A DNA stretch of 8,231 bases from IMG/VR virus record IMGVR_UViG_2671180695_000017; one strand, given 5' to 3'. Made by a program: the position numbers and the translations under genes. Below are positions 1 through 8,231 of this stretch, piece after piece. How positions within the stretch are numbered: the stretch's first letter is position 1; each line of letters starts with the position of its first letter. The notes under the pieces are model-generated. The model searched no databases. It had not been told where the DNA came from and saw nothing but the letters and a program-made list of their open reading frames with translations. Origin of the DNA: a virus (lineage: Duplodnaviria; Heunggongvirae; Uroviricota; Caudoviricetes).

Positions 1-102
1 TGGGATGAACTGGTTATCCGCCTGGGGCGTTCGCCTGCGCAGCGTTGCGTGAATCACATTTCTGAACCGGACACTGAAATTCCGCCGGGCTTCAGGGGGT
101 AA
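1..102 (+). CDS. 3' end of an upstream ORF running in from the window edge (partial, function unknown)
   Basis: Frame 1 is open from position 1 to a TAA stop at 100-102 (translation ends ...SEPDTEIPPGFRG). No start is visible and I do not recognise the family. Confidence 0.3.
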   Translation, partial: WDELVIRLGRSPAQRCVNHISEPDTEIPPGFRG

Positions 103-142
103 GTGTTAATTTCTGGTCATGAGGTAATTTTCAGGAGGGCTT

Positions 143-568
143 GTGGCAAAAGTTTTTACACAAGAAGAGCGGGAGAAAATTAAAGGGCAGGTTGTTGAAC
201 TCGTACGCCAGAGTGGGCGCGAGACGTTACGACAACTGGAAACTAAAACTGGGGCAACAAGATATCTGATGAGCGTTCTGGCCAGAGAACTGGTTGCCAG
301 TGGCGATGTATACAACTCTGGTTACGGGTTATTCCCGTCTGAACAGGCGCGTAAGGACTGGCAAAATGCTCGCAAAAAACTCTCAAGGGCAAAGGTGAAG
401 AAACCTGCAGTGGTTGATCCGGACCTTATCTGGTCGTTACCAGACGGCGAAATACGCCGCTACGACAGGCGCCTGAATATAATCTGTCGCGAGTGCCGGA
501 AGAGCGAAGCTATGCAGCGTGTACTGGCATTTTATCAAGGAAATGTTAGGTATTTTAGACGTTACTAG
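143..568 (+). CDS. Hypothetical prophage protein (141 aa, basic C-terminus)
   Basis: ORF from the six-frame track with a GTG start at 143 preceded by AGGAGG at 133-138 (4-nt spacer, slightly short). GC content is typical of the prophage backbone. No recognisable motif. Confidence 0.5.
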   Translation: MAKVFTQEEREKIKGQVVELVRQSGRETLRQLETKTGATRYLMSVLARELVASGDVYNSGYGLFPSEQARKDWQNARKKLSRAKVKKPAVVDPDLIWSLPDGEIRRYDRRLNIICRECRKSEAMQRVLAFYQGNVRYFRRY

Positions 569-721
569 ATTAAAGAGCATTAGTTCAGATGTGAATTGAC
601 ATTTTCATGGCGCAGGGTAGAGCCAGCGTGGTTGTCCGCTTTGCGTCAAAACCAGATATTACCAGATTTAGACATATATTCCCGATAGCCCTGCTCTGAT
701 GCTACACTCTGTGCTATTTTC

Positions 722-1408
722 ATGACCCCAATAAAAATATTTATGACTATTGCTGATTTCAAACGGCCTAAATTGGAGCTCCCAAACGGGGCAAACAAAC
801 TACTACTGCACTCTTGCTGTGCTCCATGTTCCGGTGAAGTGATGGAGGCGCTTCAGGCCTCGGGAATCGACTACACCATCTTTTTCTACAACCCGAACAT
901 TCATCCTCAGAAAGAGTATTTAATTCGTAAGGATGAAAATATTCGCTTTGCTGAACAACACGGCGTGCCGTTTATCGATGCTGATTACGACACCGACAAC
1001 TGGTTTGAACGTGCCAAAGGAATGGAATGGGAGCCTGAGAGGGGGATCCGTTGTACCATGTGTTTTGACATGCGTTTTGAGCGGACAGCGTTGTACGCTG
1101 CTGAAAATGGTTTCAGTGTGATCAGCAGTTCACTGGGCATTTCACGCTGGAAAAATATGCAGCAGGTTAACGAGTGTGGGCGGCGAGCTGTTGCGCATTA
1201 TCCGGGTATGGTGTACTGGGATTATAACTGGCGCAAGCAGGGCGGCTCGTCCCGTATGATTGAAATCAGCAAGCGCGAAAAATTCTATCAGCAGGAATAT
1301 TGTGGCTGTGTGTATTCTCTGCGCGATACCAATCTACACCGCAAATCTCAGGGACGCCCTCTTATCAAAATTGGCCAACTCCACTACGGAAAAGAAGAGA
1401 AGGAGTGA
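722..1408 (+). CDS. QueH-like protein (DUF208 family, putative epoxyqueuosine reductase)
   Basis: 228-aa ORF with the N-proximal motif [11 protein letters not shown], which I recall as the hallmark CCAPC cysteine cluster of DUF208/QueH, plus further conserved Cys (CTMC, CGC). No obvious Shine-Dalgarno before the ATG at 722; an alternative ATG lies at 743. Family assignment is from motif memory, not a search. Confidence 0.55.
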
Positions 1409-1440
1409 TTTTATGGATCACCTTTCTGATTGATTTCATA

Positions 1441-1469
1441 TTGGCGAGGTGACGTGAGTTAAGTAGAAT
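1441..1469 (+). promoter_or_regulatory. Putative sigma70 promoter for the hok-family mRNA
   Basis: TTGGCG at 1441-1446 (-35) and TAGAAT at 1464-1469 (-10, 5 of 6 to consensus) with a 17-nt spacer. The predicted start near 1476 sits just before the 5' element at 1473-1487 that is complementary to the 3' end of the locus. Confidence 0.3.
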
Positions 1470-1534
1470 GGCTGCGGGTGCTTGAGGCTATCTGTCTCAG
1501 GCATGAACACTGAAAGGCAGATAGAGAAAAGCCC

Positions 1535-1597
1535 CAGTTAACATTTCGCGTCCTGCAAGACGCTTAACATTAATCTGAGGCCCAATCTATGTCTCAC
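1535..1597 (-). ncRNA. Putative Sok-like antisense RNA (antitoxin of the hok-family locus); ends approximate
   Basis: By analogy with hok/sok and the K-12 hokC/mokC/sokC locus, the antisense RNA overlaps the mok start and SD. On the minus strand there is a candidate -35 TTGCCT (+ coordinates 1627-1632), a 17-nt spacer and a weak -10 TAACCT (1604-1609), giving a start near 1597 that would cover the mok ATG (1589-1591) and its GAGG SD (1577-1580). The 3' end is not defined. Confidence 0.25.
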
Positions 1598-1801
1598 AAA
1601 TGTAGGTTAGCCTCTTACGTGCCGAAAGGCAAGGGGAAGCAGGCTATGAAGCAGCAAAAGGCGATGTTAATCGCCCTGATCGTCATCTGTTTAACCGTCA
1701 TAGTGACGGCACTGGTAACGAGGAAAGACCTCTGCGAGGTACGACTCCGAACCGGCCAGACGGAGGTCGCTGTCTTCACAGCTTACGAACCTGAGGAGTA
1801 A
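1589..1801 (+). CDS. Mok-like ORF: in-frame N-terminal extension of the hok-family toxin frame
   Basis: ATG at 1589 with a GAGG SD at 1577-1580 (8-nt spacer), in the same frame and sharing the stop with the toxin ORF. This matches my recollection that K-12 mokC is an in-frame extension of hokC. Confidence 0.5.
   Translation: MSHKCRLASYVPKGKGKQAMKQQKAMLIALIVICLTVIVTALVTRKDLCEVRLRTGQTEVAVFTAYEPEE
1646..1801 (+). CDS. hok: Hok/Gef-family type I toxin (51-aa small membrane peptide)
   Basis: Translation MKQQKAMLIALIVICLTVIVTALVTRKDLCEVRLRTGQTEVAVFTAYEPEE is colinear with and close to E. coli Gef/HokC as I recall it (MKQHKAMIVALIVICITAVVAALVTRKDLCEVHIRTGQTEVAVFTAYESE). Strong SD AAGGGGA at 1631-1637 with an 8-nt spacer; hydrophobic transmembrane segment followed by the conserved RKDLCEV...TGQTEVA motif. 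Confidence 0.85.
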   Translation: MKQQKAMLIALIVICLTVIVTALVTRKDLCEVRLRTGQTEVAVFTAYEPEE

Positions 1802-1869
1802 GAGACCTGGCGGGGGAGAAATCCCTCGCCACCTCTGATGTGTCAGGCATCCTCAACGCACCCGCACTT

Positions 1870-1898
1870 AACCCGGTTCGGCGGGTTTTGTTTTTTTC
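1870..1898 (+). terminator. Intrinsic terminator of the hok-family transcript
   Basis: Stem AACCCG / CGGGTT (1870-1875 pairing with 1882-1887), 6-nt loop, followed by TTTTGTTTTTTT. Immediately preceded by the fbi-like element at 1851-1866. Confidence 0.6.
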
Positions 1899-1968
1899 TG
1901 GCATTCTGGTTTACAATTCGCACGTCAGCCTGAACACCTGACACCTGCTGCGCCAGCAGAGAAAACAG

Positions 1969-2241
1969 ATGGCGCACAAAACCAAATTTCACAATTCTGA
2001 TACCGACCTTGCCATCCGGCATGGGCGGCGTTCACACGCATTTAAAACCGACTGGTACCAACACCCACCATGTACTGAAGAACAGGCCGAATGGCTAATT
2101 CATAACTACCGCAGACGCGGATACGAGATTAAGAAAGCCCTCAGCCTCGATTATCGTCACTGGATAATCTCCGTCAGGCTTCCTTACTCTGAACGCCCAC
2201 CGCGTCCGTCCCGCACATTCCAGCAACGCATCTGGAGGTAA
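1969..2241 (+). CDS. Hypothetical prophage protein (90 aa)
   Basis: ORF with ATG at 1969; its TAA stop (2239-2241) lies 1 nt before the GTG start of the next gene, suggesting translational coupling. Weak SD, no recognisable family. Confidence 0.45.
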   Translation: MAHKTKFHNSDTDLAIRHGRRSHAFKTDWYQHPPCTEEQAEWLIHNYRRRGYEIKKALSLDYRHWIISVRLPYSERPPRPSRTFQQRIWR

Positions 2242-2242
2242 C

Positions 2243-3525
2243 GTGCGGGTATTACTTCGACCTGTTCTGGTACCGGAACTCGGGCTGGTGATCGTTAAGC
2301 CGGGCCGTGAATCCATGCCGGTATTCCACAATACCCGGGTACTGGTGGAGCCGGAACCGAAAAGCATGCGTAATCTGTCGTCCGGGGTCGTTCCTGCCGT
2401 TCGCCAGCCGCTGGCGGAGGATAAATCATTACTGCCATTTTTCAGCGACGAACGAGTGATTCGTGCTGCTGGTGGCGCTGGCGCATTGTCTGACTGGTTA
2501 CTGCGCCATGTTAAATCCTGCCAGTGGCCACACGGCGATTATCACCACAGTGAAACCGTCATTCACCGTTATGGTACCGGCGCAATGGTGTTGTGCTGGC
2601 ACTGCGACAACCAGCTGCGCGACCAGACCTCCGAATCACTCGGGCAACTTGCTCACCAAAACCTGTTTGCATGGATGATTGACGTCATACGCCATGCAAT
2701 GAATGGCTCGCAGGAACGGGAATTATCGCTGGCTGAATTATCCTGGTGGGCGGTCCGCAATCAGGTGGCGGACGCGCTACCGGAAGCGGTATTACGTCAG
2801 GTACCGGCGCAATGGTGTTGTGCTGGCACTGCGACAACCAGCTGCGCGACCAGACCTCCGAATCACTCGGGCAACTTGCTCACCAAAACCTGTCTGCATG
2901 GATGATTGACGTCATACTCCATGCAATGATTGGCTCGCAGGAACGGGAATTATCGCTGGCTGAATTATCCTGGTGGGCGGTCCGCAATCAGGTGGCGGAC
3001 GCGCTACCGGAAGCGGTATTACGTCGTTCGCTGGGGTTGCGTGCGGAAAAAATCCGCTCAATGTACCGTGAAAGCGACATCGTACCGGGAGAGCAGACCG
3101 CCACCAGCATACTGAAGCAGCGCACAAAAAATCTTGCGCCGCTGCCTCACGCCCACCAGCAAAACCCGCCACAGGAAAAGACGGTGGTCAGCATTGCCGT
3201 TGATCCGGAGTCACCGGCTCAGTATCTCCAGCGCCAGAAATCACAACGGGAAGAGATGCCTGTATACACGCGTTGGGTAAAAACGCAGAAATGCATGACG
3301 TGTGGCAATCAGGCAGATGATCCGCATCACATCATTGGTCATGGACTGGGAGGGATGGGAACAAAGGCTGATGATTTGTTTGTTATTCCGCTGTGCCGTA
3401 AATGCCATAGCGAACTACACGCCGGGGTAAAAGATTTTGAAGAAAAACACGGCAGCCAGCTGTTGTTGCTGATTCGTTTTTTAATGCACGCGAGAAATTC
3501 GGGTGTTTTGAAGTGGAAAGCATAA
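2243..3525 (+). pseudogene. YbcO-like (DUF1364-type) zinc-binding putative nuclease gene with N-terminal extension, frame-disrupted by a 227-bp tandem duplication
   Basis: GTG at 2243 with GGAGG at 2234-2238. The frame-2 ORF 2243..2905 and the frame-1 ORF 2746..3525 encode the same ~75-aa stretch (GTGAMVLCWHCDNQLRDQTSESLGQLAHQNL...AVRNQVADALPEAVLR) because 2573-2799 is repeated at 2800-3026 (227 nt, equal to 2 mod 3). Removing one copy gives a single continuous 351-codon ORF ending at 3525. The C-terminus (CMTCGNQADDPHHIIGHG...IPLCRKCHSELH) has a CxxC...HH...CxxCH motif and sits directly upstream of rusA, as ybcO does in DLP12. Confidence 0.55.
2573..3026 (+). repeat. Tandem direct duplication, 2 x 227 bp, 3 mismatches between copies
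   Basis: Direct comparison: 2573-2799 and 2800-3026 are identical except three substitutions (ctgtTtgc vs ctgtCtgc; atacGcc vs atacTcc; atgaAtgg vs atgaTtgg). Junction ...attacgtc|ag|gtaccgg. Confidence 0.9.
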
Positions 3526-3906
3526 ATGACTGAACGCATAGAATTTGTTTTGCCTTACCCGCCAACGGTGAACACTTACTGGCGTCGTCGTGGCAGCACA
3601 TATTTTGTATCAAAAGCCGGGGAGCGTTATCGCCGGGCAGTGGCGCTTATTGTTCGCCAGCAGCGGCTGAAATTAAGCCTGTCCGGAAGGTTGGCAATAA
3701 AAATTATTGCAGAACCACCGGATAAGCGCCGCCGTGACCTGGACAATATTCTGAAAGCGCCGCTGGATGCGCTGACGCATGCGGGGTTGCTAATGGACGA
3801 TGAGCAGTTTGATGAAATCAATATCGTTCGTGCTCAGCCAGTATCTGGTGGACGTCTGGGGGTGAAGATTTACCCCATAATGCTTGAAGGGCAGGTCAAA
3901 AAATGA
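3526..3906 (+). CDS. rusA: RusA-family Holliday junction resolvase
   Basis: 126-aa protein with PPDKRRRDLDNILKAPLDALTHAGLLMDDEQ and GGRLGV, matching the conserved RusA core as I recall it for E. coli RusA ([23 protein letters not shown]...DD...GGRL). The ATG overlaps the upstream stop (TAAATG). Confidence 0.85.
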   Translation: MTERIEFVLPYPPTVNTYWRRRGSTYFVSKAGERYRRAVALIVRQQRLKLSLSGRLAIKIIAEPPDKRRRDLDNILKAPLDALTHAGLLMDDEQFDEINIVRAQPVSGGRLGVKIYPIMLEGQVKK

Positions 3907-4724
3907 AACTGGAAGATTTACCGAAATACTACTCCCCAAAATCCCCCGGCCTGACTGATGCATCGGCCTCAACGTCGAAAGATGCGCTGAGTATCACTGA
4001 TGTGATGGCCGCGCAGGGCATGACACCGAATCGGGCTGAGATGGGGTTTTCTGCGTTCCTTGGGAAAATGGGCATTAGTATGAATGACAGAGAGCGGGCA
4101 ACAGAATTGCTGACAGAATATGCACTCAGTCGGTGTGATCGCGTGGCGGCGTTAAGAAAACTCCCGGCAGAAATAAAACCGGTAGTGATGCGCATTATGG
4201 CTTCGTACGCTTTTGAGGATTATGCCCGCAGCGCAGCGAGTAAAAAGCAGTGCCCTTGTTGCTATGGGGAAAAATTTATTGAAAGCGTAGTTTTTACAAA
4301 CAAGGTCCAGTATCCGGATGGTAAGCCGCCGGTATGGGCAAAGTGTACGAAAGGTGTGTATCCGTCTTACTGGGAAGAATGGAAAAAAGTCAGGGAGGTG
4401 GTAAAAGTTGCCTGTCCGGAGTGTGGCGGAAAGGGTGAGGTTTCCACCGCCTGTAAGGATTGCCGTGGGCGTGGTGTCGCCATTCATCGTGAAGAGTCGG
4501 TAAAACGTGGTATGCCTGTTATCAGAGACTGCCAGCGTTGTGGTGGTCGTGGCTGTGAAAGACTACCATCAACGGAGGCATTTAATGCCATATGCAAAGT
4601 GACGAGTGCTATCACGCTTGATACGTGGAAAAAATCAGTGAAACGCTTTTACGATACGTTGGTGGTTCGGTTTGACATTGAAGAGGCATGGGCGGAGCGG
4701 CAGTTAAAGAGGGTAACGCGATAG
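3903..4724 (+). CDS. Putative late-gene antiterminator (Q-like) with DnaJ-type CxxCxGxG zinc-finger repeats
   Basis: Position is diagnostic: directly after rusA (ATGA overlap) and directly before a promoter that matches lambda PR' through its -10 and initial transcribed region. The protein carries CPCC plus three CxxCxGxG repeats (CPECGGKG, CKDCRGRG, CQRCGGRG). The N-terminus resembles what I recall of Qin-prophage Q homologues, but that recollection is not secure. Confidence 0.55.
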   Translation: MKLEDLPKYYSPKSPGLTDASASTSKDALSITDVMAAQGMTPNRAEMGFSAFLGKMGISMNDRERATELLTEYALSRCDRVAALRKLPAEIKPVVMRIMASYAFEDYARSAASKKQCPCCYGEKFIESVVFTNKVQYPDGKPPVWAKCTKGVYPSYWEEWKKVREVVKVACPECGGKGEVSTACKDCRGRGVAIHREESVKRGMPVIRDCQRCGGRGCERLPSTEAFNAICKVTSAITLDTWKKSVKRFYDTLVVRFDIEEAWAERQLKRVTR

Positions 4725-4729
4725 TGTTG

Positions 4730-4770
4730 TTGATTTTTCCCGAATCTGTGGTAAATTTGCTCTAACGATG
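4730..4770 (+). promoter_or_regulatory. Late promoter PR'-like with sigma70-dependent pause element (likely Q-utilisation region)
   Basis: TTGATT (4730-4735), 16-nt spacer, TAAATT (4752-4757), then AACGATGGG (4764-4772). The stretch GGTAAATTTGCTCTAACGATGGG closely parallels lambda PR' as I recall it (GGTAAATTTGACTCAACGATGGG), including the -10-like AACGAT in the initial transcribed region. Confidence 0.5.
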
Positions 4771-4805
4771 GGCGTTTTATGCCTGACGTTAGAAGATTTT
4801 TTACA

Positions 4806-4830
4806 CCCCGCCGCCTGGCGGGTTTTTTAT
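4806..4830 (+). terminator. tR'-like intrinsic terminator downstream of the late promoter
   Basis: Stem CCCGCC / GGCGGG (4807-4812 pairing with 4817-4822), GCCT loop, followed by TTTTTT (4823-4828). Lies ~45-65 nt downstream of the predicted late start, so a short terminated transcript is expected without Q. Confidence 0.6.
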
Positions 4831-4950
4831 GACTGAAATCGCGTCAGTACAGTAAACGCGCTGGTGGCGGTGAATACCTGTCTTTCAGCTTGCTGGCTTT
4901 TTCGACAAGAGTTATTGGTGTGTCACGTTAACCGGAAAAGGGAAAAAGAC

Positions 4951-5148
4951 ATGCTAAAACAGCAGGATATGACAGAAACCGCCAGAGTAGTGTTTAATGA
5001 ATTAAGCGTTACCGAACCGGCGACAGTCGGGGAGATTGCACAGAATACTTACCTTTCACGCGAACGCTGCCAGTTAATACTGACCCAGCTGGTTATGGCG
5101 GGTCTGGCAGACTATCAGTTCGGTTGTTACAGACGCCTTCCGCAGTGA
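4951..5148 (+). CDS. Small putative winged-helix DNA-binding protein (65 aa)
   Basis: ATG at 4951 with AAGGG SD about 8 nt upstream. I prefer this over the tracked GTG at 4864, which has no SD. The stretch TVGEIAQNTYLSRERCQLILTQLVMAGL looks like a helix-turn-helix or winged-helix recognition region. First gene of the Q-dependent late transcript. Confidence 0.45.
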   Translation: MLKQQDMTETARVVFNELSVTEPATVGEIAQNTYLSRERCQLILTQLVMAGLADYQFGCYRRLPQ

Positions 5149-5160
5149 AGGCTTTTTTAT
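5135..5160 (+). terminator. Intrinsic terminator overlapping the stop codon of the small wHTH gene
   Basis: Stem GCCTTC / GAAGGC (5135-5140 pairing with 5147-5152), loop CGCAGT, then TTTTTT (5153-5158). The TGA stop (5146-5148) lies inside the hairpin. Confidence 0.5.
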
Positions 5161-5175
5161 TTGTGGTAAATGGGC

Positions 5176-5206
5176 GGCTGGTGGGTGTTAGGGGCACCCA
5201 CCAGCC
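5176..5206. repeat. Perfect 12-bp inverted repeat with 7-nt spacer in the methyltransferase leader
   Basis: GGCTGGTGGGTG ttagggg CACCCACCAGCC, with no T-run after it. Two further hairpins follow (5248-5266, stem CTGCTTT/AAAGCAG; 5271-5289, stem AGCCT/AGGCT) before the methyltransferase ATG at 5299. Confidence 0.7.
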
Positions 5207-5298
5207 ATCTGCTCATGCGTTGGGTTCACAAGCAAACCTCAGGCCCACTGCTTTGCGCAAAAGCAGAATGAGCCTATCAGAGACAGGCTTAATGATCC

Positions 5299-6348
5299 AT
5301 GCTTAATACTGTAAAAATATCCAGTTGTGAGTTAATCAACGCCGACTGCCTGGAATTTATCCGGTCGTTACCCGAAAATTCTGTTGACCTGATAGTCACG
5401 GACCCGCCGTACTTTAAAGTGAAGCCTGAGGGCTGGGATAACCAGTGGAAGGGCGACGATGATTACCTGAAGTGGCTGGACCAGTGTCTGGCGCAGTTCT
5501 GGCGGGTGCTGAAACCTGCCGGAAGTCTTTACCTGTTCTGTGGTCATCGCCTGGCATCTGATATCGAAATCATGATGCGTGAACGCTTCAGTGTGCTGAA
5601 CCATATTATCTGGGCGAAGCCGTCCGGACGCTGGAACGGATGCAACAAGGAAAGCCTGCGGGCGTATTTCCCCGCCACAGAGCGCATTCTGTTCGCGGAA
5701 CATTATCAGGGGCCGTATCGTCCGAAAGATGCCGGGTATGCGGCGAAGGGCAGTGCACTGAAACAGCATGTGATGGCCCCGCTGATTTCTTACTTTCGTG
5801 ATGCGCGCGCGGCCCTGGGGATAACGGCAAAACAGATTGCAGATGCCACAGGAAAGAAAAACATGGTGTCGCACTGGTTCAGTGCCAGTCAGTGGCAGCT
5901 ACCGAACGAAAGCGATTATCTGAAATTACAGTCGCTGTTTGCCCGGGTGGCAGAAGAGAAACATCAGCGCGGTGAACTGGAAAAGCCCCACCACCAGCTG
6001 GTGGATACGTATACGTCACTGAACCGGCAGTATGTGGAGCTGCAGAGTGAATATAAGCATCTGCGGCGGTATTTTGGTGTGACGGCGCAGGTGCCGTACA
6101 CGGATGTGTGGACACATAAACCGGTGCAGTTCTATCCCGGGAAACATCCGTGCGAAAAACCGGCAGAAATGCTGCAGCAGATAATCAGCGCAAGCAGTCG
6201 TCCGGGTGACCTGGTTGCAGATTTTTTTATGGGCTCAGGTTCAACGGTAAAAGCTGCACTGGCGCTCGGGCGTCGTGCGATTGGCGTTGAACTGGAGACC
6301 GGACGTTTTGAGCAGACAGTCAGGGAAGTTCAGGATTTAATCGTTTGA
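5299..6348 (+). CDS. Orphan DNA methyltransferase, beta-class (DPPY motif IV N-terminal, FxGxG motif I C-terminal); probably N6-adenine-specific
   Basis: DPPYF at residues 35-39 (nt 5401-5415) and FFMGSGST near the C-terminus (around nt 6224-6247), in the circularly permuted order typical of beta-class amino-methyltransferases. No restriction endonuclease gene is adjacent. Confidence 0.85.
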   Translation: MLNTVKISSCELINADCLEFIRSLPENSVDLIVTDPPYFKVKPEGWDNQWKGDDDYLKWLDQCLAQFWRVLKPAGSLYLFCGHRLASDIEIMMRERFSVLNHIIWAKPSGRWNGCNKESLRAYFPATERILFAEHYQGPYRPKDAGYAAKGSALKQHVMAPLISYFRDARAALGITAKQIADATGKKNMVSHWFSASQWQLPNESDYLKLQSLFARVAEEKHQRGELEKPHHQLVDTYTSLNRQYVELQSEYKHLRRYFGVTAQVPYTDVWTHKPVQFYPGKHPCEKPAEMLQQIISASSRPGDLVADFFMGSGSTVKAALALGRRAIGVELETGRFEQTVREVQDLIV

Positions 6349-6397
6349 AACGGATGAGATTGCAGAATTAATTACGCACCATTATTATTCTGCTTCC

Positions 6398-6473
6398 GGC
6401 CCTTTAGCTCAGTGGTGAGAGCGAGCGACTCATAATCGCCAGGTCGCTGGTTCAAATCCAGCAAGGGCCACCA
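6398..6473 (+). tRNA. tRNA with CAU anticodon, closest to E. coli tRNA-Ile2 (lysidine type, reads AUA); phage ileZ-like
   Basis: Manual cloverleaf: acceptor GGCCCTT/AAGGGCC, D-arm GCTC-AGTGGTGA-GAGC, anticodon loop CTCATAA (CAT at 6431-6433), T-arm GCTGG-TTCAAAT-CCAGC, discriminator A plus encoded CCA. Very similar to E. coli ileX as I recall it. Position 27-43 is an A-C mismatch. Confidence 0.85.
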
Positions 6474-6480
6474 TCACAAA

Positions 6481-6560
6481 CCGCCATTAGCTTATCAGGA
6501 AGAGCAGACGACACGATAACAGGGTTGTTGGTGCGGGGGCGGGTCCCCGATGGCGGTCCA
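6481..6560 (+). pseudogene. Degenerate tRNA-like element between the two tRNAs (possible decayed argN-type tRNA)
   Basis: A 7-bp acceptor-like stem (CCGCCAT 6481-6487 pairing with ATGGCGG 6550-6556) followed by TCCA, a plausible D-arm (GCTT-ATCAGGAA-GAGC) and a 5-bp GC T-like stem (6534-6538 / 6545-6549). But the T-loop is 6 nt (GCGGGT, not TTCRANY) and I could not fold a canonical anticodon arm. Confidence 0.25.
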
Positions 6561-6573
6561 TTATCGGTATTCA

Positions 6574-6650
6574 GCGTTGTTAGCTCAGCCGGACAGAGCA
6601 ATTGCCTTCTAAGCAATCGGTCACTGGTTCGAATCCAGTACAGCGCGCCA
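6574..6650 (+). tRNA. tRNA-Arg (anticodon UCU, reads AGA/AGG); phage argO/argN-like
   Basis: Manual cloverleaf: acceptor GCGTTGT/ACAGCGC (one G-U pair), D-arm GCTC-AGCCGGACA-GAGC, anticodon stem ATTGC/GCAAT with loop CTTCTAA (TCT at 6608-6610), T-arm ACTGG-TTCGAAT-CCAGT, discriminator G plus CCA. Resembles E. coli argU. Confidence 0.85.
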
Positions 6651-6757
6651 TATTCATTCTTCCAGATTCCTTTCGGCAGAGCCTTATACTGAAATATACC
6701 TGGCTCAGGATATTGTTGAAAATATTATATGTTTGTCAAAAATAAAAGTTCTGTTAA

Positions 6758-7114
6758 GTGTTGATTGAGTGTTTGTTATACGGTCTAATGGTTTTTTCAG
6801 CATTAAATATTTATCATTCATATGGTGTGGGTAGAGTGAATATTGATGAGGCGTCGGGGTGTTTCATCCTTAGGCAGCGTATTGATATAGTCAATGCAGA
6901 ACGAGCAAAGGCCTTCAGCCGTTTGACAGTTTTGTTCTGTACTCCTGATCGTCTTTCGGGAAGAGACGTTATTATTCTGAATAGTGATGCTATACAGAGG
7001 GTTTGCGATGAGTTCATGGTTGCTAATTCAGAATTATTTGCTCTTGTTCAGGAGTACAACAGAATAGCCAGGACCTGTGGTATGGATGAACTTCGGATTA
7101 CTCATCTGGGGTAG
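6758..7114 (+). CDS. Hypothetical cargo ORF (up to 118 aa; start uncertain)
   Basis: Longest ORF in the AT-rich island. Candidate starts are GTG 6758, ATG 6788 and GTG 6836 (the last with a weak GGGTAGAG SD-like element); none has a convincing RBS. No recognisable motif. Confidence 0.3.
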   Translation: MLIECLLYGLMVFSALNIYHSYGVGRVNIDEASGCFILRQRIDIVNAERAKAFSRLTVLFCTPDRLSGRDVIILNSDAIQRVCDEFMVANSELFALVQEYNRIARTCGMDELRITHLG

Positions 7115-7194
7115 ATACATATCTGGATTATCACCTGTTACGGTAAAAAGTGATTGCTTACTGTTTTTGTGAATGGCATTGCAGCAGCCGGATA

Positions 7195-7281
7195 ATGTCA
7201 GTGCTGGCTGACGGTGTGCTGGTGGCGGGTGTGGTGGTTGCTGCTTTCCCGTTGCTGAAAAAGAAAACGCCAGACTGTTAG
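7195..7281 (+). CDS. Candidate small hydrophobic peptide ORF (28 aa) in the ORF-poor cargo spacer
   Basis: ATG 7195 to TAG 7279-7281 encodes MSVLADGVLVAGVVVAAFPLLKKKTPDC, a hydrophobic helix-length segment followed by KKK. The SD is weak (GGA 2 nt upstream), so this may be a chance ORF in GT-rich sequence. Confidence 0.15.
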   Translation: MSVLADGVLVAGVVVAAFPLLKKKTPDC

Positions 7282-7505
7282 CCGGGTATCAGTTAGCGGG
7301 AGAAATTTTTAAATACTTCACAATTCAGGCGGTTGATTGTTGTCTGGTTTGCGGGGAGTTTGTTAAAAGAAACTGGCATGGTGAATCCCCCTGTGCGGAG
7401 GGGCAATCAGCGAGTAGGTATATGGGATAATCGCGGATTCAGGTGCTGGTACTGAATTCACCGGGAGGCACCCGGCACCATGCAATGGCACATAGCGCCA
7501 CTCTC

Positions 7506-7535
7506 CAGCCCCTCTCCGGAGGGGCTGTTTATATT
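7506..7535 (+). terminator. Strong intrinsic terminator (+ strand) between the convergent cargo ORFs
   Basis: Perfect 9-bp GC-rich stem CAGCCCCTC / GAGGGGCTG (7506-7514 pairing with 7519-7527), TCCG tetraloop, followed by TTTATATTGATTTT. The opposite strand lacks a T-tract after the hairpin, so it is oriented to stop + strand transcripts. Confidence 0.55.
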
Positions 7536-7561
7536 GATTTTGTCAGATGTGAGTAAACTCC

Positions 7562-7897
7562 TTATGGACTTTGTTGTTTTAGTCCATAAGGACATATTTG
7601 CAGAGTGCAACGGTTATTAAAGCATTCATTCAATACGTTATCTGTATTTGTAGGGCATTCCTGGCTGTTTTTGATTAAATTCCAGAATGTTTTATTGAAT
7701 GGTACTACGTTGTAAATGGTTACAGGTAGCACTTTGTTATTGAGCATGATGCCTGTGTGAGTCAGTGTAAATATACTTTCAGGAGGTAAGAAAGCATCCG
7801 ATTGATACCAGATTATTAATTTTATTTTACTCCATATGACTGAAAAAGATATTCCGCATGATGGCTGGATAACTGTATCAATCACAATCCACTTCAT
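7562..7897 (-). CDS. Hypothetical cargo protein (111 aa) with C-terminal cysteine cluster, encoded antisense to the late operon
   Basis: ATG (7895-7897 on the minus strand) preceded by AAGGA with a 5-nt spacer. C-terminal C-x10-C-x4-C-x4-C pattern ([23 protein letters not shown]). The last 9 codons and the TAA stop lie inside a perfect 10-bp hairpin (7561-7590). About 33% GC. Confidence 0.45.
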
Positions 7898-8157
7898 TTA
7901 GTTTCCTTGTTTATGCCTTGCTGGTGATGTTCTGAAAAGTATAAATGATATTTTTGATTGTAAACCATAGAGCAGAATTATTTTTCTGATGTTGTTTATT
8001 GTTTATTTAAATGCAGGGTGGTTTATATCTCGTCTTGTAGTTTATCCATGCATATCTGCTTGATGATGAGGTTTTTATTTAAGGTATGGTTTTGTGTTTT
8101 TTCTGTATTACATGTCAGGTATTTTAAAGAATCATTTTTCAGATGGTGGAAAGAACC

Positions 8158-8231
8158 ATGGCATTTAAACACTATGATGTTGTCAGGGCGGCGTCGCCGT
8201 CAGATCTTGCGGAAAAGCTGACACATAAACT
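8158..8231 (+). CDS. 5' end of a gene running off the window; possibly the DUF1737-type small protein found upstream of holin genes in lambdoid prophages
   Basis: ATG at 8158 with GGTGGAAAG upstream; translation MAFKHYDVVRAASPSDLAEKLTHK in frame 1 continues to the window end. It is not in the ORF track because it is truncated. Family assignment is from recollection of N-termini of this family. Confidence 0.35.
   Translation, partial: MAFKHYDVVRAASPSDLAEKLTHK

Follow-up and report, generated by a model that had tools for sequence, protein, structure and literature searches.

The locus analyzed here raises the question of why a lambdoid prophage of Escherichia coli should carry a gene for the last step of queuosine (Q) synthesis in a host that has an enzyme of its own for that step. 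Q is made only on tRNAs with a GUN anticodon, and the conversion of epoxyqueuosine (oQ) to Q, the last step, is carried out by either QueG or QueH (PMC5372724). The oQ reductase gene of E. coli, yjeS/queG, was identified in a knock-out screen; its product is a cobalamin enzyme, and the last step of Q synthesis was shown to be cobalamin-dependent (PMC4646009). QueH is regarded as a cobamide-independent alternative (PMC6461909). The DNA that we analyzed (hereafter, the window) is an 8,231-nt stretch of an IMG/VR virus record (IMGVR_UViG_2671180695_000017) in which a first-pass annotation had proposed a QueH-like gene. The answer that we favor, with a probability of roughly 60%, is that QueH was spread by phages and serves the lysogen as a B12-independent backup for QueG.

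The prophage ORF belongs to the QueH family

An uninterrupted ORF on the + strand extends from an ATG at position 722 to a stop codon at 1406–1408, corresponding to 228 aa. The first-pass annotation described this open frame correctly, but the start that it implied is probably not the true one. RefSeq/PGAP starts QueH at the second ATG, at position 743 (WP_000150294.1, 221 aa), codons 1–7 (722–742) are the most variable portion among the phage QueH alleles, and the region of the Enterobacter hormaechei orthologue that matches these codons contains neither an ATG nor an ORF. Because of these observations, we take the ATG at 743 as the probable real start, giving a CDS at 743..1408 (+; 221 aa plus stop), and the upstream in-frame ATG with its seven codons (722..742, +) as probable 5′ untranslated leader rather than coding sequence. 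Chromosomal QueH homologues are 214–222 aa long. Residue positions below are given in the 228-aa numbering.

The HSCCAPCS motif from which the QueH/DUF208 assignment had been made is present (H30–S37), and a profile HMM search bears the assignment out: Pfam PF02677 (QueH) matches the ORF protein over positions 1–174 of its 175-position profile, with an E value of 1.1e-65 and a score of 221.5 bits (cut-off 23.5). The solved chains of T. maritima QueH (TmQueH; PDB 7LC5 and mutants) match it as well, with an E value of 8e-22 for 7LC5. At the sequence level, both the PF02677 and the TmQueH matches are far above chance. A search of the ORF protein against NCBIfam returned no match, and the name QueH given by PGAP must therefore stem from another rule.

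In an alignment of the ORF protein with 40 relatives of 35–86% identity (41 sequences), all 16 invariant columns are kept in the ORF protein: C32, C33, C36, N59, Y66, R69, E106, R110, C111, C114, R118, K144, Q191, C194, G195, and C196. As for the putative Fe-S/metal ligands, every family-invariant cysteine (C32, C33, C36, C111, C114, C194, and C196; seven out of seven) is present, forming an N-terminal CCxP[C/D], a central CxxC, and a C-terminal CGC motif. The picture is unchanged when the comparison is widened to 76 representatives from clustering at 50% identity.

An AlphaFold2 model based on the 41-sequence alignment has a pLDDT of 94 and a pTM of 0.89, and its best five Foldseek matches in the PDB are the five TmQueH entries. 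The model superposes on the crystal structure 7LC5 with a target-normalised TM score of 0.92 and an rmsd of 1.2 Å over 179 columns, and the matches that follow TmQueH are only generic PP-loop ATPase folds (TtuA, LarE; E~1e-5). By profile, invariant residues, and fold, the 722–1408 ORF is a bona fide full-length member of the QueH/DUF208 family.

By analogy with TmQueH, which holds a [4Fe-4S] cluster and an adjacent iron, the prophage gene would encode a functional iron-sulfur enzyme with the same metal centers. Which QueH cysteine binds which metal was reportedly established by Li et al. in 2021. A point against a functional QueH is that Cys36 corresponds to Asp13 in TmQueH, a residue that the depositors mutated (9DCO, D13N), and that the variant with cysteine at this site has no solved structure, though it is usual among close relatives (66 of the 68 representatives with a residue at position 36).

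QueH occupies a variable slot in Qin-like prophages

The window belongs to a Qin/lambda-like prophage, and QueH lies there between the replication genes and hokD/sok. The prophage location given in the first-pass annotation is confirmed by the lambdoid gene order around QueH and by an element of E. coli O25b:H4 ST131 that is 98.8% identical over the window and is integrated beside ompW. The genes of the ST131 element run int-xis-exo-...-dicB-...-repressor(cI)/cro-ydaT-replication genes-DUF1627-DUF977-QueH-hokD and continue, after hokD, with DUF968-rusA-Q antiterminator-DNA methyltransferase-tRNA-tRNA-iraM-...-holin/lysozyme-terminase-capsid-portal.

A protein search of a phage collection returned 25 records, among which HannyBb (complete, 45 kb) is the only credible complete phage. 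Its QueH copy is 95% identical at the amino acid level, lies in the equivalent position, and is annotated as “hypothetical protein”. The others, which are either fragments from faecal viromes that lack annotation or “phage” records whose size of 280–380 kb is implausible, were discounted. PHROG 3217 (“unknown function”) matches residues 41–228 only (window 841–1408), omitting the CCAPC motif, and phage annotations seem to start QueH at Met41 and thus to drop this metal motif. Given the partial PHROG match and the “hypothetical protein” of HannyBb, phage-specific databases miss the QueH identity that is assigned by PGAP.

Several neighbors of QueH deserve separate mention. Directly downstream is a complete hok/sok type I toxin-antitoxin system (1476–1801), composed of the sok antisense RNA (1476–1651; Rfam RF01794, 120 bits) and a hokD ORF that ends at 1801; QueH and hok are found together in most phage backgrounds, hok being missing from 21 of 76 loci. 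The DUF968/HNH gene contains a 226-nt tandem direct duplication (2573–2798 and 2800–3025, 99% identical) that splits it into overlapping ORFs at 2243–2905 and 2746–3525, where the ST131 reference has a single intact gene of 1056 nt. The antiterminator Q homologue (3903–4724) is intact, with 273 aa and a DnaJ-type CXXCXGXG zinc-finger segment (sub-threshold in Pfam). In the ST131 reference, by contrast, Q carries a frameshift; decay is thus affecting different genes in different members of this prophage family. Farther along, a match to the STnc100 sRNA (7347–7536, +; RF02076, 132 bits, E=9e-30) adjoins an ORF on the − strand (7562–7897) that RefSeq names anti-adapter protein IraM and that has no Pfam match. 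On the other side of QueH, E. coli B and HannyBb have a methyltransferase fragment of 186–207 nt between DUF977 and QueH (L168:6735-6920 and L086:8762-8968) that the window lacks, so that the boundary on the upstream side of the QueH cassette varies as well.

The phage tRNA genes and DNA modification

Two further suggestions in the first-pass annotation, that QueH might be linked to the tRNA genes of the prophage or to a 7-deazaguanine-related pathway, did not hold up. Both tRNA genes lie downstream of the Q antiterminator and the DNA methylase. The first (6398–6473) has the anticodon CAU/CAT and is called Met by ARAGORN and Ile (lysidine tRNA-Ile2) by PGAP, and the second (6574–6650) is called tRNA-Arg, with anticodon UCU/TCT, by ARAGORN and PGAP. 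They are rare-codon (AUA, AGA) tRNAs, which we take to resemble those found downstream of Q in lambdoid phages. Because Q is placed only on tRNAs with GUN anticodons (PMC5372724), tRNAs with CAU and UCU anticodons are not queuosine substrates; the phage tRNAs are thus unrelated to QueH, and a functional link between them was rejected.

Phages are known to use preQ0-derived bases in their DNA (PMC6884629), and TmQueH crystals bind GMP and queuosine as free ligands, according to the titles of the PDB entries. One could therefore imagine that the prophage QueH acts on something other than oQ in tRNA, for example a 7-deazaguanine derivative in phage DNA or a free nucleoside, in the service of anti-restriction or defense. 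We consider this highly improbable. No gene for DpdA/TGT, QueA, FolE, or QueC/D/E is annotated in the 33.5 kb of prophage or the 18.7 kb of HannyBb that were examined, and a PADLOC defense search gave no match for QueH or its small neighbors. A DpdA-type system has a DNA transglycosylase and preQ0 genes in the phage; the ORFs of the window to which Pfam gives names are DUF977, Hok/Gef, DUF968/HNH, RusA, antiterminator Q, and an N6/N4 methylase. For want of such partner genes, we rejected a part for QueH in the 7-deazaguanine modification of DNA. Hutinet et al. also found no Q-specific genes in the viruses that they analyzed, those with modified DNA included (PMC6884629). Finally, the prophage protein is 78–91% identical to housekeeping QueH proteins and keeps all invariant residues, and QueH therefore shows no sign of neofunctionalisation.

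Apparent capture of a cellular QueH cassette

The nearest relatives outside Escherichia are the QueH proteins of E. hormaechei, Kluyvera, and Scandinavium, at 90–91% amino acid identity, followed at 78–89% by those of other Enterobacter, Serratia, Kosakonia, Erwinia, Proteus, Providencia, Photorhabdus, Pectobacterium, and Rahnella. Among 80 species-representative QueH loci, DUF977 and hok are neighbors of QueH only in E. albertii and S. flexneri, and the other loci are chromosomal. QueH lies among tmcA, purC, bamC, and dapA in Providencia, adjoins benE and toxin-complex genes in Photorhabdus, and sits between a small integrase-family ORF and budR-budABC in E. hormaechei. As is expected of a moron, the closest relatives of the phage gene are thus cellular chromosomal genes. 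The E. hormaechei ORF directly upstream of QueH (L090:5181-5885; 234 aa, Phage_integrase family, next to budR-budABC) may point to a hot spot of recombination or to what is left of an island, either of which would bear on the mobility of the cassette.

Alignments of the 5′ and 3′ flanks place the beginning of homology to E. hormaechei near ATTCCCGATAGC and its end just past TGATTTTATG. Phage and Enterobacter DNA are similar from ~65 nt before ATG 743 to a few bases beyond the stop codon, and outside 677–1415 the phage copies share further sequence only with each other. The segment common to the phage and the Enterobacter chromosomal loci (about 677..1415, +) takes in the putative promoter region, the gene, and a few bases past the stop. 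Because DNA homology is confined to this segment, which includes a conserved extended −10-like element, QueH looks like a cellular gene that was captured by lambdoid phages as a ~740 bp cassette (a moron). In the scenario that we propose, Qin-like lambdoid phages would have taken a cellular QueH closest to those of Enterobacter and Kluyvera, together with its own promoter, and the cassette would today occupy the variable “moron” slot that separates the replication genes from hokD/sok.

The conserved element, TGCTACACT (700..708, +), is located 35–43 nt upstream of ATG 743 and reads as a candidate extended −10 (TGnTAnnnT). When the upstream regions of six phage and chromosomal copies are aligned, ATGCTACA.T is invariant while the flanks have otherwise diverged. 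The string TGCTACA occurs 40–44 nt (mostly −43) upstream of the ATG at 10 of 83 loci, these being the phage copies and the closest chromosomal ones, and many of the remaining loci, those of the more distant homologues, carry TAnnnT-like hexamers about as far from the ATG. This pattern suggests that QueH travelled with its own promoter, as morons do. The candidate promoter has a poor −35 and no evident Shine-Dalgarno sequence, and a scan for consensus two-hexamer promoters on the + strand upstream of QueH returned nothing convincing and did not call TGCTACACT. An Rfam search at a permissive threshold found no preQ1 or cobalamin riboswitch upstream, its only matches being sok, STnc100, and the two tRNAs.

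QueH has the orientation of the early-right operon, and a terminator scan predicted no terminator between the replication genes and QueH or between QueH and sok/hok. With this orientation and no upstream terminator, expression could be confined to lytic growth, and QueH might then serve the phage: early-right transcription after induction would keep Q34 tRNAs matured, tuning the decoding of NAU/NAC codons during late-protein synthesis. The strand and position of QueH, upstream of the Q antiterminator, are indeed those of the delayed-early “nin-region” genes, and the viable phage HannyBb keeps the gene. We nevertheless think a benefit of this kind unlikely. The conserved promoter-like element came along from the chromosomal source, related prophages such as K-12 Qin lack QueH, and QueH is intact in prophages that are unable to grow lytically, such as the Qin-like remnant of E. 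coli B and the window with its broken DUF968. The tRNA pool also turns over slowly relative to the lytic cycle.

QueH coexists with QueG in E. coli

QueH is present in 995 of 5426 complete E. coli genomes (about 18%), with 985 of the 995 copies covering at least 80% of the gene and 707 being at least 99% identical; all of the QueH matches listed carry the label “epoxyqueuosine reductase QueH”. QueH occurs in ST131 and in an O157:H7 strain, as well as in the laboratory strains B (REL606, ATCC 11303), C, and ATCC 8739 (Crooks), whose allele is 94% identical at the DNA level. QueH is also found in prophage settings in E. albertii and Shigella (S. flexneri), and 189 viral contigs in IMG/VR carry it. 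In K-12 Qin, the equivalent slot upstream of hokD is occupied by flxA-ydfV-relBE, with no QueH there. QueH thus has the further property of a moron that it is located in phage genomes (the ompW-adjacent prophage and HannyBb) but is dispensable and variably present, as its absence from the K-12 Qin slot illustrates.

Since queG is found in 5426 out of 5426 complete E. coli genomes, all 995 QueH carriers hold both reductases, and the pattern expected if QueH replaced QueG, with QueH present where queG is absent, is not seen among these 5426 genomes. Coexistence with queG does not disqualify the gene from the QueH family: in a parallel case, S. aureus naturally keeps both QueG and QueH, with differing expression profiles (PMC13443448). 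QueG is also found in Citrobacter, Salmonella, Cronobacter, Pantoea, and Enterobacter ludwigii; in Enterobacter and Pantoea, it overlaps with QueH at the level of the genus. The premise of the first-pass annotation that enterobacteria normally rely on QueG is therefore sound for E. coli but too broad for the order, because chromosomal QueH of 78–91% identity occurs in Enterobacter, Kluyvera, Scandinavium, Erwinia, Serratia, Providencia, Proteus, Photorhabdus, and others.

Purifying selection and persistence

The universal presence of QueG in E. coli raises the possibility that QueH is a neutral passenger, a cellular gene that hitch-hiked recently and that, whether active or not, confers no benefit and has been spread by a common prophage family. 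No phenotype is known that separates oQ from Q, and the 707 of 995 copies with at least 99% identity are consistent with recent spread. The substitution pattern argues the other way. By the Nei-Gojobori method, dN/dS is 0.071 relative to HannyBb (34 synonymous and 11 non-synonymous differences, dS 0.29), 0.062 relative to the S. flexneri prophage copy, and 0.033 relative to E. hormaechei. QueH is under purifying selection, and values of 0.06–0.07 across alleles that are separated by a dS of up to 0.29 speak against a passenger.

QueH is also intact where adjacent phage genes have been truncated, frameshifted, or replaced. It is intact in this window, where DUF968 is broken by the 226-nt tandem duplication, in the ST131 reference, where the Q antiterminator is frameshifted, and in the decayed Qin-like prophage of E. 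coli B, which has an IS3 insertion and truncated DUF968 and tail genes. The 80 viral contigs that encode a 100% identical QueH protein are mosaic around it: hok is missing from 21 of the 76 loci long enough to judge, the Q antiterminator of the window is missing from 35 of 66, and the DUF977 beside the identical QueH allele ranges from 60 to 100% identity across contigs. Taking these observations together with the dN/dS values, we regard the neutral passenger as a rather unlikely explanation.

Proposed role in lysogens

We therefore return to the reading that QueH backs up QueG in the lysogen. As judged from its family membership, QueH would need no cobalamin to reduce oQ34 to Q34 in tRNA-Asp, -Asn, -His, and -Tyr, and its expression in the lysogen would come from the promoter carried by the cassette. 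The lysogen would in this way gain a B12-independent route in a host whose only native oQ reductase is QueG. Because QueG needs cobalamin, which E. coli cannot make de novo, the lysogen should be able to finish Q synthesis when B12 is lacking or its import is prevented. This would fit with the report that wild-type E. coli has much more oQ and much less Q in B12-free M9 than in LB (PMC7026641).

What the host would gain is less clear. Corrinoids are usually available in the gut, and we know of no established fitness difference or phenotype that separates oQ from Q; a benefit to the host is therefore uncertain. In a broader version of the proposal, the cobalamin-independent oQ reductase is a lysogenic-conversion gene that lambdoid phages spread among E. 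coli, E. albertii, and Shigella, such that carriers finish Q without B12 and K-12-like strains stall at oQ; for this, we would give slightly less than even odds.

The QueH call as such is no novelty, since about 1000 E. coli genomes already bear this gene name from PGAP, and with the family, fold, and automatic annotation already in place, no new enzyme or mechanism is involved. Our searches of the searchable literature on QueH/DUF208 with phage or prophage found no paper that discusses QueH as a phage gene. Hutinet et al. (2019) reported no homologues of QueA, QueG, or QueH in the viruses that they analyzed, and an active prophage QueH would qualify this published absence of Q-specific genes (PMC6884629). 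It would place an auxiliary gene of phages in the queuosine pathway of tRNA, something of which we found no earlier report in the same literature, and it would add cofactor independence to the list of prophage cargo functions.

If the proposal is correct, the oQ/Q status of E. coli tRNA would depend on the strain as well as on the medium: B/REL606, C, ATCC 8739, many ST131 strains, and some O157:H7 strains would, unlike K-12, not stall at oQ in B12-free medium. This would bear on studies of tRNA modification, on the phenotypes of queG mutants, and on the choice of expression host. More speculatively, QueH could matter in B12-poor niches such as urine and blood, or after loss of BtuB, the B12 receptor, which is also a phage and colicin receptor.

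Comparison with known systems

The closest structurally characterized relative is TmQueH (PDB 7LC5; DUF208, PF02677/IPR003828), with which the prophage protein shares a full-length profile match, the fold, the CC.../CxxC/CGC cysteines, and R110, R118, K144, and Q191. It differs in being only ~30% identical, in having Cys36 in place of Asp13, and in having an extra tail of ~25 residues. The setting differs as well: the copy in the window is borne by a prophage and is found beside QueG in the cell, rather than in place of it.

Relative to QueG (YjeS), QueH would catalyze the equivalent reaction, from oQ34-tRNA to Q34-tRNA (PMC5372724), and the two are present in one cell. They are unrelated in fold and cofactors, QueG using cobalamin and two [4Fe-4S] clusters (PMC4646009), and whereas QueG is core and chromosomal in E. 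coli, QueH is here accessory and phage-borne. The chromosomal QueH proteins of Enterobacterales are much more similar, with 78–91% amino acid identity, the same length, and, in the nearest of them, the TGCTACA(C/A)T element upstream. Their genes, however, lie among housekeeping or metabolic genes rather than phage genes, and DUF977 and hok border the gene only in Escherichia, E. albertii, and Shigella.

In its genomic behavior, QueH resembles the morons and lysogenic-conversion genes of lambdoid prophages: its function is not a phage function, and its presence varies among related prophages. It occupies the same variable slot upstream of hokD as other morons of the nin-Q region, such as relBE and flxA of K-12 Qin, with hokD/sok itself another example. 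It is set apart from these by the nature of its cargo, which is a tRNA-modification enzyme.

Follow-up and report, generated by a model that had tools for sequence, protein, structure and literature searches.

The segment 1441-1898 of the window, by which we mean the whole 8,231-nucleotide stretch of viral DNA analysed here, very probably constitutes an entire type I toxin-antitoxin cassette of the hok/mok/sok kind, and represents hokD, a prophage locus of E. coli, in its full-length form. We attach the same high confidence to the mechanism proposed for it below. The sequence itself supports the assignment of the toxin to the Hok/Gef family, the assignment of the leader to the hok-leader RNA family and the presence of uninterrupted cis elements. 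At this level, the locus has everything that characterises members of the hok/sok family. It is also an ordinary element that has been catalogued before. Identical DNA is present in RefSeq, where only the toxin gene is called, and the mok/hok/sok anatomy has been annotated and tested for a locus of phage 933W that is 92% identical. We compared the coordinates of all the features proposed in an earlier sequence-only reading of the window with the sequence between positions 1300 and 2050. The features of the cassette are the following, with the strand in brackets.

1441-1469 (+): candidate promoter of the hok mRNA, TTGGCG-17-TAGAAT, the sole sigma-70-like site in the scan of 1300-2050
1476-1897 (+): predicted full-length hok mRNA, about 420 nt; start from the Rfam match and the promoter geometry, end from the terminator
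1476-1487 (+): tac element GGGUGCUUGAGG, 5' fold-back partner; from the minimum-energy fold and its conservation across genera
1527-1597 (-): predicted Sok RNA, about 71 nt, transferred from the sokW misc_RNA of phage 933W
1529-1535 (+): AAAGCCCC box, candidate ucb; a prediction from its change of partner in truncated folds
1576-1579 (+): mok Shine-Dalgarno GAGG, 9 nt 5' of the ATG at 1589 and aligned to a GAGG conserved in the Rfam model
1589-1801 (+): mok, 70 codons, in the hok frame and with the same stop codon; from the ORF list, with the arrangement of mokW and mokC
1604-1632 (-): Sok promoter, TTGCCT (1632-1627)-17-TAACCT (1609-1604); from its identity with the sokW promoter
1646-1801 (+): hok toxin gene of the hokD type, 51 aa, from ATG at 1646 to TAA at 1799-1801; from Pfam and the annotation of the identical ORF in O104:H4
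1851-1863 (+): fbi element CCUCAACGCACCC, with C1857 bulged, 3' fold-back partner; from the fold, the duplex controls and conservation
1870-1897 (+): intrinsic terminator of the hok mRNA, a stem at 1870-1887 (6 pairs, 4 of them G-C) followed by TTGTTTTTTT

The toxin gene and its genomic setting

The 51-aa ORF matches the Pfam family HOK_GEF (PF01848) with a score of 80.6 bits, for a cut-off of 22 (E = 6e-23), and the match covers the full 42-position profile. This confirms the Hok-family toxin that the sequence-only reading had placed at 1646-1801. The ORF also retains 11 out of the 11 columns that are invariant among HokD, HokW, HokC, HokB and two R1-type Hok proteins. It scores under the curated cut-offs of the NCBIfam Hok HMMs (49.1 vs 73). 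Hence, the name HokD given to it in RefSeq does not derive from these models. The HokD of E. coli K-12, with a single residue different, is toxic upon expression and has served as a toxic control (bioRxiv 10.1101/2025.08.07.668861).

The in-frame leader ORF resembling Mok, proposed in the same reading at 1589-1801, was retrieved as an ORF of 70 codons that shares its stop codon with hok. This is the arrangement of mokC and mokW and not that of plasmid R1. In R1 proper (L012), the 70-codon mok lies in another frame than hok, whereas the Mok of the window is an N-terminally extended Hok. The GAGG at 1576-1579 lies inside the region complementary to the predicted Sok.

A region of 551 bp around the locus is found with 100% identity in many complete E. 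coli genomes. These include O104:H4 outbreak strains, where the identical ORF is annotated as 'type I toxin-antitoxin system toxin HokD'. More broadly, 3345 of the 5426 complete E. coli genomes have a place covering at least 80% of this 551-bp query. In the O104:H4 strain 2011C-3493, the order of the genes is exonuclease, ydfD, dicB, repressor-type regulators, ydaT, DUF977, queH, hokD, DUF968 and rusA, followed by the Q antiterminator, a methyltransferase, tRNAs and iraM. The content of the window corresponds to the part of this Qin-like prophage order that goes from DUF977 to iraM. Flanked by queH on one side and by DUF968-rusA-Q on the other, the cassette occupies the early-right region of a lambdoid prophage of the Qin type, and it has the orientation of the replication genes and of Q, i.e. 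that of the early-right operon. Both its near-identity to the K-12 hokD and its Qin-type flanks (dicB, ydfD, DUF968/ydfU and the Q antiterminator) assign it to the hokD orthologue group.

We found no IS element or frameshift in the locus, either in the list of ORFs or in the alignment with K-12, and the earlier remark that the window has no IS interruption holds for the locus. Further along the window, the DUF968 gene is split by a 227-bp tandem duplication, and the prophage may therefore be partly defective. The ORF at 1969-2241 (90 aa), which lies downstream of the cassette, was considered as a homologue of the K-12 Rem and rejected, since the comparison gave zero similarity.

One close relative is hokD (relF) of the Qin prophage of K-12. 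It is nearly identical to the window in the coding region, the 3' UTR, fbi and the terminator, with a single nucleotide difference in the 156 nt of the coding region, resulting in the substitution I34L. The neighbourhood is of the same type (dicB ... hokD ... DUF968/ydfU ... Q). The homology extends from about 12 nt 5' of the hok ATG to the terminator. Upstream of this point, K-12 has relBE in place of the promoter, tac, Sok, the Sok target and mok, whereas the window continues towards queH. There is no Rfam sok match in the K-12 hokD region, and the K-12 locus keeps fbi even though its partner tac was lost. Judging by this alignment, the hokD of K-12 is a 5'-truncated remnant of the full cassette present in the window.

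Predicted folding and refolding of the hok mRNA

The site proposed earlier as the hok promoter (1441-1469) is the only one reported by our promoter scan of 1300-2050. Alone, this is weak evidence, as the expectation from shuffled sequences is 0.6. The site gains support from homologous loci: its -10 hexamer and the surrounding context, GTTAAGTAGAAT, recur in the 933W hokW locus, and the hexamer in this position is TATAAT or TACAAT in other hok loci. At the other end, the stem at 1870-1887 with its T run is the only terminator-like site in the scan of the same region, in agreement with the intrinsic terminator that had been placed at about 1870-1898. The covariance-model search suggested by the sequence-only reading gave a match to Rfam RF01794 at 1476-1651 (+), with 120.5 bits for a gathering score of 59 (E = 8.5e-28), covering positions 1-157 of the 157 of the model. 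Since the match is on the hok-sense strand, RF01794 recognises the leader of the hok mRNA and not the antisense RNA, even if it is named 'sok'. The hok transcript probably starts near G1476, because the Rfam model begins there and the -10 hexamer ends 7 nt before.

The transcript is predicted to be strongly structured. The minimum free energy of the RNA 1473-1898 is -176.4 kcal/mol, whereas shuffled sequences have -133 ± 6 (z = -7.09). The sequence-only reading had noticed that TGCGGGTGCTTGAGG (1473-1487) is complementary to CCTCAACGCACCCGCA (1851-1866), and suggested that this pairing, of the tac/fbi kind, folds back the mRNA. The pairing with a single bulge, at C1857, stands. Both the minimum-energy and the centroid folds of the RNA 1473-1898, i.e. 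the folding that was proposed as a check, have tac (1476-1487) paired with fbi (1851-1863). The part of the claim that probably does not stand concerns positions 1473-1475, since a start at G1476 would leave them outside the RNA. The duplex between the 12-nt 5' end and the 3' UTR has an energy of -21.1 kcal/mol. This value was equalled by only 2 out of 2000 shuffled UTRs and, at equal spacing, by none of 1105 other positions of the window.

We then assessed the conservation of this pairing in hok loci of phages, plasmids, K-12 and 54 genome contigs. The contigs were searched with three closely related Hok sequences, and the diversity covered is that of hokC/D/W-like loci plus those of Photorhabdus, Pantoea, Erwinia and Kluyvera. 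Among the R1-type plasmid loci, we used L010 and L012 and left out L008 and L009, which have an IS just 5' of hok and lack the Rfam sok match. We also left out L057, where the leader is absent and the top duplex is an unrelated hairpin. The tac elements of Photorhabdus and Pantoea were missed by a regex search and found by an unbiased scan for the best duplex. The resulting alignment has 12 distinct tac/fbi combinations from Escherichia, Kluyvera, Pseudocitrobacter, Photorhabdus, Pantoea and Erwinia. Conservation of tac, accompanied by compensatory changes, extends over the loci of Escherichia, Kluyvera, Photorhabdus, Pantoea and Erwinia. Across the 12 types, 96.5% of the tac/fbi cells are paired. 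Shifting the 3' partner by 1-3 columns lowers this to 22-63%. The former value is, however, biased upward because each fbi segment was chosen as the best duplex partner of its tac. The choice of fbi does not affect two other observations. First, the 12 types show compensatory changes at two pairs, from U:A to C:G at position 4 and from G:C to A:U at position 12 (hokB has an extra C:G at position 7, which was not counted since its bulge is aligned otherwise). Second, the position of fbi is constant, 41-56 nt 3' of the stop codon. Hence, the folding predicts, and the conservation supports, a primary transcript of about 420 nt that would be closed by tac at its 5' end and by fbi at its 3' end.

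These results allow us to weigh the possibility that the features are a chance mix of a short ORF and complementary words, devoid of any functional RNA architecture. The scans for promoters and terminators would fit such a view, since alone they do no better than on shuffled sequences (one site vs 0.6-0.7 expected). Yet, coincidence would also have to account for the Pfam and Rfam matches, for the z-score of the fold, for a tac/fbi duplex that is rarely equalled in controls and for a pairing conserved across genera with compensatory changes. On these grounds we regard it as extremely improbable and rejected it.

We also folded the mRNA after removing parts of its 3' end. In the full-length fold (1476-1895), GCCCC at 1532-1535 pairs with GGGG at 1633-1636, just 5' of the start of hok. 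When the RNA is cut at 1845, 1850 or 1855, the tac positions 1476-1483 move onto 1529-1535, and the GGGG at 1633-1636 is freed. The fold cut at 1860 retains the tac/fbi fold-back. The sequence AAAAGCCCC is conserved in the consensus of RF01794. The folding thus predicts that, in an mRNA without its 3' end, tac has the AAAGCCCC box (1529-1535) as an alternative partner. The Shine-Dalgarno sequence and the AUG of mok stay paired in a hairpin (1577-1614) in both the full-length and the truncated folds, so the opening of the mok site by truncation is not shown from folding alone.

The predicted Sok antisense RNA and the comparison with known systems

The promoter of the antisense RNA was not reported by the consensus scan of 1300-2050, where its hexamers match 4/6 and 3/6 positions. 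It is nevertheless conserved: the window and hokW are identical from TGTAGGTTAGCC to GGCAAGG, a stretch that spans both hexamers. In sokW, mutation of the -10 abolished the protection against HokW, and the mutagenic primer puts this -10 on TAACCT (PMC8621323). The identity with the sokW promoter supports the minus-strand promoter that the sequence-only reading had placed at 1604-1632, for a Sok-like RNA over the mok start. The Sok RNA is predicted to fold into a 14-nt single-stranded 5' tail and a hairpin of -28.1 kcal/mol, with a UUUU end. It would overlap the start of mok by 9 nt (transcription start at about 1597, mok ATG at 1589), which is the geometry annotated for K-12, where sokC also begins 9 nt inside mokC. 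The hairpin of the Sok target is about 17 nt longer than in the Rfam consensus. This extension is present in hokW, in P1-like plasmid loci and in Kluyvera loci, and is absent from hokC and from the PPompW 'gef' locus. The locus therefore has the sequence features expected of a cis-encoded antisense Sok with its own promoter, complementary to the initiation region of mok.

A further comparison is with hokW-mokW-sokW of the Stx2 phages 933W and Sp5 (VT2-Sakai), which is 92.3% identical to the window over 418 nt. In the 933W record, mokW and hokW are annotated in frame with a common stop codon, and sokW (71 nt) is annotated on the other strand. These three genes map to positions 1589-1801, 1646-1801 and 1527-1597(-) of the window. 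The Sok promoter, tac and fbi are identical, and both loci have the extended Sok-terminator hairpin. The differences are concentrated in three places. The 5' tail of Sok and the N-terminus of mok differ at several positions, the C-terminus of Hok is VFTAYEPEE in the window and VFVDYESEK in HokW, and the sequence 3' of fbi is unrelated in the hokW locus, which does not have the terminator of the window. The two loci also differ in their position in the prophage, which is the early-right region for the window and near the right end for 933W. The hokW-sokW locus of Sp5/933W is a working type I toxin-antitoxin system, in which HokW, a toxic protein, is inserted in the inner membrane and is neutralised by sokW transcribed from the native sokW promoter (Takada et al., PMC8621323). 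Since this locus, 92% identical, works and the HokD of K-12 is toxic, it is plausible that the module of the window is functional, as was suggested earlier.

Plasmid R1 hok/mok/sok has the same elements in the same order (tac/fbi, predicted tac/ucb and a 70-codon mok). In both loci, the promoter of Sok is inside the mok-hok overlap and Sok lies over the mok start. However, the two Hok proteins are only about 41% identical, tac is GGCGCUUGAGG in R1 and GGGUGCUUGAGG in the window, and the R1 locus is plasmid-borne and stabilises its plasmid. The hokC(gef)/mokC/sokC locus of the E. coli chromosome is closer. Its Hok is 80% identical to that of the window, it has the same tac, and its mok is in frame with hok. 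It differs in that it lies outside prophages, in that an IS186 after the coding region has removed fbi in K-12, and in that the K-12 sokC (59 nt) is shorter than the Sok predicted here.

The mechanism that we propose follows these systems. In the model of R1, the tac/fbi stem locks the full-length mRNA, 3' trimming leads to the pairing of tac with ucb and makes the mRNA translatable and open to Sok, and the binding of Sok results in cleavage by RNase III (PMC9841398). By analogy with both hokW/sokW and the R1 locus, the full-length mRNA of the window would be stable in its closed form, untranslated and not bound by Sok. Slow 3' trimming would open it, making mok translatable and, via translational coupling, also hok. 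Meanwhile, the constitutive and unstable 71-nt Sok, transcribed from the opposite strand, would pair over the ribosome-binding site and start codon of mok, which would block translation and lead to cleavage by RNase III. If the synthesis of Sok stopped, upon loss of the element, prophage induction or shut-off of transcription, the pool of mRNA would give Hok, and the peptide would enter the inner membrane and kill or lyse the cell. It counts against the proposal that the intact chromosomal hokA, hokB and hokC reportedly do not cause post-segregational killing, according to the introduction of a recent survey, which cites earlier work (bioRxiv 10.1101/2025.08.07.668861). In this scheme we infer from the better-studied relatives the Sok transcript, the 3' processing, the coupling between mok and hok and the toxicity of this allele, which differs from K-12 HokD by I34L.

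Possible roles in the prophage

Whether the cassette contributes to maintenance, to defence, to the release of phages or to none of them is not settled. The sole experiment on a prophage hok/sok points to a contribution to lysis and phage release upon induction. Under this hypothesis, which was put forward for hokW-sokW, the supply of Sok stops when the prophage is induced, Hok accumulates and damages the inner membrane, and phages leave the cell earlier or in larger numbers. [quoted passage not shown] The setting of our cassette is compatible with this, because it lies in the early-right operon, co-oriented with the replication genes and Q. Read-through at induction would therefore be expected to meet the Sok promoter head-on. 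Nevertheless, a single study of a single related locus provides this evidence, the locus has a different place in its prophage (in 933W, it is near the right end), the effect was twofold, and the split DUF968 gene indicates that the present prophage may be partly defective. We consider this role a tentative possibility.

One can go further and propose that the cassette is wired to induction. Read-through from the early promoter, once derepressed, would run into the convergent Sok promoter and would also give 5'-extended hok transcripts unable to form the terminal tac/fbi clamp, so that Hok would act as an accessory lysis factor with a set timing. In addition, co-resident hokD-type and hokW-type loci would keep their switches private through the differences in the 5' tail of Sok. 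This more specific scenario is distinctly improbable at present.

Alternatively, in line with the role suggested in the sequence-only reading, the module could be a device for abortive infection or phage exclusion, or an addiction module of the prophage. Shut-off of transcription or loss of the prophage would then deplete the unstable Sok and free Hok. Post-segregational killing is the founding function of the family. Moreover, R1 hok/sok on a high-copy plasmid cut the plating of T4 by 42% and shrank its plaques by about 85%, as cited in PMC8621323. According to a recent survey, Hok homologues occur in thousands of prophages, and hok genes are about fourfold enriched there (bioRxiv 10.1101/2025.08.07.668861). 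However, the same survey found no enrichment of hok beside defence systems, and the effect on T4 was modest and required a high-copy plasmid. A role in exclusion or addiction seems rather unlikely.

Finally, the cassette could be intact yet physiologically silent, i.e. a tightly repressed passenger or a selfish remnant without measurable phenotype. As with other hok/sok loci of the chromosome, loss of the prophage would not lead to killing, and an arrest of transcription would have no effect. The number of places related to our query in an E. coli genome has a median of 2 and reaches 9, and with several related copies in a genome, Sok from other copies could cross-protect. That the mok site is still paired in the truncated fold would also fit tight repression. 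Yet, general cross-protection is argued against by the 5' tail of Sok, which differs from that of sokW. Furthermore, all the regulatory elements are conserved without decay, with 446 records at least 99% identical to the query, and hokW-sokW had measurable effects at its native position in the prophage (PMC8621323). Silence is accordingly a doubtful explanation.

As a discovery, the locus has little importance. Thousands of genomes already have its toxin gene annotated, and hokW/mokW/sokW has been annotated in phage 933W, with its toxin-antitoxin activity demonstrated in 2021. What the analysis adds is of another kind. It indicates that the RefSeq annotation of the locus is incomplete, with hokD called alone and mok and sok missing, and it documents the hokD of K-12 as a 5'-truncated copy of a full cassette. 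The window also provides a clean, uninterrupted locus of the hokD type in which the role of hok/sok inside a prophage can be tested.

Toxin gene and annotation of its 3' end

The Tyr47 codon of the window hok gene is TAC (1784-1786) and is followed by a G, which creates a UACG motif (1784-1787). A-to-I editing by TadA, which changes a tyrosine to a cysteine, has been reported for the hokC, hokD and hokE mRNAs in a recent preprint (bioRxiv 10.1101/2025.08.07.668861). The recoded residue, numbered 46 in that study, corresponds to Tyr47 of the window hok.

The 3' end of the locus is covered by a RefSeq annotation in the O104:H4 homologue (L001):

1843-2022 (L001 8444-8623), minus strand: 59-aa 'hypothetical protein'

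This open reading frame shares sequence with the fbi element of hok, with the terminator and with the beginning of the gene that follows. It was probably called in error, whereas RefSeq leaves the genuine mok and sok features of the hok locus unannotated.

Downstream genes of the prophage

The DUF968 (ydfU-like) gene contains a tandem direct duplication of 227 bp (2573-3025), with copies at 2573-2798 and 2800-3025 that are 99% identical. As a result, the gene is divided between two open reading frames that overlap (2243-2905 and 2746-3525), whereas the O104:H4 homologue is one undivided gene of 1047 bp. Either the duplication is genuine, shifting the frame and making a pseudogene, or it is an assembly artefact.

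Further downstream we identified two tRNA genes and a match to a small-RNA family:

6398-6473, plus strand: prophage tRNA gene with anticodon CAT (Met according to ARAGORN; tRNA-Ile in the annotation of the O104:H4 homologue)
6574-6650, plus strand: prophage tRNA-Arg (TCT) gene
7347-7536, plus strand: STnc100 sRNA family (Rfam RF02076; full-length match, 132.4 bits for a gathering score of 47)

Both tRNA genes lie 3' of the DNA methyltransferase gene. The O104:H4 prophage has three tRNAs at the corresponding place (Ile, Arg, Arg), and the window therefore lacks one Arg gene. The STnc100 match is flanked by a DUF3927-like small open reading frame (7150-7281) and by an iraM-like one on the minus strand (7562-7897).

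Relatives of the locus in Qin and PPompW

The gene directly 5' of the hok promoter in the window is queH:

722-1408, plus strand: QueH epoxyqueuosine reductase gene, inside the prophage (Pfam, 221.5 bits)

In the K-12 Qin prophage, this position is held by relBE. Comparison of positions 5120-5400 of Qin (L002) with positions 1476-1645 of the window revealed that K-12 hokD still has the fbi element and the terminator, but that tac, mok and sok are absent, with relBE in their place. The breakpoint between the two sequences lies approximately 12 nt 5' of the hok ATG.

The hok locus of the PPompW prophage (L011, named 'gef') differs from the window in another manner. Its coding region and 3' UTR are near-identical to those of the window and of K-12 hokD, but its Sok-target hairpin is shorter than, and different from, the one in the stretch of the window it was compared with (1527-1600), and the N-terminus of its mok is also unlike that of the window. 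Because of this combination, hok loci look mosaic, as if the region setting Sok specificity had been swapped independently of the toxin.

Follow-up and report, generated by a model that had tools for sequence, protein, structure and literature searches.

A 227-nt tandem repeat splitting a DUF968 (ydfU) gene in a prophage contig is probably an artefact of draft assembly

The 227-nt tandem repeat that interrupts a DUF968 gene in the window, the whole 8,231-nt stretch of prophage DNA analysed here, is probably an artefact of draft assembly and not a feature of the bacterial chromosome. This reading is favoured because the window is an entire draft contig, because the junction between the two repeat copies was seen nowhere else, and because the copies correspond to two natural alleles. 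The chromosome itself most likely carries an intact 351-codon DUF968 gene for a predicted His-Me-finger nuclease, located in the nin/recombination region of the prophage (DUF968-rusA-Q). An earlier note on this sequence had left two options, a real and possibly reversible gene inactivation or an assembly artefact; the evidence favours the artefact, and the analysis found no independent support for the reversible inactivation.

The repeat is truly present in the deposited sequence. Tandem Repeats Finder reported a single array at 2573-3025 with a period of 227, 2.0 copies, 98% matches and no indels, and a repeat search returned two 226-nt copies, at 2573-2798 and 2800-3025, with a spacing of 227. 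Since this is the sole long repeat within the 8,231-bp window, it is not attributed to chance. Base-by-base comparison of copy 1 with copy 2 revealed three mismatches, namely T>C at 2667/2894, G>T at 2691/2918 and A>T at 2703/2930. The tandem copies with three differences described in the earlier note are thus found, with all three mismatches inside the 226-nt copies, but the intervals given there, 2573-2799 and 2800-3026, bring in a fourth difference, A2799 vs G3026. The array consists of the following parts:

2573-2798, plus strand: repeat copy 1, 226 nt, identical to the common ST131-type allele, with zero differences from the ST131-type locus L001
2799-2799, plus strand: A, an orphan base at the junction; in the native gene, ...TTACGTC is followed by G and GGTACC... 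is preceded by T
2800-3025, plus strand: repeat copy 2, 226 nt, in which C2894, T2918 and T2930 are the states of the Qin-type ydfU allele WP_001761718.1

The base between the copies, A2799, matches neither T2572, which stands before copy 1, nor G3026, which stands after copy 2. The endpoints of the unit read TAT/GGTACC and GTC/GTTCGC (the slash marking the boundary), with the untemplated A at the join, and no microhomology, that is, none of the short direct repeats expected for slipped misalignment, was found at them. An A variant of either native neighbour base was absent from IMG/VR, where both variants were searched, and the native sequence at the place flanking the junction was recovered as a positive control from at least 120 IMG/VR contigs. 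A KpnI cloning artefact was considered, as both copies start with GGTACC, and was rejected, as the other end of the unit carries no KpnI site.

The effect of the repeat on the reading frame was determined from the listing of open reading frames and their translations. The gene and its two fragments are as follows:

2243-3525, plus strand: DUF968/YdfU-family His-Me-finger (HNH) gene, predicted to encode a nuclease; 1,283 nt as written and 1,056 nt (351 codons) minus one repeat copy
2243-2905, plus strand: ORF A, 220 aa, with 185 native residues followed, from residue 186 on, by a 35-residue out-of-frame tail; a called gene in the deposited contig
2902-3525, plus strand: ORF B, annotated as CTZ43429.1 'phage protein', 207 aa; the open frame extends back to GTG 2746 (2746-3525, 259 aa)

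The listing confirmed the two frames reported earlier, 2243-2905 with its out-of-frame tail and 2746-3525, and also that a repeat whose period is not a multiple of three splits an otherwise intact 351-codon gene just upstream of rusA; removal of either repeat copy restores the 351-codon ORF. Against the Pfam DUF968 profile, ORF A scored 22 bits, under the cut-off, and ORF B scored 216.5 bits and holds the whole domain together with its CxxC...HH...CxxCH core. ORF A ends at TGA (2903-2905), and this stop shares bases with the annotated ATG of ORF B (2902) in the sequence ATGA at 2902-2905, an overlap of stop and start that is typical of translational coupling.

The reconstructed 351-aa protein matched PF06147 (DUF968) with an E-value of 6.8e-64 and 215.4 bits over profile positions 1-169 of 171, and it gave a weak match to HNHc_6 (30.3 bits) that still lies above the cut-off; the Pfam cut-offs are 27.8 bits for DUF968 and 26.6 bits for HNHc_6. 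A C-terminal zinc-finger His-Me (HNH) motif, CMTC...DDPHH...CRKCH, is seen in the translation. The single-copy 1,056-bp homologues, with 99.7% identity, are named 'DUF968 domain-containing protein' in RefSeq (WP_001265085.1) and YdfU in phage records. Residues 1-159 (window 2243-2720) had no Pfam match and contain a second Cys/His cluster, C-x4-H...HH...CWHC, which lies partly in the repeated segment. DUF968 proteins have been described as carrying a C-terminal zinc-finger HNH motif (Curtis et al., PMC4118853), and DUF968 (YdfU) and DUF1364 (YbcO) have been assigned jointly to group 7 of the His-Me finger superfamily, their usual neighbours being RusA and Q (Jablonska et al., PMC5714182); in both studies (PMC5714182, PMC4118853), the nuclease activity of DUF968 proteins is predicted only.

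The gene had been called 'YbcO-like', which is loosely right in that the two families share an HNH core and the His-Me grouping, but the family is DUF968/YdfU: the reconstructed protein had no match to PF07102 (the YbcO family) at E<=0.01, whereas K-12 YbcO scored 144.8 bits against that profile. BLASTP of the window protein against YbcO found only a 30-residue HNH core in common, with 14/30 identities and E=6e-6 for the pair, and phmmer against YbcO in the PDB (3g27) returned E=0.51. Judged by these profile matches, the gene is best assigned to DUF968/YdfU, a sister family of YbcO, and not to YbcO itself. The resemblance to YdfU of the Qin prophage (PF06147) extends to the full-length Pfam match, the protein length (351 vs 348-349 aa), the C-terminal CxxC...HH...CxxCH His-Me finger, the gene order (hokD ... 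small ORF - DUF968 - rusA - Q) and the first 708 nt, which are near-identical to the Qin-type allele; the differences are that the 3' third of the window gene is a different allele and that the 227-nt repeat occurs in no other member. YbcO of DLP12 (PF07102/DUF1364; PDB 3g27) likewise lies directly upstream of rusA in K-12, shares the core H-x-GxGxK-x-D...C-x2-CH at 14 of 30 positions and belongs to group 7 (PMC5714182), but, unlike the window protein, it has 96 aa, consists of the core only and is matched by PF07102.

The window follows a lambdoid prophage order of DUF977, QueH, sok/hokD, two small ORFs, DUF968, RusA, Q antiterminator, DNA methyltransferase and tRNAs. The two genes downstream of DUF968 are:

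3526-3906, plus strand: rusA (Holliday-junction resolvase), immediately downstream; supported by Pfam RusA on the called gene and by the RefSeq annotation of homologous loci
3903-4724, plus strand: Q-type antiterminator gene; supported by Pfam Antiterm and by 'antitermination protein' in RefSeq at homologous loci

The gene therefore stands in a prophage nin-region setting beside rusA and Q, in agreement with the neighbours reported for the family (PMC5714182). Several other features were observed in the window. A QueH (epoxyqueuosine reductase) homologue lies at 722-1408 within the prophage early region, and it is followed by a hok/sok type I toxin-antitoxin module at 1476-1801, with sok RNA (RF01794, 120 bits) at 1476-1651 and hokD at 1646-1801. 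Downstream of the DNA methyltransferase gene (5299-6348), a tRNA pair is found at 6398-6650, of which the first has the anticodon CAT and is assigned to Met by ARAGORN and to tRNA-Ile in RefSeq at the homologous site, and the second is a tRNA-Arg (TCT). A full-length sRNA of the STnc100 family (RF02076, 132 bits) occupies 7347-7536, between a DUF3927 ORF and a minus-strand PmrD/IraM-like gene (7562-7897).

The intact gene is common, and the split state was found only in the window. Matches to most of the gene were obtained in 1,793 of 5,426 complete E. coli genomes, and among the matches listed all span 1,056 nt; the two repeat copies of the query align to one and the same single copy in these genomes. 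The comparison with relatives that had been proposed as a check thus yielded intact single-copy alleles, with the 1,056-bp gene carried by about 1,800 complete E. coli genomes, and every gene-length match in complete genomes or phage records is a single gene of 1,047-1,059 bp. When a 161-nt junction query was searched against the 5,426 complete E. coli genomes, the best matches were all in two pieces and none was contiguous. The exact junction patterns were absent from GTDB species representatives, IMG/VR and JGI metagenomes, and the junction peptides in both frames were absent from 5.8 billion protein clusters; four protein-cluster matches to these peptides came from ORFs in alternative frames of the native single-copy gene and not from the junction. 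Exact protein look-ups of ORF A and of most ORF B start variants found no record, the 207-aa product being the only one on record, and CTZ43429.1 is recorded on one contig only, CYFB01000055.1. In a single-haplotype test, no complete genome was 100% identical to the window over 1850-2798, nor over the other half.

The differences between the two copies could be traced to a known allele. The copy 2 haplotype C/T/T (2870-2960) had exact 91-nt matches in only 3 of the 5,426 complete E. coli genomes, and in all three the match is the Qin-type ydfU gene WP_001761718.1, adjoining rem and hokD; among IMG/VR loci, the haplotype was found in 0 of 120. Alignment of the Qin-type with the ST131-type allele indicated that the two are identical over gene nt 1-708 except at positions 136, 425, 449 and 461, and that they diverge strongly past nt 708 and also differ upstream of the start codon. 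The allelic states along the window are distributed as follows:

Gene site 136 (window 2378), plus strand: T, the Qin state, inside otherwise ST131-type sequence
Gene sites 425/449/461 in copy 1: ST131 state
Gene sites 425/449/461 in copy 2: Qin state
Both unique flanks of the repeat: ST131-type

The 1.6 kb upstream of site 136 (779-2377) are identical to the ST131-type locus, and all deviations of the window from the ST131-type allele in the shared 5' segment are Qin-type states. By sequence comparison, the copy differences are the bases of a second natural allele and not new mutations; three random mutations after a duplication would not yield a set of deviations that are all states of the other allele. 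The earlier proposal that near-identity of the copies implies a recent event is consequently unsupported, as the three differences exactly match Qin-type ydfU bases. The best whole-window matches were to ST131 genomes (98.8%; NZ_CP015085.1, locus L002), in which the corresponding region takes up ~9.5-12 kb vs 8.2 kb in the window; the ST131 references carry extra DNA relative to the window contig, with IS elements in some.

The assembly context and the geometry of the repeat were then considered together. The window is the entire contig CYFB01000055.1 (8,231 bp) of the draft assembly GCA_001286105.1, and small contigs that break off within prophage genes are typically seen where a region occurs more than once in a genome. 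Together the three variant sites cover 37 nt at the centre of the unit and are flanked by 94 and 95 nt, and such centring has a chance of ~1% at random. This centred cluster may represent a de Bruijn bubble branch printed with k-1 flanks at a k of ~95, but with a misfit of one base: no single odd k gives both 94 and 95 nt, and the period, 227 = 37 + 2x95, needs an even k of 96. A negative gap is marked by SSPACE with a single n, and Velvet is not known to pop bubbles longer than 100. The CYFB/CTZ accession style suggests that GCA_001286105.1 was made by the Velvet, SSPACE and GapFiller pipeline, in which k is set at 66-90% of the read length and the scaffolding and gap-filling steps are greedy, so that false joins are possible (PMC5320598). 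Another draft, IMGVR_UViG_2671180758_000015 (locus L086, 7358-11092), was observed to carry on one scaffold, at a distance of 2,679 nt, two DUF968-rusA-Q modules, of which the first has a Qin-type 3' half and the second an ST131-type 3' half; a single 'n' at 10085 immediately precedes the second gene and marks a scaffold join that falls within the shared 5' segment.

Collectively, we propose that the source strain may carry two lambdoid prophage modules with a ~720-nt 5' segment common to their DUF968/ydfU genes, one module being of the ST131 type, represented by the window contig, and the other of the Qin type, with the shared segments identical except at gene nt 136, 425, 449 and 461. The three clustered sites, 37 nt in total, would form a bubble in the assembly graph, and assembly together with scaffolding would have written both branches in series, each still bearing the shared flanks of roughly k-1 nt. 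A single filler base would then join the two branches and produce the apparent 227-nt duplication and the frameshift, and the isolated site at nt 136 would have collapsed to the Qin state. The analysis shows directly the repeat, the identities of the alleles, a junction unique among the collections searched and a window that is a whole draft contig; that a second, Qin-type allele resides in this strain, and which software step was at fault, we infer from these patterns. False duplications of this kind in draft assemblies, which arise from uncollapsed variant bubbles and false scaffold joins, resemble the present case in that two alleles stand in series, the variant sites cluster at the centre between flanks of roughly k-1, one filler base lies at the join, and the contig is small and comes from a repeat-rich prophage region, the single-'n' join of L086 being analogous; the window differs in that its join lacks an N and its flank lengths are off by one relative to the odd-k model.

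An assembly artefact is not free of difficulties, and these were weighed against the competing explanations. No N occurs at the junction, A2799 is explained by neither flank, and the C/T/T allele that the artefact calls upon is rare in the collections searched (3 of 5,426 complete genomes, 0 of 120 IMG/VR loci); short tandem duplications also do arise in bacteria. The first alternative is a real, strain-private 227-bp tandem duplication that carries a patch converted from a paralogous prophage allele and splits the DUF968 gene into a 220-aa N-terminal fragment and a 207-aa C-terminal product, possibly ATGA-coupled, with the whole predicted nuclease domain; reversion would be possible via RecA-dependent recombination between the copies. 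It accords with a continuous sequence in which both copies are clean, with a deposited annotation that calls both ORFs, with the retention of the full DUF968/HNH domain in ORF B, and with the fact that a unique junction sequence is recoverable by a k-mer assembler from real reads. It has to contend with a junction that is in no other assembly or protein searched (complete E. coli genomes, GTDB representatives, IMG/VR, JGI metagenomes and protein clusters) and with endpoints that lack microhomology and enclose an untemplated base, and it needs a gene-conversion patch in copy 2 from a Qin-type paralogue that covers exactly three sites, centred in the unit, as well as a conversion of site 136. 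A real duplication thus requires three independent rare events vs one assembly error, and we consider it unlikely; it is kept as a minor alternative because the k-mer model is off by one. Reversible tandem duplications act as genetic switches in bacteria, and the direct near-identical copies could likewise recombine to one copy and restore the frame, but here no microhomology flanks the unit, no such state was seen in the other genomes searched, and the case is known from one contig. If the duplication were real, 'inactivation' would still be uncertain, given the possible coupled translation of the 207-aa product, and the event would amount to an ordinary, strain-private disruption of an accessory prophage gene whose function is unproven.

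An artefact of the same kind could also have drawn its second allele from mixed or contaminated DNA of two E. coli strains, and not from a paralogue on the same chromosome. The allele evidence is the same for both sources, and the rarity of C/T/T favours neither; however, both allele types are documented in one genome (L086), many genomes hold several DUF968 genes, at up to 9 places per genome, and nothing else in the window looks mixed. Since several DUF968 genes per genome are common, contamination is not needed, and a mixed sample is judged very improbable. A conserved, native two-ORF arrangement of the gene, a possibility raised in the earlier note, has practically no probability left and is refuted by the gene-length matches in complete genomes and phage records, all of which are single genes of 1,047-1,059 bp; programmed frameshifting or a natively split gene was rejected likewise, as all homologues are single ORFs. 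The assembly artefact is favoured over the real duplication because the variant cluster is centred, the endpoints lack microhomology and the junction base is untemplated, and it is the most economical reading because one assembly error takes the place of several independent rare events.

The repeat is probably not a real feature. The practical meaning is a caution about the deposited record, in which two 'phage protein' genes are annotated (220 aa, and CTZ43429.1 of 207 aa), neither of which is likely to exist in that form. In the prophage regions of short-read drafts, paralogous alleles written in series can create pseudogene and gene-split calls.

Follow-up and report, generated by a model that had tools for sequence, protein, structure and literature searches.

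A long-form lambda-family antiterminator Q whose enlarged arm most likely holds a second Cys4 zinc ribbon

Structural work on Q antitermination has all been carried out on the short Q protein of phage lambda. In that protein, residues 1–44 make up the torus, the arm follows the order B1-H3-B2, and antitermination is impaired when L202 or T206 is substituted; the antiterminators Q21 and Q82 have folds unrelated to that of lambda Q (PMC9388147). The lambda Q mechanism and contacts referred to below are taken from PMC9388147 and its preprint. A DnaJ-like motif in lambda-Q zinc ribbons has been noted in passing (PMC5313236). InterPro and Pfam also flag this motif, and it is already known, as is the gene for the long form of Q, a lambda-family protein with four cysteine knuckles. 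In the DnaJ cysteine-rich domain, zinc coordination is nested (motifs 1+4 and 2+3) within a V-shaped hairpin fold, and anti-TRAP is a 53-aa single-zinc protein in which one zinc is bound jointly by a pair of neighbouring CxxCxGxG motifs. The searchable literature holds no characterisation of long-form Q, of QuuQ or of a Q with DnaJ motifs. A remark on Acinetobacter phage Loki gp45 is the sole related item.

Here we analysed a window of 8,231 nucleotides (IMG/VR record IMGVR_UViG_2671180695_000017) and found that the product of the gene at 3903–4724 (Table 1) is a late-gene antiterminator Q that belongs to the lambda family and is encoded by a lambdoid E. coli prophage. The protein scores 169 bits against PF03589 (cutoff 26.7 bits) and matches PHROG 127, 'anti-termination protein Q-like', with an E value of 2e-110; a phmmer search of the PDB matches it to the lambda Q structure 7ubm_Q (E 2.2e-38). 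In this alignment aa 1–113 correspond to lambda Q 1–113 and aa 182–273 to lambda Q 116–207, and collinearity extends over all 207 lambda residues, apart from one 68-aa insertion. The predicted fold agrees: the eight best Foldseek matches to an AF2 model of the full protein (pLDDT 78) are all lambda Q structures, and the top one, to 7ubn_Q, has an E value of 5.5e-13 and a TM score of 0.72. Confidence is low over aa 1–27, as expected given that the equivalent segment is disordered in free lambda Q. G39 in the N-terminal segment is conserved, and L268 and T272 are the equivalents of lambda L202 and T206. RefSeq genes annotated 'antitermination protein' match the window gene at 99.9% identity; the gene was already annotated. 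The first-pass annotation had placed the gene in the Q position and proposed, conditionally, that it encodes the antiterminator. Both points hold: a Pfam scan identifies RusA (PF05866) directly upstream, the ATG of the Q gene overlapping the rusA stop codon (ATGA), and a PR'-like promoter and a terminator stem followed by a T run lie downstream.

Table 1. Coordinates of the Q gene, its protein segments and the downstream late cassette in the window
Feature	Position	Strand	Details
Q antiterminator gene, lambda-Q family	3903..4724	+	273 aa plus stop; matches to PF03589, PHROG 127 and 7ubm_Q
N-terminal segment and first two body helices, aa 1–113	3903..4241	+	1:1 alignment with lambda Q 1–113
Insertion relative to lambda Q, aa 114–181	4242..4445	+	knuckle A, long predicted beta-hairpin, knuckle B
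Knuckle A, CPCCYGEK (C117, C120), aa 117–124	4251..4274	+	motif search
Knuckle B, CPECGGKG (C171, C174), aa 171–178	4413..4436	+	motif search; motif 1 of the DnaJ HMM
Counterpart of the lambda Q 'arm' (zinc ribbon), aa 182–218	4446..4556	+	holds knuckles C and D; lambda residues 116–152
Knuckle C, CKDCRGRG, aa 184–191	4452..4475	+	C184/C187 align with lambda C118/C121
Knuckle D, CQRCGGRG, aa 210–217	4530..4553	+	C210/C213 align with lambda C144/C147
Second body half, helix-turn-helix and C-terminal helix, aa 219–273	4557..4721	+	aligns with lambda Q 153–207
PR'-type late promoter	4730..4757	+	alignment with lambda and P22 PR'
-35 element, TTGATT	4730..4735	+	
16-nt spacer TTTCCCGAATCTGTGG, candidate Q-binding element	4736..4751	+	
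-10 element, TAAATT	4752..4757	+	same as lambda -10
Sigma-dependent pause element AACGATGGG, transcript start	4764..4772	+	same as lambda PR' AACGATGGG
Intrinsic terminator tR', stem CCCGCC/GGCGGG, loop GCCT, T run	4807..4828	+	stem 4807–4822

The protein's C-terminal half contains three CxxCxGxG repeats and a CPCC sequence, as had been read from the letters. A six-frame search of the window for strict CxxCxGxG returned these three matches only, all in the Q protein, and none of 20,000 shuffled versions of the protein contained at least three. The CPCC sequence is a fourth, degenerate knuckle of CxxCxGxK form, and in relatives this first knuckle is a full CxxCxGxG (CDCCSGQG in HK225, CSCCKGRG in ST104). 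Across 60 homologues (55–94% identity) none of the eight knuckle cysteines varies, and the four knuckles are retained in family representatives down to about 25–35% identity, the third sometimes as CxC. The repeats had also been taken to set the protein apart from lambda Q, as DnaJ-type repeats in place of a single C4 finger. This contrast dissolves on comparison, because the lambda finger (CRDCHGTG...CGRCKGVG) itself consists of two CxxCxGxG motifs on one zinc, and CKDCRGRG and CQRCGGRG, listed among the distinguishing features, are that finger, residue for residue. What survives of the proposal that the zinc-binding module departs from the lambda paradigm is its size: the insertion adds two knuckles and enlarges the module, yet this is an elaboration of a module of the same kind.

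The insertion is missing from both lambda Q and P22 gp23. In the AF2 model, strands 125–136 and 159–170 form a hairpin of 12+12 residues with knuckles A and B at its two ends, and a strand-helix-strand segment lies between knuckles C and D, the order described for the lambda Q arm (PMC9388147). Strand pairing and motif order in the model suggest that A is coordinated with B and C with D. From this secondary-structure order, and from the homology of C and D to lambda, we infer that knuckles A and B, which flank the long beta-hairpin, most likely form a second Cys4 zinc ribbon. C+D pairing is also consistent with the DnaJ HMM, which assigns knuckles B, C and D to DnaJ motifs 1, 2 and 3 and so places C and D on two motifs that share a zinc in DnaJ. 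An arm-only model (aa 108–224) is of mediocre quality (pLDDT 71.6, pTM 0.37), and its overlay on the arm of lambda Q spans 40 columns at 2.1–3.5 A. Its Foldseek search against the PDB returned nothing at E ≤ 0.001, so the arm is not assignable to the DnaJ cysteine-rich fold. By homology with lambda Q, the arm would contact DNA, sigma and RNA polymerase. The point of insertion is exactly that at which the ribbon of lambda Q emerges from the body and contacts the beta' zinc-binding domain; for this reason the insertion probably adds or reshapes subfamily-specific contacts with RNA polymerase or with the promoter DNA of its cassette.

A test for internal duplication, with the insertion as a possible copy of the lambda ribbon, showed similarity at the level of the motif only. 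BLASTP of aa 112–181 against aa 182–223 gave an E value of 0.001 over 29 residues, and profile–profile alignment with hhalign gave a 14-column match around one knuckle (probability 21%). The two PF03589 stretches in the protein are no sign of duplication, because lambda Q likewise shows two.

An antiterminator of the same family could instead pair its knuckles in the nested manner of DnaJ, with B and C on one zinc, A and D on the other, and no lambda-type C+D site. We consider this unlikely. The B–C separation (five residues, adjacent) does match that in anti-TRAP, and there are weak anti-TRAP matches within aa 167–195 (PDB 2bx9, E 0.031 over 29 residues only; RtpA, NCBIfam NF058604, 19 bits against a cutoff of 65; Pfam Anti-TRAP in relatives, E 0.02–0.06), together with weak Foldseek matches to the cysteine-rich domains of DnaJA2, DNAJA3 and BSD2 (E 0.1–0.6). 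Every one of these anti-TRAP and DnaJ matches, however, lies under threshold. The homologues of C and D sit on one zinc in the lambda Q structures (PMC9388147), onto whose arm the arm-only model superposes; their counterparts are partners in DnaJ as well, and the AF2 strand order sets A beside B and C beside D.

The downstream cassette is homologous to the PR' region of lambda. A consensus promoter scan called no promoter, since TTGATT/TAAATT scores 8/12, below the scan threshold, and the promoter call therefore rests on homology to lambda PR'. The gap between the -10 and pause elements is 6 nt, equal to that in lambda, and the terminator lies about 40 nt beyond the pause element. HK225 and Erwinia phage Eho49 have this promoter spacer too, but lambda and P22 have a different one. 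Among 78 related loci, all of them close relatives (93–100% identity), the spacer is almost invariant and the conserved island runs from the -35 element through the terminator, whose stem is kept and whose loop varies. By homology with lambda, Q would bind its element within the adjoining PR' promoter's spacer, engage RNA polymerase that sigma-70 holds at the promoter-proximal pause element, and act through a NusA-assisted nozzle; the modified polymerase would then pass tR' and the terminators beyond it to transcribe the late genes. Taken together, we regard it as very probable that this is a lambda-type Q working by the lambda mechanism, with an arm enlarged by an insertion that is most likely a second Cys4 zinc ribbon.

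Signs of decay around the gene raise the question of whether Q is an intact but idle relic, its extra knuckles neutral decoration with no part in antitermination. A 227-nt tandem duplication has shifted the reading frame of the adjoining DUF968/ydfU-like gene, and of the tRNAs clustered downstream the middle one is degenerate; the host prophage may therefore be defective, and expression of Q in this strain is not assured. The A–B hairpin is also highly variable in length, family members having A-to-B distances between 14 and 63 aa. Nevertheless, the open reading frame is intact and its eight cysteines invariant, close long-form copies annotated 'antitermination protein' are present in 2495 of 5426 complete E. 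coli genomes, and infectious phages keep the same architecture: HK225, ST104, Eho49 and SPN3UB, all viable, carry a long-form Q that is annotated as such and occupies an equivalent position. Moreover, knuckles A and B are still present where the hairpin shrinks to about five residues (P0126, P0134), which points to selection on the site itself. We judge the relic reading highly improbable, and the reading of a lambda-type Q with an enlarged arm is retained.

That the cysteine-rich region is a working DnaJ-like chaperone or thiol-oxidoreductase module, making the protein a DnaJ relative instead of or besides an antiterminator, is scarcely credible, because against the motif resemblance, a Pfam DnaJ_CXXCXGXG (PF00684) E value of 1e-5 and the source label 'chaperone protein DnaJ' on the homologue P0046 stand a score of 26.2 bits below the 32.7-bit cutoff, 21.9 bits on NCBIfam DnaJ_bact (TIGR02349; cutoff 377.2), no Pfam match to a J domain or DnaJ C-terminal domain at E ≤ 0.01, the collinearity of the whole protein with lambda Q, and a similar sub-threshold match (23.1 bits on DnaJ_CXXCXGXG) for lambda Q itself, a proven antiterminator. 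The protein is not a DnaJ, and the label on P0046 is a warning of mis-annotation.

For genome annotation little is at stake, the gene being already correctly annotated in thousands of genomes; the value of the finding is modest and concerns the mechanism of Q antitermination. Most family representatives have the long form; about half of the E. coli genomes carry it, and it is prevalent in Enterobacteriaceae prophages, some of them with late-operon tRNAs, and with toxin genes in related phages. We propose tentatively, with somewhat more doubt than confidence, that long-form lambda-family Q proteins use a two-zinc arm whose inserted ribbon and hairpin make a contact that the lambda paradigm lacks. 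If this were true, the contact might be, for example, with the beta' zinc-binding domain, with sigma region 4 or with promoter DNA between the two half-sites of the Q-binding element; lambda Q would represent a reduced version, and for most of the family the structural model of Q loading would be incomplete. The extra module may also help to set Q/promoter specificity between co-resident prophages.

Among known systems, the DnaJ/Hsp40 cysteine-rich domain resembles the Q arm in its four CxxCxGxG-type knuckles (here three canonical ones and CPCCYGEK) and two Cys4 zinc sites, which are predicted in Q. It differs in that the scores of Q fall under the DnaJ cutoffs, the J and C-terminal domains are missing and the structural similarity is non-significant (E 0.1–0.4); in addition, the partner of 'motif 1' would lie N-terminal to it across the long hairpin, a permuted arrangement relative to the nested 1-2-3-4 order of DnaJ. 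Q21 (PF06530) and Q82 (PF06323) are alike in genome position and role and differ in sequence, with no Pfam match to the protein at E ≤ 0.01. Lambda Q and P22 gp23 (structures 4MO1 and 7UBJ–7UBN) belong to the same PF03589 family and are collinear with the window protein, which shares with lambda Q the four ribbon cysteines, the N-terminal nozzle segment, the four-helix body with its helix-turn-helix, the zinc ribbon and the C-terminal helix, as well as a cassette of the same type with identical -10 and pause elements. The differences from lambda Q are an overall identity of 39%, an insertion placed between residues 113 and 116 of lambda Q that adds two CxxC knuckles and the hairpin, an arm of about 105 aa compared with 39, a different promoter spacer (the part holding the candidate Q-binding element), and a terminator about 45 nt from the start, nearer than that of lambda at about 190 nt. 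Closest in form are HK225 gp65, ST104 gp23 and E. coli K-12 YdfT/QuuQ of the Qin prophage ('putative antitermination protein Q'), which are 61%, 45% and 43% identical to the window protein, respectively. All three are of the long form with four knuckles; the A–B hairpin is shorter in YdfT (250 aa) and ST104 (257 aa), and YdfT lies in a similar neighbourhood (hokD ... ydfU/DUF968 - Q).

The product of the ORF at 3903–4724, a 273-residue protein, is almost certainly a lambda-family antiterminator Q. Pfam PF03589 ('Antitermination protein Q') matched it with 169 bits (cutoff 26.7), PHROG 127 ('anti-termination protein Q-like') matched it end to end, and the top matches of a PDB sequence search were lambda Q chains (7ubm_Q, E = 2.2e-38). 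Q21 (PF06530) and Q82 (PF06323), which together with PF03589 make up the three Q families (PMC9388147), had no match in the Pfam scan of this protein. Residues 1–113 align with lambda 1–113 and residues 182–273 with lambda 116–207, and G39 of the nozzle region and the C-terminal L268 and T272 (lambda L202 and T206) are kept. Consistent with this, an AlphaFold2 full-length model built from a 60-sequence alignment (mean pLDDT 78.1, pTM 0.61) had lambda Q as all eight of its best Foldseek matches in the PDB (top 7ubn_Q, E = 5.5e-13, TM 0.72 on the target). The first-pass annotation had placed a late antiterminator Q here, after rusA and before a PR'-like promoter, and had proposed a search against the Q families and a structure prediction; gene order (PR' lies at 4730–4757), profiles and predicted fold all bear it out.

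Features of the Q gene and the adjoining late promoter
Feature	Nucleotides	Strand	Residues	Remark
Q ORF	3903–4724	+	273 aa	ATG overlaps stop codon of upstream RusA gene
Knuckle A, CPCCYGEK			117–120 (CPCC part)	CxxCxGxK
Knuckle B, CPECGGKG	4413–4436	+	171–178	
Knuckle C, CKDCRGRG	4452–4475	+	184–191	
Knuckle D, CQRCGGRG	4530–4553	+	210–217	
PR' -35, TTGATT	4730–4735	+		
PR' spacer, TTTCCCGAATCTGTGG	4736–4751	+		16 nt; candidate Q-binding element (QBE)
PR' -10, TAAATT	4752–4757	+		same as lambda's
Pause element, AACGATGGG	4764–4772	+		6-nt gap after -10; exact match to lambda sigma-dependent pause element
Intrinsic terminator tR'	stem 4807–4822, T run to 4828	+		

The CPCC and the three DnaJ-type repeats reported previously are all present in the ORF, but CPCC is part of a longer motif, CPCCYGEK, whose position is a canonical CxxCxGxG in relatives (CDCCSGQG in phage HK225, CSCCKGRG in ST104). 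The protein therefore has four knuckles (A to D) rather than three and a stray CPCC. Apart from those three, the window has no strict CxxCxGxG in any of its frames, and not one of 20,000 shuffled versions of the protein contained at least three; the motifs are not due to chance. Across 60 homologues (55–94% identity), all eight cysteines of the knuckles are invariant.

In lambda Q, the body consists of four helices with a helix–turn–helix (residues 61–113 and 153–207), from which a zinc-ribbon arm (114–152) touches QBE positions 11–13 and, with its tip, sigma region 4 (PMC9388147); ribbon residues 110–112, 117 and 122–126 contact the RNAP beta' zinc-binding domain (ZBD; preprint version of PMC9388147). 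The lambda zinc ligands lie within CRDCHGTG and CGRCKGVG, two CxxCxGxG motifs, and the Pfam model DnaJ_CXXCXGXG (cutoff 32.7) gave sub-threshold matches to both lambda Q (23.1 bits, residues 113–152 on model positions 14–52) and the window protein (26.2 bits, residues 171–217 on positions 1–51). The lambda paradigm is thus itself DnaJ-like at the motif level, and a phage-genome paper has already remarked on such a likeness for a lambda-Q-like protein (PMC5313236). The contrast drawn earlier between DnaJ-type repeats and a single C4 finger is false, because the lambda finger consists of the same motifs, and the suggested check against the DnaJ cysteine-rich domain came out below its cutoff. What stands is the proposal that the zinc module differs from lambda's, in that it is larger: relative to lambda Q, a 68-residue insertion (114–181) falls between lambda residues 113 and 116, at the body–arm junction and within the surface in contact with the beta' ZBD. 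Knuckles A and B mark its two ends, A first; C and D are the lambda ribbon. In both the full-length and an arm-only AlphaFold2 model, strands 125–136 and 159–170 lie between A and B and form a long hairpin whose tip is a small helical element, and C and D are linked, like their lambda counterparts, by a strand–helix–strand. A second zinc site is probably formed by the inserted ribbon and hairpin.

The protein is not a DnaJ: the Pfam scan found neither a J domain nor a DnaJ C-terminal domain, and TIGR02349 scored 21.9 against a cutoff of 377. A 258-residue lambda-family Q homologue from Serratia quinivorans (58% identical) carries the source name 'chaperone protein DnaJ'; its CxxCxGxG motifs probably led to this mis-annotation.

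On balance we favour a pairing of A with B and C with D, on four grounds: the lambda homologues of C and D jointly bind one zinc in crystal structures, the arm-only model can be superposed on the arm of lambda Q (2.1–3.5 Å over 40 columns), the DnaJ model puts C and D on DnaJ motifs 2 and 3, a zinc-sharing pair in DnaJ, and the predicted strand order sets A beside B. The rival is a nested pairing of A with D and B with C, suggested by weak anti-TRAP matches and by a spacing between B and C like that in anti-TRAP. In DnaJ's own cysteine-rich domain, motifs 1 and 4 bind zinc 1 and motifs 2 and 3 bind zinc 2. With A paired to B and C to D, the arm would resemble this domain with the 'motif 1' partner coming from the N-terminal side; Foldseek matches of the arm to DnaJ-type domains were not significant (DnaJA2, E = 0.12–0.42; BSD2, E = 0.58).

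A profile-free exhaustive search of 1.84 billion representatives returned 228 clusters. The top 150 of these include 46 representatives of near-full length, a list biased toward the query's own form; 29 of the 46 have at least four knuckles, six have two, the number in lambda Q, and 11 are degenerate or partial. In long forms the third knuckle is often CxC instead of CxxC (CR-CRGRG). The A-to-B distance ranges from 14 to 63 residues across family representatives, and the hairpin is therefore dispensable and variable. That the two extra knuckles persist while it varies argues that their site is itself under selection.

Directly 3' of the Q gene lies a cassette alignable with the lambda and P22 PR' regions. 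The same layout is found in all eight lambda-family Q loci compared (lambda, P22, HK225, ST104, Eho49, SPN3UB, RAH1 and 720R4), and the P22 record annotates promoter, qut site and terminator as such. Sequence from -35 to terminator forms a conserved island across 78 related loci in IMG/VR, with diverging flanks on both sides; the terminator keeps its stem and varies in the loop. Q is reported to bind in the promoter spacer, partly between -35 and -10 (PMC6266700). HK225 and Erwinia phage Eho49, with Q proteins that share 61% and 52% identity with that of the window, have almost the spacer seen here, TTTCCCGAATCTGTGG; that of lambda and P22, T(A/T)TTGAATAAA(A/G)TTGGG, is different. This pattern fits a putative subfamily-specific QBE.

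Homology and collinearity with lambda Q, the predicted fold, the conserved residues and the homologous promoter, pause and terminator cassette are established here, and from these we infer a mechanism. Q would bind the promoter spacer, load onto sigma-70-paused RNAP at the AACGATGGG element and carry it through tR' into the late region, where a small ORF, a DNA methyltransferase gene and a tRNA cluster are found, with lysis genes farther along. The second zinc would be bound by the inserted ribbon and hairpin, and the insertion may add or reshape a contact, either where body, arm and beta' ZBD meet or with the DNA separating the two half-sites.

Termination at tR' is predicted to leave a PR' transcript (4764–4828) of only about 65 nt, which folds into a conserved 5' hairpin (4764–4790) and that of the terminator (MFE -21.9 kcal/mol, z -2.45) and is nearly invariant as a whole across the 78 loci. 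Small RNAs have been described from other prophage PR' leader transcripts, and this one could be a putative small RNA. The first gene after tR' is the small ORF (4951–5148; about 65 residues from ATG 4951; weak TrmB-like HTH match), followed by a terminator-like hairpin (5135–5152). The N6/N4 DNA methyltransferase (5299–6348; PF01555, E = 2e-44) would be under Q control, being among the first genes after tR'. Downstream of it, the tRNA cluster (6398–6650) comprises a tRNA with anticodon CAT (6398–6473; annotated tRNA-Ile in a related genome) and tRNA-Arg(TCT) (6574–6650); a middle tRNA-Arg, annotated in the closest genome locus, is diverged at its centre in the window and called by neither ARAGORN nor Rfam. 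The cluster has the ileZ-argN-argO-like layout of late regions in Stx-type phages, but no toxin genes follow it. Further downstream, 6663–7306 has no counterpart in the closest locus, and 7347–7536 matches the sRNA STnc100 at full length (Rfam, 132 bits). Upstream of Q, a 227-nt tandem direct duplication (2573–2798 and 2800–3025, 99% identical) lies inside a DUF968/YdfU-like gene and, as 227 is not a multiple of 3, splits it into overlapping ORFs (2243–2905 and 2746–3525); the counterpart in the closest locus is a single intact gene of 1056 nt. The early-right region carries an epoxyqueuosine reductase gene, queH (722–1408; PF02677, E = 1e-65), unusual prophage cargo beside replication and nin-type genes. 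A hok/sok type I toxin–antitoxin lies at 1476–1801 (Rfam sok 1476–1651, 120 bits; the HokD-like ORF ends at 1801), matching the gene order hokD...ydfU-ydfT in Qin of K-12.

Public databases already contain the gene, its family and even the DnaJ-like motif annotation: the DNA shares 99.9% identity with genes that bear the name 'antitermination protein' (WP_000762914.1, for example), IMG/VR prophage contigs carry identical proteins, and precomputed Pfam annotation of homologues lists PF00684 beside PF03589. Close copies (at least 80% identity) occur in 2,495 of 5,426 complete E. coli genomes. The literature searched contained no study of the long-arm form, and the role of its second module is therefore a real but modest question. 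The same architecture is already present in E. coli K-12: YdfT/QuuQ, a 250-residue 'putative antitermination protein Q' of the Qin prophage with 43% identity to the window protein, shares all four knuckles, in a hokD...ydfU-Q neighbourhood resembling that of the window.

Follow-up and report, generated by a model that had tools for sequence, protein, structure and literature searches.

The sequence that directly follows the antiterminator gene of the analysed window (the whole stretch of 8,231 nucleotides) is very probably a Q-dependent late-gene control cassette of a lambdoid prophage with a Q protein of the lambda family, comprising the late promoter PR' with its Q-utilisation site and the terminator tR'. 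The element is of an ordinary, well-understood kind and is unusually well preserved here. Dependence of late transcription on Q is predicted from the sequence. The gene content identifies the window as part of a lambdoid prophage. On the plus strand, the genes DUF977, QueH, hok/sok, a split DUF968 gene and RusA precede a 273-aa ORF, which is followed by a 65-aa winged-helix-like ORF, a DNA methyltransferase, two tRNAs and an island. The 273-aa ORF is the Q gene:

3903-4724, plus strand: Q antiterminator gene of the lambda-Q family, 273 aa, ORF intact and of full length

Its product is assigned to Pfam family PF03589 (E 2.5e-50), with an additional sub-threshold match to DnaJ_CXXCXGXG, and is 30% identical to lambda Q (BLASTP, E 7e-37). 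The best PDB match is 7ubm, the lambda Q loading complex (E 2.2e-38), and the alignment covers residues 1-113 and 182-273. The N-terminal segment that forms the nozzle in lambda Q aligns well, and the C-terminal zinc-ribbon/DNA-binding part is also covered. Residues 114-181 represent a 68-aa insertion in the zinc 'arm' and carry two extra CxxC motifs. Since this arm contacts DNA and sigma, Q may load with a geometry other than that in lambda.

The Q stop codon occupies positions 4722-4724, and the putative -35 hexamer begins five bases past it, at 4730. The following promoter-proximal elements were recognised:

4730-4735, plus strand: predicted PR' -35 hexamer TTGATT, in register with lambda TTGACT and with TTTACT/TTGCAA at homologous loci
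4736-4751, plus strand: spacer TTTCCCGAATCTGTGG, 16 nt, candidate Q-binding element, with an extended -10 TG at 4749-4750 and ending in TGG
4752-4757, plus strand: PR' -10 hexamer TAAATT, identical to that of lambda
4757-4762, plus strand: TTGCTC at the position of lambda TTGACT, TTG alone being kept
4764-4772, plus strand: AACGATGGG, with the predicted start (+1) at A4764 and the predicted pause element, AACGAT (+1 to +6) and GGG (+7 to +9), identical to lambda
4779-4781, plus strand: predicted pause position, ATG at +16 to +18, in register with lambda

A sigma-70 promoter directly after Q is predicted from its register with lambda and with 73 homologous loci, and transcription would begin at A4764, a position placed by register with the mapped start of lambda. 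The lambda PR' promoter has the structure TTGACT-17-TAAATT-TGACTC-AACGATGGG (NC_001416), and TGCTCT lies between the -10 hexamer and +1 in the window. The first-pass annotation had described this region as closely parallel to lambda PR' and proposed an alignment with it. When the alignment was made, the -10 hexamer and positions +1 to +9 proved identical, but the likeness goes no further than 19 of the 23 positions shared between the plus-strand 23-mer GGTAAATTTGCTCTAACGATGGG at 4750-4772 and the lambda 23-mer GGTAAATTTGACTCAACGATGGG (NC_001416). All four mismatches fall between the -10 hexamer and +1, and because of these four differences a search of the window for the lambda 23-mer with up to three mismatches returned no match. 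The pattern GGTAAATTTGNNNNAACGATGGG, in which the four differing positions are free and 19 bases are specified, occurs once in the window and in none of 200 dinucleotide shuffles, while AACGATGGG alone occurs once versus 0.06 expected. The promoter scores 8/12 against the consensus, with a 16-nt spacer, despite the TG at -15/-14, and a generic promoter scan of the window did not call the combination TTGATT/16 nt/TAAATT.

The hexamer AACGAT and the adjoining GGG are predicted to constitute a sigma-dependent pause element. In lambda, it is the -10-like element at +1 to +6 that makes the polymerase pause at about 16 nt (PMC4604602). The core pause consensus G-10/Y-1/G+1, cited in the same work (PMC4604602), would be fitted by the residues at +8 (G), +17 (T) and +18 (G), and all 25 'long-class' leaders have the T at +17. 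The element TTGACT, which is used by lambda Q, is half kept in the window as TTGCTC. Nickels et al. (2002) reportedly dealt with the role of TTGACT in the repositioning of sigma region 4. In the Q-loading complex of lambda, TTGACT is the place where sigma region 4 gets repositioned (PMC9388147), and alignment with lambda weakly suggests that TTGCTC may take part in the same step.

The promoter is followed by a terminator:

4807-4828, plus strand: tR' intrinsic terminator, stem CCCGCC/GGCGGG at 4807-4822, loop GCCT, T6 at 4823-4828

The stem consists of six base pairs, all GC, closed by a 4-nt loop. It spans +44 to +59 and the U-tract ends at +65, which agrees with the first-pass placement of a terminator some 45-65 nt downstream of the promoter. 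The stem is kept, with changes, in the relatives Evi and Stx2_EH1910. A weak 'terminator-like' match at 4758-4774 is not a terminator but a portion of the region that forms the leader hairpin.

The same layout was found in a survey of 80 loci encoding lambda-family Q proteins, taken from one-genome-per-species contigs of other enterobacterial species and covering Q identities of 31-97%. A -10-like hexamer followed after 5-8 nt by AACGATGGG (with at most three mismatches) is present in 73 of the 80 loci, the AACGATGGG-type element starting 37-89 nt after the Q stop codon. The exact AACGATGGG is found in 55 of the 80, and the -10-like AACGAT noticed in the first-pass annotation does occur in the window at +1 to +6 in the lambda form. 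An intrinsic terminator was detected in 70 of the 73 loci, without exception beyond the promoter and pause element, and in 63 of these 70 the U-tract ends at +53 to +71 (median 61.5). A short distance between promoter and terminator is thus the norm of the family and lambda (+194) is the outlier, so that the closeness of the terminator, which had been singled out as striking, is typical. The promoter and pause elements are conserved across genera well beyond neutral expectation, and these non-coding blocks are more conserved than the Q protein itself. It is hardly credible that the hairpin and T-run merely end the early-right transcript after Q and that the likeness to lambda PR' arose by chance. 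Lying about 80 nt past the Q stop codon, the terminator would indeed halt any unmodified polymerase arriving from upstream, but the absence of the 19-base pattern from all shuffles, the recurrence of the same element after Q in 73 of 80 independent loci and the constant position of the terminator downstream of promoter and pause element argue against coincidence.

E. coli UTI89 carries the 251 bases surrounding the site with 100% identity. Used as a query, this segment gave whole or partial matches in 1896 of the 5426 complete E. coli genomes, at least 80% of it being covered in 1423. In UTI89 the identical cassette is followed by the same small ORF and methylase as in the window, then by three tRNAs, a holin, a lysozyme, an Rz-type lysis protein and a terminase, a gene order indicating that the cassette heads the late operon. 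The 3.7-kb stretch of UTI89 from the 3' end of Q into the holin gene contains 16 terminator-like sites versus 3.5 +/- 1.8 expected, and the lysis genes would need processive antitermination to be reached past these sites. In phage Stx2_EH1910, a Q protein 94% identical to that of the window and the same cassette are located upstream of stx2A/B. The assignment of a lambda-type late promoter made in the first pass is supported by these two genomes, by the PF03589 Q gene ending 5 nt upstream and by the layout common to 73 of the 80 loci.

Signs of decay are present in the prophage of the window. The DUF968 gene, located two positions upstream of Q with RusA between them, is split by a 227-bp tandem duplication, and a tRNA remnant is the second such sign; Q may therefore never be expressed in this genome. 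These features, together with the foreign island after the tRNAs, could mean that the cassette is an inert relic, which a decaying prophage retains through recent shared ancestry and which no longer works as a Q-responsive switch. This is quite unlikely, since the Q ORF is intact and of full length, the cassette is fully identical to that of UTI89, where the lysis and terminase region is complete, and its elements are conserved across genera in the manner described above. Synthesis of the short RNA from a PR'-type promoter, moreover, needs no phage factor.

When the loci of the survey are aligned on +1, their spacers fall into discrete types which track the Q subfamily. The core TTTTCCCGAATCTGTG is nearly invariant in about 30 loci of the subfamily with Q proteins of 271-277 aa, to which the Q of the window belongs, and these loci come from many genera, from Escherichia to Erwinia. 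Within this group, the Q proteins share just 50-66% identity and the DNA upstream of the -35 hexamer is unalignable. The spacers of other Q subfamilies carry GTGGCGGAATTTGG, TTCAAAAAnnnTGG or GTTGCCGTTTTTGTG, and TTGAATAAnATTGGG is common to the spacers of lambda and one Pectobacterium locus. The Q-binding element of lambda is 13 bp long, lies between the -35 and -10 hexamers and is contacted by the helix-turn-helix and the zinc-ribbon arm (PMC9388147). Since the spacer is subfamily-specific, positions 4736-4751 may be the cognate Q-binding site, although physical linkage alone could give the same pattern.

By analogy with lambda, where Q loading, the participation of NusA and the exit-channel nozzle are described in PMC9388147 and the pause in PMC4604602, the cassette would operate as follows. 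Host sigma-70 RNA polymerase would start constitutively at about A4764 from TTGATT-16-(TG)TAAATT. Sigma region 2 would then re-bind the non-template AACGAT at +1 to +6, helped by GGG, and this recapture would hold the polymerase at about +16/+17. Without Q, in the lysogen, the polymerase would escape and terminate at 4807-4828, giving RNA ends at 4823-4828 and releasing an RNA of about 65 nt capped by a 5' hairpin made of the pause-element sequence. Upon prophage induction Q would be made, bind the promoter spacer at about 4736-4751 and load together with NusA onto the paused polymerase, forming a nozzle on the RNA-exit channel. The polymerase modified in this way would pass tR' and many later terminators, and transcription would extend through the winged-helix gene, methylase gene and tRNAs to the genes for lysis and morphogenesis. 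Details may differ from lambda at two points, namely the enlarged zinc arm and the half-kept TTGACT element.

The following features lie downstream of the terminator:

4951-5148, plus strand: first downstream gene, 65-aa winged-helix-like protein with a weak TrmB match (E 0.0026)
5135-5158, plus strand: second intrinsic terminator on the predicted late transcript
5299-6348, plus strand: DNA methyltransferase gene (PF01555, E 2.3e-44), in the predicted late transcript
6398-6650, plus strand: tRNA(CAT) and tRNA-Arg(TCT), with a degenerate tRNA-like remnant between them
7347-7536: STnc100 sRNA gene with its own terminator, in the island
7562-7897, minus strand: ORF in the island

The 65-aa protein is annotated in phage phiP27 as a TrmB-family regulator. 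The lysis and morphogenesis genes are outside the window, which ends in the island, and are present after the identical cassette of UTI89. The first-pass proposal that Q action is a precondition for the expression of all that lies downstream is too sweeping, because the island contains a minus-strand ORF and the STnc100 gene with its own terminator.

Phage matches to positions 4600-5000 split at 4807/4808, the first bases of the terminator. Phage Evi has the Q gene, promoter and terminator in common with the window and diverges beyond them, while in phiP27 and many Stx2 phages the similarity takes in the terminator and all that follows it, the Q genes being different; phages with other Q genes match the window from 4807/4808 onward. 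In Stx2_EH2201, a 126-aa Q protein of the PF06530 (phage 21) family is joined to the identical terminator and the module of winged-helix gene, methylase and tRNAs, and its promoter is different and without AACGATGGG. The break of the phage matches at this point indicates that the terminator is a recombination joint between a Q-promoter module and a cargo module. Such a joint fits the independence of Q action from the identity of the terminator.

The RNA predicted to be released at tR' and its parts upstream of the terminator are as follows:

4764-4828, plus strand: leader RNA predicted to end at tR', about 62-65 nt, corresponding to lambda 6S RNA
4763-4791, plus strand: 5'-terminal leader hairpin in the minimum free energy (MFE) fold, outer stem TAACG/CGTTA, inner stem GGGCGT/ATGCCT
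4792-4806, plus strand: linker GAAGATTTTTTACAC, about 16 nt, single-stranded in the fold, A/G-rich then U-rich, adjoining the terminator

The 65-nt RNA folds with -21.9 kcal/mol (z = -2.5; an equally good fold was reached by 2 of 200 shuffles), forming the 5' hairpin, which takes up 4764-4790 of the transcript, the single-stranded linker and the terminator hairpin. The 5' arm of the first hairpin is the RNA copy of the pause element, and its partner CGTT(A) is located downstream, at 4787-4791. Pairing of this kind is common in the family. Among 66 distinct leaders, at least four of the positions +1 to +6 are paired in the MFE fold in 79% versus 28% with a shuffled tail, and a perfect 5-nt complement occurs downstream of the pause element in 35% of leaders versus 3% of shuffled ones. 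In an ungapped alignment (A4) of 25 long-class leaders, 87.8% of the cells are paired versus 30-42% when the partners are slid, and two pairs alone change on both sides. The distance to the complement varies between leader classes, which suggests that complementarity, and not a fixed DNA signal, has been favoured. Compensatory variants are AATGA/TCATT (in two lineages), AACAA/TTGTT and AACGG/CCGTT. When variant pause elements were paired with their own arm or with the consensus arm, their own arm was better in 8 cases and worse in 6, with 6 ties, uncompensated variants thus being about equally frequent. On these sequence comparisons, the leader hairpin is conserved, but statistical proof by covariation is not given by them. 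The 3' arms of the hairpins did not align with MAFFT since their loop lengths differ, and a covariance model built from the long-class leaders did not capture the short class. A leader peptide starting at the ATG inside AACGATGGG (a 22-codon frame running through the terminator) was also considered; the frame is not conserved and was rejected because lambda and many relatives stop after two codons (ATGGGTTAA). Emory, Bouvet and Belasco are said to have found in 1992 that a hairpin at the extreme 5' end stabilises mRNA, and stabilisation of the mRNA is the most economical explanation of the conserved 5' hairpin.

Besides serving the switch, the PR'-tR' RNA of 62-65 nt may act in trans in lysogens as a stable, constitutive, Hfq-binding small RNA, although this is unlikely. 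The precedent is StxS, in which the PR'-tR' transcript of an Stx phage is processed to a 74-nt Hfq-bound sRNA (PMC7547250). The architecture of the leader fits such a role, with the 5' hairpin, the A/G-rich then U-rich linker and the GC terminator with U6; the composition of the linker resembles an Hfq-binding module, and this is only a resemblance. Leader length is held tightly at +53 to +71 across genera, and the cassette or part of it is present in the 1896 E. coli genomes mentioned above. However, the linker is no better conserved than its surroundings, varying among the close relatives Evi, Stx2_EH1910 and L005, and is almost absent from the 'short-class' leaders. No Rfam family matched: a search over 4764-4828 gave no match at the gathering score or at E<=1, the best hits being at the chance level of 11-20 bits, and with lax filters 201 bases gave no match to Esr41, StxS or any other family. 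The exact sequence is in no paper of the literature searched, and a literature search on quuD/quuQ returned nothing relevant. Of the published O157 Hfq-bound orphan sites, two were located in the Sakai genome, neither at PR', which says little about the cassette. Furthermore, the switch alone can explain both the 5' hairpin and the short leader. Likewise doubtful is a broader proposition, that at lambda-family late promoters the leader RNA has itself been selected as a product, being held to 53-71 nt across Enterobacterales and opening with a hairpin whose 5' arm copies the sigma pause element, and that its form of about 65 nt accumulates in E. coli lysogens, uropathogenic strains such as UTI89 included, as a constitutive phage-encoded regulatory RNA analogous to StxS though not related to it in sequence.

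Two known small RNAs were considered as possible forms of the leader RNA and rejected. HnrS (EcOnc10-12) is similar in size, being an EHEC prophage sRNA of 66 nt with an intrinsic terminator end (PMC13502914). However, in Sakai Sp12 it maps to 2234239-2234287, between the endopeptidase and terminase genes, on the strand opposite the late genes and thus antisense to the late operon, and not after Q. In addition, the seed of HnrS must pair with AGAAG, whereas the leader RNA described here contains AGAAG. The Q of Sakai Sp12, also tried as a representative of the same type, belongs to the PF06323 family instead. EcOnc33 (about 71 nt, Sp6) maps to the end of a sialate esterase gene, in antisense orientation, and not to PR'.

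As a late-gene switch, the cassette shares with the PR'/qut/tR' region of lambda the PF03589 Q protein, the hexamer TAAATT and AACGATGGG at +1 to +9, as well as the order of Q gene, promoter, pause element, intrinsic terminator and late genes. The lambda leader also has the same kind of 5' hairpin, formed there by CAACGA/TCGTTG. The two differ in the position of the terminator, which ends at about +194 in lambda and at +65 here, and in the spacer, which is unrelated (TTTCCCGAATCTGTGG here versus TATTGAATAAAATTGGG in lambda) and comprises 16 nt with a TG extension instead of 17 nt. Further differences are TTGCTC in place of lambda TTGACT and the 68-aa zinc-motif insertion in the Q of the window. 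The textbook arrangement of lambda, with its terminator at +194, is thus atypical, the usual one having a leader of about 55-70 nt, a pause-element hairpin and a subfamily-specific spacer. The leader and spacer patterns provide testable pointers to the specificity of Q binding and to a possible role of the leader RNA. The known mechanism is unchanged, and the switch is of a thoroughly known kind.

The cassette marks the late-gene switch of a type of prophage which occurs, whole or partial, in about one third of complete E. coli genomes, and its coordinates are exact enough for the design of reporters and deletions. It is also relevant to toxin control, as the same type of cassette with a 94%-identical Q lies upstream of stx2a in at least one Stx2a phage. 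In one published survey, Stx late promoters were assessed with one reference PR' site, and several prophages were without it (PMC6266700).

Stx phages with a 144-aa Q (933W/Sp5 type) share the logic predicted for the cassette, with a constitutive late promoter, early termination in lysogens, a short RNA as a by-product and toxin or late genes downstream (PMC7547250). In contrast, their Q proteins belong to another family and their promoter sequence is different, with no sequence similarity. For StxS, Hfq binding and trans-regulation have been shown, and it is reported only with the 144-aa Q (PMC7547250); RNase E cuts its 258-nt primary transcript to 74 nt, whereas the primary transcript predicted here is about 65 nt. 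Phages 21 (PF06530) and 82 (PF06323) are functional analogues in which Q loads at a sigma-dependent promoter-proximal pause, although their Q proteins are unrelated to those of the lambda family (PMC9388147).

The mosaic junction of the window lies at 4807-4808 and coincides exactly with the hairpin of the terminator tR'. This terminator and the following module of genes for a winged-helix protein, a methylase and tRNAs are common to the window, Stx2 phages and phiP27. The Stx2 phages and phiP27 that share them carry Q genes of a different family (PF06530).

Among the 80 loci of other species carrying Q homologues (L005-L084), the first ~130 nt past the Q stop codon fall into at least two leader length classes, the short one with the hairpin AACGATGGGTTAnTGCCTTCGTT and the long one with the hairpin AACGATGGGCATTGTATGTTCAnCGTT. 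A few terminator types recur in this set, and they are combined variously with the Q subfamilies. Two loci, L052 and L069, lack a cassette immediately after Q. In L052 the leader model matches in full about 1.8 kb further on, and an insertion is the suggested explanation.

The zinc-ribbon arm of the window Q contains a 68-aa insertion (residues 114-181) relative to lambda Q, which adds two CxxC motifs, making four in total, in a DnaJ-like CxxCxGxG pattern, and is covered by no solved structure. Homologues with lengths of 260-277 aa are widespread in Enterobacterales; a number of these go under the erroneous name 'chaperone protein DnaJ'.

Other features of the window.
722-1408, + strand: homologue of QueH, epoxyqueuosine reductase (PF02677, E 1e-65)
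1476-1801: hok/sok type I toxin-antitoxin locus (sok RNA match to RF01794, 120 bits; Hok-type ORF)
2573-3025: tandem duplication of 227 bp (copies 2573-2798 and 2800-3025, 99% identity between copies)
5162-5178: TTGTGGTAAATGGGCGG, directly past the second terminator
6474-6573: tRNA-like remnant between tRNA(CAT) and tRNA-Arg(TCT), with acceptor-like ends ACCGCCAT...ATGGCGGTCCA
7347-7536, + strand: full-length match to the STnc100 prophage sRNA family (RF02076, 132 bits)

The block TTGTGGTAAATGGGCGG, which occurs in the Stx2 phage Stx2_EH1910 as well, resembles the -10 block of the predicted late promoter PR' (TGTGGTAAAT) fused straight to GGGCG, as though PR' had lost the 13 nt holding the pause element. 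Possible readings are a leftover from an earlier junction, a promoter of low strength, or a chance resemblance.

Further downstream, the STnc100 match includes its own terminator (7506-7527). According to a 2026 preprint, the STnc100 family is related to the PasD sRNAs, which are found near PF03589 Q genes. In the identical-cassette locus of UTI89 (L004), the region 9000-12700, extending from the 3' end of the Q gene into the holin gene, is strongly enriched in terminator-like sites (16 versus 3.5 ± 1.8 expected). These include repeated AGCCCCTCTCCGGAGGGGCT hairpins, resembling the hairpin that ends STnc100 in the window.

ARAGORN called no tRNA for the remnant at 6474-6573. The corresponding position in UTI89 is occupied by an intact tRNA-Arg. 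The adjacent tRNA(CAT) is annotated in related records as tRNA-Ile (ileZ type).

Upstream of Q, the tandem duplication is located within a DUF968/ydfU-like gene. Its length of 227 bp is not divisible by 3, so that it splits the gene into two overlapping ORFs (2243-2905 and 2746-3525). UTI89 has a single intact 1047-nt gene at this position. The disruption points to ongoing decay of the prophage. The Hok-type ORF of the hok/sok locus has the C-terminus ...MKQQKAMLIALIVICLTVIVTALVTRKDLCEVRLRTGQTEVAVFTAYEPEE. The QueH homologue belongs to the early region of the prophage; UTI89 has other genes at its position.

Follow-up and report, generated by a model that had tools for sequence, protein, structure and literature searches.

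The window, i.e. the whole 8,231-nt stretch of DNA analysed here, contains a phage gene arrangement on the + strand, and the following features were assigned.

3903–4724, + strand: gene of the Q antiterminator (273 aa), lambda-Q type with an inserted zinc-finger-like segment (Pfam and structure matches)
4730–4769, + strand: putative late promoter pR' (TTGATT, 16 nt, TGgTAAATT), presumed from reading by eye
4764–4769, + strand: AACGAT, a -10-like pause element, read by eye
4807–4828, + strand: tR'-like intrinsic terminator, CCCGCC GCCT GGCGGG TTTTTT (terminator scan and RNA fold)
4951–5148, + strand: gene of a 65-aa winged-helix protein, PHROG 331 (function unknown) (ORF, dN/dS and AlphaFold2)
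5163–5298, + strand: structured leader of the methylase gene, approximately 139 nt counting the ATG (covariance model R1, identity and fold z-score)
5299–6348, + strand: gene of an orphan beta-class N6-adenine DNA methyltransferase of 349 aa (PF01555 and likeness to M.EcoGII)
6398–6650, + strand: two phage tRNA genes, with the CAU anticodon and for Arg-UCU (ARAGORN, Rfam and RefSeq annotation of near-identical loci)

The Q protein matches the Antiterm family PF03589 (2.5e-50), with a weak match to DnaJ_CXXCXGXG besides, and is homologous to the lambda Q structures 7ubm and 4mo1 (E = 2e-38). The PHROG annotation of the gene is anti-termination protein Q-like. The TAAATT -10 element and the AACGAT pause inducer presumably resemble those of lambda pR'. 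A strict consensus promoter scan listed no pR' at 4730–4769, and the exact position of pR' is the presumptive one given above. The RNA ending at tR' is predicted to be approximately 65 nt. The framework of a constitutive pR' stopped at tR' is taken from PMC7547250.

Both tRNA genes are located downstream of the methylase in the same transcript direction, and the one with the CAU anticodon is annotated as tRNA-Ile/ileZ in RefSeq. The STnc100 sRNA, an IraM-like gene and a PHROG without assigned function are also located downstream. A hok/sok pair is present elsewhere in the window. In a 99.9% identical locus the order is Q, small ORF, methylase, tRNAs and holin/lysozyme, and in phiP27 it is Q, small ORF, methylase, tRNAs, stx2e and lysis. 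The tRNAs after the methylase are specific to E. coli-type loci; in other genera the holin and endolysin genes directly follow the methylase. The lysis genes themselves lie outside this window. The Q antiterminator upstream and the lysis genes downstream in related loci agree with the location in a phage late operon proposed in an earlier note on this DNA. The methylase module occurs in 2521 of 5426 complete E. coli genomes and also in Stx2 phages. Since the same arrangement was found again in 47 species-level loci and more than 130 viral contigs, its features are not due to chance.

In the HMM comparison that the earlier note had suggested, the methyltransferase matches PF01555 (N6_N4_Mtase) across residues 29–340 with E = 2.3e-44. 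The motif order is that of the beta class, with DPPY at residues 35–38, then the TRD, and FxGxG (FMGSG) near residues 311–315, C-terminally. Annotation of the neighbours (tRNA, Rfam, PHROG and PADLOC) detected no cognate endonuclease beside the gene. Thus its description as an orphan beta-class methyltransferase holds. PADLOC reported methyltransferase models only, besides a match of SWIM_XIII to the 65-aa protein, which was taken as noise because it is marginal (E = 0.0035, 14 bits).

The methyltransferase is identical to M.EcoGII at 331 of 350 positions (approximately 95%), the reference being the sequence in Suppl. Table S1 of PMC11551740, which was machine-read from a PDF, so that a few of the differences, and part of the count of approximately 17 substitutions, are reading noise. 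Against the same reference, the TRD (residues 160–237) has the single substitution S191P, and T239S and S240E are located just beyond its C-terminal edge. According to the accessible portions of the literature on this family, M.EcoGI and M.EcoGII share 333 of 349 residues; M.EcoGII methylates adenine in any sequence context, and M.EcoGI is likewise reported to be non-specific. The same portions describe M.EcoGII as unexpressed in its lysogen and deleterious when constitutively expressed, M.EcoMV of EC958 (ST131) as sharing 99% identity with M.EcoGI and not being transcribed in the lysogen, and phage 1720a-02 as a carrier of a close M.EcoGII homolog. Phage 1720a-02 matches at 94.8% DNA identity. 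RNA methylation is a known activity of the M.EcoGII-type enzyme.

According to these sequence comparisons, the methyltransferase is a member of the known M.EcoGII/M.EcoGI/M.EcoMV prophage family. The earlier note had regarded its target sequence as unknown, which is outdated: because the enzyme is approximately 95% identical to the characterised non-specific M.EcoGII, its target should be any adenine. That note had also named the lack of a methylation motif attributable to this gene as a refutation of its proposal, and such a lack is the outcome expected of a non-specific enzyme. Its suggestion of anti-restriction self-marking during lytic growth matches a proposal already made for this methylase family in the accessible text of PMC5778455.

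The region between the 65-aa gene and the methylase is highly conserved. The covariance model R1 gives a single + strand match of 104–175 bits, abutting the ATG, in every long-form locus; the matches span 47 genome loci and 64 Morganellaceae viral loci, one per locus. When the scan was started from the motif, the methylase start was located 130–132 nt further downstream in 74 of 77 cases. Among Enterobacterales, the pairwise identity is 81% in the leader, 70% in the methylase CDS and 40% in the upstream DNA. The fold z-score of the leader is -4.45 on the + strand. The unpaired segments and loops are conserved as much as the stems, as judged by invariant alignment columns. The conservation continues into the gene, as the third-position identity is 0.83 in methylase codons 1–10 and 0.46 overall, which indicates at the sequence level that the first 10 codons belong to the conserved element. 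An overlapping 60-aa ORF (5124–5306) was rejected; since stops are present in every frame and the length varies by 1–2 nt, the leader is considered to be non-coding.

Rfam 15 was searched with the whole window and then, allowing E values up to 10, with the 200-nt region; over the leader, all matches were below threshold and regarded as chance. The best of them was P26 on the - strand, with 24.2 bits against a threshold of 36. In the literature search, which most subscription journals lay outside, no description of an RNA motif upstream of such methylases was found, and the accessible portions of PMC5778455, PMC4659465 and PMC11551740 contain no mention of the leader or the 65-aa gene. Thus the methylase family is already well known, whereas the conserved leader is the new result here: a structured element of approximately 139 nt, strongly conserved across Enterobacterales and apparently undescribed before. 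Its helices, and the hairpins flanking it, are as follows.

5135–5159, + strand: P0, a hairpin with a U-run around the stop codon of the 65-aa gene (terminator scan)
5176–5187 / 5195–5206, + strand: P1, a perfect 12-bp inverted repeat, stem 1 of the leader (repeat search)
5208–5236, + strand: P2 hairpin, UCUGCU ... AGCAAA (covariation)
5242–5274, + strand: P3, GGCCCAC ... GCUUU-loop-AAAGC ... (A/G)UGAGCC (alignment and pair counts)
5271–5298, + strand: last hairpin (AGCCUAUCAGAGACAGGCU, 5271–5289) and start region (hairpin scan)
5308–5311 / 5322–5325, + strand: hairpin in methylase codons 4–9, ACUG/CAGU (conserved ACUGU-N8-ACAGU)

The small gene, the terminator, the 12-bp palindrome, the further hairpins and the methyltransferase of the earlier note were all found where it had placed them. 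The hairpin of P0 (5135–5152) is followed by TTTTTTAT, and the TGA stop codon (5146–5148) is in its loop. Other genera also have a hairpin around the stop codon, but its sequence differs there; its U-run varies. P0 is the second terminator between pR' and the methylase. P1 starts 28 nt 3' of the stop codon, after the terminator, and its arms are separated by 7 nt; the RNA fold has -29.9 kcal/mol (z = -4.96). By our own estimate, approximately 0.01 perfect 12-bp repeats with a short spacer are expected per 8.2 kb. The P1 arms show 29 distinct pairs with compensatory changes, e.g. GACAGUGAGGAUG/CAUCCCCACUGUC; pairing holds in 97.7% of the cells, and compensatory change was observed in 6 of 11 pairs. 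In P2, one column pair is CG:21 UA:19 AU:8 UG:4 and another is CG:37 UA:35, and the P2 of locus L345 is a perfect UUUGCCUG/CAGGCAAA. The inverted repeat at 5208–5267 is 83% complementary. The GGCCCAC segment of P3 has alternative partners, with only one or two compensatory events each. The methylase ATG has no Shine–Dalgarno sequence. GATC is conserved at 5294–5297, and UGAUC of the start region can pair with GGUCA of the P2 loop, a pairing kept in 95% of the cells.

Compensatory changes were observed in 15 pairs, compared with 10.0 ± 1.1 in shuffled alignments (reached in 0 of 500), and the covariation score was 0.178, compared with 0.103 for shuffled alignments and 0.03–0.07 for slid partners; both results refer to an alignment fitted to the model. 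In this model-fitted alignment, P1 and P2 are upheld by compensatory substitutions across diverged sequences. The outer part of P3, J, P4 and the GGUCA:UGAUC pairing are conserved beyond covariation testing and compete mutually. From the first alignment, RNAalifold gave P1 and a doubtful closing helix only, and hand-built alternatives were inseparable by pair counts. Because of the covariation and the fixed link of the leader to the ATG, we presume that the leader acts at the RNA level.

The 65-aa gene had suggested another role for the palindrome. The dN/dS of this ORF is approximately 0.11, which indicates a real gene, and the exact protein is present on at least 1000 contigs. The AlphaFold2 model obtained with an alignment has a pLDDT of 92 and an H-b-H-H-hairpin topology with a beta-hairpin wing; the model from the single sequence (pLDDT 53) was not used. 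Foldseek matched the model to IclR/MarR-type winged helices. The Pfam matches are weak and all of the winged-helix type (DprA_WH, TrmB, HTH_20, Rrf2 and MarR_2), and a profile search against PDB sequences gave weak winged-helix matches only. Thus the winged-helix-like character noticed earlier is supported by the model and the Foldseek matches. No match to the Xre-type HTH (HTH_3) was detected among the families matching the protein.

The earlier note had compared the protein and the palindrome with the controller protein and operator of restriction–modification systems, i.e. the protein would bind the 12-bp dyad as DNA and switch transcription of the methylase. The fold is of a DNA-binding type, the dyad is perfect in this window, and a homolog of the protein (37–98% identity) is encoded 76–200 nt upstream of the methylase in approximately 60 of 78 loci, in many genera. 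However, the full palindrome and leader (R1 120–173 bits) are retained in 13 loci that have no 65-aa gene and represent at least five upstream contexts. These results indicate that the leader is independent of the 65-aa gene and that the gene is a frequent yet dispensable partner of the methylase. Moreover, the P1 arms have changed by compensation into their 29 variants while the conserved recognition helix of the protein, RCQLILTQLxMAGL, is unchanged, and Providencia loci combine the same protein type with different P1 sequences. The promoter scan of 4600–6700 shows no promoter overlapping or following the palindrome. C-boxes are located upstream of the C gene, whereas the palindrome is 3' of the 65-aa gene and its terminator, and the fold is not the Xre-type HTH. 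Therefore the controller analogy does not stand; we give an operator for the 65-aa protein very little credence. A small DNA-binding protein beside a palindrome would naturally be read as a regulator with its operator, but this reading is probably mistaken in the present case.

The hairpins might instead be a mere stack of terminators or insulators, which silences the toxic methylase until the Q-modified polymerase comes. U-runs are present at tR' and P0 in the window, the P1-equivalent hairpin of Xenorhabdus is often followed by UUUU, and two loci (L004 and L017) have a tR'-type terminator immediately 5' of the leader. In the window and in most Enterobacteriaceae, however, P1 has no U-tract, and AUCUGCUC or AUUCGCUC follows. 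Termination needs neither unpaired segments and loops as conserved as the stems, nor the fixed 130–132 nt to the ATG, nor conservation into codons 1–10. We consider this explanation unlikely, although it deserves more weight than the operator. A switch would agree better than a passive stack of hairpins with the numerous invariant nucleotides outside the stems, with GGCCCAC and UUCGCU having partners that exclude each other, and with the conservation throughout Enterobacterales.

The strand on which the leader would act was examined by counting G.U and A.C pairs. On the + strand, P1 has 30 G.U and 16 A.C, and the last helix is also richer in G.U, whereas P2 has 4 G.U and 80 A.C, which become G.U on the - strand. 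P1 and P2 are contradictory, and the strand assignment from these counts is ambiguous. The 80 mismatches of P2 would be explained by a functional RNA of the - strand, a cis-antisense RNA over the leader and start, which would act like a type I antitoxin and silence methylase mRNA arising from leaky transcription in lysogens. The - strand of the leader folds equally well (z = -4.70), the methylase is toxic, and the hok/sok pair indicates that the prophage employs such logic. However, a promoter-like site is absent from both strands in the 4600–6700 scan, the - strand has no clear terminator, the G.U excess of P1 and the last helix is on the + strand, and the - strand matches of R1, a model built on the + strand, cover P1 only (13–18 bits). 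An antisense RNA is thus very improbable in our judgement.

P1 and P3 also have features of DNA sites. Each P1 arm contains the Chi octamer GCTGGTGG in the present E. coli version, and the window contains 9 Chi sites, compared with 0.28 expected. In most variants the apex of P3 is perfectly palindromic, its centre included (AGCGCT, TACGCGTA, TGTGCACA and TGTGTACACA; in the window a GCGC core inside TGCGCA), beyond the need of an RNA hairpin. Thus an opposed Chi pair shielding DNA, whether replicating or already packaged, against RecBCD, or dyad sites, especially P3, for a dimeric protein such as the methylase, could be supposed. The 5' arm retains its Chi in 36 of 44 Enterobacteriaceae-type leaders, but the reverse Chi was found in just 3 of the 44, and many Morganellaceae leaders have replaced Chi with unrelated, still complementary sequences. 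The Chi pair was therefore rejected as the cause of the palindrome. A second Chi palindrome (5991–6004) merely encodes the conserved HHQLV motif, and the fixed ATG spacing and the covariation of P2 would be left unexplained by a DNA site. A DNA-level element of either kind seems hardly credible.

We therefore favour, as the probable arrangement, a first cassette of the Q-dependent late operon of a lambdoid prophage, in which a non-specific methylase is gated by a structured mRNA leader. As part of this model, the palindrome is probably stem P1 of the conserved leader and not an operator for the 65-aa protein. In the lysogen, the constitutive pR' would give a short RNA ending at tR' (4807–4828), and the second terminator (5135–5159) would back up tR'; we propose that the methylase is not made in the lysogen because these two terminators stop the transcript. 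On induction, the lambda-type Q would make RNA polymerase terminator-resistant, and the late transcript would then span the 65-aa gene, the leader of approximately 139 nt, the methylase and tRNA genes and also the lysis and structural genes. Phage DNA would be marked throughout as it replicates, and the progeny would be shielded from most adenine-sensitive restriction systems.

The leader, with P1, P2, P3, the last hairpin and the hairpin of codons 4–9, would add a further gate on the methylase output, in our proposal because the enzyme harms the cell. Being fixed in distance to an ATG without a Shine–Dalgarno sequence, it may set or time translation, a control suggested by the sequence features. 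Alternative pairings or RNase III cutting of the long P1 duplex are possible means. The control may also depend on a factor acting in trans, for which the winged-helix protein, the methylase or a metabolite could be considered. With the AUGGGC:GCUCAU extension, P1 forms a duplex of approximately 20 bp, a size accepted by RNase III, and the palindrome is a possible RNA processing site. Truncation of the 5' part after P1, mimicking RNase III cleavage, made the start site no more accessible in the fold calculation (unpaired probability 0.40, compared with 0.43). The unpaired probability of the start region, 0.43 in the leader and 0.53 in shuffled leaders, is a weak effect. Tentatively, the leader together with the initial 30 nt of the CDS might represent a new class of cis-regulatory RNA, by which translation of the toxic, non-specific methylase would be gated, possibly in response to a ligand or protein. 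The effectors could be SAM or SAH, the winged-helix protein and the methylase itself; since RNA methylation is within the known activity of the enzyme, feedback could come from m6A in its own leader.

The M.EcoGII family is a widely used chromatin-footprinting reagent, and the methylase is probably a broad anti-restriction device present in approximately half of the sequenced E. coli genomes and in Stx2 phages. No explanation of how its activity is kept off and then released was found in the accessible literature, and the leader fused to the start codon is a concrete candidate for this control. If this is true, a layer of structured RNA is added to lambdoid late-gene regulation. The leader also matters when the methylase gene is cloned with its native flanks.

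The closest known enzymes are M.EcoGII and M.EcoGI of E. coli O104:H4 C227-11 and M.EcoMV, which, in the accessible sources, have the same 349 aa, motif order, prophage location and orphan status; no functional difference to the present methylase is detectable by comparison with the sequences available from them. The late control resembles that of lambda (pR'/tR' and Q) and StxS of Stx phages in the Q homolog, a putative TAAATT -10 element with a pause-like AACGAT, and a nearby terminator. The lambda 6S RNA is 194 nt, and the terminated RNA predicted here (approximately 65 nt) is shorter than both 6S and StxS. StxS is 258 nt, and lambda-type late genes are expressed only by terminator-resistant polymerase (PMC7547250). 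In contrast to lambda, the present Q has a zinc-finger-like insert, and a second terminator and a structured leader precede the first large late gene.

The C-protein/C-box restriction–modification systems are alike in having a small protein of a DNA-binding fold beside a methyltransferase, with a dyad between. They differ in that the present protein is a winged helix and not an Xre HTH, the dyad is 3' of the gene and terminator, and there is no endonuclease; the present dyad is also kept where the protein is absent, and its arms change in a compensatory way. The lambda N leader is processed by RNase III, and in lambda cIII alternative mRNA structures set translation. The present leader is similar to these in having a long stable duplex and competing pairings just 5' of a phage start codon. 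It has no sequence relationship to them, however, is far more conserved across genera, and enters the CDS.

The module described by the earlier note is ordinary and for the most part already known. The conserved leader, which extends from 5163 to the methylase ATG, is the one new, testable item, and gives the finding a moderate interest. The features of the window referred to here are as follows.

722-1408: QueH (epoxyqueuosine reductase) gene, prophage early region
3903-4724: Q antiterminator gene, 273 aa (ORF list and Pfam)
4807-4828: clean intrinsic terminator (terminator scan and RNA fold)
4951-5148: small gene, a 65-aa winged-helix ORF
5135-5152: hairpin of the small gene's terminator, TGA stop inside the loop, followed by TTTTTTAT (terminator scan)
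5176-5187/5195-5206: arms of the perfect 12-bp inverted repeat (stem P1)
5299-6348: methyltransferase, 349 aa, PF01555, DPPY at residues 35-38
6398-6473 and 6574-6650: phage tRNA genes (CAU and Arg-UCU)

The small gene, its terminator, the inverted repeat and two more hairpins 3' of it are present as the earlier note had described. According to the printed spacers, a multi-hairpin sequence of ~140 nt is shared before the methylase. It is non-coding, with stop codons in every frame and a length of 136-142 nt. The mean pairwise identity is 81% for the leader, 70% for the methylase CDS (83% at codon positions 1+2) and 40% for the 200 nt upstream. In 13 loci without the small gene, the leader abuts the ATG, and the upstream DNA differs among them. 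The covariance model R1, built from 44 leader sequences, gave exactly one + strand match per locus. The 47 genome loci scored 111-175 bits and 63 viral loci of Morganellaceae 104-129 bits, with a single divergent locus at 77 bits; the - strand matches were P1 alone (13-18 bits). Independently of the protein, viral contigs were scanned with a 21-nt leader motif. Of 77 usable cases, 74 have the methylase start 130-132 nt 3' of the motif, one has a methylase with a frameshifting 1-nt insertion, and in two another gene takes its place just after P1. Rfam gave no match above threshold over the leader.

Two variants of the arrangement were observed. In the contigs L178 (- strand, motif at 10300) and L216 (- strand, motif at 431), a 237-aa gene (MVVVCSVIMVCSPINIF...) replaces the leader remainder and the methylase; the small gene, terminator and P1 are kept, and the mosaic joint lies directly after P1. 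In the Xenorhabdus/Photorhabdus loci L046-L080, a shorter leader form is present ~90 nt 5' of the methylase. It retains GGUGAAAUGG, a P1-like hairpin, often followed by a terminator-like U-run, and UUCACC/UUCGCC; GGUGAA is able to pair with UUCACC around the hairpin or with the hairpin 3' arm. This short form looks like an attenuator.

The palindrome folds as RNA with -29.9 kcal/mol (z = -4.96). P1 pairing is kept in 97.7% of cells, with compensatory change at 6 of 11 pairs and 29 distinct arm pairs, for example GGCUGGAUGGUG/CACCGUUCCAGCC, GACUGUAAAGGUG/CACCCUUACAGUC, GACAGUGAGGAUG/CAUCCCCACUGUC and GACCGAUGAGUG/CACACAUCGGUC. The leader hairpin P2 shows strong covariation (one pair CG:21 UA:19 AU:8 UG:4, another CG:37 UA:35). 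In an alignment of 75 distinct sequences, which was fitted to the model, double changes were observed at 15 pairs against 10.0 +/- 1.1 in shuffles (0/500), and the covariation score was 0.178 against 0.103 for shuffled and 0.03-0.07 for slid partners. Pair counts based on MAFFT (44 sequences) point in the same direction, more weakly.

Several segments have more than one possible partner: for GGCCCAC these are the 5' UGGGC, the downstream GUGAGCC and the P1 5' arm, and for UUCGCU they are AGCGAA (P2) and the 5' GUGAA. P1 is extendable by AUGGGC:GCUCAU pairing. GGUCA in the P2 loop can also pair with UGAUC immediately 5' of the ATG; 95% of cells keep this pairing, and the two leaders that diverge most have lost both of its sides. 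No Shine-Dalgarno sequence is present at the methylase start. Third-codon-position identity in the methylase is 0.83 for codons 1-10 and 0.46 overall. Codons 4-9 (5308-5325) form a hairpin, ACUGU-N8-ACAGU (ACUG...CAGU in the window), conserved in 76 loci, with ACU as the only Thr codon and AGU as the only Ser codon; this codon usage explains the conserved synonymous sites at the CDS start. The wobble-pair strand test was contradictory, and most variants of the leader hairpin P3 have a perfectly palindromic apex. For these reasons, an antisense RNA across the leader and a DNA-level site within it are kept as rivals to a leader acting in the transcript.

The suggestion that the palindrome is the operator of a controller-like small protein is not supported. 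The palindrome is intact in loci missing the small gene, and its sequence changes whereas the conserved helix of the small protein does not. It lies 3' of the small gene's terminator with no promoter nearby, and the small protein is not of the C-protein fold.

Both palindrome arms contain Chi (GCTGGTGG), a striking feature of the window. The window has nine Chi sites in 8.2 kb (2468, 3101, 3153, 4860, 5177, 5198, 5991, 5997 and 7218) against 0.28 expected from shuffles, and L001, 19.7 kb from a prophage of the same type, has 11, seven in the late-transcription orientation. The E. coli genome carries about one Chi per 4-5 kb, and these two stretches are denser. The sites in the palindrome are incidental: just 3 of 44 leaders have the reverse Chi, and in Morganellaceae other sequences stand in place of both sites. 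A second Chi palindrome (5991-6004) encodes a conserved HHQLV motif.

The small gene is genuine yet dispensable. Among 78 species-level loci, ~60 have a homolog (37-98% identity) 76-200 nt 5' of the methylase; they range from Escherichia to Xenorhabdus, Photorhabdus and Providencia. The dN/dS ratio is ~0.11. The protein belongs to PHROG 331, a family without assigned function, and its weak Pfam matches are DprA_WH (12/20 members) and TrmB (11/20). AlphaFold2 with an alignment predicted an H1-b-H2-H3-b-hairpin topology (pLDDT 92). Foldseek matched it to IclR/MarR DNA-binding domains, O-methyltransferase dimerisation domains, SelB and Zalpha (TM 0.7-0.8). The model thus indicates a generic winged helix, a fold that would not reveal the ligand.

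The window is part of a lambdoid E. coli prophage, with 98.8% full-length identity to ST131/O25b:H4 chromosomes. The gene order is DUF977, QueH, hok/sok, disrupted DUF968, RusA, Q and the methylase region (ORF list and Pfam scan). The hok/sok type I toxin-antitoxin pair lies at 1476-1801 in the early-right region (sok RNA, 120 bits, Rfam; Hok-like ORF, 1589-1801). A 227-bp tandem duplication (2573-2798 and 2800-3025; 226 nt, 99% identity, 227-nt period) splits the DUF968/HNH-like gene into two ORFs that overlap, 2243-2905 and 2746-3525; the gene is single and intact, at 1056 nt, in the near-identical L001. The tRNAs 3' of the methylase are found only in E. coli-type loci among those compared. 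The tRNA at 6398-6473 is Met (CAU) according to ARAGORN and tRNA-Ile (ileZ-like) according to RefSeq on the identical gene; it is presumably lysidine-modified. Further 3', where Stx phages have stx, the STnc100 sRNA (7347-7536, + strand, 132 bits) adjoins a convergent gene for a 111-aa IraM-like anti-adaptor (7562-7897, - strand; NCBIfam PRK09919, 162 bits).

By its surroundings, the module stands at the head of the late operon. Q is homologous to lambda Q (PDB 7ubm, 4mo1). It has 273 residues against 207 in the matched lambda chain, and contains a zinc-finger-like CxxCxGxG insertion with a weak DnaJ central-domain match (residues ~171-217). Directly 3' of its stop, TTGATT-16 nt-TGgTAAATT followed by AACGAT was found by eye, which we take to resemble lambda pR' and its pause-inducing element; a strict consensus scan listed no promoter there. 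The terminator at 4807-4828 lies downstream of this putative pR'. In one locus of 99.9% identity, Q is followed by the small ORF, the methylase, three tRNAs, a nanS-like esterase, holin, lysozyme and terminase. The phiP27 order begins with a Q-like gene and a GIY-YIG nuclease, and continues with the small ORF, the methylase, tRNAs, stx2e and lysis. In Salmonella, Klebsiella, Enterobacter, Mixta and Trabulsiella, holin and endolysin genes are immediately 3' of the methylase, and differing Q types lie 5'. In the accepted model, constitutive pR' transcription stops at tR' in lysogens, and only Q-modified polymerase reads through (PMC7547250). This model explains why the methylase has been reported as silent in lysogens.

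We consider it probable that Q-gated transcription is combined with a leader that sets methylase translation. Transcription would be gated by Q across two terminators, as is established for this operon type, and the leader would then set the amount or timing of translation from the late transcript. The P1 duplex is stable, and at ~20 bp with its extension it could plausibly be cut by RNase III. A switch is suggested by the competing pairings, and the methylase start region may be partly sequestered, with a weak accessibility effect. That the leader is a new class of ligand- or protein-responsive RNA is rather doubtful.

No endonuclease candidate was found near the methylase, in agreement with its earlier description as lacking a partner. 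The exact protein is recorded on at least 1000 contigs. Of 5426 complete E. coli genomes, 2521 match the 1.7-kb region, as do Stx2a/c/d phages, phage 1720a-02 and phiP27. The methylase frame of about ten Xenorhabdus loci begins ATG GAA TAA, with a stop at codon 3 and the conserved N-terminus thereafter; in other loci, the ATG is out of frame through a 1-nt insertion.

Loci concerned (Xenorhabdus), near locus position 2989-3001: L046, L047, L048, L054-L057, L068, L077, L080; also L053, L059

Either a toxic gene has been inactivated repeatedly in these loci, or a form of recoding is at work.

Judged from its sequence, the methylase is an already characterised, M.EcoGII-type enzyme. According to Murray et al. 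(PMC5778455), M.EcoGII is a prophage-borne beta-class enzyme of 349 aa that modifies adenine in any context in dsDNA, ssDNA and RNA, is not expressed in the lysogen and slows growth when constitutive; phage 1720a-02 is named there as carrying a very similar enzyme. The target, left unknown by the earlier note, would thus be adenine in any context, and the expected methylome signature no motif at all. M.EcoMV of ST131 EC958 is 99% identical to M.EcoGI, and is described as non-specific and untranscribed in laboratory growth (PMC4659465). The window methylase shares 331/350 identities with M.EcoGII as given in Suppl. Table S1 of PMC11551740, a machine-read text in which a few of the differences are artefacts, and this closeness is the same as that between M.EcoGI and M.EcoGII (333/349).

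Follow-up and report, generated by a model that had tools for sequence, protein, structure and literature searches.

tRNA Genes of Lambdoid Prophages

Genes for tRNAs that read the codons AUA and AGA/AGG are a textbook feature of lambdoid and Stx prophages. In the Stx phage 933W these tRNAs are encoded by the ileZ-argN-argO cluster, which follows the Q antiterminator and precedes the cargo gene stx. The middle gene, argN, is a canonical 77-nt tRNA-Arg(UCG). Phage tRNA genes may also have neighbours of another kind: the RNAC and RNAD of phage T4 have tRNA-like 3′ ends. These small stable non-tRNA RNAs (species 1 and 2 RNAs), whose role is unknown, come from the same precursors as the T4 tRNAs (PMC3014915). 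For canonical argN5 from pRARE2, tRNA-seq gave fragments only (10.1101/2025.08.20.671396). In the literature on ileZ/argN/argO, yahM, and tRNA-like elements in lambdoid prophages, no account was found of a degenerate element such as the one described below.

A 933W-Type Cluster with Two Canonical tRNAs

The window analysed here is a stretch of 8,231 nucleotides from a tailed phage (IMG/VR record IMGVR_UViG_2671180695_000017). Positions 6398-6650, on the forward strand, are the rare-codon tRNA cluster of a lambda-like E. coli prophage and are of the same type as ileZ-argN-argO of 933W. The cluster lies 3′ of a Q antiterminator and 5′ of a cargo slot, and the genes upstream are of the same kind in both phages, but the cargo of the window is DUF3927/IraM and an STnc100-type sRNA, and not stx. 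Between 6350 and 6658 the identity to 933W is 86.6% across 309 nt; the three genes are collinear and in the same orientation, with no differences in ileZ and two in argO. The likeness to the Stx phage cluster suggested in the preliminary description is borne out by this alignment, in which the middle element occupies the position of argN. The same arrangement of ileZ, a middle gene, and argO was seen in 183 IMG/VR loci.

Only two tRNAs were called in the window by ARAGORN, one with the anticodon CAT (Met/Ile2 type) at 6398-6473 and a tRNA-Arg (TCT) at 6574-6650. The Rfam tRNA model RF00005 agrees, with 72.5 and 68.0 bits, respectively, both far above its gathering score of 29 bits; the two had already been described as canonical tRNAs of the Ile2-type CAU and Arg-UCU kinds. 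The tRNA matching 6398-6473 in NZ_CP015085 is labelled 'tRNA-Ile' by PGAP, and on the strength of this call and of the acceptor pairs C4:G69/C5:G68, the ileZ-type tRNA (anticodon CAU) is expected to read AUA after lysidine modification. The argO-type tRNA-Arg (anticodon UCU, PGAP 'tRNA-Arg') reads AGA/AGG. In the related phage mEp460, ATA, AGA, and AGG occur at 5.7-15.3, 3.9-10.2, and 3.4-5.1 codons per thousand, frequencies that exceed those of E. coli genes.

The ileZ sequence is unchanged in 99 of 104 related (window-type) loci, and the T stem of argO shows a compensatory double change in 16 related loci. A 7-nt spacer, UCACAAA (6474-6480), which is the same in 101 of the 104 loci, separates ileZ from the middle element; between the middle element and argO there is a 13-nt AU-rich spacer, UUAUCGGUAUUCA (6561-6573), a region with four haplotypes across the 104 loci. 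The putative promoter of the cluster, TTGCAG-N17-TATTAT at 6360-6388 on the forward strand, was transferred by alignment from the 933W record ('pT; putative tRNA promoter', L001 1511-1539) and scores under the cut-off of a simple promoter scan. Two open reading frames with TTG starts run over the cluster, 6452-6616 on the reverse strand and 6525-6692 on the forward strand; they lie inside tRNA genes and are unannotated in relatives.

The Middle Element Is an argN Derivative

What lies between the two tRNAs? The middle element (6481-6560, forward strand) is 80 nt long and tRNA-shaped. It has a 7-bp, entirely Watson-Crick acceptor stem, CCGCCAU/AUGGCGG (6481-6487 / 6550-6556), followed by U73 at 6557 and CCA at 6558-6560. 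The D arm (6490-6505) reads GCUU-AUCAGGAA-GAGC, with G18-G19 and A20 present, and the T arm (6534-6549) has the stem CGGGG/CCCCG. The argN gene of 933W shares the acceptor strands (identical), the D stem, the CCA, and both nearly identical spacers; by sequence, this homology is beyond chance.

Canonical argN and the middle element differ in the interior only. The 23-nt anticodon/variable segment of 933W, GCCAGCCUUCGAAGCUGGCUGCG, which has the length usual in tRNAs, is replaced in the window by 28 unrelated nucleotides, AGACGACACGAUAACAGGGUUGUUGGUG (6506-6533). The D-loop is 1 nt shorter, with A20 kept, and the T-loop (6539-6544) is an aberrant 6-nt GCGGGU in place of a 7-nt loop with U54-U55-C56; it falls within a run of G residues in which related loci differ by slippage. 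According to the alignment with 933W, the middle element lacks a canonical loop with the anticodon UCG and also lacks C35, the identity base for Arg; neither folding nor direct reading finds a 5-bp anticodon stem with a 7-nt loop, U33, and a purine at 37. By its sequence and by comparison with related loci, the middle element is a derivative of a tRNA-Arg gene of the argN lineage that has lost its decoding ability.

The minimum-energy fold of the element is nevertheless cloverleaf-like. In place of the anticodon arm it has a hairpin, AUAAC-AGG-GUUGU (6516-6528), in which AUAAC (6516-6520) pairs with GUUGU (6524-6528) in a stem of 5-7 bp, seven in the minimum-energy fold, closed by the triloop AGG; in an alternative register, a 6-bp stem carries an 11-nt loop. 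The acceptor stem, D arm, T stem, and 6-nt T-loop of the earlier manual fold are retained, but its statement that no anticodon arm can be folded is not, since the triloop hairpin forms. Compared with shuffled sequences, no family member folds with a significantly low energy (z = -1.1 to -1.9, and -1.3 to -1.9 for the middle element), and for this reason folding energy was left out as evidence.

No tRNA was detected over 6481-6560 by RF00005 in a search of 6350-6720 at E ≤ 10, nor by ARAGORN at its default, 95, 90, and 80% thresholds and with introns, which is in line with the preliminary description of a non-canonical element. Similarly, in an ST131 genome with an identical 81-nt element, only tRNA-Ile and tRNA-Arg are marked by PGAP. 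An Rfam search of 6350-6720 at a lax threshold gave a YrlA match that spans parts of ileZ and the middle element, but its E value of 1.1 is at chance level; an antisense ARAGORN call overlapping argO at the 80% threshold was judged spurious.

A Family of tRNA-Like Elements with Aberrant Anticodon Arms

Elements of this kind are annotated inconsistently in the tRNA clusters of enterobacterial phages: they are unannotated, or called 'tRNA-OTHER' (PGAP) or 'tRNA-???' (ARAGORN). In this analysis they are defined as a family, X, of tRNA-Arg-derived tRNA-like elements with an aberrant anticodon arm. Members lie 3′ of an ileZ-like tRNA(CAU) and have the acceptor CCGCCAY/RUGGCGG and the 8-nt D-loop AUCRGGAA; in the anticodon arm, AYAAC (or GCAAC, ACGAC) is paired with GUUGU around a loop other than a U33-containing 7-mer. 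The middle element has the ileZ-like neighbour, the acceptor and the D-loop, and its arm is AUAAC/GUUGU with the loop AGG. It belongs to the same family as the 'tRNA-OTHER' and 'tRNA-???' genes, but in addition its T-loop is broken, it lies below the threshold of every detector, and it is unannotated. Its GCGGGU departs from the family norm UUCGAGN; a UUCG-type T-loop is found in 41 of 53 X haplotypes, and every GCGGGU-type loop belongs to the window type of E. coli prophages. A local 5-nt duplication of CGACA had been considered as the source of the CGAUA in the anticodon segment, and was dropped: the homologous CGAUAAC-CAUUGAU-GUUGU-AGGUG occurs in distant X copies of the L351/L279 type.

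How common are such elements? The first three scans had selected on parts of the element itself, and rates were therefore taken from a sample re-drawn through the upstream ileZ-like tRNA. In this sample of 122 phage contigs, the ileZ-like tRNA is followed by X in 49 and by a canonical tRNA-Arg in 32. The element is cleanly absent from 12 IMG/VR loci, and Yersinia phage YeP1 lacks it as well, its tRNA-Met being followed directly by tRNA-Gly.

Variation within the family is distributed unevenly. The acceptor and D arm diverge by 8.5% and the T arm and acceptor by 8.4%, compared with 6.1% and 7.7% in real tRNA-Arg genes. By contrast, the anticodon segment diverges by 28.5% in X and by 4.9% in real tRNA-Arg, approximately six times faster; its length ranges from 16 to 28 nt in X but is a constant 23 nt in real tRNA-Arg (22 in one canonical haplotype), and the X loops have 3-8 nt. 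Members throughout the family retain the AYAAC/GUUGU stem, with a measured anticodon-stem pairing of 73% that is an underestimate owing to columns partly misaligned by MAFFT. Acceptor pair 7:66 changes between U:A and C:G, and none of the 34 sequences has a mismatch there, although covariation statistics are weak, the conserved arms being nearly invariant and this pair the only one switched on both sides. Such a pattern, with tRNA-level constraint everywhere but in the anticodon arm, is hard to fit with simple decay; it suggests that the family is held in tRNA shape by selection, and it points to selection on the shape alone, for precursor processing or for a role in trans.

Could X decode after all, perhaps as a frameshift-promoting or suppressor tRNA whose abnormal anticodon loop hides it from standard detectors? 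The acceptor stem, CCA, G18-G19, and A20 are all present, ARAGORN reports relatives with 6-nt loops as 'tRNA-???' with two-base anticodons, and the copy in K-12 is called a tRNA-Ser(GGA). However, the window loop of 3 nt (11 nt in the alternative register) lacks U33, its T-loop lacks U54-U55, RF00005 gives no match at E ≤ 10, and where the family has 7-nt loops, position 33 is A or G. Moreover, close relatives differ in loop length and sequence, and the discriminator base varies (A in 27, U in 21, G in 3, and C in 2), which speaks against any one aminoacylation identity; neither kind of variation is compatible with conservation of what the element decodes or is charged with. We regard a decoding function as most improbable.

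The concentration of variation between two short inverted repeats also invites the idea that the element matters as DNA, with AYAAC/GUUGU as a recombination or attachment site, or as the scar of repeated integrations into the anticodon loop. The anticodon loops of tRNA genes are common targets of integrases. Breakpoints do lie within the element in L151, L152, and L164, the deletion starting after GUUGUUG, and in L330 X is fused to tRNA-Thr at GAGCAAC. Nevertheless, more than 200 copies showed neither a mobile element inserted next to them nor a duplicated half-site, on which ground an integration scar or att site was rejected; the sole IS insertion (L208) sits in the T arm, and the repeats are only 5 bp long. 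Selection on a DNA site would not have preserved the encoded CCA, nor would it have kept the acceptor paired when U:A became C:G; this explanation is very unlikely.

The Window Allele in E. coli Prophages

The window type stands at the end of a graded series of alleles. Canonical argN copies have the T-loops UUCGGGU, GUCGAGU, and CUCGGGU. In one locus (L053), a canonical anticodon arm is combined with the T-loop GGCGGGU and the gene still scores 45 bits; in another (L125), the anticodon arm of the window is combined with a canonical T arm and PGAP reports 'tRNA-OTHER'. The window type has both lesions, and GGCGGGU, CCGGGU, and CGGG- are found as T-loop variants in related loci.

Across the 104 window-type loci, the middle element has 14 haplotypes, and four independent changes that break the acceptor stem occur in 10 of the loci. 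Slippage in the G run of the T-loop, truncations, and one IS insertion are also seen. The window allele therefore appears to be the most degraded form of the X family, with signs of relaxed constraint. At the same time it is the commonest form in E. coli prophages: at 90% identity or more it was found in 1,791 complete E. coli genome records, and canonical argN in 1,216 genomes. Such abundance is unexpected of a useless relic, although hitch-hiking with successful prophages could also cause it. The data sharpen both options offered in the preliminary description, a decayed tRNA or a tRNA-derived structured element with another role, without favouring either: the element is a non-decoding derivative of tRNA-Arg, and it is also a common structured allele of a constrained family, and not a random wreck.

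A Solitary Copy Upstream of yahM

A homologue of X is also found on the E. coli chromosome, upstream of yahM, where it has its own promoter and no adjoining tRNA; in K-12 it occupies positions 3536888-3536968 on the reverse strand of NZ_CP032667.1. This copy is identical at 81 of 81 positions, anticodon arm included, in E. coli, E. albertii, E. whittamii, E. ruysiae, and Escherichia sp. E1V33, whereas identity falls to 83-90% in the 135 upstream nucleotides and no alignment is possible downstream. Of 5,426 complete E. coli genomes, 5,169 carry the copy; it is identical in 4,822 records, as against 2,964 for the adjoining 81 nt. Its promoter is active experimentally (Reg-seq, 10.1101/2025.05.13.653802). 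A purely cis-acting, spacer-type role is inadequate for a solitary copy conserved to this degree across five Escherichia species.

These observations have led to the proposal that X is an undescribed, anticodon-less family of tRNA-shaped RNAs which arose from phage tRNA-Arg genes, has been selected in the clusters of enterobacterial phages, and has had one copy adopted by the host, as an unannotated gene with a promoter, in the Escherichia core genome. Such an RNA would act in trans through the 'elbow' formed by its acceptor, D, and T arms, with the anticodon dispensable, as a regulator, or as a decoy or sponge that titrates an enzyme, toxin, or defence nuclease able to bind tRNAs; the family would include the copy in the window. 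The constraint outside an anticodon loop free to vary at 3-8 nt, the excess of X over canonical tRNA-Arg in the re-drawn sample, and the conservation and active promoter of the yahM-upstream copy are consistent with this proposal, and the T4 RNAC and RNAD are a precedent (PMC3014915). On the other hand, X is missing from some related clusters (YeP1 and the 12 IMG/VR loci), and the hypervariable loop looks neutral, unlike a conserved recognition site. In the window allele, the off-norm T-loop and, across its population, the uncompensated acceptor mismatches and slippage variants look like decay of the family's function. A trans-acting role is thus put forward tentatively, as possible but less than probable both for the family and for the copy in the window. 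Whatever the role of X, the perfectly conserved yahM-upstream copy makes the function of an anticodon-less tRNA accessible to study in K-12.

A Proposed Processable Spacer between Two Working tRNAs

The explanation that we prefer, with a confidence slightly better than even, is that two working rare-codon tRNAs surround a non-decoding argN derivative that is co-transcribed with them, can be processed by RNase P, and is at most a passive spacer. The middle element would be transcribed along with ileZ and argO, and its RNA would neither be charged nor enter translation. An acceptor/T-arm helix with CCA suffices as a substrate for RNase P, and a dead tRNA may mark the site at which a precursor is cut. 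The sequence features that RNase P requires, an acceptor stem stacked on the T stem and a 3′ UCCA, are seen in the middle element. Since the perfect 7-bp acceptor stem, the CCA, the D arm, and the T stem have been kept, RNase P and 3′ exonucleases probably still excise it.

In most X clusters the spacer 3′ of ileZ is only 1-2 nt, which implies that RNase P cleavage at X would define where ileZ ends. The only X lineage in heavy decay lacks a downstream tRNA, and both observations favour a role in cis. With spacers of 7 and 13 nt, as in the window, RNase E could part the tRNAs without the middle element. RNase P makes no contact with the anticodon stem, and for this reason the retention of the AYAAC/GUUGU stem across the family would count against a role in processing only. 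The loss of decoding has a practical consequence: since the third gene of the cluster, argN, does not encode a tRNA in many E. coli prophages, counting three rare-codon tRNAs per prophage overstates the capacity to decode CGA/CGG.

How does the locus compare with known systems? The cluster as such is known biology, and what is new is the widespread anticodon-less family to which its tRNA-shaped remnant belongs. The excision proposed for the middle element would follow the same mechanism as that of the tRNA-like units released by RNase P from E. coli polycistronic tRNA operons or of the mascRNA type, by analogy, although the middle element differs from these in its non-canonical T-loop and its spacers of 7 and 13 nt. 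Like the T4 RNAC and RNAD, it would yield a small non-tRNA RNA encoded among phage tRNA genes; the T4 RNAs exceed it in length and are not position-for-position replacements of a tRNA, and kinship in sequence is not to be expected.

Structure and Origin of the Middle Element

The tRNA region of the window was first described as two canonical tRNAs flanking a remnant that is no canonical tRNA, and the searches bear this out. ARAGORN calls only two tRNAs, a tRNA(CAU) of the ileZ type at 6398-6473 and a tRNA-Arg(UCU) of the argO type at 6574-6650, which score 72.5 and 68.0 bits against the Rfam tRNA model. The middle element at 6481-6560 has no Rfam tRNA match at E<=10 and no ARAGORN call, either at 80% of the thresholds or with introns allowed; an identical sequence in NZ_CP015085 carries no PGAP annotation. 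It folds as a cloverleaf with a 7-bp acceptor stem, a D arm, a hairpin at the anticodon position and a T arm with a GC-rich stem and the 6-nt loop GCGGGU, followed by U73 and CCA. The acceptor stem, D arm, GC T stem and 6-nt T-loop of the preliminary description stand, but its view that no anticodon arm can fold does not: a hairpin with the triloop AGG occupies that position. The anticodon region folds yet cannot present an anticodon. Having neither an anticodon loop nor U54-U55, the middle element cannot decode. It resembles argN in position and homology, but departs from a tRNA and from argN in model score, anticodon loop, T-loop and the anticodon UCG, and it is most improbable that the element is a genuine, if unusual, decoding tRNA.

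The suggested likeness to the ileZ-argN-argO cluster of Stx phages is confirmed by alignment with 933W, which is collinear: ileZ matches exactly, argO has two differences, and the two spacers are almost the same. The canonical tRNA-Arg(UCG) encoded by 933W argN has the two acceptor strands, D stem and CCA in common with the middle element, and the divergence is wholly internal. The D-loop is shorter by 1 nt, the 23-nt anticodon/variable segment has become 28 nt, and the T-loop UUCGAGU has become GCGGGU. The cluster is of the known ileZ-argN-argO type with ordinary flanking members, and the original interpretation is supported and refined: the middle element derives from argN, and is best classed as a pseudo-tRNA or tRNA-like element of that descent. 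One study found only fragments by tRNA-seq when argN5 was expressed from pRARE2 (10.1101/2025.08.20.671396), which suggests that argN, even when canonical, is a marginal tRNA in E. coli.

Would a working argN find codons to serve? Codons were counted in mEp460, a related phage that is 98.3% identical across the tRNA cluster. Rates per thousand in late and early genes, respectively, are 5.7 and 15.3 for ATA, 3.9 and 10.2 for AGA, 3.4 and 5.1 for AGG, 5.8 and 5.1 for CGA, and 12.3 and 9.7 for CGG. E. coli genes have roughly 4, 2, 1, 3.5 and 5.5. mEp460 is therefore enriched in all five codons, including the CGA and CGG that a working argN would serve.

Prophage Context

Along its whole length the window matches lambdoid prophages in E. 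coli, of ST131 type and others, at 98.8% identity. Pfam and PGAP place DUF977, QueH, hok/sok, DUF968 and RusA first, then the Q antiterminator (3903-4724), a DNA methyltransferase (5299-6348) and the tRNA region, with DUF3927 and IraM 3' of it on the minus strand and a sialate-esterase gene starting at about 8018. Two terminator-like hairpins on the plus strand directly 3' of Q (4758-4774 and 4807-4822) are consistent with a pR'/tR' late-promoter region, which would put the tRNA region within the Q-dependent late transcription unit, the arrangement of 933W. A further terminator-like site (5135-5152) lies ahead of the methyltransferase gene.

The plus-strand queH gene (722-1408; Pfam E = 1e-65), about 5 kb 5' of the tRNA cluster, encodes epoxyqueuosine reductase, a tRNA queuosine modification enzyme. 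The hok/sok-type type I toxin-antitoxin locus (1476-1651 and 1589-1801, plus strand) matches the Rfam sok model at 120.5 bits, and an overlapping ORF carries a Hok/Gef domain. An STnc100-family sRNA (7347-7536, plus strand, 132 bits) with its own terminator (7506-7527) lies immediately 5' of the sialate-esterase gene, the position reported for related PasD/STnc100 prophage sRNAs (10.64898/2026.05.13.724894); it also occurs 3' of the tRNA cluster in four compared loci (L053, L125, L140 and L081).

An Allele with Signs of Relaxed Constraint

A 100-nt piece of the window occurs at >=90% identity in 1,791 complete-genome records of E. coli, and canonical argN is present in 1,216 of 5,426 complete genomes; the middle element is an allele, not an accident. 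Pattern scans of IMG/VR revealed a graded series from canonical argN to the window type. It runs through argN with single T-loop changes (UUCGGGU, GUCGAGU, CUCGGGU), a locus with a canonical anticodon arm and the T-loop GGCGGGU that still scores 45 bits in Rfam (L053), and one with the window's anticodon arm and a canonical T arm, labelled 'tRNA-OTHER' by PGAP (L125), to the window type, which has both lesions.

Of 104 loci of the window type, 99 have the same ileZ sequence, and the middle element comes in 14 haplotypes. Four independent acceptor mismatches in the element are uncompensated (10 loci), the G run of the T-loop shows length slippage, and deletions or an IS insertion lie within the element in a few loci; the T stem of argO shows a compensatory double change. 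This is a picture of relaxed constraint. A common argO haplotype (18 of the 104) has CTA for the encoded CCA at the position of window 6648-6650, so that tRNA would need to be trimmed and have its CCA added.

A Wider Family Held in tRNA Shape

The middle element belongs to a family, X, of tRNA-Arg-derived elements with an aberrant anticodon arm. Since the initial scans selected on parts of the element, loci were resampled through the 3' end of a diverged ileZ-like tRNA, and 122 phage contigs were scored by what follows it: X in 49, a canonical 77-nt tRNA-Arg (UCU or UCG) in 32, tRNA-Gly directly in 12, a heavily decayed X remnant with no tRNA downstream in eight, tRNA-Thr directly in one, and nothing tRNA-like in 20. 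X shares the acceptor stem of the middle element (CCGCCAY/RUGGCGG) and has an 8-nt D-loop; its T-loop is canonical (UUCGAGN), the window's GCGGGU being the odd one out, and all GCGGGU-type loops are in the E. coli prophage window type. The anticodon stem (AYAAC, GCAAC or ACGAC, paired with GUUGU) encloses 3-8 nt that differ among close relatives (CAUUAA, CCAGGU, UAAAU, CUCAAU, CAUUGAU and others), and the window's hairpin AUAAC-AGG-GUUGU is homologous to one such arm, CGAUAAC-CAUUGAU-GUUGU-AGGUG (L351 type). Many copies are ARAGORN 'tRNA-???' with a two-base anticodon. The discriminator may be A, U, G or C, and neither X nor the middle element has a fixed charging identity.

In 37 of 38 canonical haplotypes the anticodon/variable segment measures 23 nt (22 nt in the other); in the 53 X haplotypes it spans 16-28 nt. 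Its mean pairwise divergence is 28.5% in X loci (n = 48) versus 4.9% in canonical tRNA-Arg loci (n = 32), as against 8.5% versus 6.1% for the acceptor 5' strand and D arm, 8.4% versus 7.7% for the T arm and acceptor 3' strand, and 4.3% versus 5.0% for the 5' part of the neighbouring ileZ. Acceptor pair 7:66 switches from U:A to C:G with no mismatch in 34 sequences, and the arms otherwise barely vary. Judged from these comparisons, selection appears to keep X in tRNA shape while the anticodon loop drifts; a recombination site acting at the DNA level is very unlikely.

Other cluster members can decay too: a decayed ileZ (GGCCATTTAGAGCCGTGGTTAGAGCGTCTACTCATAATCGCCCGGTCGTTGCTTCAAGCCCAATAAGGGGCACCA) without an ARAGORN call lies 5' of the X copy in L081 (~150-235). 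In L330, an IMG/VR locus, the ileZ-like tRNA is immediately followed by the 5' half of X fused at a shared GAGCAAC to the 3' two-thirds of a tRNA-Thr(UGU), with acceptor strands unable to pair; this looks like a deletion through recombination between adjacent tRNA-like genes.

Processing in cis or a Function in trans?

Why should an element that cannot decode keep this shape? A reason in cis is somewhat favoured. The middle element would be transcribed together with its neighbours and excised like a tRNA by RNase P and 3' trimming enzymes, since it retains the features that these enzymes use: an acceptor stem that stacks on the T stem, a D/T elbow and RCCA. Most X clusters have a spacer of 1-2 nt between ileZ and X, so RNase P cutting at X would define the ileZ 3' end, a reason to keep the shape and not the anticodon. 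Decay of the one X lineage without a downstream tRNA fits this reading. The E. coli prophage type has AU-rich spacers of 7 and 13 nt, which may be why it can afford a broken T-loop.

The main rival, a function in trans needing the tRNA body alone, is possible though doubtful. Its strongest support is a solitary 81-nt homologue, unannotated in E. coli K-12, at yahM (L124 2508-2588, or NZ_CP032667.1 3536888-3536968, minus strand), immediately 5' of the annotated yahM start and overlapping it. It is identical (81/81) in E. coli, E. albertii, E. whittamii, E. ruysiae and Escherichia sp. E1V33, across which the 135 nt 5' of it show just 83-90% identity and, outside E. coli, the yahM ORF is deleted or unalignable. 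Within E. coli it is present in 5,169 of 5,426 complete genomes (95%), and is identical in 4,822 records versus only 2,964 for the adjacent 81 nt. Punctuation in cis cannot account for a copy that stands alone and is fully conserved. A conserved, near-consensus sigma-70 promoter (TTGACA-N16-CATAAT) is predicted about 100 nt 5' of it, and Reg-seq found the yahM promoter active and IHF-repressed (10.1101/2025.05.13.653802). The yahM ORF is unconserved beyond E. coli and Shigella. ARAGORN calls the solitary copy tRNA-Ser(GGA), but its loop has A33 and it gives no match to the Rfam tRNA model.

Comparison with Known Systems

A literature search found no paper describing the middle element, and relatives that are less degraded carry the pipeline labels 'tRNA-OTHER' or 'tRNA-???'. 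The cluster itself is known biology; what is new, as a variant, is the degenerate allele with its family. The nearest functional precedents are RNAC and RNAD, small RNAs encoded in the tRNA region of phage T4, to which no role has been assigned (PMC3014915), and tRNA-like units processed by RNase P.

Follow-up and report, generated by a model that had tools for sequence, protein, structure and literature searches.

In E. coli K-12, IraM (b1160, beside e14) is induced by Mg2+ starvation via PhoPQ. Its relative IraL (formerly ycgW) is encoded in the potB-island prophage of the uropathogenic E. coli strain CFT073, where it bound RssB in a two-hybrid assay and stabilized RpoS in stability assays (PMC4045071). 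Genes of the iraM type also occur in Stx2 phages. The gene order in Stx2_EH2201 is methyltransferase, tRNAs, stx2A, stx2B, STnc100, an iraM-like gene on the minus strand, and yjhS. STnc100 belongs with a group of prophage small RNAs that includes EcOnc27 (sRNA103, O157:H7) and PasD1 and PasD2 of the EPEC strain E2348/69. EcOnc27 and PasD are expressed and bound by Hfq (PMC12711010, PMC8550237; bioRxiv 10.64898/2026.05.13.724894), and PasD is described as targeting chromosomal and virulence mRNAs (PMC8550237).

The window examined here is an 8,231-nt stretch of DNA from a virus of the class Caudoviricetes (IMG/VR record IMGVR_UViG_2671180695_000017). A preliminary description, made from the sequence alone, regarded positions 6651-8157 as one independently acquired, possibly undescribed accessory module with a toxin, defence or host-interaction function. 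We assign a probability of about 85% to a different reading, in which the region is an accessory ("moron") zone within late-gene regulatory DNA of an E. coli lambdoid prophage, and a mosaic of three units, a cargo cassette, an sRNA and an iraL cassette. It is a common and largely ordinary stretch of such prophages, most of which has been described. With the exception of orf92, its contents were already known: iraL has been characterized (PMC4045071), Rfam has a curated STnc100 family with the published relatives PasD and EcOnc27 (PMC8550237, PMC12711010), and the small membrane peptide belongs to the Pfam family DUF3927. The main value of the analysis is one of clarification, as an apparent unknown island proves to be an iraL locus joined to a known prophage sRNA.

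Boundaries and composition of the region

The features of the region are listed in Table 1. The preliminary description had correctly located it between phage tRNAs and a DUF1737-like gene, and its two convergent ORFs (6758-7114 on the plus strand and 7562-7897 on the minus strand), small hydrophobic ORF and strong terminator are all confirmed. On the left, homology to Stx2 phages runs on to ∼6660 and then stops, as judged by alignment with CFT073 and Stx2_95. On the right, the ORF beginning at 8158 matches Pfam DUF1737 (E 4e-5) and is cut off by the end of the window. Its annotated relatives are 1854-nt genes for a "SASA family carbohydrate esterase".

Table 1. Features of positions 6651-8157 and of the genes on either side.
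Feature	Position	Strand	Basis
Left boundary, tRNA-Arg (anticodon TCT)	6574-6650	+	ARAGORN; Rfam tRNA, 68 bits; alignment with CFT073 and Stx2_95
AT-rich leader before orf92, 31% G+C	6651-6835	+	G+C count
orf92, 92 aa, phrog_2873	6836-7114	+	selection, PHROG, AlphaFold2
DUF3927 small hydrophobic peptide, 43 aa, one predicted transmembrane helix, TciB-like	7150-7281	+	Pfam, phrog, RefSeq
Putative sigma-70 promoter of the sRNA: -35 TTGTCT (7340-7345), -10 TTAAAA (7363-7368)	7340-7368	+	inferred
STnc100-family sRNA gene (Rfam RF02076)	7347-7536	+	cmscan, terminator scan, consensus fold
Intrinsic terminator, 9 pairs (7 G-C), then T-rich tail	7506-7527	+	terminator scan
iraL, RssB anti-adaptor, IraM family, 111 aa	7562-7897	-	NCBIfam, identity, PDB match
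iraL 5' UTR (7898-7930) with AAGGAA Shine-Dalgarno, transcription start (7930) and putative promoter	7898-7972	-	5' RACE, sequence reading
AT-rich spacer (∼30% G+C) between the divergent iraL and nanS-p	7973-8157	.	G+C, comparison
Right boundary, start of nanS-p-type esterase gene, DUF1737 N-terminus then SASA domain	8158-8231	+	Pfam, relatives

The G+C content of 6651-8157 is 39.5%, compared with 50.9% for positions 1-6397, and the proposal of accessory cargo of foreign composition holds. The low G+C is unevenly spread. Both ORF-bearing flanks are AT-rich, with 33.3% G+C at 7621-7680 (∼33% had been estimated), 44% in orf92, 34.5% in the iraL coding sequence and 30% in the region upstream of iraL (7898-8157). 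The centre, 7150-7536, has 51–55% G+C, with 52% in the DUF3927 gene and 55% in the STnc100 gene.

The CFT073 potB prophage matches the window with 99% identity over 1658 nt. At least 80% of the whole block is covered in 863/5426 complete E. coli genomes, and its parts are found in 22–27% of complete E. coli genomes, the orf92 region in 1186 and the iraL cassette in 1446.

The iraL cassette and the STnc100-family sRNA

Neither convergent ORF had been assigned to a family from the sequence. Database searches placed both, one in the well-characterized family NF007393 and the other, orf92, in phrog_2873, a conserved family without known function. The minus-strand ORF matches NCBIfam NF007393 over residues 1-110/111 (162 bits against a trusted cutoff of 121, E 4.7e-48) and is 100% identical to the CFT073 protein WP_000871291.1. 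It is also 62% identical to K-12 IraM and matches the IraM chain 8TWD_A (E 9e-32). By sequence this ORF is IraL, an RssB anti-adaptor that would stabilize RpoS.

The published 5' RACE sequence of iraL, ACATCACCAGCAAGGCATAAACAAGGAAACCA (PMC4045071), was compared with the reverse complement of 7899-7930. The two agree at 31/32 positions, the single mismatch being a polymorphism relative to CFT073, and the published 5' end of the mRNA maps to 7930. A putative promoter was read by eye upstream of this position, with a -10 element TATACT (7938-7943) and a -35-like element TTTACA (7959-7964) separated by a short 15-nt spacer. The AT-rich spacer at 7973-8157 is part of the iraL cassette; Stx2_95 and JLK-2012 lack a counterpart. 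The opposite-strand gene is transcribed independently, and IraL bears out the earlier suggestion of a host-interaction function. Encoded on a prophage, it regulates the general stress sigma factor and is enriched in uropathogenic E. coli.

The segment between the two ORFs, first described as a structured spacer plus terminator, is an STnc100-family sRNA gene related to those of PasD and EcOnc27. Using cmscan, the full model was matched (positions 1-206) with 132.4 bits against a gathering score of 47 (E 9e-30). A consensus fold of 10 copies obtained with RNAalifold contains 31 pairs, 10 of which have compensatory changes on both sides; the copies are related, so the covariation is supportive rather than decisive. 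The single-sequence fold has a modest z-score of -1.86, so that the case for structure is built on the Rfam model together with the alignment.

The putative sRNA promoter has a 17-nt spacer ending in TG, and its columns are invariant or nearly so in 10 diverged copies. The 5' end of PasD2 was estimated by RNA-seq at NC_011601.1:741157 (PMC8550237, table S6), which aligns to window position 7377. We infer that the window copy uses this promoter and starts at ∼7377, so that the mature sRNA probably extends over ∼7377-7536. The window sRNA aligns with PasD2 and is not PasD itself, as the two differ where the seed and the probe lie. At the aligned position the window sRNA lacks UGUGAG, the published seed of PasD. 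Because the seed differs from that of PasD1 and PasD2, the PasD targets are not transferable, and the targets of the window sRNA probably differ from them.

The DUF3927 peptide and orf92

The small hydrophobic peptide matches Pfam PF13064 above the gathering threshold (92.7 bits against a cutoff of 25, E 1.3e-26) as well as phrog_1470 (E 1.5e-11), and corresponds to RefSeq WP_000562553.1, "DUF3927 family protein". A literature search on TciB and DUF3927 found nothing relevant.

A short peptide with a single transmembrane helix next to an sRNA raises the idea that orf92, the DUF3927 gene and the sRNA are one unit, for example an sRNA-controlled membrane toxin resembling a type I toxin-antitoxin system, in which orf92 would play an accessory part. 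A hok/sok system is present elsewhere in the same prophage, and an STnc100/PasD copy follows the DUF3927 gene in every context seen (the window, four further loci and E2348/69 PP2). However, a copy follows every cargo cassette examined, including stx2B and a TolA-like gene, cargos that have no DUF3927. The sRNA gene is downstream of the DUF3927 gene, in the same orientation and without overlap, and the published targets of PasD (PMC8550237) lie elsewhere. In three loci the best duplexes between sRNA and DUF3927 mRNA were no better than shuffled controls, on which ground type I toxin-antitoxin pairing was rejected. We consider a single unit of this kind very unlikely.

The plus-strand ORF had been listed with 118 codons from a GTG at 6758. 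This reading was discarded: the upstream frame is broken by a 4-nt indel among variants and the GTG at 6758 is ATA in CFT073. The conserved start is the GTG at 6836, which gives 92 aa, and the 26 listed codons before it lie in the leader and are probably untranslated. The leader contains only weak, non-conserved promoter-like hexamers (TTGAAA-16-AAAAAT, 9/12 matches).

PGAP/RefSeq annotates nothing at orf92 in nearly all of the 1186 genomes, although O104:H4 strains list it as a hypothetical gene. The Shine-Dalgarno-like sequence of the GTG start is weak, and no match was found in Pfam, NCBIfam or PADLOC. These features would suit a chance ORF (6758/6836-7114) in conserved non-coding filler, but we consider this highly improbable. 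Compared with a copy at 68% nucleotide identity, orf92 has zero indels and zero stops over 92 codons. Differences fall 24/21/43 by codon position, an excess at the third, with a dN/dS of 0.25, and every other frame contains stops. The protein matches phrog_2873 over its full length (E 2.5e-58) and, distantly, phrog_4827. Among 1.84 billion proteins there are 22 representatives of the family; identity falls to 22–41%, and the homologues share the motif ER..AFS.LTV.Y.TPDR...N.EL..LV.EYN. orf92 is a real, conserved gene under coding selection. About 22% of E. coli genomes carry it, ST131 and O104:H4 among them; a scan of species-representative genomes gave one E. coli locus only. Close and distant family members alike are located just after Q and phage tRNAs.

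The AlphaFold2 model of orf92 predicts a two-helix hairpin, with helices at residues 3-34 and 50-81; its high confidence (pLDDT 88.9) also speaks against a chance ORF. A sequence profile search of the PDB gave nothing below E 0.04, and all Foldseek matches in the PDB had E ≥0.17 and were generic helical hairpins (prefoldin beta, efflux-adaptor hairpins and designed helical bundles). A relationship to TciA, the protein with a TerB domain that is paired with TciB in phage JLK-2012, was also tried; the two proteins are unrelated (hhalign probability 0.03). phrog_2873 carries no assigned function, so membership does not suggest a mechanism.

Our best guess, held with low confidence, is that orf92 and the DUF3927 peptide are small lysogenic-conversion or exclusion-type proteins that work through partner binding. 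It is unlikely that together they form a Q-dependent lysogenic-conversion or exclusion factor that acts in a new way. If they did, the factor would be made upon prophage induction from the exact Shiga toxin position of related phages. As a widespread, selected gene at this position that the standard annotation pipeline misses, orf92 is a reasonable, if not urgent, target for functional work.

Modularity of the region and comparison with known systems

In collinear Stx2 phages the exact position of orf92 and DUF3927 is occupied by stx2AB, with STnc100 beginning 75 nt after stx2B (see also PMC12370729). The stx-type slot between the post-Q tRNA cluster and the STnc100/nanS-p backbone comprises about 6651-7346 only. 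The preliminary description, which had equated the whole region with the stx slot, was right about this part and wrong about the remainder. STnc100 is a backbone element and iraL occupies a separate slot that is compatible with stx2. Such late regions therefore have two cargo slots, one before and one after STnc100, which should help in reading other prophages. mEp460_ev081 has orf92, DUF3927 and STnc100 and lacks iraL; vB_EcoS-640R1 has iraL and lacks orf92. Judging by these gene contents and by the differing genome counts of the orf92 region and the iraL cassette (1186 and 1446), the units assort independently, and there are at least three of them rather than one.

One co-acquired, integrated and undescribed toxin or anti-phage defence module is what the low G+C of both flanks, the toxin-carrying slot and the lack of functional annotation for orf92 might suggest, but it is extremely improbable and largely refuted by this assortment, since its parts are found separately, an iraM-like gene accompanies stx2AB in the same arrangement, the centre is not AT-rich, orf92, DUF3927 and IraL have no match in PADLOC-DB 2.0 at E up to 0.01, and the demonstrated function of iraL is neither defence nor toxicity (PMC4045071).

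Under the mosaic reading, each unit would work as follows. The cargo cassette (∼6660-7315) would produce a cytoplasmic two-helix protein, orf92, and a membrane peptide, DUF3927, from the stx2A-stx2B position. The sRNA would be transcribed from its own conserved sigma-70 promoter to a strong intrinsic terminator and, by analogy with its Hfq-bound relatives, may act as a base-pairing regulator. The same terminator may stop transcripts arriving from the cargo cassette, except where RNA polymerase has been modified by Q. The iraL cassette (7537-8157), on the opposite strand, would be active in the lysogen without Q from its own sigma-70 promoter. [quoted passage not shown]

The nearest known locus is that of CFT073, which shares the tRNAs, DUF3927, iraL and the DUF1737 gene with the window. 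The iraL flanks, including promoter and 5' UTR, are 99% identical, and there are few SNPs, one of them in the iraL 5' UTR. Upstream, an IS200 in CFT073 takes the place of a decayed tRNA and a methyltransferase in the window. The esterase gene that follows iraL is full-length in relatives of the window, but in CFT073 all that is present there is a truncated DUF1737 pseudogene.

Stx2 phages such as Stx2_EH2201 and Stx2_95 share with the window the order N6/N4 methyltransferase, tRNA(CAT), tRNA-Arg, cargo and STnc100, followed by an optional iraM-like gene on the minus strand, nanS-p/yjhS and holin. They differ in cargo, which is stx2A and stx2B in the Stx2 phages and orf92 and DUF3927 in the window. 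The Q gene of the window (PF03589, 273 aa) is of another type than that of the Stx2 phages, and the middle tRNA-Arg of the window has decayed.

STnc100, EcOnc27, PasD1 and PasD2 occupy the same place as the window sRNA, after cargo and before nanS-p. They share with it the conserved promoter columns, 5' hairpin, central helices and terminator, and differ from it in the variable central and 3' single-stranded segments. In phage JLK-2012, TciB lies directly upstream of the sRNA, as DUF3927 does in the window; it has 54 aa compared with 43, and its partner is TciA instead of orf92. K-12 IraM and IraL have in common their NF007393 family, length class, conserved cysteines and a conserved N-terminal half, but IraM has another genomic context and promoter, and IraL has a 4-residue C-terminal extension.

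Organization of the window

The window corresponds to the late-regulatory region of a lambdoid E. coli prophage; in lambda, Q antitermination controls the late operon. The tRNA-modification enzyme QueH (epoxyqueuosine reductase) is an unusual cargo at its prophage early-region position, with DUF977 on one side and hok/sok on the other. The DUF968 gene contains a 227-bp tandem duplication (2573-2798 and 2800-3025, copies 99% identical). As the repeat period is not divisible by three, the gene is split into two overlapping ORFs; in relatives it is a single gene about 1050 nt long. A 94-aa ORF between the tR'-like terminators and the methyltransferase has a strong match to phrog_331 and weak winged-helix matches to TrmB, MarR and HTH_24.

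Of the usual Ile-Arg-Arg phage tRNA trio, the middle member (tRNA-Arg) has decayed: the acceptor ends are kept, the central ~45 nt have been scrambled compared with CFT073 and Stx2_95, and neither ARAGORN nor Rfam called it. The CAT-anticodon tRNA was assigned to Met by ARAGORN, while RefSeq lists the identical gene as tRNA-Ile, under which reading it is presumably the lysidine-modified ileZ type.

Features of the window, with strand and supporting matches
Feature	Position	Strand	Match or remark
DUF977	143-568		
QueH homologue, full length	722-1408	+	PF02677, E 1e-65
hok/sok-type type I toxin-antitoxin locus	1476-1801	+	Rfam sok, 120.5 bits; Hok/Gef ORF 1589-1801 (PF01848)
DUF968, split	about 2243-3525		ORFs 2243-2905 and 2746-3525
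RusA	3526-3906		
Antiterminator Q	3903-4724		PF03589
tR'-like terminators	4758-4822		
Small winged-helix-like ORF	4864-5148	+	phrog_331, E 1e-42; own terminator-like hairpin 5135-5152
N6/N4 DNA methyltransferase	5299-6348		
tRNA(CAT)	6398-6473		
Decayed tRNA-Arg	about 6481-6560		
tRNA-Arg(TCT)	6574-6650		
orf92	6836-7114	+	phrog_2873, E 2.5e-58
DUF3927 ORF, small hydrophobic	7150-7281		PF13064, E 1e-26; phrog_1470, "TciB-like"
STnc100-family sRNA	7347-7536	+	RF02076, full model, 132.4 bits (gathering score 47)
PGAP/RefSeq pseudogene	7366-7491	-	"incomplete hypothetical protein"
Terminator	7506-7527		
iraL	7562-7897	-	NCBIfam IraM, 162 bits (cutoff 121)
DUF1737 N-terminus, NanS-p-type esterase	8158 onward		

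Identity of the region 6651-8157

A preliminary description had read 6651-8157 as a single, possibly undescribed toxin, defence or host-interaction module. Every feature it listed was found in place, from the convergent ORFs and the small hydrophobic ORF to the terminator, and its sampled 60-mer is indeed 33.3% G+C. The reading as a single undescribed toxin or defence module was unsupported: prior descriptions exist for three of the four elements, including experimental work on an identical copy of one. That leaves orf92, a conserved hypothetical gene missed by annotation pipelines.

The region is 39.5% G+C versus 50.9% upstream. Low G+C is limited to the two flanks (leader 31%, orf92 44%, iraL coding sequence 34.5%, iraL upstream region 30%), and the centre, DUF3927 plus the sRNA, is 52-55%. 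By megablast, 863/5426 complete E. coli genomes covered at least 80% of 6400-8231, many at 99.7% identity; beneath these matches the RefSeq annotation lists a DUF3927 protein, a short pseudogene and an "anti-adapter protein IraM". From tRNA-Arg to the window end, identity is 99% with CFT073 NC_004431.1:1342477-1344140, which lies in the prophage adjoining potB.

The four elements

The plus-strand ORF, orf92, is a real gene. A variant with 68% nucleotide identity occurs in other prophages 3' of an AraC-type regulator, and the two align over 92 codons from a common GTG at 6836 with zero indels and zero stops; all other frames are interrupted by stops. Differences fall 24/21/43 across the three codon positions, with a dN/dS of 0.25. 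The gene was placed at 6836-7114 because a 4-nt indel separates the variants 5' of this GTG and CFT073 has ATA in place of the GTG at 6758. PGAP has no annotation here, probably a false-negative call, although the region is present in 1186/5426 genomes. An exhaustive HMMER search of 1.84 billion proteins found only 22 representative clusters, with members as low as 22-41% identical sharing a clear motif; one distant member likewise follows a Q gene and tRNA. AlphaFold2 predicted a confident two-helix hairpin (pLDDT 88.9), for which Foldseek returned only generic hairpins (all E ≥0.17), and searches of Pfam, NCBIfam, PADLOC and PDB sequences gave no match. In that same post-Q slot, a 241-aa regulator of the AraC family (HTH_18) always stands directly 5' of the diverged variant (comparison loci L010 3969-4694, L004 2933-3658, L009 164-889), and in L004-L008 an IS3-family element is inserted between the two.

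The DUF3927 gene is directly followed by an STnc100/PasD copy in all loci examined (the window, mEp460_ev081, JLK-2012, E2348/69 PP2 and the orf92-variant loci). Type I toxin-antitoxin pairing of the two was not supported by duplex comparison.

An sRNA gene accounts for the structured spacer and strong terminator of the preliminary description. In published work, STnc100 and the Hfq-bound EcOnc27/sRNA103 lie 75 nt downstream of stx2B (PMC12370729, PMC12711010), and STnc100 is related to the EPEC sRNAs PasD1 and PasD2 (bioRxiv 10.64898/2026.05.13.724894; PMC8550237). Ten diverged copies share promoter-compatible invariant columns, TTG(t/c/a)CT, 17 nt, then TTAAAA; the RNA-seq-estimated PasD2 5' end aligns with position 7377. 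In the consensus fold, 10 of the 31 pairs show compensatory changes. The PGAP pseudogene, antisense to the sRNA here and in L001 (8967-9092) and L013 (13269-13394), is probably a spurious, false-positive call. Judging from homologues, the sRNA would be made from its own promoter, stabilised by Hfq and base-pair with mRNAs, and its terminator would end upstream transcripts except those read through from PR' by Q-modified polymerase.

The minus-strand ORF is iraL. Its product passes the NCBIfam IraM model, matches IraM crystal-structure chain 8TWD, shares 100% identity with the CFT073 protein and 62% with K-12 IraM (58.9% by ClustalW in the paper naming IraL, PMC4045071), and its exact sequence is Swiss-Prot IRAM_ECO27, present on at least 1000 contigs. 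In CFT073 the identical protein sequesters RssB and raises sigma-S (PMC4045071), and iraL is transcribed from a sigma-70-type promoter (Hryckowian et al., PMC4045071). The published RACE 5' end agrees with the reverse complement of 7899-7930 at 31/32 positions, which therefore places the transcription start at 7930 and TATACT at 7938-7943. The cassette 7537-8157 occurs in 1446/5426 genomes.

Comparison with related prophages and Stx2 phages

The units of the region assort independently. In mEp460_ev081, orf92, DUF3927 and the sRNA are followed by a TolA-like gene; vB_EcoS-640R1 has iraL and two sRNA copies without orf92; neither Stx2_95 nor JLK-2012 has an equivalent of the iraL-bearing spacer. 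An STnc100 copy follows every cargo cassette seen (stx2AB, tciAB, a TolA-like gene and AraC-orf92-DUF3927), and where two cassettes are stacked the copies are duplicated (L002 5425-5618 and 5894-6082; L004 2344-2556 and 5650-5839; L010 5352-5547 and 5612 onward). STnc100 thus looks like a common 3' end of cassettes and could be a recombination anchor for cargo exchange. Other cargo of the slot in related prophages is a 142-aa TolA C-terminal domain protein (PF06519, E 2e-22; L003 6249-6677, L004 1810-2238), a possible decoy for colicins or phages that depend on Tol.

In the Stx2a phage Stx2_EH2201 the order is methyltransferase, tRNA(CAT), two tRNA-Arg, stx2A, stx2B, STnc100, a minus-strand iraM-like gene (75% identical) and yjhS/nanS-p. 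Stx2_95 has the same order without the iraM-like gene. By these gene orders, the proposed equivalence of the whole region to the stx slot applies to about 6660-7315 only (orf92 and DUF3927); the sRNA is therefore backbone, and iraL occupies a second slot compatible with stx2.

Follow-up and report, generated by a model that had tools for sequence, protein, structure and literature searches.

Genes and features of the locus

The window, i.e., the whole 8,231-nt stretch of viral DNA analysed here (IMG/VR record IMGVR_UViG_2671180695_000017), is taken from a lambdoid E. coli prophage and comprises its right-hand regulatory and late-start region. Its genes are arranged in the order DUF977, QueH, hok/sok, a DUF968 gene that is split by a duplication, RusA and then the Q antiterminator, from which point the following features were recognised:

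3903-4724: Q antiterminator gene (PF03589)
4807-4822, plus strand: tR'-like intrinsic terminator (terminator scan), ~85 nt past the Q gene
between this terminator and the methylase gene: ORF of 65 aa
5299-6348: N6/N4 DNA methylase gene
6398-6473: tRNA-Ile2 (CAU)
6574-6650, plus strand: tRNA-Arg (TCT/UCU; ARAGORN, Rfam), the upstream neighbour of the ORF under study
6758-7114, plus strand: the ORF under study, 118 codons from GTG 6758 to TAG 7112-7114
7150-7281, plus strand: DUF3927/TciB-like gene for a small membrane protein, N-terminally shortened, downstream of the ORF (PF13064 at E 1.3e-26, profile 7-53 of 53; phrog_1470; PGAP)
7347-7536, plus strand: STnc100-family sRNA
7562-7897, minus strand, against late transcription: prophage-borne homologue of the IraM anti-adaptor (NCBIfam NF007393, E 4.7e-48)

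In relatives, a sialate esterase gene and then a holin gene come after this region. The nin-like region of the prophage, at the other end of the window, carries the epoxyqueuosine reductase gene queH (722-1408, plus strand; PF02677, E 1e-65) and a hok/sok toxin-antitoxin locus (1476-1801, plus strand). Further along, a DUF968/HNH-like gene that a relative (L001) has intact is split into two ORFs (2243-2905 and 2746-3525, overlapping) by a tandem duplication whose 226-nt copies, at 2573-2798 and 2800-3025, are 99% identical and spaced at 227 nt.

A reading of the sequence alone had singled out the 118-codon ORF as cargo that is co-directional with late transcription and as the longest ORF of its island. 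Both points held: the ORF lies on the late strand, after Q, and is the longest between the tRNAs and the IraM gene. G+C content drops from about 0.51-0.55 over the methylase gene to about 0.38-0.42 over the ORF. Since chance ORFs of at least 118 aa arose in 5.6% of dinucleotide shuffles of 6651-7561, we dropped ORF length as evidence for coding.

Conservation and start of the reading frame

Only positions 6836-7114 of the ORF are the gene, and its product has 92 aa. The features in and around it, as resolved with the help of two diverged E. coli lineages (L009 and L105), are:

6758-6835, plus strand: in-frame 5' extension outside the gene, 5' untranslated or promoter-proximal (comparative evidence)
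6812-6817, plus strand: -10-like hexamer TATCAT, a putative promoter (TATCAT in L105 and TATAAT in L009 by alignment)
6814-7017, minus strand: antisense ORF, a spurious mirror of the sense frame
6822-6839, plus strand: five-codon mini-ORF (ATG GTG TGG GTA GAG TGA) that has no Shine-Dalgarno (SD) sequence of its own and ends within GTGA, its stop overlapping the GTG start
6824-6832, plus strand: degenerate SD GGTGTGGGT (-5.4 kcal/mol), aligned to CAGGAG of L105
6836-7114, plus strand: coding sequence of 92 aa with GTG start and TAG stop (family alignment, dN/dS, AF2; member of PHROG 2873)
7115-7149, plus strand: deletion scar, in which ~30 nt from the 3' end of a TerB-like tciA survive (aligned to L105 and phage JLK-2012; JLK-2012 annotation)

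E. coli homologues at 56-64% identity hold the frame from the GTG to the stop, profile searches added homologous proteins of 91-110 aa from Citrobacter, Salmonella, Morganella, Serratia and Xenorhabdus, and the reading frame is open, with ORFs of 91-99 aa, in eight lineages from six genera. A lack of frame conservation among related islands, which the sequence-only reading had envisaged, is thus not what we found, since diverged homologues keep the frame from the GTG onwards. The comparison of synonymous with non-synonymous change that it had proposed was run across lineages and revealed purifying selection. Aligned with L009 and L105, the window is gap-free over a 276-nt core, in which dN/dS in the ORF frame was 0.24 (window-L009) and 0.21 (window-L105) vs. 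about 0.9-1.3 in four of the five other frames. Differences were distributed 24/21/43 over the three codon positions. In more distant pairs synonymous sites were saturated, with pN at 0.2-0.6.

In the fifth of the other frames, which is antisense and has its wobble positions in common with the gene, dN/dS was 0.22, but stop codons are present. The short antisense ORF to which the sequence-only reading had drawn attention does exist on the minus strand; it is an artefact, however, and appears conserved because its wobble positions are shared with the gene. Its ATG is missing from L009, where a stop also interrupts it, and it does not cover 7018-7080, the best-conserved segment of the locus.

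Closer relatives of the window gave a consistent picture. None of 80 related alleles carries an indel inside the ORF, which is intact in all of them, whereas indels are many in the flanks and the tRNA spacer upstream is full of them. Polymorphic sites, of which the 357 nt of the ORF hold 12, are likewise sparser than in the flanks. Within the lineage, the core shows five non-synonymous and four synonymous changes where 3.4:1 would be expected under neutrality, a difference that is not significant (P = 0.13). One common change, E22A/G, adjoins an invariant Arg. Amino-acid changes specific to a lineage number 8 in the window, 12 in L009 and 10 in L105, and therefore neither relaxed constraint nor acceleration is seen in the window lineage.

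The comparative evidence places the probable translation start at GTG 6836, later than had been supposed from the sequence alone. Pairing with the 3' end of 16S rRNA was calculated for five candidate starts (-0.4 kcal/mol at 6758, -1.3 at 6761, -3.9 at 6788, -2.4 at 6827 and -5.4 at 6836), among which GTG 6836 pairs best. The earlier observation that no candidate start has a good SD was nevertheless borne out: against the background of the window (median -3.8, 25th percentile -5.9 kcal/mol), even this best value stands at about the 30th percentile. Homologues in E. coli, Citrobacter, Salmonella, Morganella, Serratia and Xenorhabdus start at the position aligned to GTG 6836, those of Citrobacter, Morganella and Serratia with ATG and a moderate SD (-5.1 to -5.4 kcal/mol) and that of Salmonella with GTG and a weak SD (-3.5 kcal/mol). 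The sister lineage L105 has a canonical AGGAG-N4-GTG at the same site, where the window reads GTGGG (catatggcAGGAGtagaGTG in L105 aligned with catatggtGTGGGtagaGTG in the window). The start codon itself is the same, with a canonical SD in L105 (catatggcAGGAGtagaGTGAATATTGATGA) and a decayed one in the window (catatggtGTGGGtagaGTGAATATTGATGA). Thus, the start in the window is weak because an ancestral AGGAG, retained at this position by L105, has decayed. L009 is also without a canonical SD and has nonetheless kept the ORF.

Several observations concern the 26 in-frame codons 5' of GTG 6836. L009 has an in-frame stop five codons 5' of the GTG, and GTG 6758 is replaced by GTA in 51 of 81 alleles. 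In the L003 lineage an IS3-family element lies directly 5' of the GTG, in place of the extension. This element (HTH_Tnp_1 and rve; 3762-5075 in L003) also occurs in L004-L008 and is present on at least 24 contigs; its insertion created a chimeric ORF call of 119 aa (P0017). When the 118-aa form was modelled by AF2, its N-terminus was disordered, with pLDDT below 50 at residues 2-4 and 9-25. Four distant homologues carry an in-frame extension of 11 residues that is unrelated to that of the window. The profile of PHROG 2873 begins at ATG 6788 (108-aa form), 16 codons before the comparative start, and both the 108-aa and the 92-aa forms have been called by GenBank submitters. Of the range of 93-118 aa first proposed for the product, the lower bound therefore nearly equals the real length of 92 aa, while the upper one includes 26 codons that lie outside the gene.

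The sequence-only reading had suggested that the missing SD might be made good by translational coupling, by a leaderless start or by a structured one. Coupling to a coding gene upstream is excluded, since the neighbour on that side is tRNA-Arg, 185 nt away, and since the 5' extension of the frame is unconserved. A leaderless start found no support: GTG is a poor codon for leaderless initiation, and nothing but the five-codon mini-ORF overlaps it. Nor did a conserved structured start, given that the consensus fold around the start amounts to -0.69 kcal/mol with no covariation and no compensatory pairs. In a 300-nt context the start region of the window is itself predicted to be mostly paired (unpaired probability 0.13), for which reason we dropped the idea of an unstructured AU-rich leader. 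The hairpin over the start is of marginal significance (z = -1.9) and specific to the window lineage.

The predicted product and its family

The ORF had been described as having no recognisable family. This holds for Pfam and NCBIfam but not for PHROG, where the window protein matches phrog_2873 at E 1.7e-70 over the full length of the profile (residues 11-118 on profile 1-108 of 108) and has homologues across Enterobacterales. Proteins of the sister lineages match the same profile at E 1e-45 to 1e-47. PHROG 4827 matches the window protein weakly and is hit at 1e-17 to 1e-19 by the Morganella and Serratia homologues, which also hit phrog_2873. The size of about 92-99 aa is common to the window protein and these PHROG families, neither of which has an assigned function. 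Searches of Pfam, NCBIfam and PADLOC gave nothing significant for the window protein or for 21 family members, and a sequence-profile search of the PDB gave no significant match, its best candidate, GapR/UPF0335, being rejected as non-significant (E = 0.1, helix 1 only). Overall, profile and fold searches returned no significant or specific match that would point to a function.

Structure prediction, which the sequence-only reading had recommended, was more informative. With 21 family sequences, AF2 modelled the 92-aa form confidently (pLDDT 88.6, pTM 0.75) as a hairpin of two long antiparallel helices (residues 3-34 and 50-81), vs. a pLDDT of 68.8 for the 118-aa form. The 92-aa protein (10.5 kDa, pI 5.3) is acidic, soluble and predicted to be cytoplasmic, and no catalytic or membrane feature was found in it. 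R23, N64 and N75 are invariant, and in the predicted structure two conserved helix patches, ER..AFS.L and AN.EL..LV.EYN..A, face each other near a TPDR loop. The closest known systems include generic antiparallel helical hairpins such as Rop, the prefoldin arms, the arm of seryl-tRNA synthetase and helix 1 of GapR. Because of the predicted fold, the two conserved patches and the absence of catalytic or membrane features, our best guess, and the least secure part of our interpretation, is that the protein might be a small adaptor or regulator that acts by binding another protein.

The position of the gene is as constant as its frame. In prophages of E. coli, Citrobacter, Salmonella, Morganella and Serratia it always lies after Q and before the holin/lysis genes, on the late strand, although a methylase gene, tRNAs or a YdeO/GadX-like AraC-family regulator gene may intervene between Q and the homologue. 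The regulator gene lies directly 5' of the homologue in L009 (3969-4694) and L105 (5142-5870) and is absent from the window; it could regulate the homologue in those lineages, perhaps as an activator. The presence of the 92-aa gene is variable: phage JLK-2012 is without it, and a tblastn search of 50,697 phage genomes found a match only in the recombinant phage mEp460_ev081. Eighteen E. coli/Shigella plasmids (L095-L098; hits H92-H101) of pig and cattle origin carry a separate, diverged branch of the family, whose 91-aa protein shares 33-34% identity with that of the window; it is annotated there as a hypothetical protein and lies ~1.2 kb from a PapB-regulated K88-like fimbrial operon.

A G+C-rich, terminator-like hairpin followed by a T run was read by eye 3' of the gene in four relatives (L092, L099, L105 and L107), and such a layout, with a terminator of its own, is usual for a phage cargo gene ("moron"). 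In L105 and Citrobacter, tciA (TerB-like) and tciB (DUF3927) come next downstream. In relatives the gene and its own terminator form a self-contained unit, with tciA and tciB behind it. No terminator was found by scanning 7115-7300 of the window; the deletion marked by the scar shortened tciB and removed, besides the terminator and the leader, nearly the whole of tciA. Having lost ~7-10 N-terminal codons, the TciB-like gene now opens with GTG 7150, whose SD is weak (-3.1 kcal/mol). The TciA/TciB module is known from phage P1 and lambdoid phages, and the window shares with it the retained TciB and the tciA scar; however, TciA and TciB have no sequence similarity to the 92-aa protein, and in L105 a terminator separates them from it. 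An obligatory functional link was rejected because each module is found without the other, JLK-2012 having tciA-tciB without the 92-aa gene and the Salmonella, Morganella, Serratia and plasmid copies having the gene family without tciAB. Since the modules occur independently, we draw no functional link between them.

Classical lambdoid morons include lambda bor and lom and HK97 gp15, and stx occupies the Q-to-lysis slot of Stx phages. The gene in the window resembles them in being a single small gene on the late strand between Q and the lysis cassette, with a G+C content of 39% vs. 50-55% in its neighbours, a terminator in relatives and mosaic gene content around it. It differs in its product, a predicted soluble helical hairpin, whereas these morons encode membrane, surface or toxin proteins with known roles.

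Expression, alternative readings and significance

Taken together, the conserved frame, the shared start position and the constant location make it likely, as far as sequence comparison can tell, that 6836-7114 is a genuine coding cargo gene of a lambdoid prophage that is started at GTG 6836 on a decayed SD. Since a tR'-like terminator follows Q, late transcription would have to be antiterminated by Q to reach the gene. By analogy with lambda and phage 82, Q-modified RNA polymerase would read through the terminators, the methylase gene and the tRNAs into the gene. A weak promoter of the gene's own may act besides this late transcript; it would use the hexamer TATCAT at 6812-6817, for which we saw no -35 element by eye and which a consensus promoter scan did not call. 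The single match of that scan (9/12, at 6716-6743) falls in sequence that the sister lineages do not share. The 26 in-frame codons 5' of GTG 6836 would serve as an untranslated leader, and 30S subunits would initiate in the ordinary way at the GTG on the weak SD GGUGUGGGU, which is AGGAG in the sister lineage. Given the decay of this SD, output is probably low; the gene is probably translated, at a low level. A terminator-like hairpin with a T-rich tail lies within the coding region (6950-6968, plus strand, in the codons for DRLSGRDVIIL); it is unconserved in L009 and probably incidental.

The gene is widespread. Approximately 1,185 of 5,426 complete RefSeq E. coli genomes, CFT073 and ST131 strains included, carry the allele at ≥95% identity, and the main protein alleles are each found on at least 1,000 contigs. 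In RefSeq, however, no feature covers the gene in any of the 37 sampled rows at ≥98% identity; the CFT073 copy is at NC_004431.1 1342661-1343017. RefSeq does annotate a hypothetical protein for a more diverged copy of 76% identity (H90), which probably represents the SD-intact sister lineage.

The main rival to a functional gene is decay towards a pseudogene, in which case the family would be real but the window copy would be translated little or not at all and would persist only through its youth. We regard this as unlikely. It would account for the change of AGGAG to GTGGG at the SD position, yet L009 keeps the ORF though it is also without a canonical SD, and the window lineage has accumulated fewer amino-acid changes (8) than the SD-intact L105 (10) or L009 (12). 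The deletion scar at 7115-7149, with the loss of the terminator and tciA, the predicted pairing of the start region and the fact that PGAP does not call the ORF also fit a decaying copy; against this, the ORF is intact in 80 of 80 related alleles and has the abundance described above. Finally, the common non-synonymous polymorphism at E22 and an N:S ratio of 5:4 that is not significantly below neutral count for decay, but polymorphism in the ORF is less dense than in its flanks.

A broader reading would make PHROG 2873 and PHROG 4827 one unstudied family that heads the late operon of lambdoid prophages across Enterobacterales, occurs also on porcine and bovine E. coli plasmids and acts as a functional lysogenic-conversion, host-rewiring or phage-exclusion factor, missed in more than one-fifth of complete E. 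coli genomes through its atypical ribosome-binding site and maybe expressed via re-initiation after the mini-ORF. In its entirety, we consider this combination doubtful.

An unconventional start has a low probability; in this reading the mini-ORF from ATG 6822 to TGA 6839 would be translated, maybe in (near-)leaderless fashion from a promoter at TATCAT 6812-6817, and ribosomes would re-initiate at GTG 6836. The mini-ORF and its GTGA overlap are shared by the window and L105 (5987-6004), with TTG for ATG in L009, but the mini-ORF is without an SD, and an NTGA at the start is to be expected in any case, given how often second codons are A-rich in the family. The -10-like hexamer is kept in all three lineages, 5-8 nt 5' of the mini-ORF ATG, although with neither a -35 element nor a call by the promoter scan. 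The 45 nt 5' of the GTG are conserved like the coding region (71% vs. 71%); L105, however, has an ordinary SD inside its mini-ORF, and the distant homologues have plain starts with moderate SDs. Re-initiation may occur, or the mini-ORF may be coincidental.

That the region is not coding and acts as RNA, either as a regulator or as a fragment processed from the late transcript, with an incidental ORF, was proposed by the sequence-only reading and is hardly credible: the ORF length is non-significant and a known sRNA family, STnc100, lies 230 nt downstream in the island, but purifying selection is strong and frame-specific across species, the protein fold is predicted with confidence, Rfam gave no match within 6651-7346 at E ≤1 and only the tRNAs and STnc100 in 6300-7600, folding z-scores are unremarkable (-1.5 for 6651-7149), and neither conserved structure nor covariation was found around the start. 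The STnc100 element (7347-7536, 132 bits vs. a gathering score of 47) is a strong match and closes with an intrinsic terminator (7506-7527). It is also conserved in JLK-2012, and L009 may carry two or more copies. A 2026 preprint (bioRxiv 10.64898/2026.05.13.724894) relates STnc100 to the PasD prophage sRNAs, which lie next to sialate esterase genes, and describes PasB among structural genes and PasA, PasC and PasD beside esterase and holin genes. Judged by this described synteny alone, identity of the gene region with a Pas sRNA seems unlikely.

Returning to the likely reading of a translated cargo gene with a decayed SD, its consequences are mainly for annotation. The gene model is corrected to 92 aa from GTG 6836, in place of the 108- or 118-aa forms, and a widespread annotation gap becomes apparent in complete E. 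coli genomes, where the decayed SD makes gene callers miss a conserved gene while the SD-intact sister lineage gets annotated. In other respects this is an ordinary uncharacterised phage cargo gene, and what it offers is an annotation gap and a defined unknown, not a new mechanism. PHROG 2873 and PHROG 4827 can now be joined as one family with a confident predicted fold and fixed synteny, which makes the family a target for prophage biology.

Follow-up and report, generated by a model that had tools for sequence, protein, structure and literature searches.

Gene content and setting of the segment

The window, by which we mean the whole 8,231-nt stretch of DNA analyzed here, represents the late-regulatory part of an E. 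coli prophage of the lambdoid, Stx-phage-like kind. It carries, in order, DUF977, a QueH-like gene, hok/sok, DUF968, RusA, the antiterminator Q (3903–4724), a DNA methylase (5299–6348), tRNA(CAT) (6398–6473), tRNA-Arg(UCU) (6574–6650), a cargo region, and the start of a SASA/nanS-p esterase gene (~8159). In near-identical genomes, holin, lysozyme, and Rz genes come after the esterase gene. The segment of interest (7115–7561) lies between the Q/tRNA region with its cargo coding sequence (CDS) and the esterase/lysis genes. Judged by gene order, it occupies the “moron” slot of the lambdoid late region, the same slot that contains stx2AB in phage Sp5.

The segment is preceded on the plus strand by a cargo ORF (6758–7114) that matches phrog_2873, a function-unassigned family, and may be co-transcribed with the remnant ORF and small RNA (sRNA) described below. 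Homology to other loci that combine DUF3927 with STnc100 starts at ~7120, just past this cargo ORF. On its other side, the segment is bounded by a convergent iraM-like anti-adapter gene (7562–7897, minus strand; NCBIfam NF007393, 162 bits), which sits in the slot held by the anti-sRNA AsxR in Stx2 phage Sp5. Rfam returned no match to AsxR or AgvB in 6650–8231 at E ≤ 1, and the same method detects AsxR in Sp5. The convergent neighbor is iraM rather than the anti-sRNA partner of the AsxR/AgvB type that characterizes moron-site sRNA dyads. The arrangement is common: 6650–8231 is almost intact in 863 complete E. coli genomes, the sRNA-iraM pair is carried by 1661 genomes, and diverged pairs exist with 85% and 70% identity. 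At the E. coli K-12-type core iraM locus (~71% identity), homology ends at the ORF and no remnant of the sRNA was found.

The first-pass annotation of this DNA described the segment as GC-rich and poor in ORFs, and both descriptions hold. GC content is 0.52 at 7201–7500, compared with 0.38–0.42 upstream and 0.30–0.39 downstream. No ORF of 60 amino acids or more is found on either strand; the longest that overlap 7115–7561 measure 50, 46, 43, 42, and 40 amino acids. The 46-amino acid ORF, which begins with an ATG at 7480 inside helix P1 of the RNA, is not conserved.

A DUF3927 gene in decay

The 28-codon hydrophobic ORF that was flagged at the outset (7195–7281) exists and encodes MSVLADGVLVAGVVVAAFPLLKKKTPDC, but a 43-codon ORF (7150–7281, plus strand; PGAP WP_000562553.1) contains it as its 3′ portion. 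This longer ORF matches Pfam DUF3927 (PF13064) with E = 1.3e-26 and 92.7 bits against a gathering threshold of 25; its match to phrog_1470 (“TciB-like”) spans residues 12–40 only. Intact DUF3927 relatives are ~52–55 amino acids in length and contain two hydrophobic helices, as exemplified by (V)TVKLRLAVAALLLFLVVMVDFTSRIMSVLADGVLVCGIVVLLWPVIKRNSLHNA. RefSeq records of the locus annotate a 43-amino acid “DUF3927 family protein” together with an antisense pseudogene fragment and omit the sRNA.

A MAFFT alignment with four loci that carry both DUF3927 and STnc100, read together with the translations, revealed a degenerate translation start region at 7124–7149 (plus strand), where intact relatives have GGAGAATCACCTGTGACGGTAAAA and the window has GGATTATCACCTGTTACGGTAAAA. 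The GTG start codon is changed to GTT, the Shine-Dalgarno sequence GGAGAA is weakened to GGATTA, and an in-frame stop codon (TAA, 7144–7146) precedes the ORF. Deletions of 15, 8, and 5 nt (28 nt in total) removed the first helix. An intact gene of 52–55 codons, with two helices and a GTG or ATG start after GGAG, is absent from the window copy. The ATG at 7195 corresponds to the internal Met of ...SRIMSVLADG..., and the bases upstream of it are the same as in intact genes, which argues that no ribosome-binding site has evolved to serve it. Frameshifted DUF3927 copies occur at other loci. On this sequence evidence, what survives as the 28-codon ORF is transmembrane helix two of a decaying DUF3927 gene.

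The stretch from ~7174–7215 to ~7526 of the window is 75–86% identical to loci with intact DUF3927 and STnc100. The DUF3927 stop codon lies 119–205 nt from helix P4 of the RNA in ~30 of 38 DUF3927 loci, and the two travel together in Escherichia-type prophages. We considered and rejected the idea that the two form an obligate pair; in a species-wide sample, both were present in only 3 of ~120 loci, and their linkage is confined to Escherichia-type prophages. A search for complementarity between the sRNA and the 5′ regions of the ORF, the upstream cargo ORF, and iraM found none that was significant.

Family, fold, and ends of the STnc100 RNA

Nucleotides 7347–7536 of the plus strand match Rfam family RF02076 (STnc100) over the full model (1–206 of 206) with 132.4 bits against a gathering threshold of 47 (E = 9e-30). 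No other Rfam family matched in 6650–8231 on either strand, even at E ≤ 1. By this match, 7347–7536 is a copy of the catalogued prophage sRNA family STnc100/PasD/EcOnc27. The earlier suggestion that the segment could encode a small RNA was therefore correct: its 3′ 190 nt belong, over their full length, to a curated sRNA family, and relatives in that family have been shown to be transcribed, detected by northern blot, and bound by Hfq.

These relatives have been encountered repeatedly. Strain EDL933 contains 11 STnc100 copies, all of which have RNA-seq reads and one of which was confirmed by northern blot (PMC5331693). A copy located 75 nt downstream of stx2B overlaps the Hfq-crosslinked RNA EcOnc27/sRNA103 (PMC12711010, PMC7873438, PMC4104026); we checked the position of the EcOnc27 northern probe and found that it falls in the 3′ strand of P1 and the linker of the Sp5 STnc100 copy. 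STnc100 RNA has also been found in outer-membrane vesicles of STEC (PMC12370729). Tree et al. (2014) reported that, in eight or more Sakai prophages, sRNAs lie between a moron CDS and a conserved ORF downstream of it, and already described the convergent arrangement downstream of the moron CDS (PMC4104026). A 2026 preprint (Zhu, Shabalina and Storz) links STnc100 to PasD1 and PasD2 of EPEC, which in strain E2348/69 are Hfq-dependent and have targets identified by RIL-seq (Pearl Mizrahi et al. 2021; PMC8550237). The PasD targets come from RIL-seq only, and the effects ascribed to sRNA103 come from overexpression.

Folding and covariation define a structured 5′ domain of 108 nt (7376–7483, plus strand). 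It consists of P1 (7376–7383/7476–7483), the junction J1/2 (AAU, 7384–7386), P2 (7387–7391/7397–7402, with A7399 bulged and the loop UGUGC), P3b (7435–7442/7452–7459), P4 (7461–7465/7471–7475, with the loop AGGCA), and a pseudoknot in which the strand 7406–7412 (AUCAGCG) pairs with the P3b loop at 7444–7450 (UGCUGGU). Two GC hairpins singled out by the first-pass annotation fall within this domain. The CCCC...GGGG hairpin is the CCCCC/GGGG pairing of helix P2 in the Rfam STnc100 model, and the CCGGG...CCCGG hairpin is helix P4. The minimum free energy fold of the window RNA recovers the consensus helices P1, P2, P3b, and P4, and the folding energy of the whole RNA is modest (z = –1.9 to –2.0). 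Our judgment that the hairpins are real relies on covariation.

When one genome per species was scanned for the P4 sequence, hits came from over 120 loci spread across numerous Enterobacterales genera, and these loci often contained multiple copies; every one tested with Rfam was STnc100. Phage copies of the RNA are located between Q/methylase and esterase/holin/lysozyme. An association with tRNA genes did not hold as a general feature, with tRNAs present within 8 kb in only ~17 of 108 loci, although a few copies do abut tRNA genes. From diverse Enterobacterales we assembled an alignment (A1) of 79 copies, each less than 88% identical to the others. Across these copies, P1, P2, and P3b are paired in 89.5%, 97.7%, and 86.1%, respectively, and 15 pairs have changed on both sides. 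The covariation score was 0.305, compared with 0.136 for shuffled alignments (0 of 500 reached the observed value) and 0.06–0.13 when partners were slid by 1–3 columns. A P2 variant illustrates the pattern: GCGGC...GCACGC replaces CCCCC...GGAGGG through three compensatory pair changes. Covariation had been named as a check on the hairpins; P1, P2, and P3b covary, so a lack of covariation cannot be held against them.

P4 behaves differently. It is invariant in the 79-copy set and hence uninformative for covariation. In an independent set anchored on P2, 99 of 103 unique phage copies carry the 21-nt P4 element with no more than one mismatch. The rare changes are not compensatory, which argues that conservation of P4 acts on its sequence as well as on its structure. 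The motif GGUGAAU and the P2 loop UNNGC(G) are also near-invariant.

The loop-to-strand pseudoknot is absent from the Rfam structure line printed by cmscan. In a register-free comparison, a duplex of at least 6 bp was found in 55 of the 79 copies, compared with a mean of 20 (maximum 32) when partners were permuted; the strand occurs as 64 different sequences among these copies. This result was replicated in 57 of 62 phage contigs collected with the independent P2 anchor (mean 21.5 and maximum 33 after permutation). Both partner-permutation tests ignore relatedness among the sequences. In fixed MAFFT columns, only 40.8% of copies are paired. The register of the duplex varies by 0–3 nt, which accounts for the failure of the fixed-column count, and support for the pseudoknot rests on the register-free tests. 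The interaction is kept with other sequences in EcOnc27 (CUGGU/ACCAG) and PasD2 (AUGAUC/GAUCAU). We conclude from these comparisons that the pairing of 7406–7412 with 7444–7450 covaries in relatives.

At its 3′ end, the RNA contains the intrinsic terminator (7506–7535, plus strand) that the first-pass annotation called textbook. The structure reads CAGCCCCUC-UCCG-GAGGGGCUG followed by UUUAUAUU, as identified by folding and a terminator scan. The hairpin at 7506–7527 contains 9 pairs (7 of them G-C), precedes the T tract TTTATATT, and has a folding energy of –20.3 kcal/mol (z = –4.6), which 0 of 200 shuffled sequences equaled. It is one of only three terminator-like sites in 6650–8231. The sRNA ends at this terminator, as would any moron transcript. 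The 3′ U tract of the sRNA (UUUAUAUU) is interrupted and, as such, suboptimal for Hfq. Between P1 and the terminator lies a variable, single-stranded linker (AAUGGCACAUAGCGCCACUCUC; 7484–7505, plus strand) that represents a candidate seed region; the PasD seed, UGUGAG, occupies the equivalent place.

It had also been proposed that the segment insulates the antisense cargo gene from late read-through. The terminator does separate rightward transcription from the convergent iraM gene. In lambda, however, Q-modified late transcription passes intrinsic terminators. Since a Q-modified polymerase would ignore the terminator, any insulation probably applies to the moron and sRNA transcripts of the lysogen rather than to late read-through.

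The 5′ end of the window RNA is less sharply defined than its 3′ end. Alignment points to a candidate extended –10 element, TGtTAAAAG (7361–7369, plus strand), which is a weak match on which the consensus scan is silent. It is conserved as GTTTGTTAAAA in Escherichia copies and belongs to a conserved GTTTGTTAAAAG at 7359–7369; acting as an extended –10, it would set +1 at G7376 and yield an RNA of 160 nt. The hexamer TAAAAG lacks the conserved final T, and a consensus promoter scan found no sigma-70 site upstream of P1. A conserved TTGATT/TTGACA motif was rejected as the –35 element, as it lies 25 nt from the –10 candidate, an unusable spacing. Canonical promoters adjoin P1 in other genera. PasD2 has been mapped by RNA-seq to 741157–741328 of NC_011601 (172 nt). 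P1 begins at position 741157, the G of GCAUGGUGAAUCC, which lies downstream of TTGACT-18-TAAAAA, 7 nt past the TAAAAA hexamer. EcOnc27 gives northern bands of ~235/247 nt, compared with 174 nt from P1 to the terminator in Sp5, and homology across phages sets in at window 7318, ~57 nt before P1 and immediately downstream of –10-like hexamers. Because the EcOnc27 bands exceed the P1-to-terminator length, some copies may have a start ~55 nt before P1 (window ~7320) or arise by processing of longer transcripts. The evidence thus points both ways, with the EcOnc27 northern size and the –10-like hexamers favoring a start near 7320 and PasD2 favoring a start at P1.

Interpretation and relation to known systems

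Our preferred model, which we consider likely, places the segment at the end of a moron cassette, where a decayed DUF3927 small-membrane-protein gene (7124–7281) is followed by an intact sRNA gene of the STnc100/PasD type (~7376–7535). The sRNA is probably transcribed in the lysogen from the weak extended –10 promoter just upstream of P1, a start that we infer from the alignment and from PasD2. The transcript would fold into the compact 108-nt 5′ domain, with P1, P2, the loop-to-strand pseudoknot, P3b, and P4, and end at the 7506–7535 terminator. By analogy with characterized relatives, the RNA would bind Hfq through its 3′ end and pair with targets in trans through the variable linker that directly precedes the terminator; the seed position and the targets of the window copy are likewise predicted from those relatives. 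The conserved 5′ domain would serve as a scaffold, and the terminator would stop rightward, non-antiterminated transcription before it enters the convergent iraM gene. To our knowledge, no function or validated target has been established for any STnc100-type RNA.

One observation counts against the scaffold role: conservation of the 5′ domain goes well beyond what scaffolding alone would appear to demand. This raises an alternative in which the domain itself is functional, acting as a structured RNA for a specific protein, ligand, or RNase, with Hfq-mediated pairing secondary or restricted to certain lineages. The 21-nt P4 element is retained as sequence in phage copies collected with an independent anchor, GGUGAAU and the P2 loop scarcely vary, and the pseudoknot covaries. 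Moreover, STnc100 is spread across many Enterobacterales genera, often in tandem arrays. Some copies (L090, L116, and L081) lack a terminator and lie within ~10 nt of a tRNA gene, and others form leaders 30–65 nt upstream of a Shine-Dalgarno sequence and ATG; Pfam searches of the ORFs downstream of the leader-like copies gave uninformative matches. We nevertheless regard this alternative as unlikely. The characterized relatives behave as Hfq-dependent sRNAs with seeds in the linker, PasD retains its assigned function despite a degenerate core that scores 41 bits, below the Rfam threshold, and, ordinary late-region genes aside, analysis of neighboring genes revealed no protein family as a constant companion of the RNA.

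It is tempting to speculate, for the family as a whole, that the 108-nt domain of STnc100, EcOnc27, and PasD is an autonomous pseudoknotted module with an invariant hairpin (CCGGGAGGCACCCGG) that is recognized by some protein, ligand, or nuclease and has been put to use as an sRNA with a terminator, as a tRNA fusion, and as an mRNA leader. This proposal is doubtful; under it, the STnc100 family would be a class of structured RNAs rather than ordinary base-pairing sRNAs. It concerns the family and not the window.

A further alternative assigns the element a mainly cis-acting role as a 3′ module of the moron, a terminator with a stabilizing 3′ untranslated region that shields iraM in the lysogen, and treats the sRNA as a by-product. 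Position lends it some appeal. The RNA always lies 3′ of a cargo ORF on the same strand (75 nt past stx2B in Sp5 and 40 nt past an intact DUF3927 gene in E2348/69), its spacing from the DUF3927 stop codon stays within the 119–205 nt noted above in most DUF3927 loci, the terminator is strong, and the EcOnc27 northern bands are longer than the P1-to-terminator interval. Several results make this alternative quite improbable. The mapped 5′ end of PasD2 falls exactly at P1 behind TTGACT-18-TAAAAA, other genera have canonical promoters adjoining P1, a covarying, pseudoknotted domain of 108 nt is needless for a terminator alone, and the module has been retained while the upstream gene decays.

The first-pass annotation compared the 28-codon ORF with type I toxin peptides. 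A type I toxin reading, with the adjacent RNA as regulator, has the hydrophobic sequence with its KKK anchor and the many phage loci in which a small hydrophobic ORF adjoins the sRNA in its favor, but it is very improbable: the ORF corresponds to helix two of a two-helix family of ~55 amino acids, the window copy has lost its start codon, Shine-Dalgarno sequence, and 28 nt, and other copies are frameshifted; ATG 7195 is an internal Met codon with no evolved ribosome-binding site; the RNA lies on the same strand as the ORF and is no more complementary to its 5′ region than shuffled sequences are (31 of 200 do as well); no antitoxin-type Rfam family was detected in 6650–8231, while sok was detected elsewhere in the window; Pfam, NCBIfam, and PHROGs matched no toxin family, the sole matches being DUF3927 and phrog_1470; and in most genera STnc100 occurs without DUF3927.

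Under the preferred model of a decayed moron gene followed by an intact sRNA gene, the finding is one already known, namely an STnc100 member in a described architecture plus gene debris. The window RNA belongs to a catalogued family and occurs in hundreds of sequenced E. coli genomes, and the small ORF is debris. Automated annotation misrepresents the locus by calling the decayed ORF a protein and missing the sRNA. Few annotated sRNA families are as abundant as STnc100, which adjoins stx2; the covarying pseudoknot, the invariant P4, and the copies that lack a terminator provide concrete handles on the role of the conserved domain.

Comparison with known systems places the locus as follows. 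Like the hok/sok locus in the same window (1476–1801), it has a small hydrophobic ORF beside a small RNA in a prophage; unlike type I toxin-antitoxin loci, it shows no antisense overlap or complementarity, its RNA is on the same strand, and its ORF is degraded. The C-terminal helix of DUF3927 (PF13064)/phrog_1470 “TciB-like” proteins is clearly homologous to the window ORF, whereas neither the start codon nor the first helix is present in the window copy; the family name is derived from annotation. The window RNA matches the full RF02076 model, a family first listed from Salmonella, with all consensus helices. In PasD-like copies, the first ~28 positions of that model are probably promoter or leader rather than RNA.

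EcOnc27/sRNA103 of the Stx2 phages Sp5/933W is likewise an RF02076 member (207.7 bits). It lies in the same slot, after tRNAs and cargo and before the esterase gene, shares the P1, P2, and P4 sequences of the window RNA, and has been crosslinked to Hfq and detected by northern blot. The two RNAs differ in overall sequence (66% identity) and in the variable insert, the linker, and the terminator. Their surroundings differ as well, with stx2AB as upstream cargo and AsxR as convergent partner of EcOnc27, compared with DUF3927 and the iraM-like gene in the window. PasD1 and PasD2 share with the window the order of DUF3927 gene, sRNA, and SASA/nanS-p esterase gene, a P1 that opens with GCAUGGUGAAUCC, a P2-like hairpin, the pseudoknot (AUGAUC/GAUCAU), P3b, a linker, and a terminator. 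PasD is Hfq-dependent and northern-confirmed, and its 172 nt correspond to the interval from P1 to the terminator. However, its identity to the window RNA is only 58%, its core is degenerate with an altered P4, which brings the score down to the subthreshold 41 bits, and its linker with the UGUGAG seed differs from that of the window. At the PasD2 locus, the DUF3927 gene is intact (52 amino acids) and located 40 nt upstream, and no iraM gene separates the sRNA from the esterase gene.

Arrangements of STnc100 with and without a terminator

Complete STnc100 units are repeated two or three times in tandem at four loci from Superficieibacter and Enterobacter genomes (L040, 6323-7018; L039, 6381-6731; L101, 1903-2346; L035, 3418-3847), and each unit carries promoter-like sequence and a terminator. 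Other copies lack the terminator. At three such loci in phage tRNA arrays, the conserved structured core (L090, 4776-4903; L116, about 440-555; L081, 4622-4740) is followed within about 10 nt by a tRNA gene, which implies that tRNA processing frees the bare core.

A second terminator-less group comprises six loci on genome contigs (L014, L015, L021, L084, L087, and L089), in which helix P2 is replaced by the compensated variant GCGGC...GCACGC. The Shine-Dalgarno sequence and ATG of uncharacterised small ORFs from phages or islands lie 30-65 nt downstream. Because the terminator is absent and a translation start follows at this distance, this sub-family looks like an mRNA leader. A Pfam search of the downstream ORFs gave a weak hint of DUF5983_N and nothing else.

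Reading frames and alternative folds at the sRNA

The sRNA itself is unannotated by PGAP, which instead places antisense "hypothetical protein" pseudogene fragments over it in both of the E. coli records examined. These minus-strand fragments (7366-7491 in the window; 7717-7842 and 1098-1339 in the STnc100-bearing loci L001 and L243) are probably annotation artefacts. On the plus strand, a 46-codon ORF (7480-7620) opens 11 nt downstream of the GGAGG of P4 with an ATG (7480) that falls in the P1 3' strand. Most relatives lack this ATG and have CACCAC or CACCGC as the P1 3' strand; the ORF therefore probably arose by chance.

Complementarity between the 3' strand of P2 (GAGGGGC, 7398-7404) and the terminator's 5' strand (GCCCCUC, 7508-7514) makes possible an alternative fold that would compete with the terminator; this complementarity is not kept in other genera. 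Beyond the terminator, the convergent iraM-like gene ends in a stop codon that overlaps a 12-bp hairpin (CCTTATGGACT...AGTCCATAAGG, 7561-7592), which is followed on the minus strand by AGUUUACU. The iraM gene, which, the hairpin apart, has no terminator ahead of that of the sRNA, could be weakly terminated or stabilised by it.

Cargo and tRNA genes of the prophage

Upstream of the sRNA, a 118-aa ORF (6758-7114, plus strand) matches phrog_2873 (E = 1.7e-70). It is unannotated in a 99.7%-identical RefSeq record, where no feature is called from tRNA-Arg to the DUF3927 ORF. ARAGORN designates the CAT-anticodon tRNA at 6398-6473 as tRNA-Met, whereas tRNA-Ile is annotated both in this record and for the syntenic ileZ2 of Sakai Sp5.

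Among the remaining plus-strand genes is one for a tRNA-modification enzyme that the phage carries as cargo, a QueH-type epoxyqueuosine reductase (722-1408; PF02677, E = 1e-65); hok/sok lies downstream of it within the prophage. A DUF968/HNH-like gene appears to be split into two overlapping ORFs in different frames (2243-2905 and 2746-3525), which may reflect a frameshift or a programmed feature.

Transcript length of EcOnc27

In the EcOnc27 copy of STnc100 in Sakai Sp5 (L122, 1885-2125), the stretch that begins with P1 and ends with the terminator measures 174 nt, whereas northern analysis gave about 235/247 nt. This larger size suggests either a start farther upstream, near the onset of cross-phage homology (TCACAATTCAG), or processing from the 3'-UTR of the stx2AB mRNA. 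Unlike EcOnc27, the related EPEC sRNA PasD2 (172 nt) presents no such mismatch in size.

Follow-up and report, generated by a model that had tools for sequence, protein, structure and literature searches.

The only well-supported minus-strand protein gene in the window (the whole stretch of 8,231 nucleotides analysed here, from IMG/VR virus record IMGVR_UViG_2671180695_000017) is almost certainly iraL, a prophage-borne gene that was already characterised and published in 2014. The 111-aa ORF (7562..7897, minus strand, stop included) encodes a protein with the same RefSeq accession as IraL of uropathogenic E. coli CFT073 (WP_000871291.1; identical protein), which is annotated in the potB-island prophage of that strain (locus c1429), and its coding DNA aligned to CFT073 iraL with full identity. 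The gene, its promoter, and its function have been known since 2014, and there is no new biology to claim for them. One lead is left open, an invariant four-cysteine tail that constitutes a testable and so far unaddressed feature of a well-studied regulatory family.

Over positions 7450-8100, DNA 100% identical to the window was present in many complete E. coli genomes, including ST131, with the gene annotated as 'anti-adapter protein IraM'. None of the observations speaks against the identification. The RefSeq label for WP_000871291.1 is IraM, not IraL, and in PHROGs the protein belongs to phrog_4407, listed as 'unknown function'. Identifying the gene as iraL aids the annotation of prophages in ExPEC, ST131, and Shigella. 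The initial annotation had described a cargo gene and missed that it is the known RssB anti-adaptor IraL. The signal-peptide and transmembrane checks proposed there are beside the point, because IraL is a cytoplasmic RssB anti-adaptor.

The protein matched NCBIfam NF007393 (IraM subfamily) over residues 1-110 with 162 bits, against a cut-off of 121. A Pfam scan (hmmscan, E <= 1) returned no family for it; in precomputed annotations, PF11183 (PmrD) was assigned to all IraL homologues. When the frame was compared with alleles of 89% and 76% identity and with iraM, dN/dS was 0.10-0.29, which on these alignments indicates a conserved frame under purifying selection. The 111-aa minus-strand ORF with a strong ribosome-binding site was found as described, with AAGGA 6 nt before the ATG. 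Its description as the only cargo ORF with a canonical AAGGA site was correct as to the motif but not as to its uniqueness in strength, since a strong Shine-Dalgarno sequence, AGGAGG, also precedes the DUF977 gene. Similarly, iraL is not the only minus-strand gene called in the window, but the only well-supported one: in identical DNA, RefSeq has two further small CDSs on this strand, and both are doubtful. The coordinates of the features are collected in Table 1.

Table 1. Features of the iraL region and its surroundings in the window (coordinates, strand, and basis of each assignment).
Feature	Position	Strand	Basis
iraL CDS	7562..7897	-	NF007393 match, WP_000871291.1, CFT073-identical DNA, dN/dS 0.10-0.29
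Shine-Dalgarno AAGGA, 6-nt spacer to ATG	7904..7908	-	read from sequence
33-nt 5' UTR, transcription start at 7930	7898..7930	-	published 5'-RACE sequence match
Putative -10 hexamer TATACT (-13 to -8)	7938..7943	-	position relative to mapped start
Candidate -35 TTTACA, 15-nt spacer	7959..7964	-	read from sequence
Codons for the C81...C102 tail (CP-x9-C-x4-C-x4-CPYG)	7592..7657	-	conserved in 40 diverse relatives
Perfect 12-bp hairpin, 10-nt loop, spanning codons 102-111 and the stop	7559..7592	-	isolated hairpin, -17.5 kcal/mol, z = -6.3
GC-rich STnc100 terminator	7506..7527	+	terminator scan, Rfam, folds on both strands
iraL module (moron), 624 bp	7533..8156	.	segment missing from related phages without iraL
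Q-type antiterminator (+ strand terminators lie beyond it)	3903-4724	+	

The function of the gene is known from CFT073, in which iraL (c1429) was characterised by Hryckowian et al. 2014 (PMC4045071). [quoted passage not shown] IraL is a paralogue of K-12 IraM. That the protein binds RssB and stabilises RpoS, and where its transcript starts, was thus demonstrated by others on a protein identical to IraL of the window (PMC4045071). Two further reports describe a rise of iraL mRNA on a shift to 37 °C (PMC12890032) and higher IraL when fur is mutated (PMC7157518). No Fur box with at least 12 of 19 matches was found in 7898-8156, and the rise of IraL in the fur mutant is probably an indirect effect.

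In the favoured reading, iraL is a moron by which a lambdoid prophage brings about lysogenic conversion. Its sigma70-type promoter fires against the Q-dependent late operon, and the lysogen expresses the gene in ordinary growth. The PmrD-like beta-barrel core (residues 1-78) of the cytoplasmic protein binds RssB, the response-regulator adaptor that passes RpoS on to ClpXP. With RssB occupied by IraL, RpoS is not delivered, its half-life is longer, and its log-phase level is higher.

The 5' end of the gene was located with published data. The CFT073 5'-RACE start sequence ACATCACCAGCAAGGCATAAACAAGGAAAC (30 nt; PMC4045071) matched 7930-7901 on the minus strand with no mismatch. The proposal that the gene has its own promoter in the AT-rich 7900-8000 region was borne out by this match, which places the start of the CFT073 gene at 7930 on the minus strand. 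Sigma70 elements had been predicted at the iraL promoter (PMC4045071), and the hexamers given in Table 1 are our candidates for them. The sigma70 consensus scan used here requires a spacer of 16-18 nt and missed the iraL promoter because its spacer is 15 nt. Two other promoter sites returned by the same scan were inconsistent with the mapped start and were rejected.

Between the window and CFT073, the promoter and 5' UTR differed by three substitutions, at 7958, 7931 (-1), and 7900, so the expression strength of the window allele is not directly documented. In some alleles (L017/L018), the candidate -35 hexamer TTTACA is changed to TTTATA (position 7960). A -35 point mutation of unknown effect has also been described for the iraL2 copy of ST131 (JJ1886) (PMC4045071).

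The window represents the late-regulatory region of a lambdoid prophage and carries hok/sok and QueH, DUF968 and RusA, Q, a DNA methylase, two tRNAs, STnc100, iraL (minus strand), and nanS-p. The last of these encodes a SASA esterase, and the lysis genes follow further on in a matching genome. The plus strand carries Q, the tRNAs, nanS-p, holin, and lysozyme. The orientation of iraL against late transcription, as initially annotated, was supported, since Q, the terminators that follow it, and the lysis genes share the plus strand. In addition to the protein, the coding DNA, and the transcription-start sequence, CFT073 iraL shares the same lambdoid-prophage neighbours (DUF3927 gene, STnc100 region, nanS-p/DUF1737, and holin). 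The upstream prophage is different, with a methylase and two tRNAs in the window versus an IS200 and three tRNAs in CFT073.

Homology to the iraL-less phages PhiR5_1 and VT1-Sakai stops at 7532 and restarts at 8157, and because of these breaks 7533-8156 is regarded as a discrete module. The GC content was 33% for the module and 34.5% for the iraL CDS, against 48.9% for the window. The segment is a textbook moron that runs counter to Q-dependent late transcription: it separates genes that are direct neighbours in related phages, has its own promoter, and deviates in base composition. The initial suggestion of a self-contained cargo gene agrees with the own promoter and with the module boundaries at 7532/7533 and 8156/8157. 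The 3' end of the moron carries a stable hairpin, without a U-tract or a short loop. Like morons of the lambda bor type, iraL is AT-rich and autonomous, is driven by a promoter of its own, lies between late-region genes, and is expressed in the lysogen. Lambda bor is also antisense to late transcription. The cargo of iraL is different from bor and stx in that its product acts on the control of host proteolysis rather than being a toxin or a surface protein.

Among 5426 complete E. coli genomes, 1446 carried iraL with its promoter, in up to 3 copies each, as did 4 sequenced phage genomes; a genome scan with the alignment of close relatives yielded only 7 loci. In Stx phages, stx occupies the same slot (Q / tRNA / [cargo] / nanS-p / holin). 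In some Stx prophages (L011-L013; gene 3001-3336), an iraL-like allele of 76% identity directly separates stxB (87 aa) from nanS-p and is convergent with the toxin operon. The presence of iraL in the stx slot and of the 76% allele beside stx shows a slot that trades cargo rewiring host physiology.

Directly downstream of iraL, in convergent orientation, an STnc100/PasD-family sRNA was identified at 7347-7536 on the plus strand (Rfam RF02076, 132 bits; family described in bioRxiv 10.64898/2026.05.13.724894). Its terminator lies 35 nt past the iraL stop, and the 3' ends of iraL and STnc100 are about 25 nt apart. This terminator was retained downstream of every iraL-like allele examined, other contexts included, and may possibly serve as a second 3' barrier for iraL transcripts. 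A RefSeq pseudo-CDS opposite the sRNA is probably spurious.

The inverted repeat at the 3' end of iraL is real and non-random. A perfect 10-bp hairpin over the stop codon had been noted initially; the perfect pairing, the 10-nt loop, and the position of the stop were as described, but the stem is actually 12 bp long (TCCTTATGGACT/AGTCCATAAGGA, 7559-7570 and 7581-7592). The TAA stop (7564-7562) lies inside the 3' arm of the mRNA hairpin. This element may be read as a lineage-specific 3' stem-loop that could act as a weak terminator or as a 3'-end protector, preventing iraL transcription from entering the convergent STnc100 gene. Neither of the roles suggested initially, stabilising the mRNA 3' end or serving for recognition, gained comparative support, with the hairpin conserved only in near-identical alleles. 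In the near-identical alleles sampled, the stem was perfect, carried a G-U change (T7583C, 3 loci), or had an altered terminal pair. The alleles of 89% and 76% identity carried uncompensated stem mismatches and folded no better than shuffled sequences (z = -0.6 and -1.5, respectively). When local folds were calculated at 16 family loci, the window-type allele alone was significant (z = -5.8; others -2.2 to +1.0). Pairing maintained by compensatory changes, as expected of a conserved RNA structure, was not found, and none of the 15 other loci had a significant fold. A Citrobacter homologue with two apparent compensatory changes was rejected as a case of conserved pairing (fold z = -0.2), and 14 further loci yielded nothing consistent.

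The hairpin may instead be a by-product of the sequence with no function of its own, possibly mildly useful, and we put this at a little under an even chance. It would have arisen from the near-palindromic Pro-Tyr-Gly codons together with a partly complementary, read-through ancestral 3' UTR (TCCATA), and the perfect 12-bp repeat of the dominant allele would be a coincidence. At most other family loci, just a 4-bp mini-palindrome CCNTANGG is present, which is intrinsic to the Pro-Tyr-Gly codons (CCN-TAY-GGN). The allele of 70% identity stops after K106, yet contains CATCCATA just downstream, so the 3' arm predates the 4-codon extension. From this comparison, the 3' arm looks like an ancestral 3' UTR that was read through in the iraL lineage, adding QQSP. 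The mismatched, poorly folding 89% and 76% alleles and the restriction of a significant fold to the window-type allele also argue for a by-product. On the other side, when the window was shuffled 300 times with dinucleotides preserved, only one shuffle contained a perfect stem of 12 bp or more with a loop of 3-15 nt, the sampled near-identical alleles keep the stem with no more than G-U or terminal-pair changes, and K-12 iraM has an imperfect stem at the same place, with the stop in the loop.

Rather unlikely, in our judgement, is that the hairpin is the terminator or insulator of the moron (or its 3' protector), ending or pausing iraL transcription about 25 nt before the STnc100 3' end. Classically, a moron comes with both a promoter and a terminator of its own (Hendrix and colleagues). 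A stable stem (-17.5 kcal/mol) is found at the gene 3' end, followed by AGUUUACU, and the convergent sRNA terminator lies directly beyond it. The intrinsic-terminator scan of the minus strand, however, did not call the hairpin. A Rho-independent terminator is expected to have a GC-rich stem, a loop of 3-8 nt, and a U-tract; this hairpin has 5 GC pairs of 12, a 10-nt loop, and a tail, AGUUUACUC, with 4 U in 9 nt. Because the stop codon is in the 3' arm, such a terminator could not form until the terminating ribosome had cleared the site. Nor is the hairpin kept in diverged iraL-like alleles opposite the same convergent terminator.

The fold of the protein was examined by structure search and modelling. 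The IraL sequence matched PDB 8TWD (IraM residues 1-78 bound to RssB) with E = 9e-32. An AF2 model built from the alignment of 40 relatives had a mean pLDDT of 85, with values above 87 for residues 1-80 and of 55-69 for the tail; an earlier model from 16 close sequences (pLDDT 55) was set aside. The predicted model superimposed on 8TWD chain A with an rmsd of 1.2 A and a TM-score of 0.90 (Foldseek), and on PmrD structures with a TM-score of about 0.7. In the model, the core of IraL is a PmrD-like beta-barrel as in 8TWD. Fourteen IraM residues contact RssB (PMC10844676), and 10 of the 14 are identical in IraL, the other four being substituted (T13S, L75I, H63N, and I64V).

IraL and K-12 IraM (YcgW; PDB 8TWD) share the length class, the PmrD-like core, the four-cysteine tail, and most RssB contacts. 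They differ in that IraM ends at K107 and IraL has four extra residues (QQSP), that iraM lies in another genomic context, next to e14, and that IraM is stress-induced and PhoP-induced whereas IraL is active in log phase. In two-hybrid assays, IraL bound the N-domain of RssB only, whereas IraM bound both domains (PMC4045071). The alternative that the ORF encodes K-12-type IraM, an anti-adaptor activated by PhoP at low Mg2+, and not the log-phase paralogue IraL, is scarcely credible and was rejected: the RefSeq product name, the NCBIfam IraM subfamily match, and a PhoP-box-like direct repeat TGTTTAttgttTATTTA (7993-8009, plus strand, 11 of 12 matches, the sole such site in the window) favour it, but the ORF is identical to CFT073 IraL and only 62% identical (gap-free) to K-12 IraM, its promoter region is unrelated to that of iraM, the BLAST groups of iraL and iraM do not overlap and IraL is active without added stress (PMC4045071), and the PhoP-like match arose by chance in 27 of 200 window shuffles. 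The repeat, of which 0.14 copies would be expected in a window, is located 63-79 nt upstream of the iraL start. For iraM, control by PhoP is known; for iraL, it is unreported.

PmrD, a connector protein which protects phospho-PmrA, has the same small beta-barrel fold and, as IraM does, binds a response-regulator receiver domain (PMC10844676). It is different from IraL in sequence (14-21% identity), is without the four-cysteine tail, and has PmrA and not RssB as its partner. RssC of Salmonella is counted with the wider 'IraM' family of Enterobacteriaceae, which the profile search joins to IraL, and relatives in Salmonella, Citrobacter, Enterobacter, Cronobacter, and others have the same CPGN...C...C...CPYG tail. 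An identity of 49.3% has been reported between rssC and iraL (PMC4045071). Non-Escherichia relatives in the family alignment were 20-41% identical to IraL, and a separate Citrobacter relative was 54% identical. The wider IraM family has no 3' hairpin in common with iraL.

The C-terminal C-x10-C-x4-C-x4-C cluster pointed out initially, which was suggested to bind metal or form disulfides, is present in IraL as C81-x10-C92-x4-C97-x4-C102. A profile search of 1.84 billion representatives yielded 93 relatives at E <= 1e-3, and those with names came from Salmonella, Citrobacter, Enterobacter, Cronobacter, Intestinirhabdus, Dryocola, and others. Conservation was determined from an alignment of 40 full-length members with 20-76% identity to IraL. 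The only invariant columns were W72, C81, C97, and C102, while C92 and P103 were 97.5% conserved. Every one of the 40 members had at least four tail cysteines in the pattern CP(G)N-x7-C-x4/5-C-x4-CP(Y/F)G. Judged from this alignment, the four-cysteine tail is the most conserved element of the IraM/IraL/RssC family, and a functional role for the four cysteines is likely because they are conserved family-wide.

The tail has been treated differently in the only crystal structure, that of IraM, for which residues 79-107 were removed as proteolytically unstable and the tail was described as flexible and less conserved (PMC10844676). A PDB profile search for the tail recovered only the IraM core and PmrD, with no solved structure covering the tail, and no PDB or Pfam match spans the cysteines. 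A full-text search of the searchable literature found no discussion of the cysteines of IraM or IraL. A classical zinc ribbon or knuckle, which needs two CxxC (or CxxH) pairs, was rejected, as the spacing C-x10-C-x4-C-x4-C holds no CxxC. The most economical reading of the conserved pattern would be a metal-thiolate site, structural or regulatory. The more specific proposal, a site for Zn or possibly Fe-S that sets the stability of the anti-adaptor or works as its redox switch, is one that we consider unlikely. If it were true, metal or oxidative status would govern RpoS stabilisation by these anti-adaptors in addition to transcriptional induction.

Several other elements were observed in the window outside the iraL module. 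A hok/sok type I toxin-antitoxin locus was found at 1476-1801 (Rfam sok, 120 bits), with hokD annotated in identical DNA, and the gene for the QueH epoxyqueuosine reductase at 722-1408, in the early-right region of the prophage. The DUF968 gene contains a 227-bp tandem duplication (2573-2798 and 2800-3025, 99% identical; region 2573-3025), by which it is split into overlapping ORFs at 2243-2905 and 2746-3525; in a closely related prophage, DUF968 is one intact CDS of 1056 nt. A second perfect 12-bp inverted repeat (GGCTGGTGGGTG/CACCCACCAGCC, 5176-5206, loop 7, without a T-tract) closely follows a terminator-like site (5135-5152), precedes the methylase gene, and gave a weak, sub-threshold Rfam P26 match on the minus strand.
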